64,000 bases of DNA from Paecilomyces variotii (lineage: Eukaryota). The position numbers were made by a program, and so were the translations under genes. Below are positions 1-64,000 of this stretch, piece by piece. Position 1 is the first letter of the stretch. Each line of letters starts with the position of its first letter. The notes under the pieces are model-generated. The model searched no databases. It saw only the letters and a program-made list of their open reading frames with translations, and had not been told where the DNA came from. The stretch is from NCBI GenBank assembly GCA_004022145.1, contig RCNU01000004.1; one strand, given 5' to 3'.

Positions 1-2264
1 GGCCGACTATGAATGCTGAAAACACTATAGGTAGAGGAAGATTACCTATTGTTGTTTGGTTCTCACTTGGCCAAGTACGGAACCGCCGCCGCAAACAACC
101 AGACAGCAGCATAAACTGTTTCATTCGAACCAAGTTTTACCATTCTCTGATAGTTTCTTGGTTATGCTACAATGCATCCGCTGCACGAGGACCTCATCCA
201 CCATGTTATTGACCCAGGAACCCTCCAATAGTCGGCGATGAGACCTACGAGGCCAGGAACAAAACCCATCTGCAGATTGGTCAATGGCGGTCCATCACGG
301 AACGATCACGATAATCATACTTGGTTCGGGTTCAATCAGGAATCCGAAAACGGTATCCAACAACGAGATGGATAGTACATCAAGGCCAAAGTCTATGTCT
401 CTGGGCCGTCTAAGCATTGAGCGCTCTCCCAGCGTCAGACGGTCAATAGAACGGACGGATCCTGCAGAATCCGAGTCCTCCGTGTTCGATGCTTCAACTG
501 AAAGTGAGAGAGCATAATCCACACTAGTAATGCTACAAAGTTAGTAGGTGGCCAAGCCTCGGGAGCAGGAAAGCTAGGGAGGTCGCTAATTTAGAGTCCG
601 ATCGGTAGGGCGGCCATGGCCAGATGCAAGGGCGCTGTCGGCTATCGTCTCCTTTGTAGTCTTATCGTCAGACCGCCGCCCGAATATACGATCGGAGGCG
701 TTAAAAGCTGAGATATAGCCTTAACAAGTGGCAGCAATCGCGGGTTGACACATCTGCCAACACGATCATGGGGCGCCATGCTAGTCAGACACAGTTGTCG
801 TGCAAATACGAGTAGGAGACGAAGGATCTCCAAGTCCATCCAACTCGACCCGCTTCCGGCACAGGCACGATCAACACAGCCATCAACAACAGACGATCTG
901 GAGTCCAGCTTCTAAAGGACGCTTGATCTGGCTAGAGACATCATATGGCCTTATTCATGGAAGTCAGCTCCGCCAAGACGTCTCTTTCTCTTACCATCTT
1001 CAAAAGCGGAACAGCAAATCGTCTTACTCTAAATCTTCGATATATCTAATCTTCATCTTTAGTAGGAGGGATGTTGAAGAGAGCGCGACAAACGCCATCT
1101 ACGCCTCTCTAGACAGGCAGAACCTTGCATTGTTCAACCCTATTCTGAGTCGGATTACCAAATCCAAACAACACACTCGATATGTTTAGTAGTAGTGACT
1201 TGCTCCCTTTCTTCCCTAGTTAGTTACTGGGAACGGCCAGCGGATGATTCCCACCGACCAATACCTGATCTGCGCCCCACTGAAGTCGATCATTGACCCC
1301 AATCTCCCTTTCCGGAGAGGACTATTTTTGAAAACAGGAACATACGATAATCCCATTGTCACTGGATCCAAGCAGACGATAGAGATTCTGTGTTCATCTT
1401 GTGCGCAAACATTCCTTCCAAGAACTAAGTGCATAATTTGGCACGCGATATCAGGACTGAATCGTCACCTGTTGCAACTTCATCTTTAACTATCAACGAA
1501 GGATCTGTTTATGAAGAATTTCCGACCCACTAGAAAAGGGCATACTGTACTGTTTTTTTATTCTGCAGCACACGCAATATGCAATGATCGACGCCCCGGT
1601 AGAGTGGCTCTATGAACGCAGAAAAAAATGATGCAGCAGATTGTGGGGGGTCTACTTAGATATTTACCATAATCAGTAACAGGAATATTGTATTTGAGTG
1701 AAAAAGCCTACTTTTTACTTATGCACTATGATGAAAACAAAATATCTCCAGCGGCTGTTGTACGGTTCGTATTTTGTGATTTCTAATATGAATGTGCTTC
1801 TAGAACTCTTCTGCGAATACGAGTGATCATTGGACAGGAAGATACTTGCACGGATCAAATTGCATGACAACACCATCCAAACCGCTTGTGCCGTTCCGTT
1901 CTCTCAGTACAGCTGTTGATACAGCAACCACAGAGGTTGAAAGGGGTTGCTCTAGTCAATTGATATCTGATATCATATTGTCTGCTGCAGTTATACGCGG
2001 ACGACATAACTCGATGAAGATCATAAACAGGAAATATAGATCTACCCCATGTGACGATATGTACACCTTTTAATCCATGCAAAAATAGGTTACCTCGAAT
2101 TATAAGCTTGGCTGCGTTCTCATGCGGTCAAGGAGGACATCACAGATGTCATAATCGGCATTTTCCCGACAGGAAGGAAATTAGTAATTCCAACTCCATC
2201 TTTTCTCCCTCCCTCTGTCTATCCCTCCCTCTCTCTCTGAGGTGAAAGCACGCAACGAAGGAAA

Positions 2265-3687
2265 TCAATAGGGGAAATCGGCAGGGGTCAACGACCAAGA
2301 CTCGAAAGGCACACCGCGCAGCTTCTTTGCCCTGATGTCTGAATAGATCTTCGGCTCGAAATCACATACAGATGCATATTGCACGATAAGCTCGCGCCAG
2401 TAGCACGCCTCGGCGGCCGGTGTGAGATAGCGATCGCGGAAGGTCTGCACGGAATTCTGCGCGATCCGCTCCGCCACCTCCGGGTGGTCGATTAGATATC
2501 TCATCTTGTCATCTAGGTCCGAGAAATCGCGCTCGACTTCGACAAAGTTGGCCTCTGGACCGGATGCTACGAGCGCCCCGTGGTGGATTTCCCGCCATTC
2601 AAGCTTATGAGCCACCATCACGGACCGGCAGTTCTGGAGATACTTCCCTCGCCCAGAGAAACTTCGTCCTTCAGTGTGCATGAGGAACATGTACCGGCAG
2701 TGATCTTCCATTGGAATCACCTCTTTGCGGAGATGCTCCTCGTTGTTCCAGTCGATGGTGTGCACACTGGCCCAGCTCTTCTTCTCCGTCATTTTCATGA
2801 GTTGACCACGCAGCTCTGGTGCCGTGGCAGTGGTACCGCGCCAAAACAGCTGTTTCTTCTTCCTGTGGAAGTCGATCCCACGCTGCGACCTGCCATCAAT
2901 GGCTATGCCATCATCTACCGCGATGATCCGTCGACGGATGTCCCAGTACGGTCCCACGTTGACCTCTGGCCAGGACCAGTAGGCAAAGTCGGGCATCAGC
3001 CAGACATTCTCCTCGCTGTCCCGCTTCGAGTATGCAAAGATCGGCCCAGGCCAGGACGGTGCGTAATCCTCGGTCATGAAGATGAACTCAGCACTGCGAA
3101 GGTCATGTCGGTTCGGTATAGATCTCAATGCGCGGTAGATCGCACTGAGGGTGGCCCGACCGCGTGAATATGTTACAGGGTTGTAGTTGAAGTCCACAAC
3201 ATAAAGCTTGGAAAAAAGACATGTTAGTCAAGTCCATAGCATAAAGAACCGGGCCCCAAGCAGTCTCAAGAGAAGCACCAACCTCGCCCTGGTGAACGAT
3301 CACTCTGACCATTCCCTCCCCGACCTTCTTCGAATTCAATTCCTTCGCTGTAATGGGCTTATCCTTCCTCGCCGCGACCGACTTTTCGATTTCGACAAAC
3401 AGTTTGGGGAACGCGATCCGGCATTGTTCGCGCGACAACCCATAATCCTCCGCATCGCGAGCGGGCACAAACTCCCATTTTCCATCGTTCGTCTCCGGAG
3501 ACGACAGCGGCGACGATGGCGGATCAATGTGCTGCTGCTGGACACATTCTGAAGCGGGCCGTTTCAACACATAGTTCACTACGTCATCGGCATTGCGACT
3601 GTGGAAGACGAGGAATGCGACGACAAGCAGGAACAGGATCGAACCAACTGTGACTGAGCGACCGCGGGGTTGTAGAGGAATGAGCAT
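2265..3687 (-). CDS. Glycosyltransferase family 90 (CAP10/KDELC-like), type II membrane protein; 2 exons (3687-3283, 3206-2265)
   Basis: N-terminal TM anchor (ILFLLVVAFLVF); motifs WLMPDFAYWSW, KLFWRG-like QLFWRG, EDHCRYMFLMHTEGRSFSGRGKYL; GT..CTAAC..AG intron 3282-3207 joins the two ORFs in frame. Confidence 0.9.
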
Positions 3688-4699
3688 CGCTCTGATTCGT
3701 CCTGGGTGTGAAACGGAATGGGCATAGAATGTCTCAAAAGCTGCTGGGTTGTCTCTGAGATGGTCTCAGGATAAGGGCCGATAAACGCAAGAAGACCTCA
3801 GATCGCGTCCCGCATGTCCTGGCGCGGAATTGTTCGCCGTCAGCGAGATGAGGGGGAACCGGGAGTCGTAAACCACGCGAGATGGCGTTTTCCCACGATC
3901 ATGCCCACGTGTATGTCCTTTTTTTGCGTGAGAGAAGAAGACGTCAAGGGCGAACACGCTTGGCAGAGGCTGGTGGTTCTGTTGATCGTCGATTCAGTGC
4001 GGCCGAGTTCATGCGCCGTGATTCGCCCTTCAGGCTCTCAGCGTCGGCACCAAGTGGAGGATTCCCACTCGGAGAGAGATTGTGACGTTCACTCGGGCTT
4101 TATTTAGTATAATAATAGATTATTAAATGATGGACGCTTCTGTCTATATCGGCTTACAGCGGGATTCCTCGCATTAAACCAGCCAGTGCTGCTGTGGATA
4201 TCTACCAACTAACAGACTTCAGCACTGTTTGCAATACGACACATTGATAAGCTAGGTTGCCAGAAGCGTTTCGATCAAGATTTCATTGATAAACGTTTGT
4301 CTGTGCACTGTTGACTGAAACCAAGGCGGTAACAAACATAGAGATCACAAATGTAGGTCAAGATTATCAGTCATCGTCTTTCGGTTCTATGTAGTGTATC
4401 ATGAACAAAACAGGGCATGTCGAGTATATACATTTAGATGGATAGTCGTGGACGACAAGGTAGTTAGTTTGCAGGGGGTATCTCAAATAAATGGCAGAAT
4501 AACGAAGGGAGTCCCGTCTCACCGGTCGATACGGCAAATGGTAGGAATAAGAAGACAAATAGAACGAACGGGTAAAACGAAAAGCGGATGAGTACAAGTT
4601 TTCAGGATTAAACAAGGCATGTATACGTTAGTCAGATCATCCAGCCATCAGAAGATACGAATCAGCAAGCAAAGATGCAGCGATGAGAGACAGGCATTA

Positions 4700-7600
4700 T
4701 CAGCCGTCATCGTTACCATGTCCGCTGCTGCCATTGCCACTGAAGTAGCTTTGGTCAATCTTGAGGATCCATTCGACCTTCTGTGTCTCAGAGCGCGCTG
4801 CGAAGAGGAACGTGTTCTGAGTGCCGTAGACCGCAAAGATATTAGGACGGCCTCGTACCGACACTCCACTGTCTGCGCCAGCACCCGATCCATCCAGAAG
4901 TCGAGCGAAGTCTGGCGCATGGTCGACGCGGGAATTCCGCAGGTTGATTGCATTAATCTCGTCGCCTTCAGGAACCGAATGGACGTGAAGATATGGCCGA
5001 CGCAATTCGACGAACCTCCTCACCCAGAGACTATTGGTGTCGTCTGGGGTCAACAAGTAGCCGGATTTCAGAACAGAAGGATTCTTGGGGATATGTTGGA
5101 TAGTGGCCACGAAGCGAGGTTTCGCAGAGCTGTCCTCAGATCTTACACTGGTGGTATCAGGCGTGGAAGACTCCTTCGTCCGCTTCGCAAAAGCCGCGCC
5201 TCCAGCAGGTGGCTCAAGGTTACTCTTCACCAGGATAATCTCCGTGGGATCTTTCTTCGTTGACCAAAGATCCAAGTATTTCCGAAGCAGTTTGACTTTG
5301 CGTTCTGTAAGTTCCTGGCTCCGCAGAGGCGTTGACCTGCCACTGCCCCTTGAAGGCGAGGTAAGGCTGCCAGCGCTTAATGCACCCCGGGCAGCATCCA
5401 GCTCGGCAGCACGCTGCCGCCGTTTGCGCGTCGCGATAAAGTCTCGCACTAGAGAAACCTTGCGTGGAGCCCAGTTCGTCAGCAGCTCCTGGCCCTTCAC
5501 ATAGTCATTCTGCGTATTCATGCGCCAGAGGTCAGCCGCTCGCTTGGCAGACACTGGACGGACGGCAACCGAGAACATGCCGACGGTCGAATGTACAACC
5601 CGCGTCGAGTTCCAGAATTGCTTGAACATGGACTGTGGGCGGACATAGGTCCGACCCTGAATCTGCAGCGTCTGGTCGAGTGCAAAGACCATTGGATCTT
5701 GTAGACGAGAAGAAACCAGGTCCCAACGCAAAGTAATCTGTACGCGGTACTTGTCGGCTGTAGTGCGGTCGAGGAGTAAAGAACCGTGCAGACTCGAGTC
5801 CCACTGGCCAATTATAGTCACATTGGATGTCCCGTCGGCGTTGTCCTTGATCATCGGCTCTTGTATCAATTTCAATGGAATATCTGGTGTCTGATCATGA
5901 TCAGGAACCTTGCCCCAAGGGTCAAGAAGCCGGACCGATCCCACTCGAATATTCGTTAAATCATCCCAAGGGAGACTCTCCGTTGAGCTGTGAGTTAGGT
6001 TAATGACAATACGACGTTGCAGTCCTTGGTGGAGCTGGTAGGTCCCCGCATCGAGGCTGCTGGTCTGCACCACTTCAACGGGTAGATACTCTCCATTCTC
6101 CGCTAGCTCCAAGATCTGGATACGTGCAAACACATCATGCCTCTCTTCGGAGTAGTACTCGCTCTCAGCAATCCGGGGAGTTTTTCGTTTCTGGGGCTTG
6201 TCATCGGCGGCATCACGCATGTCGTCCCAGCTAAGAAGCATATCCAGATGCATCTGTGTAACACGAGCATAGATACAGACCTTGAGAGATGCTGTGCGAG
6301 GACTGGAAAGAGGTAAGCTCATGCTGTGCACACTCTCAAACAGTACAGGATTCTCATCAAATCCGCTTATCATCTGGGTTGTTGTGGCACCTCCTTCTTC
6401 AGATACACCCGGGACGAACAGTTGCGCATGCACATCGGTACCTTCTCGCTCGGCGAACCCGACCATGTCCCGCATGACAACATTGAACTTGAGGGTAGAC
6501 GAGGGTGCCTCAGCGGAGGATGGCTCGAGCGAAAGCCGGATGATGCCAATGACACTGTGGGTATACGGAGATATCACTTCTACGGAAAAGTCTTGGACGC
6601 GGGTCTCAAACACAGCAGTGAGCGGAACGTCAGCATCTCCAACGAGAGAGTACTGAGGAGAACATGTCTCCGAGAACGGGTTCTCGAGTTTGAAATGTTG
6701 GATATAGTCCGGCCGGTCTATGTATTGATGCAGTTGTCGCATGGCTTGAACGCGGCGCTGGAGTTTTTCGAGGGACCATAGGTGAATGACACTATGCTTG
6801 AAGTCGATTACTCGAACTCCTACACAAGGCTTCTTCGCATCATCCAACGCGACATCATCGTCTCCCGCGATGCCATTCAAGACTAGATCATAAGACGAAA
6901 CCATATTATGACCCTCGTCGACAATGGCAAACTGGAAGACGACATTTTTATCCATGATCTGGCTCATGACCTGAGCCTCTTTGAGCAAGGACGCATGTTG
7001 AAGGATTGCTTCGGCTATGCGAACATAGTTGCGCTGGGACCAATGCCGAAAAACAGACTTGGCAATCTCAATCTCTTCTGGCTCGAGTCTAGCGAAACCG
7101 TTCTCATAGATCTTCGGAATAGGTTTCCCCATCTCTTTGATTTGCGACTCGAATGCTGCTTTCTGCTTTTCCAATTCTTGCTGGAATTCTTCCTTGGCGA
7201 TGCGCAGAGCTTCTTCCATGCGAACTTTCTCCTGCCTCAACTCGTCCACGTCCTGTGTCGAAGAAGCCTCTGCATTTCTGAGCTTCTCCTGGTATTCTCC
7301 TTTTTGTTTGTCTAATTGACGCTGCATATCATCACGAGCTATCTGCAAAGCAGAGTCGCTCTCTCCGTTCTCCGAGTCTCCATTCTGGCGAGGAGTGCCA
7401 GGCATGGTAATCGCAGTGTCCAAGGAAAAGTTATCAATCGTCCCATTGGACATGTACTTATCACGAACGGGAAATGAACTGAGCGAATCCGAGTCTTCCT
7501 CATTGTCCGCGAGCCCCCGACGTACTGCTCTCACTTTCTGCACATCCTCGAAGAGAGCGTCCAGCTCATCATCAGTGAGATGAGATATTTTCTGGTCTGG

Positions 7601-9690
7601 CCCGAGAATTGCACTAACGGCTTCTCGGCGAGCATAGAACCAGTCATTATCCCGACTGCGATGAGATGGCAAGGGAGAGTCGGCTCTAGTGGAATCGCCA
7701 TCGACATCGGATCCCGTCTTGCTTATTGACCGATCGTGGCCCTTAGCAGGAGCAGGCGATCCTAGCTGGCTTGTAGTGACGGAGTGACGCAGCAGGCTCT
7801 GTTCCACTCTTTCGGCACGAGCTTCCTGCGGATGATTGAAGCGAAAGATGTGAAAGTCTCCCAGGATGATACGGTAACCACTTCGGAGTCGCGTTGGCTT
7901 GTCGATGCGGAGACCGTTGACCATAACCGCAGCGCCCTCGCTGGGTACAATGGTGACGACATTGTCGACATTCTCAAAGGTACAATGATGATGTAGAATT
8001 TTTGAACCGTTCAACCGAATCTCAGAAGATTTAGCCGTATCTACGTTGCCGACAGTCGTCGTTCCTGGTTTGATATTGTAGACTAAGCACTCAGCCAGCA
8101 GCGGATCGTCACTCAGGTTGACCAAGTGCGGCGTCTTCTTAGGTGTGCTCAGACCGACGAACCCTTTTTCGATGCTGATACCCAGTTCCTCAAGCGCAGC
8201 CTCACGTTCCTTGTGAATTTCCTCCGTCTTCTGTAGCTTTTCCTCCCACGTCTGGTTGAGATCCTTGTACAGTTTCTCACTCTGGTTCAATTGCTCAACA
8301 ATCTCCGCCTTGGTGACTTTCTTGACACTACCGTCCGGTTGGGCAATGGACACTATTTGCTTTTCCAAAGGAGTGTCCGGCGGGTAGTATTCCTCAGCTG
8401 GAACACCACCAGCCGCTACCGCACCACCTGCTGCCGCGCCGCCTCCCAGTTTGCTTCTGAGTTGAGCCAATTCCTCCTTGAGTTCCCGGATCATGCGCGC
8501 ATTGGGATCTTCGTTGACGACTGCATGGTTCTTAATTCTCTTGGCGGAGTCTGCATATCGCAGGGTACTGAGCGTCTCCTCGAAGTTGATATCTGCGGGC
8601 GATATTGCTGCAATCATTGCAGTCATAGAATTACCACCCAAAGAATCTTTAAGCAGCCATGTCAGAATCGAATCTCGATACGGAACCATAGATGCGTTCT
8701 TCTTTTTGCCCGCAGAAAGATCGGCCAGTGCAGCGATAACACGACCAAGCGTTGAGAGGGAACGATTAATTTCCGCTCCTTCTTTCAGTCGAGCACCTGT
8801 AGCACCTGTAGATGTCGCTCTTTCGGAACCTGCCAAATCAACCAGACTGATCCTAGAAACCTTTTCCGTATCCATTGTCGTCTCGGCATCGTGTCGTTTT
8901 TGGGTGAGAGTAAGGGTGAAGACCGCATGAGATCGACTGGAGGTTTCGTTCATGTTGGTGGCGGCCACGGTTCTGGCCTTGTTACCTTCGTCCATGAGAT
9001 TCTCGATTTCCTGGAACGATCGTACCACCAGCTTTGCGAGATCTTCGACATATGGACCGGTCGATGGATGCTCGCGAACCTTCAAGTTCCCTTTCGTCGA
9101 CGGGTTCAGAAGATCCCGGACTCTTTCGTTGTAGATCTCCAGGTAGGAAACCTCCACCGTGCACGTCAGGTTCTTATCTTCTTGAAGCTTCGCTATCCGT
9201 TGGAACATGTTTTGGCAGATCTTGGGAATCACACCGTATTCCTGTCCATAACCCATCATCGAATATGACTTTCCTGAACCGGTCTGACCATATGCGAAGA
9301 TACAGTTATTGTACCCTTGAAAGGCATTGTCCAAGAGTGGCAGACCCAAGTCATTGAAGAGGTGCTCCTGTCCGGCATAATTCGGGTCTTTCTTATCGAA
9401 CGACCAGTAGGATCTATCGAATGCGAACGCCTTGGGCCCCTCGGGAGCACCTTTCATACCTCCCTTACGGAGTTTCTCATCGGCGCCAGGTGGTGGGGTG
9501 AGAACCGTCTGGTTCCCTTTCATCTGAACGATACATTTTGCCCTTCTCTCGACCTCTGAATTAGAAAAAGGGAGTCCCGTCAGTTCCGTGAAGCGCAAAG
9601 CATGATTTTCTGCCAATCCTACTAACCTCGACTATTGAACGGCCTCACTCTCACCACCACCTTGATATTTCCTCCTCCGCCTGGAGCCAT
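4700..9690 (-). CDS. uncA: Kinesin-3 (Unc104/KIF1A family) motor with FHA and C-terminal PH domains; exons 9690-9627 and 9555-4700 (~1639 aa)
   Basis: True start MAPGGGGNIKVVVRVRPF; P-loop GQTGSGKS, NETSSRSH, LVDLAGSER, PYRDS; FHA-like RIILGDFHIFRFNHP; PH-like C-terminus; intron GTTAGT..CTAAT..CAG. Confidence 0.97.
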
Positions 9691-11221
9691 GTTTAATTGC
9701 GCCCCATAAACTCAGGAACCCGCCACAGACTCCACGTCCTTGTCCGCTTTCCGGCGCGCGGAAGCGGTCACAGCCGGAAAGGCCAGCTGCGAACGCCGCA
9801 GTGAGCGTCGCCTCGAGACGGACAGCAATCAGACTCGTGAGGTGCGATTCCTTGCTGTCAGGCTGGCTTCTCTCTCGACCTCCGTCGCTATACCGTATGC
9901 TTGTAGAACCGTGCCGGAGGTCAACAGAAGCGTCATGTATGTGCAGCGAGCGTTTGGCGCGTCTGAAGTTGACGATGGGGAAAGATCAGCCCGTGACAAA
10001 GTATCGGCTTGTCGAACGTCTTCCACCGAACGGACCCGTGGAAACGAGATGTCCAGAACGCGTGGAGTGGAATGCGGCGGTGTTGCTTAATCTCGGAACT
10101 CAGTCCTCTGTCCAGGCACGGCGGAAAAGCCACATGAGGCCGAAGCGCGGCCGTCCTGATTAGATAAGCTACCAGCTTGGGCGCAACAGTGCGACAGAAC
10201 ACCACAACATGGGAAACTGGTTCAGATATTGTGTTGTTCTATATCATTCGGGATTGATGCTTGCCAGGGTGGTCTTATCTTATTGATTCTGTCTACACGG
10301 TTATCGGAAACTGTCAATGTTGTTTCGAGGGGCGGTAACAGCCACGACCACTGGTAGTTATTGCGCCACACGCTAAAACATCCCACGCCCTATCAGAACA
10401 GCCTTAAGACATTATTCATACAAGGGCATGTCCTTTCGAGGTCAGAGTGCTCTATATCATCGCTGTAAACAGATGTTTTGAGACTTGTCCGTCCCAGGGA
10501 TCGTTCCGCATCGGGCCCCATTGCGGGGGCGCGTACCGCGGGACGAGTGTTGACTGTTACCAGAGTTCGTGCAACAAGCGAATCAGTTAAATTGGAGAAA
10601 GAATCATCGTCTGGTCAGTGTGTTGTTCAATTCTCCATTTAACTACGTAATATATCACAGTGTACGGTTTGTATAAATATAAATTGGCTAATTACGAATC
10701 CCATCAATGAAAGCTACGGGGTAATGTGTTAGTATAAAATGCCTCCACATGAGACAGATGCTACAGCTCAAAAGATCCATTCGCTCTCCCATAGTCAGCC
10801 AAGAATCGAGTCAAATAAATCAATTTGGAACGAGTATGGCCATATTATTGAAGCCAGGAGTAACACCTGCGAGTTCCGCTACTAGCAGATGATAACTATG
10901 TTTCGGTGAACTTGCAGACGCAGACTATCTTAGTTCACCCCACTGATCCTGGCAAGAGAAGACTCGGACATTCACTATTCCTTATCCAGAACTCTCATCG
11001 AAACTCGTAGAAAATATATTGATAACATTCTGAGAACTTCAAGCTTCTACCACAGATAACGAGCACACGCGAAGCTAAGCTAGCAAAGTCCGTAACTTGT
11101 AAAACGTTCCGCACAGAACAGGCCAATTCGGGAGTATGTATAGTTAAGACCCTACAACCCGTTTTTGGAATACTACATGTGACATGGTGAATCGATGAGG
11201 GGAAAATGTCGGCAGTTGATT

Positions 11222-11313
11222 GGGCTTGTAACTCAGTGGTAGAGTGCCACATTTGCATGTATCAATACACACAGAAATTGTGGAAGTCGGGGTTTCGACT
11301 ACCCCCAAGTCCA
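11222..11313 (+). tRNA. tRNA-Ala(TGC) with 20-nt intron (11258-11277)
   Basis: Acceptor stem GGGCTTG/CAAGTCC with G3:U70 Ala determinant; D-arm ACTC/GAGT; anticodon stem CCACA/TGTGG with TGC; T-arm GGGGT-TTCGACT-ACCCC; T-run Pol III terminator follows. Confidence 0.93.
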
Positions 11314-14300
11314 ATTTTTTTATCCTGCATATACCTCCCGCCTATCTTGATAAGGCTCTCGTCTGAGATCCTTTGCGTGATATTCAGTGATGATGTTTTT
11401 TTCTTTTTTTTTTTTTTTTTTCGGTGACTTTGAATCTGTAAGCAATATCCCTAGTCTAACCCCTTTCTCCTGGCGTCAGAACAATAGTGGCCGTCGTCTC
11501 CATAACAGACGATGAAGGAATTACAGGTGAGAAATGCAGCTATCCAAGCTTCTAGTACAAGAAGCAGCAGACAAGTAGAATAGTCGACTGGAAGAATAAA
11601 ATTAAACCCAAAAAAACGTATCCTTCCGTTGAGAGCTGAATCTTGGATTGTAAAGTAGCTCTTATTTTTTTTTTTTATATGACCAGAGAACTAAGTACAG
11701 TGTACTTACTATATTCCCTTCCACGATCAGCATTTCGATTATAAACTCGAGATAGGCGAATTTCTCCTGCTTCGGTACAGATTGACTCTGGCGGACGAGA
11801 ACGCTAAATTGAAGGCATTCACGAACAGTGCGCGTCTGCAGATACGATTCTATGTCACTCTATCAGTATCTACCGCGTTTTGGAAATCGGGGTACTTAGA
11901 AGGGGACGAGCGAGAATGACAAGCGTAGAAGTTTCCTTTCGGGGAAATAAATAATAAATAATAGCTAACCTTGTTGTTGAACATATCATTAAGTAATTCG
12001 ATCCAACGATTTCCCGCTCACAAGCAATGTCAAAATTAAAGAGGAATTTTCTTACTAGATCCTATGATGGAAGAAGGGGAATTCCTCCCTACGTACGTAC
12101 GTATGTACATACATAACCGAGAAAAGTAATTATATAGTACAGTACAGTTATCGCAACACCCGCACACCACCACTACCACCAAACACCATAACTAACAATA
12201 TTAAAAAAAAAAAAAAAACAAACAAACCCACTATATACCCAACCTCAACCCCTCCCTCCCTCCGCACTACTCTCCTCTAAAATACAAATCCCCCATTTTC
12301 TGCATGTCAGAACCCCCCTTCCGGCCCTATGATACCCCAGCCTGTAAGAAGCGAACAAGTCATAGTTTATATGCGGTTCCTTTGCTGCCCAACCAAACTG
12401 GCAATCTAATCTTGCAGGAAAGGAACCACAGTGTCGGAATCAAGGTTTTGTTGGTTTATCATTATATCGTTTGATTATTGGAACTGCATGTTAATTTCAG
12501 CCCTGGATGGGGTTATTGGGATCGCGTGAGAACTGTGAATAAAGTGGGGGGGAGGTGTGTGTGTGTTTTTGTTTCTTTCTTGGCTATCTGGAGGGGTTGG
12601 GCTTTTTTTGTTTTTGGATTCTTCTTTTTTGACTTCTTGTCCTTCTCTACCTTGCTCCTCGAACACTTTCTGCCTGAGATACCTGGAATATCGGGTTTGA
12701 ATTTCGTGTTTGCTCTCGAAATGAGGGATTTCGATCATTTTTCTTTTCTTGGTGGACCGGGGGGATCAAGCTATGGCTTCTACTCGATTAGGGGCATTTG
12801 TTCGATGGTCTCTGCCTCCTGCACGTAGTCACTGGCGAAGCGGGCTGTCATTTGGAGATAAAAAAAGGATGCGGAGATGGGCAGAGACCTGTTGCAGGAG
12901 TGAGTACTGGCTGCTATGATTCTGTTTATGGACTACAGATGAATCACTGCTGTCTAGGATGATATATATCCGATATTCAATCCCGCCTGCTTATCCTGCC
13001 CCCGAGAATCGCATCCAGGTCTAGAGACAGCCTCGGTTTTCAAGCTGTCTTCATTCTACTATCCCGGCCAGAGTCCTCATATACTCGCCCCTCAATGATC
13101 AGTGCGTTGGATGCTAAGAGCCATGCGGGATATCCTTCATGAGTATGCCCGAGGGATCTCTCCCTGAGCCTCATCCCGCACGTCCCACACCTGTATAGCG
13201 AGAAACGACGGACCGTGACCTCTACGAAGGCCGAGACAATGTCAGACGTGCGAAGAAAGGGGGAAGGACATACTTGCTGTCGCCACCGCACCAGGACAGA
13301 GTGATCAGCTGGGAAATACGGATCTCGGGCCCGAAGTCCATCACAGTGGAGCCTCGCTGGTATCACGCGCGGCATTATCCAGAGGGATATTTGGACGGAG
13401 CATTTGCGTCCGGGACGGCCACCTCCCATGACTGACGGTACACAGGACGCCGTAACCTAGTATGTCAACGTATACGGAGGTCGACCAAGAGACTTCACAC
13501 TCGGAGTGTCCGATGTAAGAACCAACAGTAGATGAAAGACGCCATCCACTGGCTTTGACAGCTCCGGCTGATAATCAGACGAGGCTGCTTCACCATTTCC
13601 AGGGAAACTGGGTATTATCCTCCCACTTAATCGTCGGAGCCAGGTGATAGCCAGAGCCGAGCACCTAATATACCAACAGGGGCATGTCAAGATGGGACGT
13701 AGATAGAAAGAGTTTTAGGAGTATAAAAAAGAATGATTCGTAGATGCTGTCAACCATCCATGACAGAACCACACATAGTCCACCCGTGAGGCTGCTTATT
13801 GGCGTCCCTTGCGCTCCCGCCTCATTTACCAGCGTATGAGACGTGGAACGGTGCCTGATCAGGCCGTTGAAGGCTTCTTCATCATCCATAGTTCCCGTCC
13901 TATCACGGCGTAGAAAGGGTTCTGTTGATGCTGATTGGGTATTCTCAAATGGGGCCAGTCAACTCAACTCAACCCATCTGGCAACAGCCTTCTTCCCATC
14001 TTCCGGAGCTAAGTCGACCTTGTCCAAGGCCAACGGATCCGATGGCAGTGAGGTCTCGACTCAGGTTAGAGAACTAGGTCCTGCGTTGTTTCTTGATCGA
14101 TTGCTGTCTGGCGTGGAAATCTAACTGCAATTGCCGTGAGGTGTCAATGTAGTAGAGAGCACAAGTCATCAACCTAGCGTACGCGAAGATCTTTGACAAG
14201 AGGTCTAACCGGGGCCGTATCACTCATCCGAACCTCCATAGCCCTACACCTTGCAAGCCACGTCAAGCAGACGTCTCAAGTGACAAGGGGTTGGATAAGC

Positions 14301-17300
14301 AAGCAAGCGTTGTCATCCCGTCAACCCGCCCGGCACGGGGCCATGTTGGCTAGCCAGTATACTAGAAATCAGTGACACTCTACTCAAATGAGCAGCCAAT
14401 TGCCACGGTATGAACAACTGATGCAATCGCGTGGCGCCAACGGCTGCTTCAAGGCCCCCATAACCATATCCCTCTTTTATCAACATGCGAAGTAACATGC
14501 CAGCATCAAGAACTACGGGGTTCACCTGTAGAAATCCCGCAAGCTAGGACCGCCGTCGTGATGATTCGATGAGCCTGCTCCACGGTCTGGGGCGGATCCA
14601 TTGCTCGTTTCGTTGGAACGCAGGTCCAGGCTGAGACGAACAGGGCTATGGCCGTTGACTGATGTCTATAGTGGACCCAATCACGTCCTGGAGACAGAGC
14701 TGCTATGGCAGACAGGGTGGCAGGAGCTAATCAGGCTCAATCAACTATCTTGACGTGAAGTCCAGACTGGACCCATGCGCTCCGACTCCCATTAGCATTG
14801 AGGCTGCCGGACGCAAGTACGGTGTCCGCGATGCGTACAACTTAGGCATGCTCGACTTGGGCAACACAAGTGTATTAAACCAAGTGGGACTGATATAGAA
14901 GTACAAAAGTGAATTTTCCTTCCGTTCTGCCATCGCACCAGGACGTGGGATGCTGCATGTGTAGACTGAGTTGTCGTCGCGAGGCACATCTGTTATCTCC
15001 AATGGAGCAGACTGCTCCGGATGGTAGCCAGAAGATAACTCTCCGGGATATTGCCGTATTATCTCCTGAATGAAGCCTGAAGATTGATAAGGAGCGCGAG
15101 GCATCCAAAGACGAGAGCGATGGAAGCCAGCGGCATACATCTCACGTGAATATCAGATCGCCCGTGACATGGGTGTAGAATGCGGGACCAAGCTTATTTC
15201 TATACATGCAGTAGTCTTCGACATGGCATAAACTCTGAAGAACGAAGTTGGGGATTTGGTCGAGGTGTCAGGTTCGCAGATGCCATGCAGTCAGGTATGA
15301 TAGCTTCAGGCATAGTCATTTTTGGCGCAAGCAAGAGACTGCACTATCAGGGACACCGCCTCAGCCTTTGCAACAGAGGAGTTAGAAAACGATGGAGAAT
15401 AAAAAGAGGTATTAAATGATACTAACTGCAGGAGTTGGCATGAAGAGGCTCATCTCACGGTGTTGCTGTAGTCATATCGATGTGATCAAGTGACTTGACG
15501 GGGAAGACAGGTGAACTTGCGCAAATCTGCCATGACGCGCTGCAGCAGCATCGGGCTGGAGAGCTGGTTACAATCTCAATTGGTTCATGTTTCGCGAACA
15601 TCTGCACTCGAGCAGACAGTACTCCAATTCTGCGGATGACCACAATGGGGCAAGAACCGTGGAGTTGTGGGCGCGTCTGGGCTGCATCCCGACCCCAATC
15701 TCGACTGCGAGATCGCGGACGTCATATGCAAGAGCGCGCATTGCTGCGGGCTCGATCATTCTTTTTCTTCACCGGTGACACGTAAACGCGCCTAGAATTC
15801 GAAGCGTCGACAGTGTTCTGGGTGGAATGATTAAGCGAACATAAGTGAGGTCCATCGTCGGCCAGACGCGCTGGAACGGAAAACAAAAACCATGAGCTAA
15901 TGAATTCTTATTATTATTAACTAATTCACCAATATTCCTTCTGTTTCTGGATCGCAAGAAGTCGCGCTAAGTAGATGCAGAGGCAGGTCACCCGAAGTCA
16001 TAGCTCGTGGAGAGCTGCACGAAAAAAGAAGAAAGCAGGAATCCATCGTGATTCCAGGAATGTCGCAGAGGTTTTGAGCTGTGTCCGCGCTCAACGGCAT
16101 GTTCTCAGTTAACTAACTCTTTCGCATTCTACTCTGACTACTCTACGATAGGGAAGCTGACGTCAGGTGGCCAGAGCTCTTCCCTTATCACTCCAGATTT
16201 CCGCCGGATTGAATGATGATTTGTGCGAGCTTGGACCGTGATCGCGAAACGAGATCCTCCGTCCCAAGTTCGGGTCAGGTACCGGGTGCCTACGATTCGG
16301 GGAGCAGACCCCCCATCTGCGCCTGGAAGAGCCATTGGCATCGCCGCCCAGATTCCAAGGTTTGCACACCGACTCGATCAAGCGGTCAGGATCTCACGAT
16401 TTGTCGGGGACTCGGAGGCGGTAAGAACGAGCTTCGCACGTGGAAGACGGGATCGACGATCATGGGAAAGGGCAATCTCTTAAATCGCGTGAGAGCCCTA
16501 GATATCTACTCTAGTTGGTTTCATACGGGGAACTACTTGAATCATCTGCAGGGCCTCCCGTCCTCTGTTTGGTCTCATCGGTCGAGAGTAGTAGATGCGG
16601 TCCACCCCGACTAGCAGTATACTGTAGTACATATTCTCGATATCAAAGAATGAGTTTTCTCAATACTAGAACAATAATAATAAACAAGACAATAAAACAG
16701 TAGCAAGTACTAACCACTAGTATCCTGAATTTTCGGGCAGCTACTAGTAGTAGTGGGTACAGAGGAGAGGGCTGGGCGCAGATTTTTGCAGTGACGGGAA
16801 AAGAGTCTGCCTGAATCGGGGACGGAAAACAAAACGGAAAACGGAAAAGCATCTGAGGGTTTTCTCCGCATGGCGATTGCTCTAGATACATACATACTGT
16901 AGTATTATTATTAGCAGGTGGAGCCAAGGACTTCGCGTCATCATCTCGAGCATGCATCAGACGAGTCCAGCGTATATAATTGAATGGTAAATTCTAAATT
17001 AATGATGAGTGATATTATGTTCAACTACCTGGTTATATCCGTCATACGGGCTGCATGAGTTTGGACGACCAGGATGATGGGAGAGAGGGAGGTAGGCAAC
17101 CAGTTCAGGCCGGCGCTCGGTTTCATCAGATTCGGACGGTTCGCTGCGTTTTCTGTTTCGGTCGTAGCGTCGCGCACAATCCGTTCCATGCGGGATGAAG
17201 GATGGTGATGATTATTATTCTTCTTAGCAGGGGCGTCTCGAGGGAAGCCAGCCTCCATCGAAGATCGAGAAGCCGAGGGAGCCCGCCGGAGCAGAGATGA

Positions 17301-18106
17301 GACTGGGATCACAACACGGCCCCCCATTCAGCTGTCCGACGATCAACCCAGCGGCCACCCGCGTCGGTCGCATTCCGGAGGGAGCCAACCGTTGCACGTA
17401 GGAGATTCTTAATTAGACTAGTCTAGTCTGGGAGCAGATTATTATTATTGTTGCCAATAATGAAAGAAAAAAAGAAAAGAAAAGAAAAGAAAAAAGCAAA
17501 AAGAAAACAAAAGAGATAGAGTAATTATTACTGGTATCGCCAGCAGAGGGGTCTGTTGCTAGAATGATGAGACGACCAAATTCAATTCATTCCGCGTTGA
17601 TGAGTTCTTCCATTTTTATCAATATCAATCATCAATCGATCAATCAACAATCGCGTCTTTCTGTTGGGAGCGCGATTCTGTTTCTCTGTTTCTCAGTTTC
17701 TCAAGACTTCTCAAGGCGACGTCGAGTGGAGGAGTCGCCCGAAGCGGACAGTCAGCCGAGCGCAGGTGCCGGTCACGAGACCCGAGAGGCACGTTGAGCC
17801 TTTTCCCGGGCCAGCGCAGGGCGCTGCGACGAGTAACCTCAGAACAGCAATAATATAACAATACCTACGCATAATAATTAATGATAATAGCACTGCGCCA
17901 GCCAGTCAGAAAAAGAACGTAGCGCTGGATTGTGTGATTCGCGAAAAAAAAAAAGAAAAAAGACATGGGCGAGGAATCGGATAGGGGCAGATGGGCAGAC
18001 GGACATCCCATCGAGCGTGCGTCATGGGCGATACGCGGAGCGGGCACGACCGGATCCATCGCGAGTTGCGCTGGCGAGCCAGTCAGCTCGGGCGGCGGTA
18101 CAAATG

Positions 18107-20894
18107 CCCCATCGCCCGCTCTTCTCGTCGCTGCGGCCTTCAGTCTCTGCTCTCTCTCGTTGGTCGTCTTGCCTCCCTGCGACTCTCGAGGCTCATCCTA
18201 TCAAGCATCTTCGCACCTGTTCACCGTCAACCCAATCATCGCGTTGGATTGATCCTATCCTATCCTATCCTTCAATCATCAATCGCATACTCTGTTGGTT
18301 TGCTCACCGTCGCAGCAAATCATCGACCTACTCGACCAGGTACGTTTCGTCGTTTTTTTTTTGCTTTTGGTTTCGCCGGCGCGGTCCCATCCTGCAGCCT
18401 CATATCCAACTTTTCCCGCCCGTTTCGTTTCTCTGATTTTTTTTGGCCCTCTGCTGCTTGTTCTTTTGCCTGTTCCCGTGTCCGCGCTCGGGGAAAACCG
18501 TCAGCGCGCACCAACAGGATCCGGCGCGCGGCTGTTGTGCGTGCTGGTTTGAGAGAGAGAGAGAGAGAGATACTAGGTACTACTGCTACTCTAGATAGTA
18601 GTAAGTAGTATCAAGTAGTAGCAAGTAAGGACTGTGCTTTGCTCAGCGCTGCTTGCTGCTACTACTAAGTTACCTCTCTGACTTGGCTCTGGCTCAGTCG
18701 CGTTGGGTCAGTCACATCAACTGAATCAACATCAACACGGCCTCGCCCTCGCCCTTCCCGTCTTCCCCTTCGATTTATTTCGTTCTTCTTTCTGTGATTG
18801 TTATTTTATTCTTCGCATTTACCATTTACGATCTACTATTATTTTTTTATTATTCCTATTGGATTACCGTATTCCTGGATCATTATTCATTTCATATATT
18901 CACCTCCGCGTCCGGCCGCCCTGACATCAGCGCCCGGCGCCCACGGTCGCGCGGAAGAGCCCTTGGCGCTGGTCGCCATCCTGTTGGGCTGCACATTCTC
19001 TCGCTTCTTTGCCCCCCCGCGAATCACCCAGAACGATTCCCTCGCCCACTCTGCTTTCCCCCCTCTCTCTTCCTTCCCGCCGGTTTAACGTCTTCCCCTA
19101 CCCGCTGCCTCAAATCACCGTGTCCCTCTGCTCGGGTCCCTGCTGTGGTCCTGGAATCGTCTGCTCATAGGCGCCCCTGCGGAGAATAACCCGTCAAGCC
19201 AGACTACCTGGCGCCCTCTGCCCTTCTTGTCCACTTGCCCAAGCTTTTCTGTCCGTGTTGTTGCGGCCCGCTGTCGCGCCGCCATCCTGCCCTCATCGTG
19301 CCGCCCGTGAACCTCGAGCGCCCACTTGCAGTCCCACGAGCTAACATTCGCACACGCGCAGGCCCTGCACAGCTGAGAGAAGGACAGAAAAAAAGAGGGA
19401 AAGAAGCACAGTCAATCGTACGCGCGCAACCTGGTTGTTGAACGATCGCCAAAAAGAAAAGAAGAAAAGAATCCGTTGTCAGCCCAGATCATCACTGGTG
19501 CGCCGTCGCGCGTTCCCTTCGACTCAATCGCATCTCTGTCGCCGCCGCGTGAGACGGCGTCATCGTACACTTCGTTGCGAAGCTCCCTTCTGCAGTGCGT
19601 TGTCGCTGCCTATCAGCTGGCCCCGATCCCGCTGCCCCTCGCGAAGAGGCACGAACGGTCGCACAGGAAAAAAGAAAGGAACCTTGCGCGCGCGTCTGTG
19701 GTATAAGAATTGGACGTTTTGGTAGGGTACGCTGGATGCGCGAAGCTGATCGACAAGGTATGTTTTCTTTTTTTTTCTTTGGCTGCAGCACAGAACAAGC
19801 TCCCGCATTCTGCCAACGCATACATCCTCCCGAGTCGCCGGGCTAGTTTAACGCGAAACCCCACCATTCCTCTTTCCCTCCCCCTCTTTATCAATCGCTC
19901 CCCCGAGTGCAGACGCGGGAAAGCCTGTTGTTGGTCGACGATGGCAACTGACGATTGTGATCTTAGAACTGCCGTCGCAAGCCCGCTCCTGGCGCATCTC
20001 TGACATCAGAGAGACCTTCTGAACCCTCTATCGGACCTCGAGTTGTGAGGAACCTAGTTCTGCTTCGGAACCCGGAAGATCTCTCGGAGCACAAGCCGCT
20101 GGCACCGTCTCATCTTCTTGTTTCACTTGCTTCAGAATTGCTTCCCTGCAGGCAACAGGCAGATCGAAGCAATTAGCGTCGGCCATCTCCAAGTTCGCGT
20201 AGCTGTGCCGCCTCGTGCATCGTCTTTGCGCTGGCCGGTAGACAGTTCCCTGCGCCACGATCAGGTCATCGATATCACGTTCGCCCTTGACAACGCATCA
20301 AGGACGGCTTTTGTTCGAACCTACCCCGGTCCGCTGCATCAGAGCCCAACCACGTCTTATTAGGAGGGCGTTGCGTAAAGACTGGCACAAAGACCCGGAA
20401 TTTCCACAACGGAAATCCCCAGTGCAGACTGAGCAAACAACGAACGCTGTTGTCCCATACTCCCAAGTGCCGTCGTAAGACGCTGTATTGGCGAAGGAAA
20501 AGGTAAGCGCTCCAGTTGTCGCCCTAGAGCCCCCATCTGAAAGTTCTCCACCCGACGTCCGTTCCTAGCCAGTTAAGGTTGAGTTGGATGCTGACGCGAC
20601 GTCTCGAAGCTGTCGACAATCGTTCTCTAGCCTGTCGAATCAGCTGCCCGCAGACGTCCTTCGGTGGTGAAAAGCTCCGTATCCCAAGGAGCACCTTCGC
20701 CCATCTCTGCCTCCCCAGTTAAGACCGTCAGGATACTCGCGACACAACCTGTCCTGCATCTTCGCATTGTGACCAGGCGAGTCGCATTTCGCCTTCGTCG
20801 CTGACCTCCGTACGAATCCTTCAATCCTCCCGTTCATTGTCCGCGGTGTATTTATTGAGGTGACGGGAACCGCAGTCACTACCCCGATTCCATC
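18107..20894 (+). promoter_or_regulatory. Extended promoter/5' leader of hapB with predicted UTR introns (donor GTACGT 18340; 19758-19966; 20503-20630)
   Basis: Canonical donors, branch points (ACTGAC, GCTGAC) and YAG acceptors upstream of the hapB ATG; pyrimidine-rich tracts; near-absence of ATG on + strand. Confidence 0.6.
18551..18570. repeat. (GA)10 microsatellite
   Basis: Direct read of sequence. Confidence 0.9.
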
Positions 20895-21965
20895 ATGGAA
20901 TATCCTCCTCAATACCAGCAGCCTCACGGCCAACATCCGCATGCCCCGTCCCATATTCCCGGCGCATATCAAACCGCGGCAGCCAATGCGCCTCCTCCAG
21001 TCGGATCGATGACCTCGCCAACGAACGCGCAGGCGCACATGCAACAAGGACACCCCAATCACCAGGCGTCCCCGATCCTTCCGTCGCAGAGTCATTACCA
21101 GCAACCGCAAAATGCCCCGGGGGCTGTGCATCAACAGATGAACTTTCCTCAATCCTACGCCATGCCCCAGACGTATGGAATCTCTCCGTCCCAGGCAGCG
21201 GCCATGGCCACGGCGGCCGCCTCTGGTCAGTTCTATCCTCTACATCAGGATGCGATGGCAGGCCAGATGCAGGGACCTCGCGGCTCCCCCCGGATGCCCG
21301 GAGTGCAGGTCAAGAACGAGCGGAATCCTCGATCTCCGCCGCAGGTGCCGGGCCCGATGCCTCACATGGCGCAGGTTCCCATGTCGCAAAATGCTCAGTT
21401 GCAACAGCAGCGTCGCATGAGCCATGTGGGCAGCCCGCATGTTCCTACCGCGCAGCCCGTTATGAATCACGTCGGACGACCATCGGTACCACCCTCGATG
21501 CCGCCTCCGCCGCAGCCGCCCGTTCAGCAGAGCCAGCCTTCCCCCGAAGTAGGCGCCGCCCCGGCTGAGGAATCTCCCCTCTATGTCAACGCGAAGCAGT
21601 TCCACCGCATTCTCAAGCGACGAGTCGCGCGGCAAAAGTTGGAGGAGCAGCTCCGGTTGACCTCCAAGGGCCGGAAACCGTACCTGCACGAGTCTCGTCA
21701 CAACCACGCCATGCGGCGACCTCGTGGTCCTGGTGGCCGTTTCTTGACCGCTGACGAGGTGGCCGCCATGGAGAAGAACCAGGCCGCAGGATCAGCCTCG
21801 GGGAAGGAGAATGCCAACAGTTCCAACGACCACTCCTCGACGGCCCAGAAGCGCAAGTCTGACGCGCTCGGGAACGACAACGATGCGGCCGCAAAGAAGG
21901 CCAAGACAAGGACCAGCGAGGAGAGCGAACCGGAATCGGCTGGCGTGTCGGACGAGGACGGTTGA
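20895..21965 (+). CDS. hapB: CCAAT-binding complex subunit HapB (NF-YA/Hap2), 356 aa, single coding exon
   Basis: Core domain [26 protein letters not shown]...[27 protein letters not shown]-rich N-terminus; C-terminal bipartite NLS-like KRK...KKAK. Confidence 0.97.
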
Positions 21966-24667
21966 ACGAATCGCCTTTTGTCCTCTGGTCCATTGCACTT
22001 GGACCCTCTCTTTCTGTCTTTCTTCTCGGTATCTACTCTTCATCATGGCTGCAGTTATGGATGGATGGATGTCTGGTATTCTTCTAGCAAGCGACGTGTG
22101 CATTCTTGTGTGTTTTCGTTTCTCTTGATGCTGTTTCATGCTTACTCACTCAGATTGACCCGCTTCACTCTTCATGTTATGTCCGTTTATAGTGTTTTTT
22201 TGTTGGGAGGGATGATGATGACGTTATTGTTTCCATTGTTTTACGGCCCCCTTTTTCTTCATTGATCATGTCTTCGTTTTTCCCCCTTTATATGATGCGC
22301 TCCATCTCCATGAGACGATCTTGCCCCCTTCACTTTATTGTCGATGCCTCAATGTGTTATGTTGGCATCTTCGATTCGTGCGGATATATTTATATATGTG
22401 GATTGACGGAAAGAATGCTTTCTTTCACATTTCTTCTTCTCCGGCACACGCCAGATCTTCCTGCTGCTGGTCGACATGCTAAGTGTCAATTGATGTCTCT
22501 AGCGATCCAAGGCAGGCAGCATAATGATCAACCACCTGCCGGCCGCATGGCGTGTCTCGCAGCAGTTCTTTTGCCCCACGATTATTGATTGTTTGTCATT
22601 GCGTTTATTGGGACTGGGTTGGGAAATTTAGAGAGGTATCCATCACTGGTAAAACATATAAAAAAAGAAACACTGAGCAAAGGGTTGAAGTGAAGGGCAT
22701 GGCAGACTCGGGACGTTTACAGAACCGAGAATATGACCCGTTATTTCCTGTTCCTATGAGGAGAGGCGGATTGACTACGTATCAATGATACCTGTCATGT
22801 CTTCTTGGGATGAGCTTTTTTCCTTTTCTTGTTTTCATTTATCTGTCTGGGGGATTCATGACTGTTTCTTTAGCATCTGACGGTGGGGACCGGTTTTGGG
22901 TTCTGGGTTGGGATACCCACGATCGAATCATGCTCCTTCTCTTCTGACGCTCGTTTGTACTCTTGATGAAACTATTTTGGATCACGCTTGACGAATCTCG
23001 TTCTTCTACTTTCTAAATTGTTCGTTCCACATGTCTTGGTTCCTTGATTCTTCCACTCGGAGGTCGTATGATGATGCCATGAACAAGTTCGCCGGGGAGG
23101 GTGTTGTAGATTTGAGAAGAAAAAGAAAAAAGACAAAAGGCGCTTCCATGTAATATAATCCAGCCCACATAAAAAAGAATATTTATCATCGGCGATGGCC
23201 TCCATGTCTGGCGTAGTAACTGATCAGTCGTAGTTAAGGGGAGGATCCGTCGCAATCGCGTACTATTGACCATACCAACAATGACACCACAATAGGGGAA
23301 GAGAGATCAAAGAAATGAATAACGATTATGCAGTGAATGGCTCTATTGAATAGCAGGCGCTAAGGGTCTCGATCCGTCTTTATAGGCACCAGTTGTTGTT
23401 TCGTCAATGCTGTGAAGTTCAATGGAAGAATATCAATGTCTCTGGTGCGAAGCAAAGGCGCCTCTAATCCTCTGTTATACCTTGCTTTGCAGAGTTACTA
23501 GGAGTATTACTCAACTTCCATCCACGCAGCATTGTGCTAGCTACTACCTAGATAGGTGGCCATCGAGCGCAGAGGCTCGAGTTCTTGGATCAGGATTGGT
23601 GGATAACTATCGATCAGATCAGACTTGCCAGGTGAGAGCTCACTTTCCCCTTGTATTCAACATTGTCATCGTCCCTGCCTCCCCCCATCTCCTATCACCA
23701 TCTTCCCGACGTGGTGGACGAGGGAGCTGTCATGTCGAACGGTTGATAGACGGAGGATGGTGGCCATACCGGGCTGGGTTTAGCCGCACGCGCTCTCCAC
23801 CGCGATCCGCCCGTCTCCAGCTCCTCTCCAGCCTCTCTTTCTCCCCTTCTCCTCTTCGCAACGCCATCCTTTCCCCGATCCAGGTCAGCGTCTGCTCCCC
23901 CGGGTCGAGCTCCACGTTCATCTGATCATCAATGTGCTCGGGGATAGCTTCTTATCTTGTCGCTTGCTCCCCCTGAATCTTTCTTGTCTGGGCTTCTTGT
24001 AGGTTGCCTGCCTCACTTCTCATCTCTCGTGTTTAGCCGCTGCCCTTGTCTCTCGTACCCCCAGTCCTGGCCTTCTCTTCTCGCATCTCCTCCCTTCATC
24101 CTTATTTTAATTATCTCTCTCTCTATCTTCATACGCTACACGTTCCGTTTCTTTTCTTTCTGAGGTCAATCTTCACTTGCCTCGTCACGCTTCGAGCGTC
24201 CATCCATCTCCGTCACTCCCGCGCATCTGCCCTAGTTCCTCTCCTATTCATCAGGTCGCCGTGCATCAGCTGGCTGGTTGTCTCGGTGAACCCAAGAGTC
24301 CACGATCGTGGCTGGGTGGATATACCAACTCTTTTATCACTTCTTTCTTGATCGCTCTTTGGCGAAGCCTTCTTATCGCTCTCTCTTGCTGAAACAAACT
24401 CCCTCGCCTCTGTTGCCCTACCTGCACGGTCACATCGTCAACCACCTTTTCTCTTGAAAACTGTCTCTAACGCTCACTATGTCGGATCTTAGCTTACGTT
24501 GGCGATCTCGAAGCGTCCTGTCGATAGCTTTTGGCCAGTGCTGGTCTCCCGGCGTGACTTAGCGTGACCTGGCGACGTGATCGTATCGCGTCTGTCGTCA
24601 TATTATCGGTGTCTACTGATTTACCAGAAAGAACCCTGGGGTCTTGTGAATAGTCCATTCGGCAGCA

Positions 24668-27543
24668 ATGGATTCGTACGACGGTTATGGCTCCCCTGGG
24701 AGGAGTCGCGACGGAGACTCCTATCCGTCTAGAGCCCCAGTCGATTCGTATCGTCGCAGGTCTCCTGGTACCAGCGCCCGTCTGACACCCCAAGCTATTA
24801 TTATGACATATGGCTGACAATTTGCAGCTTCCCAGGATCGCCGCCGTGGACGTGGCCGTTCTCGATCTCCTGTCCTGATTGACCGTTACGAACCGGTGGA
24901 CCGTCCCCGATCCTCTCGTGATGACTACTACGGAAATTCTCGTGACCATGCAGCAAGGGACCGTGAGGACCGCCGCAGAGCTCCTTCGCCTCATGTCGCC
25001 AATATCGACCGCTACGTTCCCGGACAGGATTCCGGAAAGCGCCCGATTCCTACCAACCCCCTTCCCAACCCGTTGACATTGGACTTCCAAGTTGGATTTA
25101 ATTGGTTTGCGGAATGGTGGAGAGCGGAGCAGGCTATCAAGGAGGAAAAGGAGCGCGCGAAACATGGCGGACGGCGTCCGTCTGATCGCGTCAAGGGAGA
25201 GCGCGAGGCCCGCGAGGATCGAGAAAGGGAGAGGGGACAGATCCAGGCGGCCTACGATGCCTATAAGGCGGAACTGCAGGTAAAGATGGCTAGGGCCTTC
25301 GTGCAGCAGCATCGTAATGAAGAGTGGTTCAAGGAACGCTATGTCCCAGAGATCCGAGATCCTCTGCGGCGCCGCCTGATGGATTTTCGGAGCGGCGCTT
25401 ACGCGCAATGGGAGCGCGACATTGAGTCGGGCGTCTTTGACGAATTCACCCTGGAAGGAATTTACAAGAGTGAGAGCGACGGAGCAGGCGGTATCATCGA
25501 GAAGGAAGAGGGTGAAGCCACCGCTGTCGGTGAGACCCTCGGAGTCCTCGACTTGCTTCCCGCTAGGGGCGCGGAATTGCGCGACGAAGCGCTTTCCCAG
25601 CCCGCGCTTCTTATCAAGACACTGGCCCCGAACGTCAGCCGAGAGAAGATCGAGGAATTCTGCAAGGAGCATCTTGGTGAGCAAGACGGCGGCTTCAAGT
25701 GGCTCAGTTTGAGTGACCCAAATCCGGCAAAGAAGTACCATCGGATGGGATGGATTATGCTCCACCCCGCTCCTGAGCCACCGGCTGTGGTTGAAAGAGG
25801 CGACGGCCGCGATGAGGAAGGAGAAGAGATGGAAGCCGATGCTACTGCCAATGGATCAAGCACGGCGTCGACAGCCGAGAAGGCACTGGACGCCGTCAAT
25901 GATAAGACCATCCATGATCCAGTCCACGGTGACTTTGTCTGCCATGTTGGTGTGCATGTGCCACCTTCGCAGCCTCGCAAAAAGGCTCTTTGGGACCTCT
26001 TTTCGGCCCCAGAACGTATTGAGCGTGACCTCGCGTTGGCAAGGCGACTGGTGGCCAAGTTTGACTCGGAAATGGGTGAAAATGCAGATGGTTTCACCAA
26101 GATAGAAGAGCGGGTGGAAGATCTCCGCGGAAAAGGCTGGTTGCAGCCTCCCGTTACCGGGCCTGTCAGCGTCAAGAAGCGCAAGAACGGGTTTGGCTCA
26201 GAGGACGGGTTGGACGAAGGCGAGGCCGAAGAAGGCGAAGAACAGGAAGGATGGGAAGAAGAAGAAATTGACGACGAAGACCTACTGGTCAAGAAAAAGA
26301 AACTGGACCTCATGGTCGAGTATCTCCGCCGGGTGTATAACTTCTGTTTCTTCTGTGTCTTTGAGAGCGACTCCGTGCATGAACTTGTCCGGAAATGTCC
26401 CGGTGGCCACCTGCGTCGTCCACGAGCCGGACTGACCAGTCAGGCAAAAGCTGTGGCTAAGGCCAGCGCCCAGGGGCAGCCGTTCCCTGCCAAGAAAAAG
26501 GAGCAGGCTGAGGAGGGTGAGGAGACCACAGTTCCGGTCGAAGAGAAGCGCCCTCAGCGGTTTGCTTCCAAGTCGGAGCAGCAGTTGCAGCGTGCGTTCA
26601 ACTGGGTCAAGACGTTTGAAGACAAGCTTCTCCAAATTCTAGAGCCGGAGAATGTGGACATTAGAAAGCTGGGTGGAAAGCCCGTCGAGGAAGCGCTTGA
26701 GGAGGAATTGTCCAAATATATCAAACAGGAAGACGAGTCCAAGTTCCGCTGCAAGGTCCCGGAGTGTACCAAATTGTTCAAGGCGGAGCACTTCTGGCGT
26801 AAACACGTGGAGAAACGTCATCCTGAATGGTATGAGAACATTAAGAAAGATGTAAGTCTCTGTGTTCGCGAATTTCCAATAGTTCTGGAGCTGACAAGCT
26901 GTAGCTTACCCTCGTGAATGCATATGTTCTGGACCCTGCCCACATTGCGCCCTCTCGGTCCGACGCCAATAGCAATGGTCACTTCCCTCTTTCATCTGCG
27001 CACATGCAGACAGGGACTCCTCGTGGCTTCAACCTTTCCAACATGCCCTACTTTGGCGCCAACGGCGTCGCTGGGAACTTCCAGGGTATGCCAGGTCCAG
27101 GTTTTGCTGGCTTCGTGGGTGTAGGCCAGGCCGGTGCATTCAATGCAAACGGACTGATCGCTGGAGACCCTTCCCTCCATCAGCCTGGTGTCATGCGTCG
27201 AAATGGCGGTAGGTATAGCAACCGCTCGGGACCGTACGACCGTCGCGGCGGTCGTTACGGCCAGGGAGGAGGTATGGGCAATGGCCGTTTGAGCCCTGTC
27301 CGAGGTATGCCTGGCATATTTGGATCTGGTGGCCGGCTTCCATACAATGCTAGTGCAGCGTACGTTCCCCCAGGACACCCGGCCGCCGAGCTTGTCGGTC
27401 ATGGCGGTTTCCCTGATGCTATGGGTTCTGGAGGCGCACAACAAGCTATGGGTCCTCGTGAAGCTGTGCAGGGTCGCAGCTTGAAGAGTTATGAGGATCT
27501 CGATGCCGTTGGAGGTGCTGGAAGTGGCGAGTTGAACTACTAA
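24668..27543 (+). CDS. Ars2/SERRATE (SRRT) cap-binding-complex adaptor with C2H2 zinc finger; exons 24668-24767, 24828-26851, 26905-27543
   Basis: RS-rich N-terminus; FVQQHRNEEWFKERY; LDLMVEYLRRVYNFCFFC; C2H2 CKVPECTKLFKAEHFWRKHVEKRH; C-terminal SYEDLDA; both introns keep frame. Confidence 0.92.
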
Positions 27544-28238
27544 ACGTTACTACCCGCCATTGAGACAATTTTGCGCGCCATGAATCATTACTCTGTGCTT
27601 AGTTGCCCTTCATTCTTTTCACCTGCGATACCAGGATAAAAAGCCCTGTTGCCTTGTGAGCCATTATCGGCTAATCACGACTATTCTTGCCTCATTTCTC
27701 CATTTTCACTTTTTATTCCTAGTCATGCAAAAGCAATCAGAAGGGTTACGTGAACCATGGCGGCTTTTCGGGACAGTTATGCAGTGAGGGGGATCTTTTC
27801 GACATGTGTGCCGTGTATCATATTGCTATTCATAGGAATCGATGTCAGTTAGGCCTTTTTATAATTGATCTCGCGCTCATGTCTCTTAGAGTCAGCGACA
27901 AGTATGTTGCACGAGTCATCATGAAGCAGTTGTAGACAATACTGCAGTCGATGGCCAATTCGTATGTTTGGCTAGTACGGTTAGATTCAATTGATGCTCT
28001 ATGCATTCTCCGTTTTGACACCATATTTGGCCAGCTACCGCTATTGTTTCGTTCGCTAACTGCGAATATTAACGTATTAGTTCAGTTAATAGCCATCAAG
28101 AATATAGTCACTATTGTCTTATTGGTACAGGTGTCAAGTTTATATTATGTAGCAAGCGCCCAAATCTACTTCTGCAGTATTAAAATGATACCAAGCGTGT
28201 TAAGACTGAACACTAATTAGCAAGAAAGGATACTTGGC

Positions 28239-28258
28239 AATATATATATATATATATA
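28239..28258. repeat. (AT)n microsatellite
   Basis: Direct read of sequence. Confidence 0.85.
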
Positions 28259-28293
28259 CGTGGTTTAATATATACACCAACAAGAGACGGCAG

Positions 28294-29676
28294 TTACGGC
28301 ATCTCAATAACGGTGTTTTCCGCACCGTCCTTCCATTGTGCTCCCATTCCACGTATGCGACGCTCACTCGCTAGGAAGAGAAGGAGATAGACGTGGGAAG
28401 TGACTTCGCCCCAAGTGTAGACTTTTAGAGTTAGTGGCCTGCCTATGGAGTCTTGCTTTGGGACAGAGGCTTCTTCTAATATACACCAGACACCCCAGCC
28501 GGCACGGCCTTCTTTGGCGATGAAGTCGGCCAAAAAGGACCAGAATCGAGTGAAGAAAGAAATGCTCCATTGGTTCGCTTTTGCAGGATTTGGCTCATCG
28601 AGAGTATTTTGTCCCTCTTTCTGGTTTTCTCCGGATCCTTCGTTCTGGTCTGCGATGTAGATGCGTAGAAACCAGAACCCTCTTTCTAGCTTATCTGGCT
28701 CTCTTGTCTGTCGTAGAGGCTGGTATGTGCGCGAACGTTTGAGACGTTCCGCAAGCATGCGCAGAGTCGGCGTGATATGTGTCTCGAATCGTTCTGTCGA
28801 GACAGGAGGAGGCGGTGGACGAAGCATAAGGGGAAGAACATCTAGAGACAGCAATTGGCCAGGTTCATGGGATGTTTTGTTCTGTGGAGAAGCTCCAGCC
28901 GTCACAGAATCGTTGGCTGAAGCATTGGATAACATTGAAGGCGCTCCCTTCTCTGGCTGGATCTGTTGGTTGGTGTCCTGCAACTGTCTCCCTTCTGGCA
29001 GAGAGGAAGGCACACGCATATCTGTTGTGCTGCTATCAGCTGACGACTCTGCGTTCAAACGGCGCCTTTTCCTTGTATCACTAAAATCCGATTGGAAAGA
29101 CCTCTCAACATGCACGTCAGGAAGTTGCAGATGCTCGAAAGTGGTGTCGCCTGTCTCCGTAGGTGGTGGAGCAGGTTGCGATTCTGGAATGACGCTCAGC
29201 GGCGTCTCCATAGAACCCGACACACAGGAGCGTTGAGATGGTTGGTCGTGGACGCCATCTTCCTTCGAATCAGTGGAATCGCGACTGTCTTGCAGACCCG
29301 AAGGACGGTCTGGAGGGTGACTGTATGATTCCTCATTGTCGGGTAAGCCTGACGGTAGCTCCTCACAACCAGGGGCCGGACACTTGGTTACAGATAGGCT
29401 CTTGTTTATTGAAATCGATTCCTGTGTTGAAATGACGCTTTCCAGTTCATCTCCAGAGTTGATTCCCCCTTCTTGACTGGTAGGTGAGGCTCCCGCGGAC
29501 CTGGCTGATCCGTCCTCGCCGCCAGGGCTATTGCAACTGATTTCCTGTTCAGAAAACACACATTGTCGCGATATTGGCTCGAACGCAGCGGCTGCTTCGG
29601 CGAGCGTGCGATATCTAGCGTCGTCCTTTGCCCGACTAGGCGCGGAGACGTGGACAAGTATTTCTGATCGTCTCAT
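28294..29676 (-). CDS. Conserved fungal hypothetical protein, 460 aa (ordered N- and C-terminal blocks around a disordered linker)
   Basis: Long intronless ORF; EILVHVSAPS..DDARYR start and LERGFW...FW.FL..FI..GRAGWGVWC...LKVYTWGE..HVYLLLFLASERRIRG end resemble a Pezizomycotina family of unknown function. Confidence 0.8.
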   Translation of the reverse strand: MRRSEILVHVSAPSRAKDDARYRTLAEAAAAFEPISRQCVFSEQEISCNSPGGEDGSARSAGASPTSQEGGINSGDELESVISTQESISINKSLSVTKCPAPGCEELPSGLPDNEESYSHPPDRPSGLQDSRDSTDSKEDGVHDQPSQRSCVSGSMETPLSVIPESQPAPPPTETGDTTFEHLQLPDVHVERSFQSDFSDTRKRRRLNAESSADSSTTDMRVPSSLPEGRQLQDTNQQIQPEKGAPSMLSNASANDSVTAGASPQNKTSHEPGQLLSLDVLPLMLRPPPPPVSTERFETHITPTLRMLAERLKRSRTYQPLRQTREPDKLERGFWFLRIYIADQNEGSGENQKEGQNTLDEPNPAKANQWSISFFTRFWSFLADFIAKEGRAGWGVWCILEEASVPKQDSIGRPLTLKVYTWGEVTSHVYLLLFLASERRIRGMGAQWKDGAENTVIEMP

Positions 29677-31809
29677 GAAGCGGAGAGCCCTTCTCGCCCG
29701 CCCTCATCGTGAACCGCAGCAGACAAATCTGAGGATCAAGCAGATTGGCAAAGATCTAGTTTATTCTGTGCGATATGGGCTCTCACAGTCGGGCGTCGTG
29801 ATGCTGGTGACGGTGGTGGTTCTCCCTAGCGGTACGATTGTCGTTCGAAAAAGCGAAGGCCCGTCATTTCCTCTTCGGGACGTGCCGTCGAGCCTCCCGA
29901 GGTTCGCTACCAGAAAATAATAATCTGTCTCCGTACAGTTAACTCTTCATCATTATTACGAGTCATAACCGTTGGCAGATCAGCGACGATAAGATGTGCA
30001 TTGCTGGATGGGAGTTCTCTCGATTCACTACTCGCCACCGAGTTCTCTGAGATAGGCGACATTCCTCGCCCAGCTGGTCGGGGCACAGTGTGAAATAGGA
30101 GTACAGTTCGTTCAACTTCTCGTCTCTACCACTCTTCGCGCAAGTCAATGACGATGTATTTTTTTGCTAGGCAAAGAAGAGGCTTCTTAAGTGACGCCCG
30201 CCAATCTGCTGCAAAGGTTCTCTGGGGGGCTTCTGTACATTCCATTTCTCTCTTCCCGCTCTGCCACGGGAACAGAGAGCTGTCTGAAACGACTGCGCAA
30301 GAAATAAGGGACGGCCCACCCTTACCATAATAATAATGACCCGGACGGTGACGAACTGCTCAGATGAGGAACGAACCTAGATCGAATTAAGATAGTCCTC
30401 CCTAGGACGGCCATTTTCTCTCGGTTCAGCTGGGTCCTGAACACTACTACTGTTTCGATCGCCTCCCAGCGGTCATGATATGAGATCCGCACGGGCGTCG
30501 ATTATTGGGATACTCGATCTCCTACTGGAACTACCTCCTGGGCTGAGAGCTAAGTGGGTTGCGCCGCGCGCGATGTCTGCGGGGATCGTGACCCATCTAA
30601 TCCACAACTTTCGTCTCTTGAGACGGCCGATTGCCGACTCGTCGGAAGCCTCCCTGGTGTCGAGGCGGGTAGACGAGCTCTGGCGAATCGTAAAGTTCCC
30701 CAGCAGAGGCGGAATCGTATCCCAGATCGAGAGGCAACTGGTTGGACCGGTCTGCATGAAGAAGATCGAGCCGTCTGGATTAAAGGGCAGTGAGCCCTGG
30801 GAATGAAGATTCGATCGTGCGTTAAACTGGGCTCGGTGGCTGCAGTGGAGAATGAGCTCTTCGGTTTATCGGACGATCAACAGCATTATTGGCCCCGGCC
30901 GCGGGTCGCCGCTATGATCTCGAGGGTCTAGATGACCGCAGGCTACGGGCGAAAGGGCGCCGTTGGATGCGTGTAACGAGACGAGAAAAGTTAGTAGTCT
31001 CGCGGATGATCAGATGAGGACCCTCCCACTCAATTCGAGAAGCGATCGTATCCTTAAGTGATTCCTTGGGTCGTTCGTGTCTCCGGAGCCGATCGTCCAG
31101 CGTCTTGGCTGGCGTTGCACAGACGACTCTCAGCCCGCGAGGACAGCCCTGTCTGGGCGGGTTATCCGTAGAACATATCCGGAGCAAGAGACGAACCATC
31201 TCTCAACCAGAGAGCGCGGCACAGAAAGAAACGACTCTGGGTTGCAAGAGGTTGGAGCCAAAAAGTCTTCTGCACCCCCTGGCGGCCTGGAATCAAAGTT
31301 AATAGACCACCGTCGTCCAGACTAGGTCCGCAACTAATTTATCCACTCGCTCATCTTTCTACCACCAGTTTGAGCTTGATGTAAGGCGCTTAGCTAGACC
31401 TCCTCTCAAACCCATCGGAGCGTCTGTTGGAGTCACTAGCTTTCGGCTTTATTATCTACCCTGGCCGAACTACCGTGCCGCGCGGAAATCTTGAGATAAC
31501 ACAGACTTGAGGCCCATTGCTTCTATCCCATTTCCCAATTCTCGTGAACAGCAGCACGTTTCAACGTTCAGGACGCTCGGGAGCGGCAGGGTCCACTTAT
31601 GGTGAGCTTGTTCGCTCGTTGTCTCTTTTTGAAGACTCCTTTCTTGACGCTGGTTGACAGACAGTTTAGGTAGCAGCAGCGACCTTCTGAATAATCCTAG
31701 CCGTTGAGCCTCACATACCCCGGGACTTCCGTCGCCAGTGTGGTAGCCCCGCGATCATCATCACATCGAGATAGTTGTCGGACGAGACGAGGGAAATTGC
31801 GAGTGCACG

Positions 31810-33653
31810 ATGAGTTCCGCAGGTGGTTCATTGTCCCCCGACCATGGCCTGGGTCAGAATATGCAGTATGATGGAGGATATGGTAAGTTTATTTTGCGAG
31901 ATACCTCCCTGTACAGCCTTGGCCGGTTTCCGCCCGGGTACATTTGCACCACAGTCAAGGCCATCCTTGTTATACGAAACAGCCGCTGCCTCGGTGGTGT
32001 CTCGTGGTCTGGTGGTCGACGTGAAAACAGCTGCGCCTTCACGCCAGACGTGACTACCCGTCTAATTTGGCAAACTGGGACGGCCTTGTTCTGTGCTCTG
32101 CGTTTAACTTCTCTCATCATTCTGTTGTTTTTTCTGTATTGATTATGAAAGCTTACACTCCTTGCACCGTATCTCTCTCGTCCATGGCCGGTCGGGCGGA
32201 TCCATTGACTATCATCACATCTGTTTTGCGGGCTCGGAGAAGCGCATGGCAGGATGGTCAGTGAGCCGTCTCGCTCGGTTCATGGGAGAGGGCTGGTGCA
32301 CGGTACTGTAACAGGCCCGCCACAACAACCTATCCACAAGGCTCCATCCCTTATGAATATAAGCTTTTTGAAAGCATTCGGTAGCGCCCAGAAGAAGCCC
32401 ATGAAAGGTCTGTCTTCCCTGATCCATATGTCGCGGATGGATCTCAGAACTGACCAGTCGGTTAGATGGCCAAGCTCCAAAGCGTCGAGGCCCAAAGCCC
32501 GACAGCAAGCCCGCCCAGACGAGGAGACAGGAGTTGAACAGACAGGCTCAGAGGTGCGTGATCCCTACTACGCAGTACGAAGAGGGTCTGACGAGCGATT
32601 CAGAGCACACCGTGAACGTAAAGAACAGTATATTAGAGCGCTTGAGACCGAGGTCTCGAGGTTGAGGGAGGCCTACACTGCTGACGTCGCTTCGGCACAC
32701 GCATCACTACAGCAGCACGGAGAAGCTCTGCACGGGTTGAGGGAGGAGAACGCTATCCTGAAGGATATTTTAGCTTCGCACAACATCAATTACGAAGCAG
32801 AACTTCAACGTCGCAAGGGAGAGAGACCGCCAGGATCCTTCGCAGGAAGCAGCACAGGTTCCCAATCTGCCGGCCTCCAGAGTTCCGGTGCACCACCTAT
32901 GTTCACAACTCCTCCAACTACTATTTCCTCTCCGGGAGGCAGTGGTGGTGACCATTTTGAGCTACCGCCGAACAACGGTCCCTCGTACCAACATAGCGGT
33001 TTCCAAGTAAGCCACGGTGGTGAGCAACCTGGTCACCTTGACTTTTCGTCCAAAGCGGCCAATGGGCCGGTATTATCCGAGGTTCCTGGGATATTCGAGA
33101 AAGACCCTCAGCTTGGGGTGGACTTTGTCCTGACGTACGTGGAATCCCAATTGAACGTGAAGAACTCCCCTGCTAACAATGAGTCCCCAGTCTCGAGGCA
33201 CCGTGTCGTGTGCACACCGAATACCTTTGTCGGAGGTCTGCATCGGTTCCGGACGAAGATGATATGCCATTCTCGGGCCACGCATTGATGGCCTCTTGTC
33301 CGCCACCAACCCATATCCATGGCACTACGGAGGAGCATCCGTACCCTCATCAGACTTATGATTTACCGGCCGCAAACTTAGCTACACTGCTGAACCTGAG
33401 TCGCCAACTCGTCACTGACGGCCAGATTACACCAATCATGGCACTCCAGAGTCTGAAGAACCACGAACTGTACCCCAGTCTCACTCGGGAGGACGTGAAA
33501 GCTGTCATGGATACGTTGCTTGCTAAGATTCGGTGTTACGGTTTCGGCGCTGTTGTGGAGGATTTCGAGCTCATGGACTGCCTCAGCAGCGTGCTGGGCA
33601 CGAAAATAGAGTCGGGCTTCTCTAGGTCCGCTGATGACATGATGTACTCCTAG
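31810..33653 (+). CDS. flbB: bZIP conidiation regulator FlbB; multi-exon (5' exon structure partly uncertain)
   Basis: Spliced bZIP KRRGPKPDSKPAQTRRQELNRQAQRAHRERKEQYIRALETE; C-terminal MPFSGHALMASCPPP..LLNLSRQLVTDGQITPIMALQ..KIRCYGFGAVVEDFELMDC..DDMMYS characteristic of Aspergillus FlbB. Confidence 0.92.
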
Positions 33654-34351
33654 GCGAAATCGGGGGTTAGTCACGAACCGCATCACCGGTGTCGCGCACT
33701 TGGGGAAATAGGTCACAGGCTGGGATAAAGATGCTGTCTTGGGTTAGGTGCTTATTCGGTTTACAATATATAATACAGCGGCGAGGCGGGTAACCTCACC
33801 ATTCAGGGTGTTTTCAACTGCGGACTCTGCTGTCGATCATGATGTCCGTTGTGATGGGAATGGGGCTTTGGTGGGAGAAGCCACGGCGTCGTTTAAAAAC
33901 ATCAGTTTTTGGGTCTGCATAATTATTTGGAACTATTATTACTTGTGTCAATACCTGTTAATTCTTGGATATTTCGGCCTTTATGATTTATGATATTTCC
34001 TGTCCTTATTAATAATTCTTACGAAGGTTTTGGTCAGTATATATTTTGACGATTGACTCGGTAATGGTGTATAGCCTCACTGATAGCCGCTGCTGATACC
34101 CTGGAGACCCGGTGTCAGCTCGAAATCGTTGCTAGACTACCCTAATATGGAGCGCTCTTGGTGGTCTCGGACAAAGTATCATCATCCACTCTTGGTGTTT
34201 AAGATGTGTCATTGCTTTCCAATCTTAGATTGCTAGTATATTGCTAACTGCGGCTACCAAGACACCCCGTTGGACACCGTTTCCAGACGCGGGACAAATC
34301 AGGGGTTGGTGACACAGCTCTAATCTATTATTATATACAGTTCTCCCGACA

Positions 34352-35004
34352 TCAAACTGACCGACCCCTTACTAGAGCGTAATCCATAGACGTTACACGA
34401 GCCGCAACGGCTTCAACCGATGCCCCCTCTCGGACCTGGGTGATTACATCCTCCACTAGATCCGGCGGTGCTGATGCGAGCAGGGCGTACATGTTTTCTA
34501 ACGCTGCATATTTGGTGGCCGACCTCGGAACTGATGAGCCCCTGACTGTATTCTGAACGACCGCGGGGGACGATGCACAGTCGGACTCAGATACTGTGAC
34601 TGAAAGGTCTGATTGCGTCTCCCGCTCCAGGATCGCCAGTCTGTTTCTTAAACGATTTACCTCGTTCCGCAGGTTTTCAATGATTTCCGCCTGGGAGATG
34701 TAGAAACGATCTTCGCTATTCGTATTGTATTGGCAGGCGTCTGGCGTATCTTTGCTACAGCATGCCCGGCAGGGTTTCGTTCGATCACACTGTCCTCGTT
34801 ATTAGTACAAGGCGGGTATATTATTGAATCATTTTATCAAATCATTACGAGCCAATAATGGCTTCTGCTCACCTTTACTTTCCTTCTCCGACATGGGATG
34901 CACGAGGGCGATGGACGATTCTTGACTTGTTGAGATCCTTCAGGGCTACCTCGGGGACCATCACTGCCAGTGGAATTCGCTGCACGTCTCTCCCGAGGAG
35001 CCAT
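34352..35004 (-). CDS. Short Zn(II)2Cys6 protein (~190 aa); exons 35004-34873 and 34789-34352; 3' end could be further spliced
   Basis: SCIPCRRRKVK|CDRTKPCRACCSKDTPDACQY across a canonical intron, then coiled coil IENLRNEVNRLRNRLAILE. Confidence 0.8.
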
Positions 35005-36568
35005 TATTCTCACCAGATAGCCGGAAGAACAGCGGGCAGGTCGCAAGGAGCGCAGATCAAAGGATCAGAATCCATCTAATGGGCCGGATTTAGACAATAG
35101 CCGGCTATCTCGATGAGCGCTGTTATGACCGAGCCATTGTATATTGAGACGGTTGAAGAAGGTCTTTTGTCTCGTCGTTCAAGGGAGTAGATGAACGAAC
35201 TACAGTCGATCGATTGAGGAATGCTCTGTGTAAAGGGGATGATATCTTTGATATAACTAACCCATATAGCTTGACCTTGCTCTCTACCCTGATGGATCCC
35301 CGCTGCGGGATTTAGTTCGAGTCAGTAAGTCTCCGTCTAGTCGATCGGAGTGTACCATAGAATCCATTAACTCTATCTCTCCAGGACCGGAGCGCCACTC
35401 TCAATGGAAATCTTGTTGCGCCTCTCTTCAGTAAGTAGTGATCACGGACCTCCAGCCTTAAGTACTCACAGACCAGTTAAAAAGTAGCGCAGCCCTGCAG
35501 GAATAATTAGTCTGGAGACGCATGGAATATTATTCCGTCCTCATGGGTAATAATAATAATATCTCGGCCACGGCTGCAAGATGAAGTTTCATTTTAGCGC
35601 TCGAAGGAAACTTTTGGTCTGTCATAAACGCCAAAAGACCGTCTCTTTCTCGTCCCGGACCGGCCGACCGCCCTAAGTTAGTTATCTAGGGTGGAGAAAT
35701 GGGATGTTGAAACGAGGTAGATAGTTTCGCACGCGTAAAACGAAGCGAGCCGGAAGGAGGTCCGTGTTGCGAGCTTGTTAGGTAGGTAGTTAATACTACT
35801 ATATTTTAGGAGTTCCTACGCGAAGTTGAGGAGGTTTCCTGGTTTTATTTTTTTTTCAGTAGTGGCTTGTTGCATTCGCTGGATTGTTGTACCGGTACGA
35901 CCCAGCTGAATGGGCTTGGAAGTAAGTAAGTAGATTTTCAATGTGTCCCTGCGTAACAATCTCTTGTGTACTACTTAAGTACTGTGCTCGGTGAGACTCC
36001 AGAAATAATACCTAGGAGATGTTTGTACAGTATATAAACAATACAGGCCAGCGGTAGTAGCATAGCAAAGATTTCTCTGGCAGATTGCGATTGATGATTC
36101 ATGCTTATTCATTATTTGATGAGGAGATGGGCATTTGGCTGGTTACAATGACGTTAGGCTCGGTTTATCTTATCGGCCACTGTAACTACATAGTTATCTT
36201 GCTTTTCAGTAGAAATCTCCACTACTTAACTGACCACGACGATGAGTAGATGAGTAGATGGACCTCGGGGAGGCAGAGGAGCGCTTGAAAGTCCCCGAGA
36301 GACCAGGACGGCATGTATATCTGGGAATCTGGAGAATATACCATACGCATGGAGAATTCTTGTTTCGCCCTTTCTTAACATCCATCTTGATCTTATTGCA
36401 TGACTTTTCTGTTCATCCCCGTCGAGTTACATAATCCTGACATCAAGGTGCTGCGCTCGATGATACAAGATGTCGCGATGTCTCTTTCTTTCTTTTTTCT
36501 CTCTCTTTCTTTGAAATGGAAGATCAGATTAGCATCAGTCCCAAGCCATTGCTACCAATTCTTCCATA

Positions 36569-37664
36569 ATGGCAGCCCCGGGTAATCCTCTTACCCGGCA
36601 GGAAGTCGTTCATCCGCTGCGGAGTTCCTCCAACTCCCCACTATCACTGCATGATGTCGGCCTTTTCAAATCGACGATACTGCCATCATTTACCCTTCAT
36701 TCAGGTCTCTCCGCAACCAGCTATGTTATAGCGCGAGCGACCGATCGCCTTGAGATCAAGGACTGGCTGTGGCCGTTGGCCCCCGTCATCAATGCCTGGT
36801 GGAGCAGTGTCGGTCGCGCTCTCTACTACAGCGATGTCTCTCTCAAGGTTGCTTGGGAATCGCTCTCCTGGTCTGAGAAGTTGCTCCTTGGAGGTGTCAC
36901 CACCTGGGGGCTGAGACTGTTCTACCGCATCGCATCGCGGAGCATCGCCCGCGGCAAAGATGACCCTCGCTATGAACAGGACAAGAAACAGCCCGGTTTC
37001 TGGAACAAGGCCTTCTTCACCCAATTCCTGCCGGAAATACTCTTCCAGACCGCCATAACCCTCCCATTCACTGTTCCGTTCCGCGTTCTGGACCGCCCCG
37101 TTTCTCTGGATGCGGACGTTCTGAATGTACTGCGTGGAATCGCCGTTGGTCTCTTCAGTGCGGGCTTGGCTCTGGAGACATTGGCCGACTCGCAGGTCTC
37201 TTCCTACCGGAAGGTGCATGATGGCCTGTGCCGTGATGGTGTTTGGAGCATCGTGAGACATCCCAAGTAAGTAGTAGTACTTGAATTCCATAAAGAAACT
37301 GTGTCCCGCCATGGAGTACTGAGACAGCCATCACAGCTACCTTGGTGATACTCTCGTTCACCTTTCTTTCCCACTGCTTTGCGCCAGTGGGCCATTCCAC
37401 CCCATCACTGTCGTGGGACCGCTGGCAAACTACGTCTTCCTCCGTTACATGGGCGGCGACAAGGGCACCGAAGAATACCAGGAAAAGCGCTACAAGACCG
37501 AGGACGCACCCAAGTACGTCGAGCTTCAGGAGTACCGCCGCGAGAAGAACAGCTTCTGGCCTTCGTTCTCCGAGCTGAAGAATCCATGGACCTGGAAGAT
37601 CGTGGGCTTCGGTCTTGCTGGTGTCGCTGCCGAGGAGATTGCCCGCGCATTGTACACCCCATAA
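36569..37664 (+). CDS. DUF1295 / steroid 5-alpha-reductase-like membrane protein, 2 exons
   Basis: WGLRL, GKDDPRY, LETLADSQ, GLCRDGVWSIVRHP|NYLGD across a GTAAGT..CAG intron. Confidence 0.88.
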
Positions 37665-37925
37665 ATCAAGGTACATACATACTTCATGCTATTTGAAATA
37701 AGGGATATATGTTATTTTCGTGTATTGTATGTATATACAGTACAACCTCATCAGGGATCTGTGTTGACGAATCTTTAACTGAATTGAGTCGTATATAAAT
37801 TGCTATAAAGAGTCGATAGTCAATAATAATGAAGGGCCAGTACCACACTCTCAGAAATAGCCTCTGTCATTCCAGGACCGTTTTGCCGTGTTTATACCGT
37901 TTCATGAATATAAAAAAATATAAAT

Positions 37926-37971
37926 ACATACGACAGCAGGGATTCGCTGGTGGTCACCCACCCGACTACTA
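37926..37971 (-). pseudogene. 3' half (~46 nt) of a dispersed 5S rRNA gene, 5'-truncated or interrupted
   Basis: Minus strand TAGTAGTCGGGTGGGTGACCACCAGCGAATCCCTGCTGTCGTATGT matches the fungal 5S 3' end and is followed by a T-rich terminator; no 5S 5' half adjacent or found elsewhere in the window. Confidence 0.88.
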
Positions 37972-38807
37972 CTTAACCTGACGCGCCCTCCCTCGCCTAA
38001 TCTCAACATTTTCATCAAGGCATGCTTTGCTGAAATACAGTCTCGGAAATAGTAATGGCTAGACATTTGGCACACGACCGCAATTATATTGAGTGTAATT
38101 ATTGATTATTTATCACTGTAGTCATATCGATTCTTGCAAACTAACGGACAATCTCTTTCTGAAACCGGATTGGAACTAATACAGAGTATAGGATCTCTCT
38201 ATGTACAACAGTGCTTATAGAACACTGCCAGTTCTGAGCTCACGCATTGCTACTCGGCTTGAAACTGTCCCTTGGCTCTGAAAACCTCAGGCTTCGCATC
38301 CTGTTATACTGCCCAGTACGCATAGTAATCGGTGGGGCAAGCACGGCGAGATTCACTCGCATAGTATGAGCACCTGGATTGATCTATCATATATCACCCT
38401 TCTAGACCTCACATGGCACCTGCCCGCGCGGTTGAGCTAGAGGGGAGTCTTCATCTCAATTATGTTGTATAAGAGATCTATTAGGGTTACTTCTTCCACG
38501 CTAATGCAAGACGTATAGTCCTCAAGACAGCATCTGTTCATATGACTAGTTAACGTAATCAACCATAACCCAACCACCGAGCGGGCATATCCTACCTTTC
38601 TTCTCTTACTCACCATTGTATTTCTCCCATCACGACTCACGAAATTCATTTAAACCAACTTCGTAATCTTCAACGCTCATGTAAGACAGTTTCTCATTCT
38701 TACATCTCTCTACTAAAGTGAGTAATACTATTACAAGTCCACATTCAGCTTCCTGCGCTGGCTAATTCTGAAGGCTCAAACGCCTCCCCTAACCGACAAC
38801 GGGCGGT

Positions 38808-40302
38808 ATGAGTGACAAGTCGTGGACTGAGGAGTTCTTCTTTCAATGGCCCCGTCCAGATTGGATAAATGCAGTACATGAGGATTGTCAGAATTTCAGA
38901 CCTTTTCTTCCGCAGGGAAAATGGATGTTGGGAAGGTCAGTGGGTACCAATCTGCGCTCCAGCGAGGATCAGAATCAAGTCCTATGGCTTTTCGTCCAGC
39001 TTCAGCACCAAGAGACATATATACCCAAATATGTCGCCAAAGTAGTAAGTATATAGGAAACAGATCCTTTTCAGGAGATAGCTGATTTCAGATAAAGTTT
39101 TCTGAATACACTGAAAAGGATGCACAACTTCAGCTTCGACGCTATCCACCCCGTATACCTAAGAAGGCTAAGGAGGTAAAAGATGAACTTGACCCGTATA
39201 CGAATGAAGCTCGAGCATACCACTGCATTGAGATGTCGTGCGCAAGCTCAGAAAGGATATATTATCCAGAGTTTCACGGTGTTATCACTGATCTTGGAAT
39301 ATCAAGGTTCACTTATGGCTTTATCAATCCTCGGGCCATTGTTCTCGAATCCATCAGGCCAAAGCTTGCATCACGACGAATTCTAGCGGCCCACAGAGAA
39401 GATAACTGTGAAATTCGGGATCAGCTCAATCATTTAGGACTCCTCAGTGACTTCGAATTGGAATACTATCATAGTCTATTCCATGACCGGATCCGCCGTC
39501 TTTTAGTGTTACACAAACTCGGAATCACACATGGTGATGTACGAGATGATCATTTCAGACTACCAGGGGATTTCTATGATACAGTCTTATATGACTTTTC
39601 TCATTCATATACCTTCTCTTCAGTCATGCCTTACTTGGTCAATTTTCGTCCACCATGTTCTTTAAAGACGATTTCAGACCACGAACAGACCATGGTTAAG
39701 CAACAGATCTATGAACGGTAGGCAACACAAGACAATATCATTGGCAGGAAGCTAAATTTTAACCAGGGCCAAAAACTTAGACTTCCGTAATCACCTTGAA
39801 AAGTCTAGCGGGCTTACTCAAGCAATGCTCCTGGATGCGCTCTTCCAACCACTCAAGGATGAACCATTAGAATTGATAATTCTGCGAGTAAATTTTCGTC
39901 CTGACGGTTAGTTTACCCCTGTTTCATTATTTAGAATATATCTAATACCTCATAGCCTTCTCTATGCCATCGGTGAATTCGGTTTTCCCATTCCTTGAAG
40001 ATATCAGGCCAAAGGATGATAACACCTGGCATATCCGTAGAGGTCGGCTGTTGGAATCCTATGAATCAATTTGGATAAGCTCTACAACAAATGATTCAGG
40101 CCATACTTCTATGAGCATCGTGTCTGACCTTGACTATACCGAAAATGTCACGGGCGCAAAACGCAGATACCTCCTCTGCTTAGTACCGAAGGAGTGGGGA
40201 GTTGAAGATGTCCGCAGTCCACTTATAAGTATCTGTTCGTCCTTGCCGCGCGGTGCTCGTGGCTGCATTAAGACCTGTATCGATTTAGAACACTATAACT
40301 AA
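38808..40302 (+). CDS. Fungal kinase-fold protein (FTA2/PF13095-like); 4 exons, apparently intact
   Basis: YVAKV|F, DPYTNEARAY, PEFHG, RAIVLE, LHKLGITHGDVRDDHF, VLYDFS; introns at 39045-39097, ~39718-39766, ~39907-39955. Confidence 0.72.
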
Positions 40303-40740
40303 TTACATACCATGGTGTCCTTGACACAGAAGCCCGATACACTGTATCAGAGTAGCTTTCTCATTCCATTGCTTGAAACGGCATTCAGGCTGCGTGCTCT
40401 GGTTCCCCAAGCAAAAGGGACAGAATCCAGGTGAGACTAATGTATAACGGAATGTTAATAAATCCACAACGCGGCTGAAGATTTCCAAGATGAGAACAAC
40501 AGTGCTCCTGCCAGTCAGTCTCTCTATGGAACCACTTTACACACAAGTGACACCATTCCAAAAATGCTCGGTTAGTACGGTGATGGGCTCTTCTCCCATT
40601 TCTATTAATTTGCTGGTATGGTGCAGCGTTGAGAGATCTTCTTGTGCATTGCAGGATATGCCTCGAACGACTTTGGATATCAAGTCTGCAAATGTCAGTA
40701 AAAGAATCTGCTAGTAAGATGCTTTTTAACATACCTCATG
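40303..40740 (-). pseudogene. Frameshifted C-terminal Cys/His region of a DUF3435 (Starship captain tyrosine recombinase)-like gene
   Basis: RSRHILQC.RR...WCHLCVKWF...W.EHCCSHL..LQPRCG/LLTFRYTLVSPGFCPFCLG...PECRFKQW; 1-nt frameshift near 40460; residual intron GTATGT..ACTGAC..CAG at ~40733-40686; no N-terminal recombinase domain. Confidence 0.68.
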
Positions 40741-40767
40741 GAAAAGAGACTCACAGAGTATGTCGTA

Positions 40768-41070
40768 ATGGCCCCGACGCGACGCTTACTCAACGGTCGG
40801 GAAATAGCCAACGCTCTCGAGCGCTGTGGATGACCAAAGCAATATCCTTCACGCGCTGGCTTACCATGACGAACTAGTCAGATTTCTCAAGCATTTGTAG
40901 AGAGCAAGAGAAAGACCATTGAGGCTTTAACAGTAGTCCACCTCGTCAGGGTGAAGGAATGGCTACGGGGAAGTTTCCTGTGTCCCCATTGAGATCCATC
41001 AGTCAGGCGAGAATCCAAACAAAAAGTCATCATGCGTTTCCCTCTTCCATTCCGGATCGGCGCGAGGCCT
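40768..41070 (+). pseudogene. Decayed N-terminal fragment of a fungal aminoglycoside-phosphotransferase-like (APH/PKL) gene
   Basis: Across frameshifts: MAPTRRLLNGREI / DDQSNILHALAY / RKTIEALTVVHL..KEWLRGSF.C.PIEI / KVIMRFPLPFRIG, the typical N-lobe of this family; multiple stops and deletions. Confidence 0.65.
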
Positions 41071-41238
41071 TCCGTCCTCTGAATAGGAGACATTCCAAAG
41101 TCGAGTTCGTGATATGCACCTGCTGATGTTTCCTCCACTGATACTCAGGATGCTCAGTCCGCATAAAGGACTTTCAGGCTCAGATAGTACATATAGAGTA
41201 GACTCCAACAACGTGGCTCTGCAGGCTTCGAGTTCTAC

Positions 41239-41240
<2 letters not shown>

Positions 41241-41280
<40 letters not shown>
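41241..41280. repeat. A40 homopolymer
   Basis: Direct read of sequence. Confidence 0.95.
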
Positions 41281-41282
<2 letters not shown>

Positions 41283-41381
41283 TCTGAATATCAACTCTAG
41301 CCGGAGCAGTGGTCTTTGTGGGGTATTAGTTAATGGCATCATCACCACCGTTGCTCAATGTTATCAAAGGAATCAGCAGGA

Positions 41382-42902
41382 TTATAGGTATTTTTCGTAG
41401 CCTACGCTGTCGCTAAAGTGACATTCCTCATAGTCTGGCAATGCCCATTTTCCCATCCATTCACATTTTAGAACATCATGTGCAGTCAACCGCTTCTCTG
41501 GCTCAAAAGATAGCATTGACCGCAACATGTTCATAACAGCAGCTTTCTCCTCTGCATCAAATGCCGGGATTGCAGCCTTCTGCCGTGGGAGTTGGATGTG
41601 CTTTTCAATGCGTTCATCCCAAGACCTCACTTGTCGACCTTGATTTGGTTTTCCGCTTTCATCGAAATACTCGTGTCTCGCCTCCCAATTCTTCTGCCAC
41701 CGTAGAGGTAATTGCCCTAGAGTGTCAACCTGCTCCGCTGTGATGTCGTCCGGAGTGGCTAGTATGTCCTCGAACAAGGGACGCTGACCGAGTATTACCC
41801 ATATAGAACATGCAAGAGTCCAGATGTCAGCTGGGAAGGAAAGACCCAGTTCTGGCTCAAATCGGGCTTCAGGCGGCATGAAGGATAGAGGGGCGTGCGA
41901 GCTATACCGATGCTCTGTTGAGGGTCGGTATGCCTCCCCAAAATCACTAAGTAAGACTCTAGATTCTGAACTCGTGAATTCCTCCGAGGCTTTTCCAAGC
42001 CAGATCGGAAGGACAACACTAGATGGAACGTTAGGCTGGAGGGGTTGACCGTCAAGACGAACAACTGGCTCAGACACAGGCGGACCGTATCTTTCATATA
42101 GCTGCTCAATAGACAGTTGGTCAAAATCGGTCGGGAGACGCAGAAGGATATTGCCGACGTGAAGATCTGATGTAGAGAACTATATTAACGGACGACTCTG
42201 AAATACCTAAGATATGAAGGACTTACCTCCATGAACGACTCCTTTACTATGAATGTAATCGACAGCCAGTACAAGTTGCATAACAAGAGAACGAGCTGTC
42301 TTAGCCTGAAATATACGTCGATACGATCCGTCCTTAGCACCGGAGATACTACACCTTGCTAGGGCTGTCACATAGCAAGAGTGGTTGCCGTTAGGGCCAC
42401 GGAGGACGAATCTGTCTTGAACGGAGGGTATCATTGCCCTTCCAGGGTGGTCAAGTGGGGAAGAGTGATTGAGATAATCGAGGACATCCACCTCTCGAGC
42501 GCTTGACTCTGCAGTTCCAACCTTGACTGCCACATATTTACCAGACTGGCAGTCTTGGCAGAGCCAGGTGGTTGAATAGGTTCCGTAGCCTAGCTTGTGG
42601 GCTACACGGTATCGGGATTGCAGAATATCACCTATCATTATAGGGTGATATCCACCAGGCTGGTACTTTTCGAGTCTCTCGACTTCTTCGACGGGTACGT
42701 ATTCGAAGGGGAGGGGAGCAGAGTCAGCGCTGGATGAGACATTCTTGAAAGCCATGCTCGATCTGAATGCACGCCGCCCAACAACAGAACGTCTCCAAGA
42801 GCAAGGATAGCAAAGTGACAAGGACAGCGTCTGATGGAGCTGAGATGTGAAGCCTTGTCGATGAGCCCAGAGCAAGTTTTGTAACCTGATCGGAAAAGCC
42901 AT
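41382..42902 (-). CDS. SRPK/Sky1-like serine/threonine kinase; exons 42902-42227 and 42166-41382 (start codon uncertain)
   Basis: YQPGGYHP, HKLGYGTYSTTWL, VAVKV, VVHG|DLHVGNILL, LSDFGE, PPEARF, ADIWTLAC. Confidence 0.9.
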
Positions 42903-43335
42903 TACCAAGGAATTAGATTCAGCAAATGATCAAGCAGCAGTCCTAATAAATACACCCACCACAAAATCAGACACAGAAGCAGCAAAGTTCCCAGCTGCCA
43001 GCTTGTTGCAAGGTCTTTGACTTGGTAGGAGATATCTCCCAGTGTCTCACTTAACACGTGAACTTAAGTAAACCATCACAGCGACCATGTCCCAACGGTT
43101 ACAGTAAAGCAGTGGCTAGGGGATGGACTAGCAAAATACTTGGTTTGGCCAATCGTGATAAAATGCCTGGGGCAAATCAAAACATGCGTGTTGCAAGTAA
43201 ATACAGGCATCTCTATAATTTCGAGCAACGGTCTTTAAAACCCTGTACATGGAGGTCTGCCAGCAGTGCAGCACATACAGATGCTCATAGTTCATGCAGC
43301 CTTTCAATCGCACGGTTTCCCCGAAGTCACCCTAT

Positions 43336-43995
43336 CTACTCGAAATAGCGCTGATCCGGCACAACGCCAAGCGCTATCGTGATGCGATTAGAATGATTAA
43401 ACCATGCAATAGTCTCGATTGCCTCGAGAATCTCCTCATCCTGAAAGCCGATGTGCCTTAGGTGGTCTAGATCTTTAGCCGATATCTCTCGCGGCGCCTG
43501 CGTCAGTCGCTCAGACAAATCCGCCAGCGCATGCTCTCGCTCGTTCAATTCGACCAGGTGATGGTCTGCCGCGATGCGCTTTGCACGAACCCGGTCGCCG
43601 CCTATCGCGGCGCTGAGGCCAATTGTGTGATTTGCGGTGCAGAGACCACATCGATTCGTCGCAGAGGTCACCACGGCAATAATCTCGCGCTCCCGGAGAG
43701 GAAGCTTTGCGTTCGGATTCGTGAATAAATCCTCGTAGTAAGTGACGAACCGGCGGGCTGTGTCTGGGTTCAGGGAGAAAGCGCGCGTCCAGTTATCGCC
43801 GTGGTGTTGAGCGATCAGCTTTCGCGTCTCCGGGGATAGTTCTGACTCGTCAGGAATTCGAAGGCGCGAGATGTTGCTGATACTTCGGGTTGTTGTTCTC
43901 GAAAGGAGTGCAGTGTTGATTCTGGGAGCGATAGATGAGAGTCGGGATGGTCGCGAATGGAGAAGCATCCGAGCGAGGCTCTGCGGCGATACCAT
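43336..43995 (-). CDS. AhpD/carboxymuconolactone-decarboxylase-family peroxidase-related protein with predicted mitochondrial presequence, intronless
   Basis: EIIAVVTSATNRCGLCTANH (AhpD CxxC core); C-terminal EILEAIETIAWFNHSNRI; first ~45 aa R/S-rich with no acidic residues. Confidence 0.85.
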   Translation of the reverse strand: MVSPQSLARMLLHSRPSRLSSIAPRINTALLSRTTTRSISNISRLRIPDESELSPETRKLIAQHHGDNWTRAFSLNPDTARRFVTYYEDLFTNPNAKLPLREREIIAVVTSATNRCGLCTANHTIGLSAAIGGDRVRAKRIAADHHLVELNEREHALADLSERLTQAPREISAKDLDHLRHIGFQDEEILEAIETIAWFNHSNRITIALGVVPDQRYFE

Positions 43996-44844
43996 TGTTG
44001 TGTACTATGTCGATTTGTATTTCCGTATGGAGGGGGGTAGGTCTAGGTCTGTTCTAGAGGTCAATAATAAATAACAATTTCCTTATGTTCGAGGGTATGC
44101 TCTGGTAGATATAGGTCTGCTCGCATCGTCGTGGGGTTAAAGGACCACGAGACAGAGACAGCCTATCAACGGCTTGTCTTTTCATTGTTGAAAACAAATC
44201 ATCTCCACGGGTTGACAGCTCTGGTTTCATGGCTGGGTTGGCGTTGTTGTTCGGATGTCGTGATTCCCCATCATTGCCTTGTACGGTAAGGAGCTGGTGA
44301 GTGCAAAGAATTGACTTGAATGGCGTCACTGTAAAGGCGTATGCCGGGATTGCTTGTCCCTTCACGCGAAATTAGTACATCGCAACGCAACTAGTTATAA
44401 TACGAGATATCCTCGTCTAATTGCATCATCAAAAATGCCAGATTATCAAGATGATTATCTAGCTCGATAGCTCACATTATAGTACATAGCACCATTGGGT
44501 GGAACCACAGCCAATAAGTAACAGGTGTGGGAGTATCCTGACTAGGTAAATAATGAACTCTTACTGGAGGGATCTTACTATTAGAAAGTCAGTAGAAAGA
44601 CATTTAACGGGGAATCCCTGAGGTATCGTATTCTAGCGGTACCCGCGGGTCAATGAAGTAGGATATTTCTAATATCATTGGCTTCACTCAATATTGTTAA
44701 TATAGAAACCATATGTTGTCGAATAGTTTGATCTTCAGGTAGATTAATATTGCATTATTCGGTCTAATCATAAAATATCTAGCAAACAATATCGTTGTTC
44801 CCCCGCTTACACGTCCATAAACCCACAACTGCATTTATTACACG

Positions 44845-45757
44845 TCAATAATCCTGTCTCAAGCACAGCAATTCCTTCTCTACCAAGCCAGCACTACAGC
44901 TAGCAAATCGCCACCAATTACCCCTCCACCACCCCAGTACATTGACCATATACCATTTCACCGGAGCAGGCAGCGGTGGGAAACTGTCCCATTTCCCATC
45001 CTCGAACTTCGTGTCGAGGTTGTACCATAAAACGGGCAAGACATCTGTTGTTGAATATCTCTGCAAACCATACTGCGTCGTATGGTCGCCAAGAGCCTTC
45101 ATGTCAAAGCTGAATTTGGAAAGTGCAAGAAGGTTCGCTGGTTTGTGGAGCAAATGGCTATGCAACGCTGCACCAAAAGAACCCAGAACTTTGATAAGTT
45201 CAACGCCGCTGTATTTGGATGGTGTAGCCAGACAGGTATCGATGTATGTTTTGAGATTTTCCAACCCGTCGTGAAAAGCAGCTTGTAGTTTATAGTTTGT
45301 TTTTAGCCGATAGATAATAGATAAAGGAGTATGGATTCCGAACGAACTTACCATGCTCTTGGATATCCGTATCCATAATCCCCTTGGCGCCAGTAGCTTC
45401 TTCAATTCCAGGGAATAAGACGCGCTCGTCGCTATCATGATGGCCTATCACGAACTCATACCATGCGTGAGAGTAACGCAGGAAATCATGTACATCGGCG
45501 GGTTTCACGTGGAGAGCTTGGAGGTATATGCTATTGTAGCCGCGGAGAATAATGTTGTGAACAAGCGCCATATGAGACGCGAACTCGACGAATGGGTCAT
45601 TCTATTATTGAAATTCAAAATAAATGTCAGTTTCAGTGCAATTGATACTTTAGTAAATTGCGACTCTAATGAAGATGCATAAACAAAAACTCACTATATC
45701 AGCGCCCTTACTGGGAGTCGGGATCAGACTCAAAGGGCCAAGCGTAGACGAAGTCAT
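44845..45757 (-). CDS. Hemerythrin HHE cation-binding domain protein, 3 exons
   Basis: MALVHNIILRGYNSIYLQA, GHHDSDERVLFP, QEH|AAFHDGL, C-terminal WWRFASC; canonical introns. Confidence 0.82.
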
Positions 45758-46683
45758 TTTGTTTTCTTCCTGGAATTCGTTTTGCACCCAAAGAGATATA
45801 AAGAAGTATAGGGCCAAAAACTGGAAGATATCTGAGAGGAAGTGACTAAGATAGGATATTAATGATAATACAATAAAAGCTAACTACCTACCTACCTAAC
45901 TGTTGAATACAGAGCGAGCATTGACCGCCCCTAAAAAGCTAAGCATGGCACGCCTGAAAAGCAACCCGCTCAACCGCTTGATGATATGCACGGATAGGGG
46001 CGGAAAAATTAGAAAACAGTAGAGCTGATTGGTGATATGAAACATTGACACGTCCTAGAAGTATTTCAAGCTTCAAGGTATATGGGATAGTTTTGACTTT
46101 GCTGTGCTCGCATGCAGTATTGATCAACCACCGTGAGCGAATCGAAAGTAGGCATGTTCAGCTTATCAGGCGTCAACGCTAAAAAAACACAAGCAGCTGG
46201 CATGTTTTGCTGGAAACTCTTTCGCACGGGTTTATTTTAACATCATTTTAACTTCCATTGTGTGGTGTGGCTGAGCCTATATTTGGCCAACCAGGGAAAA
46301 GGTCGAGGTTGGACAGCAGAGCAAGAAAGGATATGCATCCAGCTCGAATGGGTTGCCGAATCGGGTAAAGTTGAGCTTCGAATGGGTTTCCCGAAGGGGA
46401 AACAAGCTCAATCACCGCTTCTATACAATAATAACGCAACGAAAATCCATCAGGCAAGCAACTAGTATCCGTATAGCCACCTTTTCTCGTATTCAAAAAT
46501 ATTTATAGTGCATATGTAGTGTTTTGGCTGGACCATGTATGATGTGTATGTTGAATCTGGTCGAATATTTATAGGACACGGAATCCTGCCAACAACCAGG
46601 TCAAGGAAGTCCAACGATCTTTTCACTTTCGTCATCGATCTACAGTTCAGATTTTCACTCCTGATATTGATTCTCTGGCCACA

Positions 46684-47344
46684 ATGCGTTCTCCCATCTA
46701 CACAATTCTTGTGCTTTTGATCGCATCTGTGTCGACACTCGCTGCAGTGCCAGCAGCGCCAACTGGTTCCGCAAGCTGCAGATACCCCGACAAAGCTGAA
46801 ATAACCAAGATCTTTACCAGCTTCACCGAAGGAGATTACCCTGGCTTCTTCTCTCACCTCGCACCAAATTTCACCTGGACGATGATGGGCACTCATCCGC
46901 TTGCGGGCCAGTATCACAATGTCACTATCTTCGCCGATAATATCCTACTAAGACTGGGCAATGTATTGCGGACCTCGCCTGCGCCTTCCACGAAACTGCT
47001 CAACGTGATTGGTGGTAACAGTGAATGGAGTGTGCAAGAGGTGTATGGAACGGGCGTTTGCAGGAATGGTGAGTTACCACTGCCATGATATCGAGGAGGG
47101 ACAAGGAGAAAGAACAAGAGGTCGCTGACAACCGGTGTCATGATGTATAGGCCTCAAATATGATAACAGATTCGCATGGGTCACACGCTGGAATACCCGT
47201 GGCGAAATCGCCGAAGTACGATCCTATTTCGACTCCGCACTGGTCGAGAGAGCTCTCAGGGAGAATGAATCTCCTGATTACACTTATACCGACCAGCGGA
47301 ATACTTTGGTGGAGGGTCCTGTGGGCTTGAATTGTCGTTCTTGA
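46684..47344 (+). CDS. Secreted SnoaL/NTF2-like protein, 2 exons
   Basis: Signal peptide; WTMMGTHPLAGQY; CRN|GLKYDNRFAWVTRW...IAEVRSYFDSALV. Confidence 0.85.
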
Positions 47345-47990
47345 GACTATCCTACCCGGCGATCGATGACAAGTTAGCTGCTGTTGGGTCGCCATATTTG
47401 GAGCATCTGTGTATTGAGGGATAGGGACTGCTCACCGTGGTTGAAATAGTATATATGTTCACTTATTCTATTATCTCCACTTGGAGATCGGTTAAGATCA
47501 CCAATATCACAGGGGAAACATTGCGTTCCAATAGCTCTTTTTGCTTTTGAATTATAGGATGTTCGAAGAAGAAGAGAAGTTGCGCAGAAAAGTTAGTTTG
47601 CTTCTGAAATGCCCTGTCGACGCAGTGTCTCCCTCGCTAGTCTGTTAATGTCAGTTAAATTGTATCATAGAACATGTGAGACTGGAAATAGCACTAGAAT
47701 TTGAAGACGTAACTACTCTATGCTCTATCGAAATATCCAGGATAGCATCAATTATCTATCTATGTATTTCCCGTCTGGCAGCAAAGAGGGGAAGAAAATT
47801 CCAAAAAGAAAAACGAAGGAGGGGTATTAATGAATCCGGTAAGTAGGTGGCCGGTGGATCTAAGACATACCTTGCATCTGAGTCATGATTTCTCGACGAG
47901 AAACCCAGAGTATGGGTTCTGTCACTACGTCCATCGCTGGGGCTCTTTGTTGGCCCCTACAAGTTATCATCAAGTTTCGGTCGGATTGCT

Positions 47991-49686
47991 TCACAGCTCG
48001 GTGCTCTCTGATTCCGTGAGAAGAAGCGAGCTTGTCGCTTCTTCTGGGAGATACCTCGGCGCAGGGTCTCTGTCAAACGCCTGTCGTACGCCGATTTCTT
48101 TGCCGATAAAATCCAGTATTCTCGCCGCTTCTTTCTTTTGCGCTGGTAGTGTCGGTTTGAAGATACAAATTGTTGTCAGTGGCCATATGAGCCTGAGGGC
48201 ATCAGAAACTAGTTTCGGCGACTGTTCTCCATTTCGACTAAAATGGTTGATACAGACAGGCACACTATTAAGGATATCCTGTGCCGCAACTCGTATTTTT
48301 CGCACAGAATAGTTTCGTTGTGCCTCGAGGTTGGGCAGAGAGAATCGTTGGGCCGGGTCATGGGTGAGAAAATTGGCAAGAAGATGTAGGAAACGATGGC
48401 CTTTGATCACACCTGATCGTTGGAAATTCAGTACAGGAGGGGCAAGGGAGGCAGGAATGGGGTTGGCCATGAGGAATGCATCATAGTTTTGCTCGGCAGT
48501 CGTAAACTCTGCCACCAAACGGTTGTAGTCACGCGATGCAGCCGAAAAGTCGTGGGAATTAAGGATTTTCAGGATTTTGCTGGCGACTGCACAGGTCCTA
48601 ACGATGAAGAGGGAAACATGGTAAATGTAGCTTTTGCTTGTGTCCGTAACACTTTTAATGACGCCGAGCCATTCTTCTGATTCGGGGGGACACTCGGAGT
48701 TTAGGGAGAGGGCACCGATTTGCTGACATTTGATCAATATCTTTCCAGTGAAATAGAGAGAATGAAGACATACTACCGTGATAAAGGCTAACCAAAACAC
48801 TGCTCGTCCACGTGCAGTATACAGAGGCGTTGTCCCTCTGGCCTTCAAGATACTGTAAAGACCGCGAGAGTGAAGATGCCATGGACTCTGAGCTTGCTCC
48901 CGTCGCAGAGAACCGACCATTATCTATTTATATTACCTTGCTCAGTGCCGAACCAGGTCAGTAGGAATTATCTCACCTCATAATTCGTGAGCATCCAGAC
49001 AGTGAGGAGAATGTCATCTCTGAGCACGCCTTCGCGAGTTTGCAGAGCATGACGAACCGCACGGAGTGTCTTCGTCAGATAATTACTGAGTTCTCGTTGG
49101 GTCTCCAGTTCGGAACCCCGACGACATGAAACTGGGTGACGCAGATTGGCGGTATACGTGCGCGAAAAGAGGTGAGATACCCACACAAGGGGGCTATCTG
49201 ATAAGTGATTCTGGGACAAAGTATCATGATACATGTCTGCGAGGAGCTCAAGCGCAGGACAGATGTCGAGGACAATAGGCACTGAGTAGAGACTCCAGTG
49301 CTCGTAGATGGTCCTGACGTGTGCTGGCTGGGCCACAGCAGTAACAGCCGTAGCCATTTTAACATCATGAACGGTCAATTGGTCCGAGGGGTCAGAACTT
49401 GATGATGCGTGATGAGCGGCCTGCATGGATCTATTCTTCCGCTTCTCAATGGTTGCAGCGTTGGCATTCCGGAACATAAGCTCCTGCTGGTCGCGATATC
49501 CCGGACATGCAACGCCATACTTGATGCATCTCTGACATTCTGGTCGCTGAAGATCACACTAGCAATGGAGGTCAGCAAATATTGGTCTACAACGGGCATG
49601 GGCAAGCTAGCAAAAGCAGATTGAACCTTGACACGGCGCTGGCGACACAGTTGGCAGCCTTGGCTGGGTTTACCAGTGTTGGGCAT
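47991..49686 (-). CDS. Zn(II)2Cys6 transcription factor, multi-exon
   Basis: MPNTGKPSQGCQLCRQRRVK|CDLQRPECQRCIKYGVACPGYRD; downstream W.LHSRGL..ILKARG and LIWPL motifs. Confidence 0.88.
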
Positions 49687-50470
49687 GACGGCGTGACACT
49701 GCTCACGGCAAATGGAAATCCCCTTCCAATGGGAAAGATACAGCAAGGACTGTATTATAAGAACAAGCCTGTGAATGAATTGAATTTAGTGGTCGACAGT
49801 GAATATAGCGACCAGACTTGGTCGAATTAACAGTGCCCAGAGGTTCCTGCAAGCTTTCTAGGCTATTATTGTCGTCTTCTCCCCTTAAGCCGGCGCGGTG
49901 CGGGATCGCCAAGGCCTTGGATCTCCTCCACAATAATGAGAAGGAAATCTTTGACTAGTTGATACAGATCCTGAGGTGCGAGACCCGGAAAGCGGGGTAT
50001 CTAGATAGTTGTGTTGCTGGTCGCTGTGACCTGCTGTACTTATCTCAGCCTACTTAGCCACTTCTCGTGTACGGGTTTCAGTTATGGACATCGAGACAAG
50101 GCAAAACGACTGGTTGTGTACGACGCAGCTAGAATAATGGGGTTAGCCGCTAAGCAAACATCCATCCAATTACACACTGGGATTAGAGGTTGCAATGTTA
50201 TCCATGATTCAATGCCAGTGCAGTTCTCTCCATCGTGTTTTATTCTTCTCGGAGAGCTGAACCTGAAGGACGGCATTCTTCTATAGTGTATTAACTCGCC
50301 AGCTAACAAGAATACTAGGAGTAGGTCTGGGACCATGTAGCCCGAATCAAGTCATTATGGGAAATTCGTAACATGAAAATTTAGTCTTATATAGTCATAC
50401 TACTAACACAGGAGTAGTGTGCAATTCCCTATTGCACACAGTACCGATATTCCATATTCACTTCAGTTCC

Positions 50471-52886
50471 CTACCAAGAGGACGGTCCAAAGGTGGCCCC
50501 AGGAGGAACGGGCTCTTGGACAGCAGTGTCCAGCGCGTCCATGGTGTTCTCAGCGATATTAGTTCCCCACCACGATGGGAAGCTTGTGTTGGTAAGCTGA
50601 AGAGCACAGAAGATCAAAATCGTGCAAAGCATGAGACCGACATCCAGGCCGGCTGACACGATGTAATTGTAGTACATCCACCAACCTCTCCACTTGTTGC
50701 GAATATAAGAGTTGAAGATATAGCCAACAATTCCCCAGCTCAGATAGTTGAGCGGTGTCGCAGGGGGGATCAGCCCTGCGCCTCCGAAAATAATGGGAGC
50801 GTTCAAGTATCGAATCTTGCTTCTGGGGAAAGCCCGGGCACCAAGATAGATGAGAACAGGGAAGATAGCACCGGCGATGAAGAAATACAGGAGCGGCGAG
50901 TAGATACTTCCAGGCGAGAATATACGCGCGGGTCCGATAGCGCCCCAAATAATCGAAGCGTTGAAGAACACTCGTCCATTGGGGCACGTGTAACGGTTTT
51001 TCTGGTCGGATGAACAGACATCTTTGATCGCGCCGAGAGCCCAGTTCATCACGCCGATTTGGACAACAGATGACCACAAGCAACTAACCATTTGGGCCGC
51101 GAAAGTCACACGAGGAGGAATTTTCATGTAGTGGCCTTGTTTCCATTAGCTGACTGGATATCGTCGTGATCATGAGAGGTCACATACCTAGTTTCATGTC
51201 CTGACAGAAGAAGACACCTTGATACATGGTCATATAGCCGTAGGTCTTGAAAAGCATCATAGCCATAGGCTTGCCGGGTTGCATATAACCAACGATGAAT
51301 TCTGTAAGGACGTTCAATCCAATCTGGATATTGGTTGCCCCCTGGATCAGGCCACAAGGAACGAACCAAACACAGGCAATAATCAATGAAACGAAAAACG
51401 CCCACCAAGACAAGTGTGTCGGGTAACCAAGAACGACACCCAAGGCCATTCCGATCATGATAAGAGTGATTGCCGCGTACCACCAGAATGGCACGGTCTT
51501 GAACCTGGCCATCAGGCGCCCGTGAACGTCTTCCTCTTCAGTACCGAAGTTCCTAAACCTAATCCACAATTCAGATCCATGAAACAGGCCTGTGTGAATG
51601 ATAACAGCGATGATTGTGGCAAATGAGAGGCCGTAACATAGAGAAAACGTGGTTGTGAGGAAAAGAGGCGAATAGGACTGGTATTTTTGCAAGTCAAACT
51701 CGTTGTTCGCATTCAGGATTCTGCTCACGTCGTAAGTTGCGCCAGTGTTGTCGTAGCTATTGGAGTCGCTCATTGGAAGATGCTTTCCATAGAAGAGGCC
51801 TGAGTAGTGGATACCAGCAGTGGTGATCCAGTAGAATACGACCATGCCAATGAGAGTGTTGGCAATCGCGTGCCACGGAGCGATCAGGGGGCTGAAGTTG
51901 AACCCAGAGATCTGGGTCCAGTCAAACGTCATGGGGATCAGGGAAAGACCTGTCCAGCCACCGAAGAGCTGGTTGATGACTACATTCTGGGGTTTTATCC
52001 ATGTAACCCATGCGAACACGCTCAGGAAGGGAGCAATGTATCCCGGGAAGAAATACCAGATGAAGGAGCCACACATGACGTACAGGAACAACCTGTATTT
52101 GCCAACAGTCCATCCTGCAACCTTCCTCGGATCCGGCCTGCTGTGATCGTGGAGAGCAGTAAACAAACTGCAATTGATCAGTGTCGATGGCCAGATTAGA
52201 GCCGCAGGAGTCACCAGGAACCGGTGAAAGAAACCCGCAAACCCAAATCCGAGCATTTGAGTTGATATACACATAAAGATTTCGAAGGCCCAGCCGAAAT
52301 TCTCGCCGTAGAAAGCCCGCTGTGCCAGAAGCACATCGGTAGCGTATGCGGCACCACCTCCGAATGTTGCATTCGCCATGATAACAATGACTGCGTGCTC
52401 CTTCTTGGTGAACGGTCCGGGGTTTAGGTTGCAGGGTATGCCGAAGAACTTGAACTCGACTGCAGGCATCCAGTTTGCCCACGCCAAGCCGACTGGATAC
52501 GCAACTACCTGCGCAACATATGAGGGAATGACAATGTACGGCTGGCGCATTGAAAAGAGCATGTTCAAAGCAGACCCGATCGTGGCGAACAACAGACCAA
52601 TCACCCACGCGCGAATCGTATTCGAGTGGCCACCCTCATCGTAGTTAGGAACAGCCGCCCTGACTTCCGGATAGGGAGAGTTCTCTAGCAACTCGTCGGC
52701 AACTTGCACTTGCGCACCCTTGTCTGAGGTGTCAAGAGCCTGGTCAATCTCGTCGACAATGTCGTCCGGAAGATTGGGATCCCAGGCATGTTGCTTCTTG
52801 AGGTTTTTGAGGTGGACTTCAGGAGCTGCCTCATCGGCAATGCCTGTGGCCACTGCCACCGTCGGTTCGGTAGCTTTCTCCTCCAT
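50471..52886 (-). CDS. OPT-family small oligopeptide transporter (isp4/OPT-like); intron 51187-51136
   Basis: SPYPEVRAAV, NPGPFTKKEH, DMKLG|HYMKIPPR motifs; many TM helices. Confidence 0.95.
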
Positions 52887-55515
52887 GGTGGGAGCTGATC
52901 GAAATCGCCAGCCGCTGGCGGCGCGGGAACAGTCAACGGGATCACCGTGGTCTCAAGAAGAACAAGGGAGAGGGCGAAAAAAGGTTGACCTGGTCAGGAT
53001 AGAGACCCGGGAGACGGTGTTGGCAGTATATAACACTGCGCGCAATGGCGCTTGTTTCGCCATGAGATAGTCCACCCGCCGGTCCTCCGACTCTTATCAG
53101 AGCTCCTGTGGGAACCCAGATACTGGGCTGGCTCAAACGCGCTTTGCCAGGATGGTCACAGACACCGCTGCCATGTCCGAGCCCTAGAGTAGATTCGTGT
53201 TTGTGGCGCTTGATTGGGCACACGCAGATGTAACGTACACGAACGAAGTGGGCAACTAGATGGATAGAATCATGGATGGGTGATATTGCGGGTGTAGAAC
53301 TGGCTTTCTGATCCTTCGAATTGGCTGGATTGCTCGCGTGTCCTCTGTTGCGTTTTCTGTTGCGTCTCGCGGCCTGTCTCTTCCCCCCCAAAAGGCGTTA
53401 TCACTGATCTAGAAACGATCAGAGAGTGGAGACGGAAGAGGCAAACCAGTGGTCGGTCTTAGAGCAAACGCTCCCTGATAGCGGCAGTAGGCTATCTCGA
53501 GTGCATATGATAACGGTAGTTAGTTAGTTCTTTCGAATCATCGTCGCAAAGCCCCCTGTGATCCCATAATAATGGCGAACCAGAGTGTTCCCAGGGATGG
53601 AATATTCGACACATTTTTTCGACTCTCCGGTATGGTACATACCATATGCACTGGGGGTTGTGTCGCCTGGTAAGGAGTCTCTTATCTGGACCAGCGTAAA
53701 GTTCGCGAGGAGAGTCGGTGGTAAGATCTGTCCAATTATCATCTTCTCCTTGGATTGGAATGTTGTAACGGCCATGTCCGAGCGGTAACCTGTCCCCTCC
53801 CCTGAGCTTCTGATAGCGGCGGACAGCCACTCGAGTATCCGTATTACTTGTCTTCCTCCATGCGGGGTAGAAACAACAACCTCGCCTGTGTTAACTAGTG
53901 TCGCTTGAGGTCCCAGTCGATGTAGGGGAGAAGGCGGCGGTTGTTTTTCCGGAGAGAAGAAGAAGAAGATGATGATAATAATAATAACCTATGTGGGGTG
54001 TGACAAGGTTATCCAAACGAGTTGCCTAAAACGGCCAAGCTTCAGCGTCTTAGGGCCTCATCCGTCTGACACAAGGGGCAAAAAGGCTTGTTCTTGATAA
54101 GTTGTCGGATGTTAACAAACTCAGTTAAACTGATAATGATAATTAGTTATTACTCTGTAAGTTAACTTGGCGCACAAGCCTCTTGATCCCCGTAGTAGAT
54201 AACCTAGCTACCTCGATATCAGCGGGGAAAGGAAAGTCAATTGGACGCACCAGGCTGAATTCTATCCCGCAAGTGGCAGCTCTACTACCAACCGGGCTTG
54301 AACCTACAATCTTCCCAGTCCTCTTAGAAGAACAATCCTGCTATCGTACTACACCACGTCTGTGCCTCAGTCCGCGCTTGCATTCGCGAGCGCCACCTTC
54401 AGGCTGGTCATGCCTCGTGATCAAGTTGTGGCAACGCTCGGTTTAGATCGCAGAATGCAAGAATGTAACCCTCCAGCGTGTGCTCTATGTCCTGCGCCAA
54501 GGATCTTCTGAGGTTCTGGAAGCCTGTCAGCATCGTAAGCGATGATAGTCGTGATGCCACATGGCTAGGTAATCTCCACCTCAAAAATCAGATCGCATGC
54601 TGAGGGCTGGTGGAGATAAGCTCGGAGGGCGTGACTAGCTTGTCTATTCTCTAATCTGAAGGTGGAAGATAATGTTCGATTCCCTCGTTCACGCATGCGC
54701 CTGGTAATCGGAGGCTTTATCACGACCTCACGGAAGTGGGACTTCATCGTCCAGGTTAAGCACCTTCGATTCTCATGTCATCATTTCAGCAACATGGCTA
54801 AAATATGGTAGATTTAAAAACACTGGAGAAGTATGTACCAAGTGGGACATCTCTCAATATCCATTTCTCAGACAGTCTGGAAGGTGTTGTGAATGCGATA
54901 TGCAGTCGCCGTAGTGGTTTCTAGCTAACCGCTGCGACCTATTTAGGAAGTTGTGACACTTATCTTATCTGTCTGTACGTACAGATTCTAGAACATTCAC
55001 TGCCAGTTTTCTTATTGGTTTCATTATAGCCTGAATTCCTCTTACTCTATTTAGGCTTTACAAGCGAGTGGTGTTAGGTCTAGAGGCCCTTTACAGTTTT
55101 AGTATCACTAGCAATGTATAAAGAAGGGTTCAAGGAAAGAGGTCAAAATGAAATTGCGCAAAATGATAAAATACACAATGGGTACCAGTGACTGTGTTCA
55201 AGATGAATACGATAATCGACGTATTGACTCTCTTAGACTTTCCTGTCGCACATTCGTAGTCTCAGTTGATAAAAGAAAGGTCTATAGGATTCCTTCCCGT
55301 ACAGTGAAAACTCATAATGTTGGACGTAAAATGTTCTTGCTTCCATATGCTTTGCATGTGATTATATCATGACTGATTAACATACAGAAATGAGATATTA
55401 CAGCTATATACAGACCATCAGACATTGCTACTATCGATCACTACATATATTCAATAAGAAAGTGTACATTTTCCTTCCAGTGACAACCTTTGTCAAAAAA
55501 AAAAAAAAAAAAAAA

Positions 55516-57770
55516 TCATAAACCGCTCGTGGTCGATGACCATATAGGACCACATGGTTCTGTAGGAGGAAAGAGACGATTATCACCGAGTGCCCACTCG
55601 AAATCCGAAAGAAACTGGTCGTCTAAGAAAAAAGCCTCCTGGCTTTCTGAAGGGATGGCTGGATTGTCGTGGCTAGTGGCGCCAGAGTTCTCATGGGTGT
55701 TATGCTGACCTGCTTTTATCAACATTAGCCATCTTTTTGACTTGGTGGTCCAGTTATAGGCCTCACCCTCAGTTGATTCTTGGGAAAGTAAAAGAGTTCT
55801 ATGTTGCGTGTCAAATTCATCACGCCACCGCCAGAACGCATCAATTGTAACGCTCATGCTTAGACGACTCCTGATTCTTAGACCTGAATACTCACTGCCC
55901 TCTGACTTTCTGAAGGCCTTCGAACTGTTCCAGAGTTGATTCAGTATTAGCACGAATTTCCCTGCAGTTTCGTTCCCGCCCGCGGAAATCTGCTTCATAA
56001 TGTTGATCCCGAGGAAAATCGCCGATTTCGCTCTTTCGATGTCCATGTTTCCAGAAACTGAGGTCTTCAATATCCTCAATAGTAAGCATGCTGCGATTCC
56101 AGCGGCCGAAACGATGTGGAGAGGACTGGCAGCCAAAAGCCCTGGTTTGTTCCCTAGATCCCCTATCTTCTCTAACACAGTACAGGAGATTGCAACTAGC
56201 GTAGCAATGAAATCGTCGGAAAGGTTGTTCTTGAACAAATGGAACGACTGGATGTGGAGACGGCATATTAAGATATGAAATCTATCCGTATCTAGACGTT
56301 ATCAGCTCGAGTGGATCTTTCAATACTCATTCACATACACACCTGACGAAGATTGCAACTCCAGCTCCTTCACCTGGGTATCGAACATGCGCAAAATAAT
56401 GTCCAAGGCCCGCTCCTGATCCGGGGACAAAGCTCGCACACCGTTCTCAAGAACAGCGTTACAGCACCGCACGATGGTTTCTTGGCACCTTAGCTCGAGG
56501 GCCAAAGAAGGTGATATACGCTGAAACAGCACATGGCTCTGAATCGGTTCGGGTGTTAGGTCGGAAAGCGACCGAGGAGACTGGCCTTTTGAGAGACAAG
56601 TGCTATCTGCCATCAGCTAAGCATGCTTTAGTCGAGGTTCTGAGACCCACCGTTGATATACTATCACACACTGTGCCCATAATTCCGATCTCTTGGTCAG
56701 GTCAGCCTCAGATGGAGCAGCGATTCTCACTCTCGAAAACTCGTGACTCGACATGGGGATATGAAGGCCGTTCTGCATAGCGAGGTGCAGTAGCATGCCA
56801 CTTAAGGGGAAAGCAGGGTCTATCGCGTCGTTCTCCCTAGGAAATGGCCAGTACAATAGGATAAGCAAGCCTTTGATCGTATACATTGCCGACGATGTGG
56901 AGATCAGAGATAGGAAACCCATCTCCATAATACTGCGCGAGAGCGCATTCAGCAAAGTAGGGTTTTTGGAGTAGCTTCGACTCGCTGCTCTTATGATGGA
57001 CCAAAAAAGGAATGGCGACTTGGAGTAATACGTATTTGGGCTTGTCTTGGGATCAAGGATCGGCAGCCATTGCGCATAGTCTTGAAAGAATCTGCTGGTG
57101 TTAACTGGATCGAAAACTTAGAAGACACAAAGGTACCAACATACAATTGAAATATGTCATCAATCTCATCACTCGTCAGCTTGATACCATTGATGGTTCT
57201 GGGAAGGGTTCTATCAGATCCTCGACTTCCTGATACGCTGTCAACAGACAGTGGCATCGACGGAGGAAATAAAGCGGGCTGTGTAATTGCTGGTTGACTA
57301 TATCCCAATGAGTCCTGTGACGAAGGAAGCGCAGATTGATTCTCTCCACTGCCTATAACATTTTCCATCTGAGCTGCGGCAGTCAACATTGCGATAGGCG
57401 AAGAAATGCTGCTGCGCGCCTCCGAAGTTCTCAGCTTACGTCGGAGTTCGTCCGTCTCCTGTTCGAGCTCTGAGAGTCGTCTTTTCCGAATATTATATTA
57501 GCACTGGAAATTGTATCAGCATCCGGTGTTTTACACATACTTTCTTTTATGCTCCCTCTTGAAGGGGTCGGAAATGATACATCGCGCCTTGACTTTCTGA
57601 CAACGCGAACATGGCTGACCCGGATTCAGAAACGCATCGCATTTTGCCTGCTCTCAGGTCTCAGCTCTGACTGAACTAAAATTGATGAAATGAGGCTCAT
57701 TAAATTTCCAGTCGCAGACCTTTTGCTGCCTACACTCAGTGCAGGCCTTTTTTCCTCTTTTCGAAGGCAT
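55516..57770 (-). CDS. Zn(II)2Cys6 transcription factor with middle homology region (Sef1/Leu3-like architecture), multi-exon
   Basis: KKACTECRQQK|AKCDAFLNPGQPCSRCQKVKARCIISDPFKREHKRK; LAMQNGLH; IRSRLSMSVTIDAFWRWRDEF. Confidence 0.88.
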
Positions 57771-58763
57771 TCTATCTTCGTGTCTCTTCCCAGCTCTGAG
57801 CAGACATGGAGAGCAGCTCGGAATTAACTCCGCGATGCAAAGATAATCAGCGCCAGATTATCTTAGATGCATCTTTCTCACAAGCTCGATGCGGCTGGTT
57901 CGACGAGCTTGCCTTGACTTATCCTCGGATGGCATGCCTTGACAGCTCGAGCCACGCTAGACGGAGTTAAGTAACGCATGCTTTAACTCCGCCAGTACCC
58001 GGTCCACAAGGACACCATCAATGTTCCTTGAGTTTCATGCTTGCTTGCGACAGGATAACTCAACCTGTTGTGAAGTCACTGATACATATATCTCAATATT
58101 TTTCGTGTATCTCATAGCTGCTAAGCAAGACAAAGAGAGCGTCGGATTATCCTGCCCTGGCCCAGCACTGTCAAGAGCACATTATCCACAGGTACAGTGT
58201 AGTCTTATTGCGCTCATAGAAATGTATTGAGAATATATTTCTGGGGGCTCTGAAAGTAAGTCTATTCCACGGTCTAGAACCTTGCTCAATGAAGTCTACG
58301 TTGCAACCCATAAAGACGTACTTGAACGTAATACATATACTGGACATCAACTTCATCACCAACATCCCGAGAGAACGGTAGTATGGAAGCTTATCGTTTA
58401 TATGAAAACACGAGATAAGAATAATTCTAACAGTCTACCTCTTGGTCGGACGTTCTGCCCAGCTGATAATAGCCACAGTTTCAATAGTGGCGTCTGACCG
58501 ATCTTCGGTGGCTTAATGATGTCACAGGCGAAGCAATATCATTTGTGGAACTCATGTTCTGCACAATCACAATCCTGCCTAGCAGACTCGAAGGCGATAT
58601 ACTCCAGACAATCTATTTGTTGCGCGAACGGTTACAAATACGACACTTCGGTTTCATACTGACATCACCGAAGCATGAAGGGACTTTTTATCAATACCTA
58701 AGCCTCAACCGCCATAGTTTTTTTTAATTAATCAGAATATGTCCATAATCGAGTTATCATACC

Positions 58764-59473
58764 ATGAGTGGTTACGAACTGCCATCAGTAGGTGATCTTA
58801 AGCGTGCCGCAGCAGCCGGCCAGCGTATAACACCGGAAGATGTGTCTGTGATCGCGCAAGCCGAGAGCGAACTTACAGGTACCGGACCTGTTAAGGGTGG
58901 ACCAGCAGGTAATATTATCGTCCTCTTTATCTCATCGAGATATACCTGTGTTAATTATCCAATGTCCTGATTTCTGGCAGCTACGGCCCATAGTTTAGCT
59001 TCTCGGCAGATGAACTTCGATACGAAACTTGATGAGTTATCGAGGAAGCCGCAAAGTCACATCACACAGTTGGATGCGAAAGAAATCCAATCTACAGAGG
59101 TAGAATCTTCAAGATGTAGCAACATATACGTGGATTAATGGAGCTGATTAACCCTGCTAGGCTCGCGCGTTTAATGCACCGCCTGGACCAGGCTCGGTGT
59201 CTGCTCAGGTTCGCTCCATAGCCGATAGAAATGAAGCCCTGGGACTGCCACCAGTCATGGACCCTGGTGCTGTATATATCACGAAGGATGAGGCCAGTGA
59301 AGCGCAAAGTGCTGAGTCGAGGCTATGGGGTGGGCAAGTCCCTAGAGGAAGTTATGCAGCTCTGATGCAGGTAAGTCTGGGTCACTAATGATATATATGT
59401 TCCTGACTAAGACTCCGATGCAATAAAGAGTGCTGCAGATAAAATTGAGCATGTCAAACACTGCGGAGACTGA
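58764..59473 (+). CDS. SMP (seed maturation protein/LEA)-repeat stress protein, 4 exons
   Basis: Three repeats of IT.ED...AQ.AE....G...G..AA..QS; three canonical introns. Confidence 0.82.
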
Positions 59474-61320
59474 ATACAAAAGAGAGAAGAAATGCATTGA
59501 CTGGTCCAGACGGAGACTAGGTTACTATCTAACCTTCTATGTGAATACTGCTCTACAGACTATACATTTGAATAGCGAAAAGCCCTTTTACTAGGCTCAA
59601 GGATGTGAGATAGGCACTGTATCAATTCTAGTGATCTCGTAGGTTCTATTCTAAGATCAGGATGATTATATAACAGATCGTCTTCACGCAGCGTCTGCAT
59701 CGACATACCAAAGTTCTATAATGTTCTATAATTTGCTAAACAAGCCACCACGAATAGCGATATAATAGATCATTACGCGCGTTTTCCTGCATGCTCTAAC
59801 ATCCCTCAAAACTAGCAATCGCTAGCTCCAACATTCATCTCCTGGACAGGAAAATCTGAAGCTACCTACCCAGGTAAATCCGTATACTAGTTCTTCCCAG
59901 TAGAGACGTGTTGCAATTAACTACCTAGGTAGCCTTGTAGCACATCCGGTAGACCGACAGCATCTCAATAAAAAAGAACTAAACAGCAAGACTCGATCGA
60001 CTCCCCACATTGTAGGGCGATAGAGGTGGAGCGTGATCTCTCAGGTTCCATAGACCGGGACCGGGCGAGACTATGGTAAGTTGTGAAATATGAATTATTA
60101 TTGTTATTATTATTATTATACTGTATAATGCAGTACTATACTGTATAGCGCCTTCGCTGCACGGACATCCAGCTAAGCGTGCGATGTGTCCTATCTATCT
60201 ACCTAGGTATCTAACCATCTAGACCGAATTCTGAACCACTAGTTAAGTAGTCCTGAGCAAATAAACTTCGGCGGGGTTAGGGGATATGCAATGATTTGGA
60301 ATCATGATCTGCAAAGAAGATTAACCTTCCGTAGGTCCCGACAGCTTGGTTCTCCACTGGATATGTATCTAGAGAGTTTGTTGGTTATCATTATTTTATC
60401 TAGTTACTCTTCTTGAGATATGTCGGTCAGCTTCTCCGGCAGCAACCCCAGTCCCCCCCTCCAAAGCTACTGAGAGGATCTGCCAGCAAGGGGGAAGGAA
60501 TCTCAGCCACACGCGTCATTTCGCATTGGGCTTAGGATAACACACCCCAATAAAAAAAAGGGTATTCTCTGAGCGAGTTTCAATGGTTCCAAAGATTGCT
60601 TTCTGTCGTGGGGTGAGCCGCGGTCAATAATAGTGGTGTGGTCAATTGCCTATTTTTCTCAGAATTCACCATCCAAAAGGGTGGAATAATAACGGGGTCT
60701 GGTTTGGCCTTCTAGGCGTAGACTTTTTGGCAAAGTGCATCGCATCGTATCGCATCGCAACGCAACGTCAGACAATAATGATGGCAGGGATATGATTTGG
60801 AATAATGAATGCGATACTTAGCGCTGATGCTCAATTTCGAATCGCAATTCTCATGGCCAGTGCGCGCGATTAACCAAAAGATCTCAATGCGTTAACTAGT
60901 TAGTTACCTACCTAGGTACCTAGTTATCATCACTCTCCCCCACCAGACAATGACAAATCGTCCTAGATAGTTAGTTCAGGGTCGAATCCCCCCTCCCTTC
61001 CCCATCTTCTTGTAGGTTAATAACAATAATCGAGTGGAGAATCAGATTGATAGCTAGCTAGTTAATAATAATTGTCAGATTTTGGGGGCCATAACACTTA
61101 GATACTTACGGCATCACGATTGTGAGACACAACAAGTTCGGCAATATCACCCAAACCCCGCTTGACCATGAACGAGAGAGGTTTAAATACCCTCCCAAAG
61201 ACCTTCAACCAAGGTCCCCAAGATCAAGGACCTTGAAAGAATCAAAACGCAAAAAATATCCCTAACTAGTCTATTACATAACACTACATACCATAACTAC
61301 TTAGTTACACATCGCCCACC

Positions 61321-61882
61321 ATGCCTCTCACTGGCCACTGCCTCTGCAAGGCCGTCACCTACTCAATCGACATCGACAAGCCACTTGCCGTTGCTTATGA
61401 CCACTGCGACGATTGCCAGCGTCAGAGCGGCTCCACCTACTGTATGTACAGTGCAGTGCAGTGCAACCTTCACATATGATCCATTCACCAGGAACGATGA
61501 CTGACTTAATTAAAAGCGCTGGTCGCCGTGGTTCCGAAGGATAAACTCACCATCAAGGGTCCTACGAAGAGCTGGGCTGGGCTAGGAAGCTCAGGGAAGG
61601 CCGTGCATCGTGTGTTTTGTTCTGAATGTGGTTCGCCAATTGCCCATGATCCGGATGCTGCGCCTGAGATTATCGCTATCAAGGCTGGTACCTTTGACAC
61701 GGAGATTAAGAAGGCTTTGCAGCCGGTATGTGTGCCCACTTAAAAATAAAAAGAAAATGAAGATGAAAAAAACAGAAGAGTTAACTGAGATGATCTTGCA
61801 GGACACTGAAATCTGGACTGTGAGCAAGCTGCCTTTTTGCAAGGAGAGCTTGGCGCACCCGTTCGAGCATATGCCGCAATAA
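61321..61882 (+). CDS. GFA/CENP-V (Mss4-like) zinc-binding protein, 3 exons
   Basis: MPLTGHCLCKAV, DHCDDCQRQSGS, RVFCSECGSP. Confidence 0.9.
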
Positions 61883-62266
61883 TTAATTCGTCAAATGTTA
61901 TGGTCTATCTATCCCGTGCCTTTTGGGGTGAAAACCTTACCTGCAAATAACCATTTAGATCAGATAATGATCTCTTCCCCATTGAGCATATTTTTGCCAG
62001 TGAAGCTATGAATATAGTCTATCTTGATGACGATGATGATGATGATGAGTGTGTAATCAATAGACTGCAAGAAGCTATATTGACAACAATAGAAGATTCT
62101 TTATATAAATTATTATAACCATTAGAATACGCTAAACAAGAACTTTTTCCAATGCCATCCAAGCCATCAACCATTACACTTTCATCCTTTGATACATCGA
62201 GGGGAGGGAATAATCTGCCAGTAGCGCGAAAAAAAAAAGTACTGCCCCCTGTTATATTTTGGTTTT

Positions 62267-64000
62267 TTAGAGGACCTGTCCCTTGTTCTGCTTCCGGTCG
62301 ACGTTGTAGTTCTTCCACATGCCGATGGCAGGAATCGCCAGAGCGAGGATGGCGGTGGCGGAGATGCATCCGTATTTCTGACTGTATCCCCAGGCGTAGT
62401 TGATGGCTTCTCGGATCGGCGTGCCTGGCGGGTATTCGAAGGCGACCAGGTAACCGCCCACATAGATCTTCTCCACCAGGTCTTTGTCTCCTGCGGGTAA
62501 TTTTTCATATAGTGCCTTGGGGAAGGTTCCACTGTAGATGGATGCGGAGACGGCATAGCCGATGGCACCGCCGACACTGTTGAACAGGCCGAGGATGGAA
62601 AGCATCATCGGCACACCATCACGGTCCGCAGCCGCCATGACCGCCATCTGTTGACTGATGACGAGCATACCACCAGAAAAGGCAATAAAGATCTGGCACA
62701 TGATGACATAACCGATATCTCCGTCCTGTCCACGGAAGTGGATCATAAGACCAGCACCCAGGATCATCAGCGGAAGGGCAAAGCAGAGTGCGGCGTACTT
62801 GAAATGCCTAGTCCAGCGGATATACAGACCGAATAGTGGCGAGAAGAAGCAAGATCCGACGTTGTAGATCGAGGTCATGTATCCCGTGTCGGAGATGTCC
62901 AGGTTGTAGACCACGATAACGAAGTTGTAGAAGTACTGATCCCAGGAGTAGAAGCTGAAGTACAGAATCGCGGCCAGACAGCTGGCACCGAGGACCGTAC
63001 GCTTCTTGAAGAGCTCCCACCGGACGAAGTGGGTGCGAGCGAAGAATTTCTCCCAGATCGCGAAGACCGGGAACAGACAGACTCCGACGACGACCATGGC
63101 AATGAAGGTGGCGCTATCGTAGTTGGCCTTTCCGTAGGTCTGCAGACTGAAGGGCAACAGGAAGAGTACGAAGGCGGCCATCAGCAAGAACGCACCGACG
63201 ACTAGAGAGGGTCGAGTTAGCCACCTTTGTTTTGGGGTCAATTTTCAAGAGAGAGTTCCCAACTTACTATCAAACTCATGAATGTAATGAATCAGCGACT
63301 GCAGTGGGGTCCGGCCACTGTCCACCCTCTTGAACAGGCCCATCTTCTCCGCCTTGATCTGATAGAACTTGAAGACGATCGCCAACGGACCGAAGACCAC
63401 GGGCATGATCAGGCAGAAGGCGCCAATGGCCCACCGCCAAGTGGTCATTTTGAGGAATGACTGCGCCGCCAGCGGTCCAGTAAACGCAGTACAGATGAAC
63501 GGAGTGCTGGAGAAAGCGAAGGCGAACGCTCGGTTCCGTAGACCGGACGTATCGGCGATGAAGATGTCCAGGATCAGATAGATGGCATCGTAGCCGATCC
63601 AGTAGAAGACATAGCCTGCGGCATAGGCATTGGGACCATTACTCGCGGCCACGATGATCATTCCCAGCACGTAGACGCCGACAAAGAAGAGGAAGCTCTC
63701 GGTACGGCCCCAGATATTCAGGGACTTTGCGATGGGCAATTTCAGGACTCCACCGATGATGGTGCCCAGAATGTTGGCCGTGCTGATCTGGGGGGCAGAC
63801 TGGAAGTTGGCGTAGGCGTTGTTGTAGACGTTGCTAAAGATTGACTGTTGGAGAGCGAGCATGAAGTAGCAGACCCAGATCCTACGGGTTGTGTTAGATG
63901 GCGTCCCTTTTTTTTTTCTTGTCTTTCTTCGTGCCTGATGGTGGCATTGGCACTTACCATGCATATGTTCCATAGACGGCCTTCTTGGGCCAGACGAGGG
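62267..64000 (-). CDS. MFS siderophore-iron transporter (SIT, MirB-like), 5'-partial at window edge
   Basis: [78 protein letters not shown]. Confidence 0.9.

Follow-up and report, generated by a model that had tools for sequence, protein, structure and literature searches.

A truncated 5S rRNA gene beside a captain-like relic in Paecilomyces probably marks the 3' junction of a now immobile Starship

A 5S rRNA gene is broken within the 64-kb window analysed here, by which we mean the whole stretch of DNA under study. To its left, a core gene of the DUF1295/steroid 5-alpha-reductase type turns its 3' end towards the surviving 5S piece. To the right of the break lie a GC-rich motif, a single intact kinase-like gene and a frameshifted fragment related to the C-terminal tail of DUF3435 proteins. 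The features are as follows.

36569..37664, plus strand: DUF1295/steroid 5-alpha-reductase-like core gene of the left flank (PF06966, E 1.5e-18)
36569-37267 and ~37329-37661, then stop, plus strand: exons of the DUF1295 gene, 3' end facing the 5S fragment
37912..37924, minus strand: T-runs resembling a Pol III terminator, read from the sequence as T3, then T7 (37912-37918), 3' of the 5S end
37925..37981, minus strand: 3' part of a 5S rRNA gene (Rfam RF00001, 5'-truncated; match to A. fumigatus 5S strings)
37983..37997, minus strand: subterminal GC-rich motif GGCGAGGGAGGGCGC, a candidate 3' TIR by likeness to A. fumigatus TIR-down
37998..38807, no strand: non-coding DNA, ~0.8 kb, between the candidate element end and the presumed cargo gene; its ORFs gave no Pfam match at E<=10
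38808..40302, plus strand: intact kinase-like gene (FTA2/APH-clan look-alike), 4 exons, 447 codons, colinear with P0130
38808-39044, 39098-39717, 39767-39906 and 39956-40299, then stop, plus strand: exons of the kinase-like gene (tblastn with P0130)
40336..40735, minus strand: frameshifted fragment of a DUF3435 C-terminal zinc-finger tail (8 homologues; alignment to P0007)
40736..41241, no strand: ~0.5 kb of DNA without assignment (no Pfam match, Rfam 5S match or captain homology), candidate zone of the captain-deletion breakpoint
41242..41280, plus strand: pure A39 run, read from the sequence

The DUF1295 gene and the 5S fragment stand tail-to-tail, ~260 bp apart. The gene has 413 homologues at E<=1e-20 in Eurotiales and beyond, the best being DTO166G4_3942 of Paecilomyces variotii, and tblastn returned 224/233 and 108/110 identical residues. 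The DNA at 37925-37981 (minus strand) is a fragment of a 5S gene and not a full gene. When the stretch was cut at the break, RF00001 matched at 17.9 bits (E 0.097) over model positions 64-120 and was flagged as 5'-truncated, and a scan of 601 nt gave a 5S-type match of 14.4 bits (E 4.7). These scores lie below the RF00001 gathering score of 38 bits, and with model positions 64-120 only, the full-length molecule of ~120 nt is absent. Compared by eye with intact A. fumigatus 5S in the accessible part of a published supplement (mBio 2025, PMC12153272), the window is identical at 20/21 bases over gtagt.gggtgggtgaccacc and at 16/17 bases over caccagcgaatccc.gc. Together with the T3 and T7 runs, these matches uphold the original prediction that the 3' portion of a 5S gene survives on the minus strand with its terminator; Pol III terminates at such T-runs. 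A 5' truncation of this kind removes most of the internal promoter region of 5S, and because that region is gone the stump should be transcriptionally silent.

The other half of the gene had been predicted to be missing, and our searches of the window were likewise empty: whole-window Rfam scans gave no 5S_rRNA at gathering score (the one match was a tRNA), and motif searches for the 5S 5' half returned nothing above chance. A focused Rfam scan for a second 5S piece at 40.6-41.5 kb yielded a chance lncRNA match only. A full-text search of the literature for printed fungal 5S sequence matching the window strings gave nothing relevant, and one on 5S pseudogenes in Aspergillus was equally unproductive.

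The break had been placed at 37,972, at about nt 73 of 5S. It does fall inside the 5S sequence, but it is not clean: 5S-like CAGGTTA runs on as far as 37980 and has 4 bases more than A. fumigatus 5S, and the junction therefore lies somewhere in 37972-37981, ~nt 64-77 of 5S. The unambiguous 5S portion is 37925-37972 (minus strand), while 37973-37981 (CAGGTTAAG) is 5S-like with the 4 extra bases; CAGG of the junction pairs with CCTG further 3'. As 5S homology ends at model position ~64-77, the junction sits inside 5S coding sequence, in the same stretch that A. fumigatus empty-site strings span: the accessible part of the PMC12153272 supplement records at least four distinct strings spanning ggttagtagttggg for A. 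fumigatus elements.

5S-like bases persist 8-9 nt beyond 37,972 with a 4-base insertion; no model accounts for this insertion, which counts against a Starship reading.

The GC-rich motif beside the junction has GGCGAGGG and GAGGGCGC in common with the TIR-down sequence ga[a/g]aaagcggcgagggcgcta of the A. fumigatus elements aspfum11_s01256 and aspfum13_s01290; the junction carries GGCGAGGG..GGGCGC, in likeness to the TIRs of these two fam06 elements. In local alignment to the TIR, 101/8526 window segments score as high as the junction motif (empirical p ~0.01), and the shared 8-mers each occur 5 times in the window, counting both strands. The likeness requires a 4-base gap, and the ungapped 16-mer TIR core finds no match at the junction at <=3 mismatches. 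Six 9-mers from the candidate element end in the window were not found in the accessible part of the NAR supplement. The motif marks one candidate end of a two-ended structure, and no second element end, plus-strand copy of the motif or partner direct repeat was found in the 64-kb window: when a partner was sought for the junction repeat, the junction itself was the sole match, and a window-wide repeat search for a TIR partner gave low-complexity pairs only.

The candidate TIR at this locus is 0-9 nt from the direct repeat, as against 16-38 nt in the A. fumigatus elements, a difference that also counts against a Starship reading.

The original prediction had seen an APH-like pseudogene and an FTA2-like gene within 3.3 kb of the break; both turned out to be one intact four-exon gene. 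P0130 (442 aa) is colinear with it in 4 tblastn pieces. In the assembled gene 383 residues are identical, the introns are of the GT-AG type, and there are no internal stops. Homologues fall into 77 representative clusters at E<=0.001. The Pfam family FTA2 (PF13095) matched below gathering (E 0.003-0.009; 16.2-19.8 bits, with a threshold of 30.2) in window exon 2 and in 4/17 scanned relatives, and APH (PF01636) gave no Pfam match in the gene or in the scanned relatives. Its look-alikes in the Atlas are clusters of the kinase clan, of which some carry FTA2 (73-100%) or APH (27-28%), and P0130 found no match among PDB sequences at E<=1. Judged from the sequence, the product of 38808-40302 is kinase-like, while Pfam scores place it in neither FTA2 nor APH. 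The gene has a GC3 of 0.39 and is presumed to be Starship cargo; FTA2-annotated genes occur at least 8 times in the accessible Starship cargo tables.

Directly beyond this gene, on the same minus strand as the 5S piece and 2.3 kb from the break, lies the single DUF3435-related sequence of the 64 kb. A captain-like relic had been predicted here, and the homology is real: 8 homologues fall between E 1.6e-28 and 2.4e-22, 3/8 of them with PF11917 (DUF3435). The homology is nevertheless restricted to the non-catalytic C-terminal zinc-finger tail of DUF3435 proteins. The relic aligns to residues 397-493 of P0007 (621 aa) and, in a different frame, to residues 475-515; the DUF3435 domain of P0007 occupies residues 2-317, outside the part matched. 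Because 5/8 relatives are without DUF3435 annotation and the recombinase domain is absent, the relic could derive from a stand-alone zinc-finger gene. Upstream of the relic there was no captain homology even at E<=50, and a catalytic captain domain was not found anywhere in the window. To the right of the break, scans of 96/174 ORFs of >=90 aa and of 49/67 further ORFs gave no DUF3723, NLR, patatin, ferric reductase or second DUF3435 gene. Where a Starship has a captain as first gene at its 5' end, this locus thus holds a frameshifted tail only, and since no catalytic captain part is present in the window, the locus is at most a Starship remnant and not a functional member.

The A39 run at the far side may be the right-hand limit of the remnant, or it may be a mere homopolymer. 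A/T runs like it are present elsewhere in the window. An inverted pair formed by a T-run with TGATATTCAG at 11.38 kb and the A39 run with CTGAATATCA at 41.28 kb was considered as a pair of element ends; it has no extended homology, and the presence of core genes inside the pair led to its rejection.

Both base composition and gene content shift at the break. GC is 0.509 to the left and 0.471 to the right (p 0.008). A CMD gene located at 43.3 kb, a distance of 5.4 kb from the break, has just 28 homologues at E<=1e-10, with no NCBI P. variotii entry among them and with bacterial and Fusarium relatives at 50-58%; its distribution is patchy, partly bacterial-like and accessory-looking. This gene and the lower GC to the right suggest more cargo. 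The GC3 values of the OPT, MFS and CMD genes resemble those of left-hand core genes, and RIP indices gave no RIP signature.

We interpret the locus as the 3' junction of a 5S-targeting Starship that is now immobile, and put the probability of this reading at roughly 0.7. That Starships integrate into 5S genes in Eurotiales, as the original prediction had taken to be established, agrees with the accessible literature, in which insertions in 5S rDNA make up 23% of 222 curated sites, at no fewer than five target positions, and Aspergillus Enterprise-family elements are mostly inserted in 5S. The prediction had further proposed an eroded Starship 3' terminus at 37,972, oriented as the captain relic. 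The 5S break, the strand of the relic, the TIR-like motif and the shift in GC and gene content speak for it, but its breakpoint, gene count and relic content were wrong. A relic 2.3 kb from the break that shares its strand with the 5S piece is the layout expected when the 3' end of an element abuts the 3' half of a 5S gene.

The proposed history would begin with a dispersed 5S gene lying tail-to-tail ~260 bp downstream of the core DUF1295 gene, in a Paecilomyces near P. variotii. The 5S gene would have been split when a 5S-targeting Starship integrated site-specifically, probably by means of its tyrosine recombinase, the sense strand of the element being the minus strand of the window and its true end lying at ~37,982. 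Read on that strand, the remnant would run from a 5'-truncated, frameshifted captain scrap through an antisense intact kinase-like gene, the one cargo gene between relic and candidate end, and ~0.8 kb of non-coding DNA to the repeat-like motif and the terminator-bearing 3' part of 5S. Deletion would have removed the remainder of the captain. The window contains neither the recombinase domain nor the 5' repeat nor the 5' half of the 5S gene, and for this reason we regard the element as immobile. As to extent, we infer that either a remnant of ~3.3 kb stops short of the kinase gene at 41.4 kb, or the element is larger and continues beyond 64,000, in which case the relic would be a secondary fragment.

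The second of these extents corresponds to an undescribed Starship of >=26 kb in the P. variotii complex, likewise targeting 5S, with a body from ~37,982 to beyond 64,000, which differs from the main reading in extent only and which we hold to be possible, if rather doubtful. Its captain, 5' repeat and 5S 5' half would lie beyond 64,000, where the far end would be recognisable by a 5S 5' half on the minus strand and, after it, a CCCTCGCC-type repeat and a DUF3435 gene, and the scrap at 40.3-40.7 kb would be the leftover of a nested or older element. Its cargo would include the bacterial-like CMD/AhpD-type peroxidase-related gene, OPT and MFS transporters, two Zn-cluster regulators and two kinase-like genes. 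GC is lowered throughout the right part, the patchy, accessory CMD gene lies close to the break, and the 5' end and 5S 5' half are both absent from the window, all of which would fit such an element, as would the 16-403 kb spanned by Paecilomyces Starships and the frequency of kinase, APH, transporter and transcription-factor genes as cargo in A. fumigatus tables. However, captains normally lie at the 5' end, and a same-strand scrap 2.3 kb from the 3' end is more simply seen as the element's own captain after deletions; moreover, the 41-64 kb region is without a Starship hallmark gene among the ORFs scanned, and the core-like GC3 of OPT, MFS and CMD counts against this reading.

It is unlikely that an ordinary deletion or rearrangement truncated the 5S gene in an accessory region, with the DUF3435-related scrap as coincidental debris. 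A single visible junction, a weak TIR-like similarity, a relic without catalytic domain and a region right of the break that looks generally accessory would all be in keeping with such an event, but it would leave to chance that the sole DUF3435-related sequence of 64 kb falls within 3 kb of the break in the expected orientation, that a repeat-like motif sits exactly at the junction, and that the break is inside a 5S stretch with A. fumigatus insertion sites recorded in the accessible part of the supplement. We give hardly any weight to the 5S-like stretch being a fragment carried in mobile or duplicated DNA, as a direct-repeat copy or pseudogene fragment, and not a broken resident gene: CAGGTTA with its 4 extra nucleotides at the junction could be a carried-over repeat copy, but the exact 3' end and T-run terminator are kept, in a core flank 260 bp from the DUF1295 gene, and this fits a resident gene.

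Starships transport large blocks of genes, both inside a fungal species and from one species to another, and 5S genes rank among their favoured landing sites. A past landing can be recognised cheaply, from sequence alone, by half a 5S gene with a captain scrap beside it. Under the main reading, a decayed Starship junction, the locus marks a transition from core to accessory chromosome in a food-spoilage mould known for active Starships, and one kinase-like cargo gene can remain intact after the death of its element. It adds one decayed example of a known scar type and leaves the mechanistic understanding of Starships unchanged. Should the large-element reading be true, split 5S halves would be landmarks by which elements of this kind could be located in Thermoascaceae.

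Among known systems, Paecilomyces genomes contain Enterprise- and Galactica-family Starships of 16-403 kb, and the sole captain of P. variotii CBS 101075 groups with the Galactica family. Hephaestus and Pegasus of Paecilomyces variotii are Starships of the same genus as the locus, but they insert at TTAC(N7)A and TACCTAGGTA instead of 5S. Lamia h1, a Galactica-family element of A. fumigatus, has a recorded 8-bp direct repeat, cagtagtc, one base off the TAGTAGTC that the window carries at the corresponding site. Its TIR-down, caaaaagcggcggcgc, is a GC-rich motif of the same class, although the locus motif is nearer to the fam06 repeat; the recorded empty site is just 8 bp, and the accessible part of the source does not state a placement inside 5S. 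Voyager of Macrophomina phaseolina is a giant element that, like the element proposed here, lies in a 5S gene, always so, and inactivates that copy; it inserts 20 bp from the 5S start, compared with ~nt 64-77 at the locus. The host of Voyager belongs to another class of fungi, and the copies there are intact and active.

The Aspergillus 5S-targeting Starships include Enterprise-family elements such as Osiris, which fragments 5S copies of A. fumigatus, and the fam06 elements aspfum11_s01256 and aspfum13_s01290, fam06 probably being Enterprise. The Osiris target TTAAGCCAC lies ~15-20 nt further 5' in 5S than the locus junction, and its TIR differs (ttgaacgcggtcaa). In fam06 the direct repeat, acaacagc, would fall at the far 3' end of 5S and is separated from the TIR by 16-38 nt, unlike at the locus. 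Of what such elements possess, the locus retains a single end, a scrap of the captain and one cargo gene. Like the element proposed here, they insert within a dispersed 5S gene, and they leave two half-genes; they have a captain of the DUF3435 type with a zinc-finger annotation, the relic resembling the tail of such a protein; their GC-rich terminal repeat has GGCGAGGG and GGGCGC, as at the junction; and their cargo is of kinase and APH type, matched here by the kinase-like gene.

The reading of this locus as the remnant of a Starship is the best available interpretation, and it draws on several independent, individually modest lines of evidence. The features concerned are the following, from left to right:

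37925-37972 (arguably to 37981), minus strand: 3′ part of a 5S rRNA gene, whose 5′ limit is the break
38808-40302, plus strand: kinase-like gene
40336-40735, minus strand: relic resembling a captain, the DUF3435 recombinase of a Starship
40736-41241: stretch without assignment, with a pure A39 run after it

The window, part of a filamentous ascomycete chromosome, carries ordinary core genes up to 37.7 kb. A Pfam scan covering 96 of its 174 ORFs of 90 aa or more identified there genes for a GT90 glycosyltransferase, a kinesin-3, the CCAAT-factor HapB, Ars2/SERRATE and a DUF1295 reductase-like protein. For the last of these, 413 of 1162 candidates are homologues at E ≤ 1e-20, the best being DTO166G4_3942 [Paecilomyces variotii], with 224/233 and 108/110 identical residues across two exons. 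These identities place the host in Paecilomyces, near that strain but probably distinct from it.

Rfam gave no 5S match at the gathering score of 38 in the window, the sole match being a tRNA at 11222-11313. A 601-nt scan returned 5S_rRNA at 14.4 bits (E 4.7), and the stretch cut at the break scored 17.9 bits (E 0.097) in Infernal truncated mode, flagged as 5′-cut over model positions 64-120, which is weak by Rfam alone. Stronger evidence comes from direct comparison with the intact 5S stretches that the PMC12153272 supplement gives for empty A. fumigatus insertion sites, cacgccggctggttagtagttgggtgggtgaccacc and caccagcgaatcccagc among them. Aligned by eye from GTAGT to CCCTGC, the minus strand agrees with these at 20/21 and 16/17 bases, and the fragment ends in the expected GTCGTATGT, followed by runs of T3 and T7. 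On this sequence match the fragment is real, and the original prediction of a minus-strand 5S 3′ fragment with terminator is confirmed, with corrections. That prediction set the break between CAGGTTAAG and TAGTAGT (37972). The break holds, but its exact position does not, as 5S-like bases extend as far as CAGG (37977-37980). GGTTA is common to the window and A. fumigatus. CAGG can pair with the 3′-strand CCTG; the A. fumigatus counterpart is the pair CTGG/CCAG, so that the two changes compensate each other. Because 5S-like bases pass 37972, and because GGCGAGGGAGGGCGCGT, upstream of CAGG, is not 5S, the junction is placed by these alignments within 37972-37981, at about nt 64-77. Between GGTTA and GTAGT the window is 4 bases longer than A. 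fumigatus; the extra bases may have arisen by mutation, may distinguish the two species or may mark a hybrid region left by crossover.

The 5′ half had been reported missing within the window, and both 5S scans and motif searches agree. A scan of the entire window gave no 5S match at E ≤ 1, which is weak evidence alone as the same scan would miss the 3′ half too, and 40.6-41.5 kb gave none at E ≤ 10. A. fumigatus 5′-half motifs had no match in the window (19-mer, up to 3 mismatches; 14-mer, up to 2), and the 5S 5′ end motif occurred there at chance level (17 matches against 11.8 expected). Eukaryotic 5S genes have an internal promoter, and since most of that region is gone, the stump, with its terminator kept, should be silent.

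Of 105 candidates, 8 proteins are homologous to the captain-like relic (E 1.6e-28 to 2.4e-22), and 3 of the 8 carry PF11917/DUF3435. By tblastn the relic aligns to residues 397-493 of P0007, a related DUF3435 protein of 621 aa, and in a second frame to residues 475-515, which places a frameshift near 40,403-40,458. As the DUF3435 domain of P0007 occupies residues 2-317 and the relic covers 397-515, the relic is, judging by these alignments, the zinc-finger tail only. Nothing similar to the catalytic part was found upstream of the relic, even at E ≤ 50, and no ORF beside the break matched DUF3435 in Pfam at E ≤ 10. What stands of the predicted relic is thus its homology and its strand, shared with the 5S piece, but not a recombinase domain. 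Its reading frame stops at 40303, back-to-back with the stop codon of the kinase-like gene.

Where an APH-like pseudogene and an FTA2-like gene had been proposed, we see a single gene. The 442-aa homologue P0130 is colinear with 38808-40302 in four pieces, giving an intact model with an ATG start, three GT-AG introns, 447 codons, no internal stops and 383 identical residues. The family is small, with 77 representative clusters at E ≤ 0.001 among 1.84 billion proteins, and 28 at E ≤ 1e-30. FTA2 appears below threshold in Pfam, in exon 2 (E 0.0087) and in 4 of 17 scanned relatives (16.6-19.8 bits, where 30.2 are needed); the gene has no Pfam match to APH. Look-alikes of P0130 in the ESM-Atlas belong to kinase-clan clusters, in some of which a share of the members carries FTA2 or APH, and no PDB relative of P0130 was found by sequence. 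Another relative, P0131 (657 aa; homologous to 39092-39718), has ~390 more residues after the kinase-like domain, and no Pfam family was named in it at E ≤ 0.01. Of the whole remnant, only the kinase-like gene looks functional.

The 5S piece, the repeat-like motif at the junction and the captain relic all lie on the minus strand, in the order captain, cargo, 3′ repeat and 5S 3′ half. An element inserted in the same sense as the 5S gene would be arranged in this way, and the shared strand fits the proposal that the junction is an element 3′ end in the orientation of the relic. The captain's first ~390 codons, the 5′ repeat and the 5S 5′ half would therefore be expected right of 40.7 kb. All three are absent there in the window, a kinase gene fills 41.4-42.9 kb, and no plus-strand copy of the repeat motif occurs in the window. 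We favour, at a probability of roughly 40%, an element that deletions cut down to ~3.3 kb. Because the recombinase domain and one end are gone, such a remnant would be unable to excise and would be inert as a transposon.

Somewhat less likely is a large element whose real 5′ end lies beyond 64,000, in which case the relic would be a secondary fragment. That reading is favoured by the GC content, which falls from 0.509 to 0.471 across the break from left to right (Mann-Whitney p 0.008 on 2-kb bins), and by the CMD gene at 43339-43995, for which just 28 of 895 candidates are homologues at E ≤ 1e-10, none named P. variotii: the best at 95%, then P. lecythidis (80%), Rasamsonia (63%), Caballeronia (58%), and an Agrobacterium plasmid and Fusarium (~50%). 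However, 41-64 kb yielded no gene for DUF3435, DUF3723, NLR, patatin or ferric reductase among 96/174 ORFs of at least 90 aa and 49/67 further ORFs of at least 70 aa (the 18 dropped overlap OPT and MFS genes), and GC3 of the OPT, MFS and CMD genes is similar to that of core genes. The rest of the probability, beside these readings, falls to non-Starship causes of a broken 5S gene.

Several other observations concern the surrounding DNA. The CMD/AhpD-type 'peroxidase-related' gene (43339-43995, minus strand) is intronless with very few fungal relatives, and its relatives include bacterial ones (Caballeronia 58%, Agrobacterium plasmid 52%). It is a candidate for bacterial-to-fungal transfer and for an accessory gene in the complex around P. 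variotii. The A39 run has as its immediate right-hand neighbour a two-exon divergent protein kinase gene (41385-42929, minus strand; Pkinase E 1e-9 and 2e-7) with low GC3 (0.46-0.48); similar genes are common among the Starship cargo that the NAR supplement tabulates for A. fumigatus. The A39 run with CTGAATATCA (41250-41293) is the inverted complement of a T-run with TGATATTCAG (11378-11421), just 3′ of the single tRNA gene (11221-11314, plus strand; ~22-nt intron; Rfam 55.8 bits; no anticodon named by ARAGORN). These 44-nt arms, 84% complementary and 29.8 kb apart, have no homology beyond them and are probably a coincidence. The sequence TACCTAGGTA, reported as the palindromic 10-bp target of the Paecilomyces Starship Pegasus (10.1101/2025.02.28.640899), is present three times without mismatch in 1 kb of intergenic DNA (59922-59931, 60200-60209 and 60909-60918; 0.04 expected), with a near-copy, ctacctacccaggta, at 59863. 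These copies may serve as landing pads or in regulation. Flanking the cluster, at 58749-59385 and 61510-61740 (both plus strand), are two ORFs with weak 'seed maturation protein' (SMP) matches and an ORF with a GFA (glutathione-dependent formaldehyde-activating) domain.

On the 5S strand the junction reads ...GGCGAGGGAGGGCGCGTCAGGTTAAGTAGTAGTCGGGTGGG. The NAR supplement lists, in its starfish tables, a pair of A. fumigatus elements with the terminal inverted repeats TIR-down ga[a/g]aaagcggcgagggcgcta and TIR-up tgttccctcgccgctttgcc and with captains annotated 'zinc finger; DUF3435'; for one of them the repeat, acaacagc, is the reverse complement of a 5S 3′-end string. The junction has GGCGAGGG and GAGGGCGC in common with this TIR-down, oriented as for a 3′ end. 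A third listed element (repeat cagtagtc, TIR-down caaaaagcggcggcgc), recognised as Lamia h1 by an identical row elsewhere, has TAGTAGTC of its repeat in common with the junction. Counting both strands, the window holds 5 copies of each shared 8-mer where 1.6-1.9 are expected, and in gapped local alignment of the 21-mer with the 60 nt inside the junction, 101 of 8526 window segments did equally well or better (p ~0.01). The ungapped 16-mer TIR core has no match at the junction with up to 3 mismatches, and 0/6 9-mers from the candidate element end are present in the part of the NAR supplement examined. The TIR-like motif is thus suggestive, not proof.

The premise that Starships insert into 5S genes in Eurotiales is supported by the literature: 5S rDNA accounts for 23% of 222 curated insertion sites, with at least 5 target positions, and is mostly the target of Aspergillus Enterprise-family elements (PMC11162782). 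5S copies of A. fumigatus are fragmented by Osiris (10.1101/2024.06.28.601215), Voyager always inserts in 5S (10.1101/2021.12.13.472469), and 79 Paecilomyces genomes hold 33 Starship haplotypes in six families, including Enterprise and Galactica (10.1101/2025.02.28.640899). In short, a 5S gene split by a Starship is an already well-described kind of structure.
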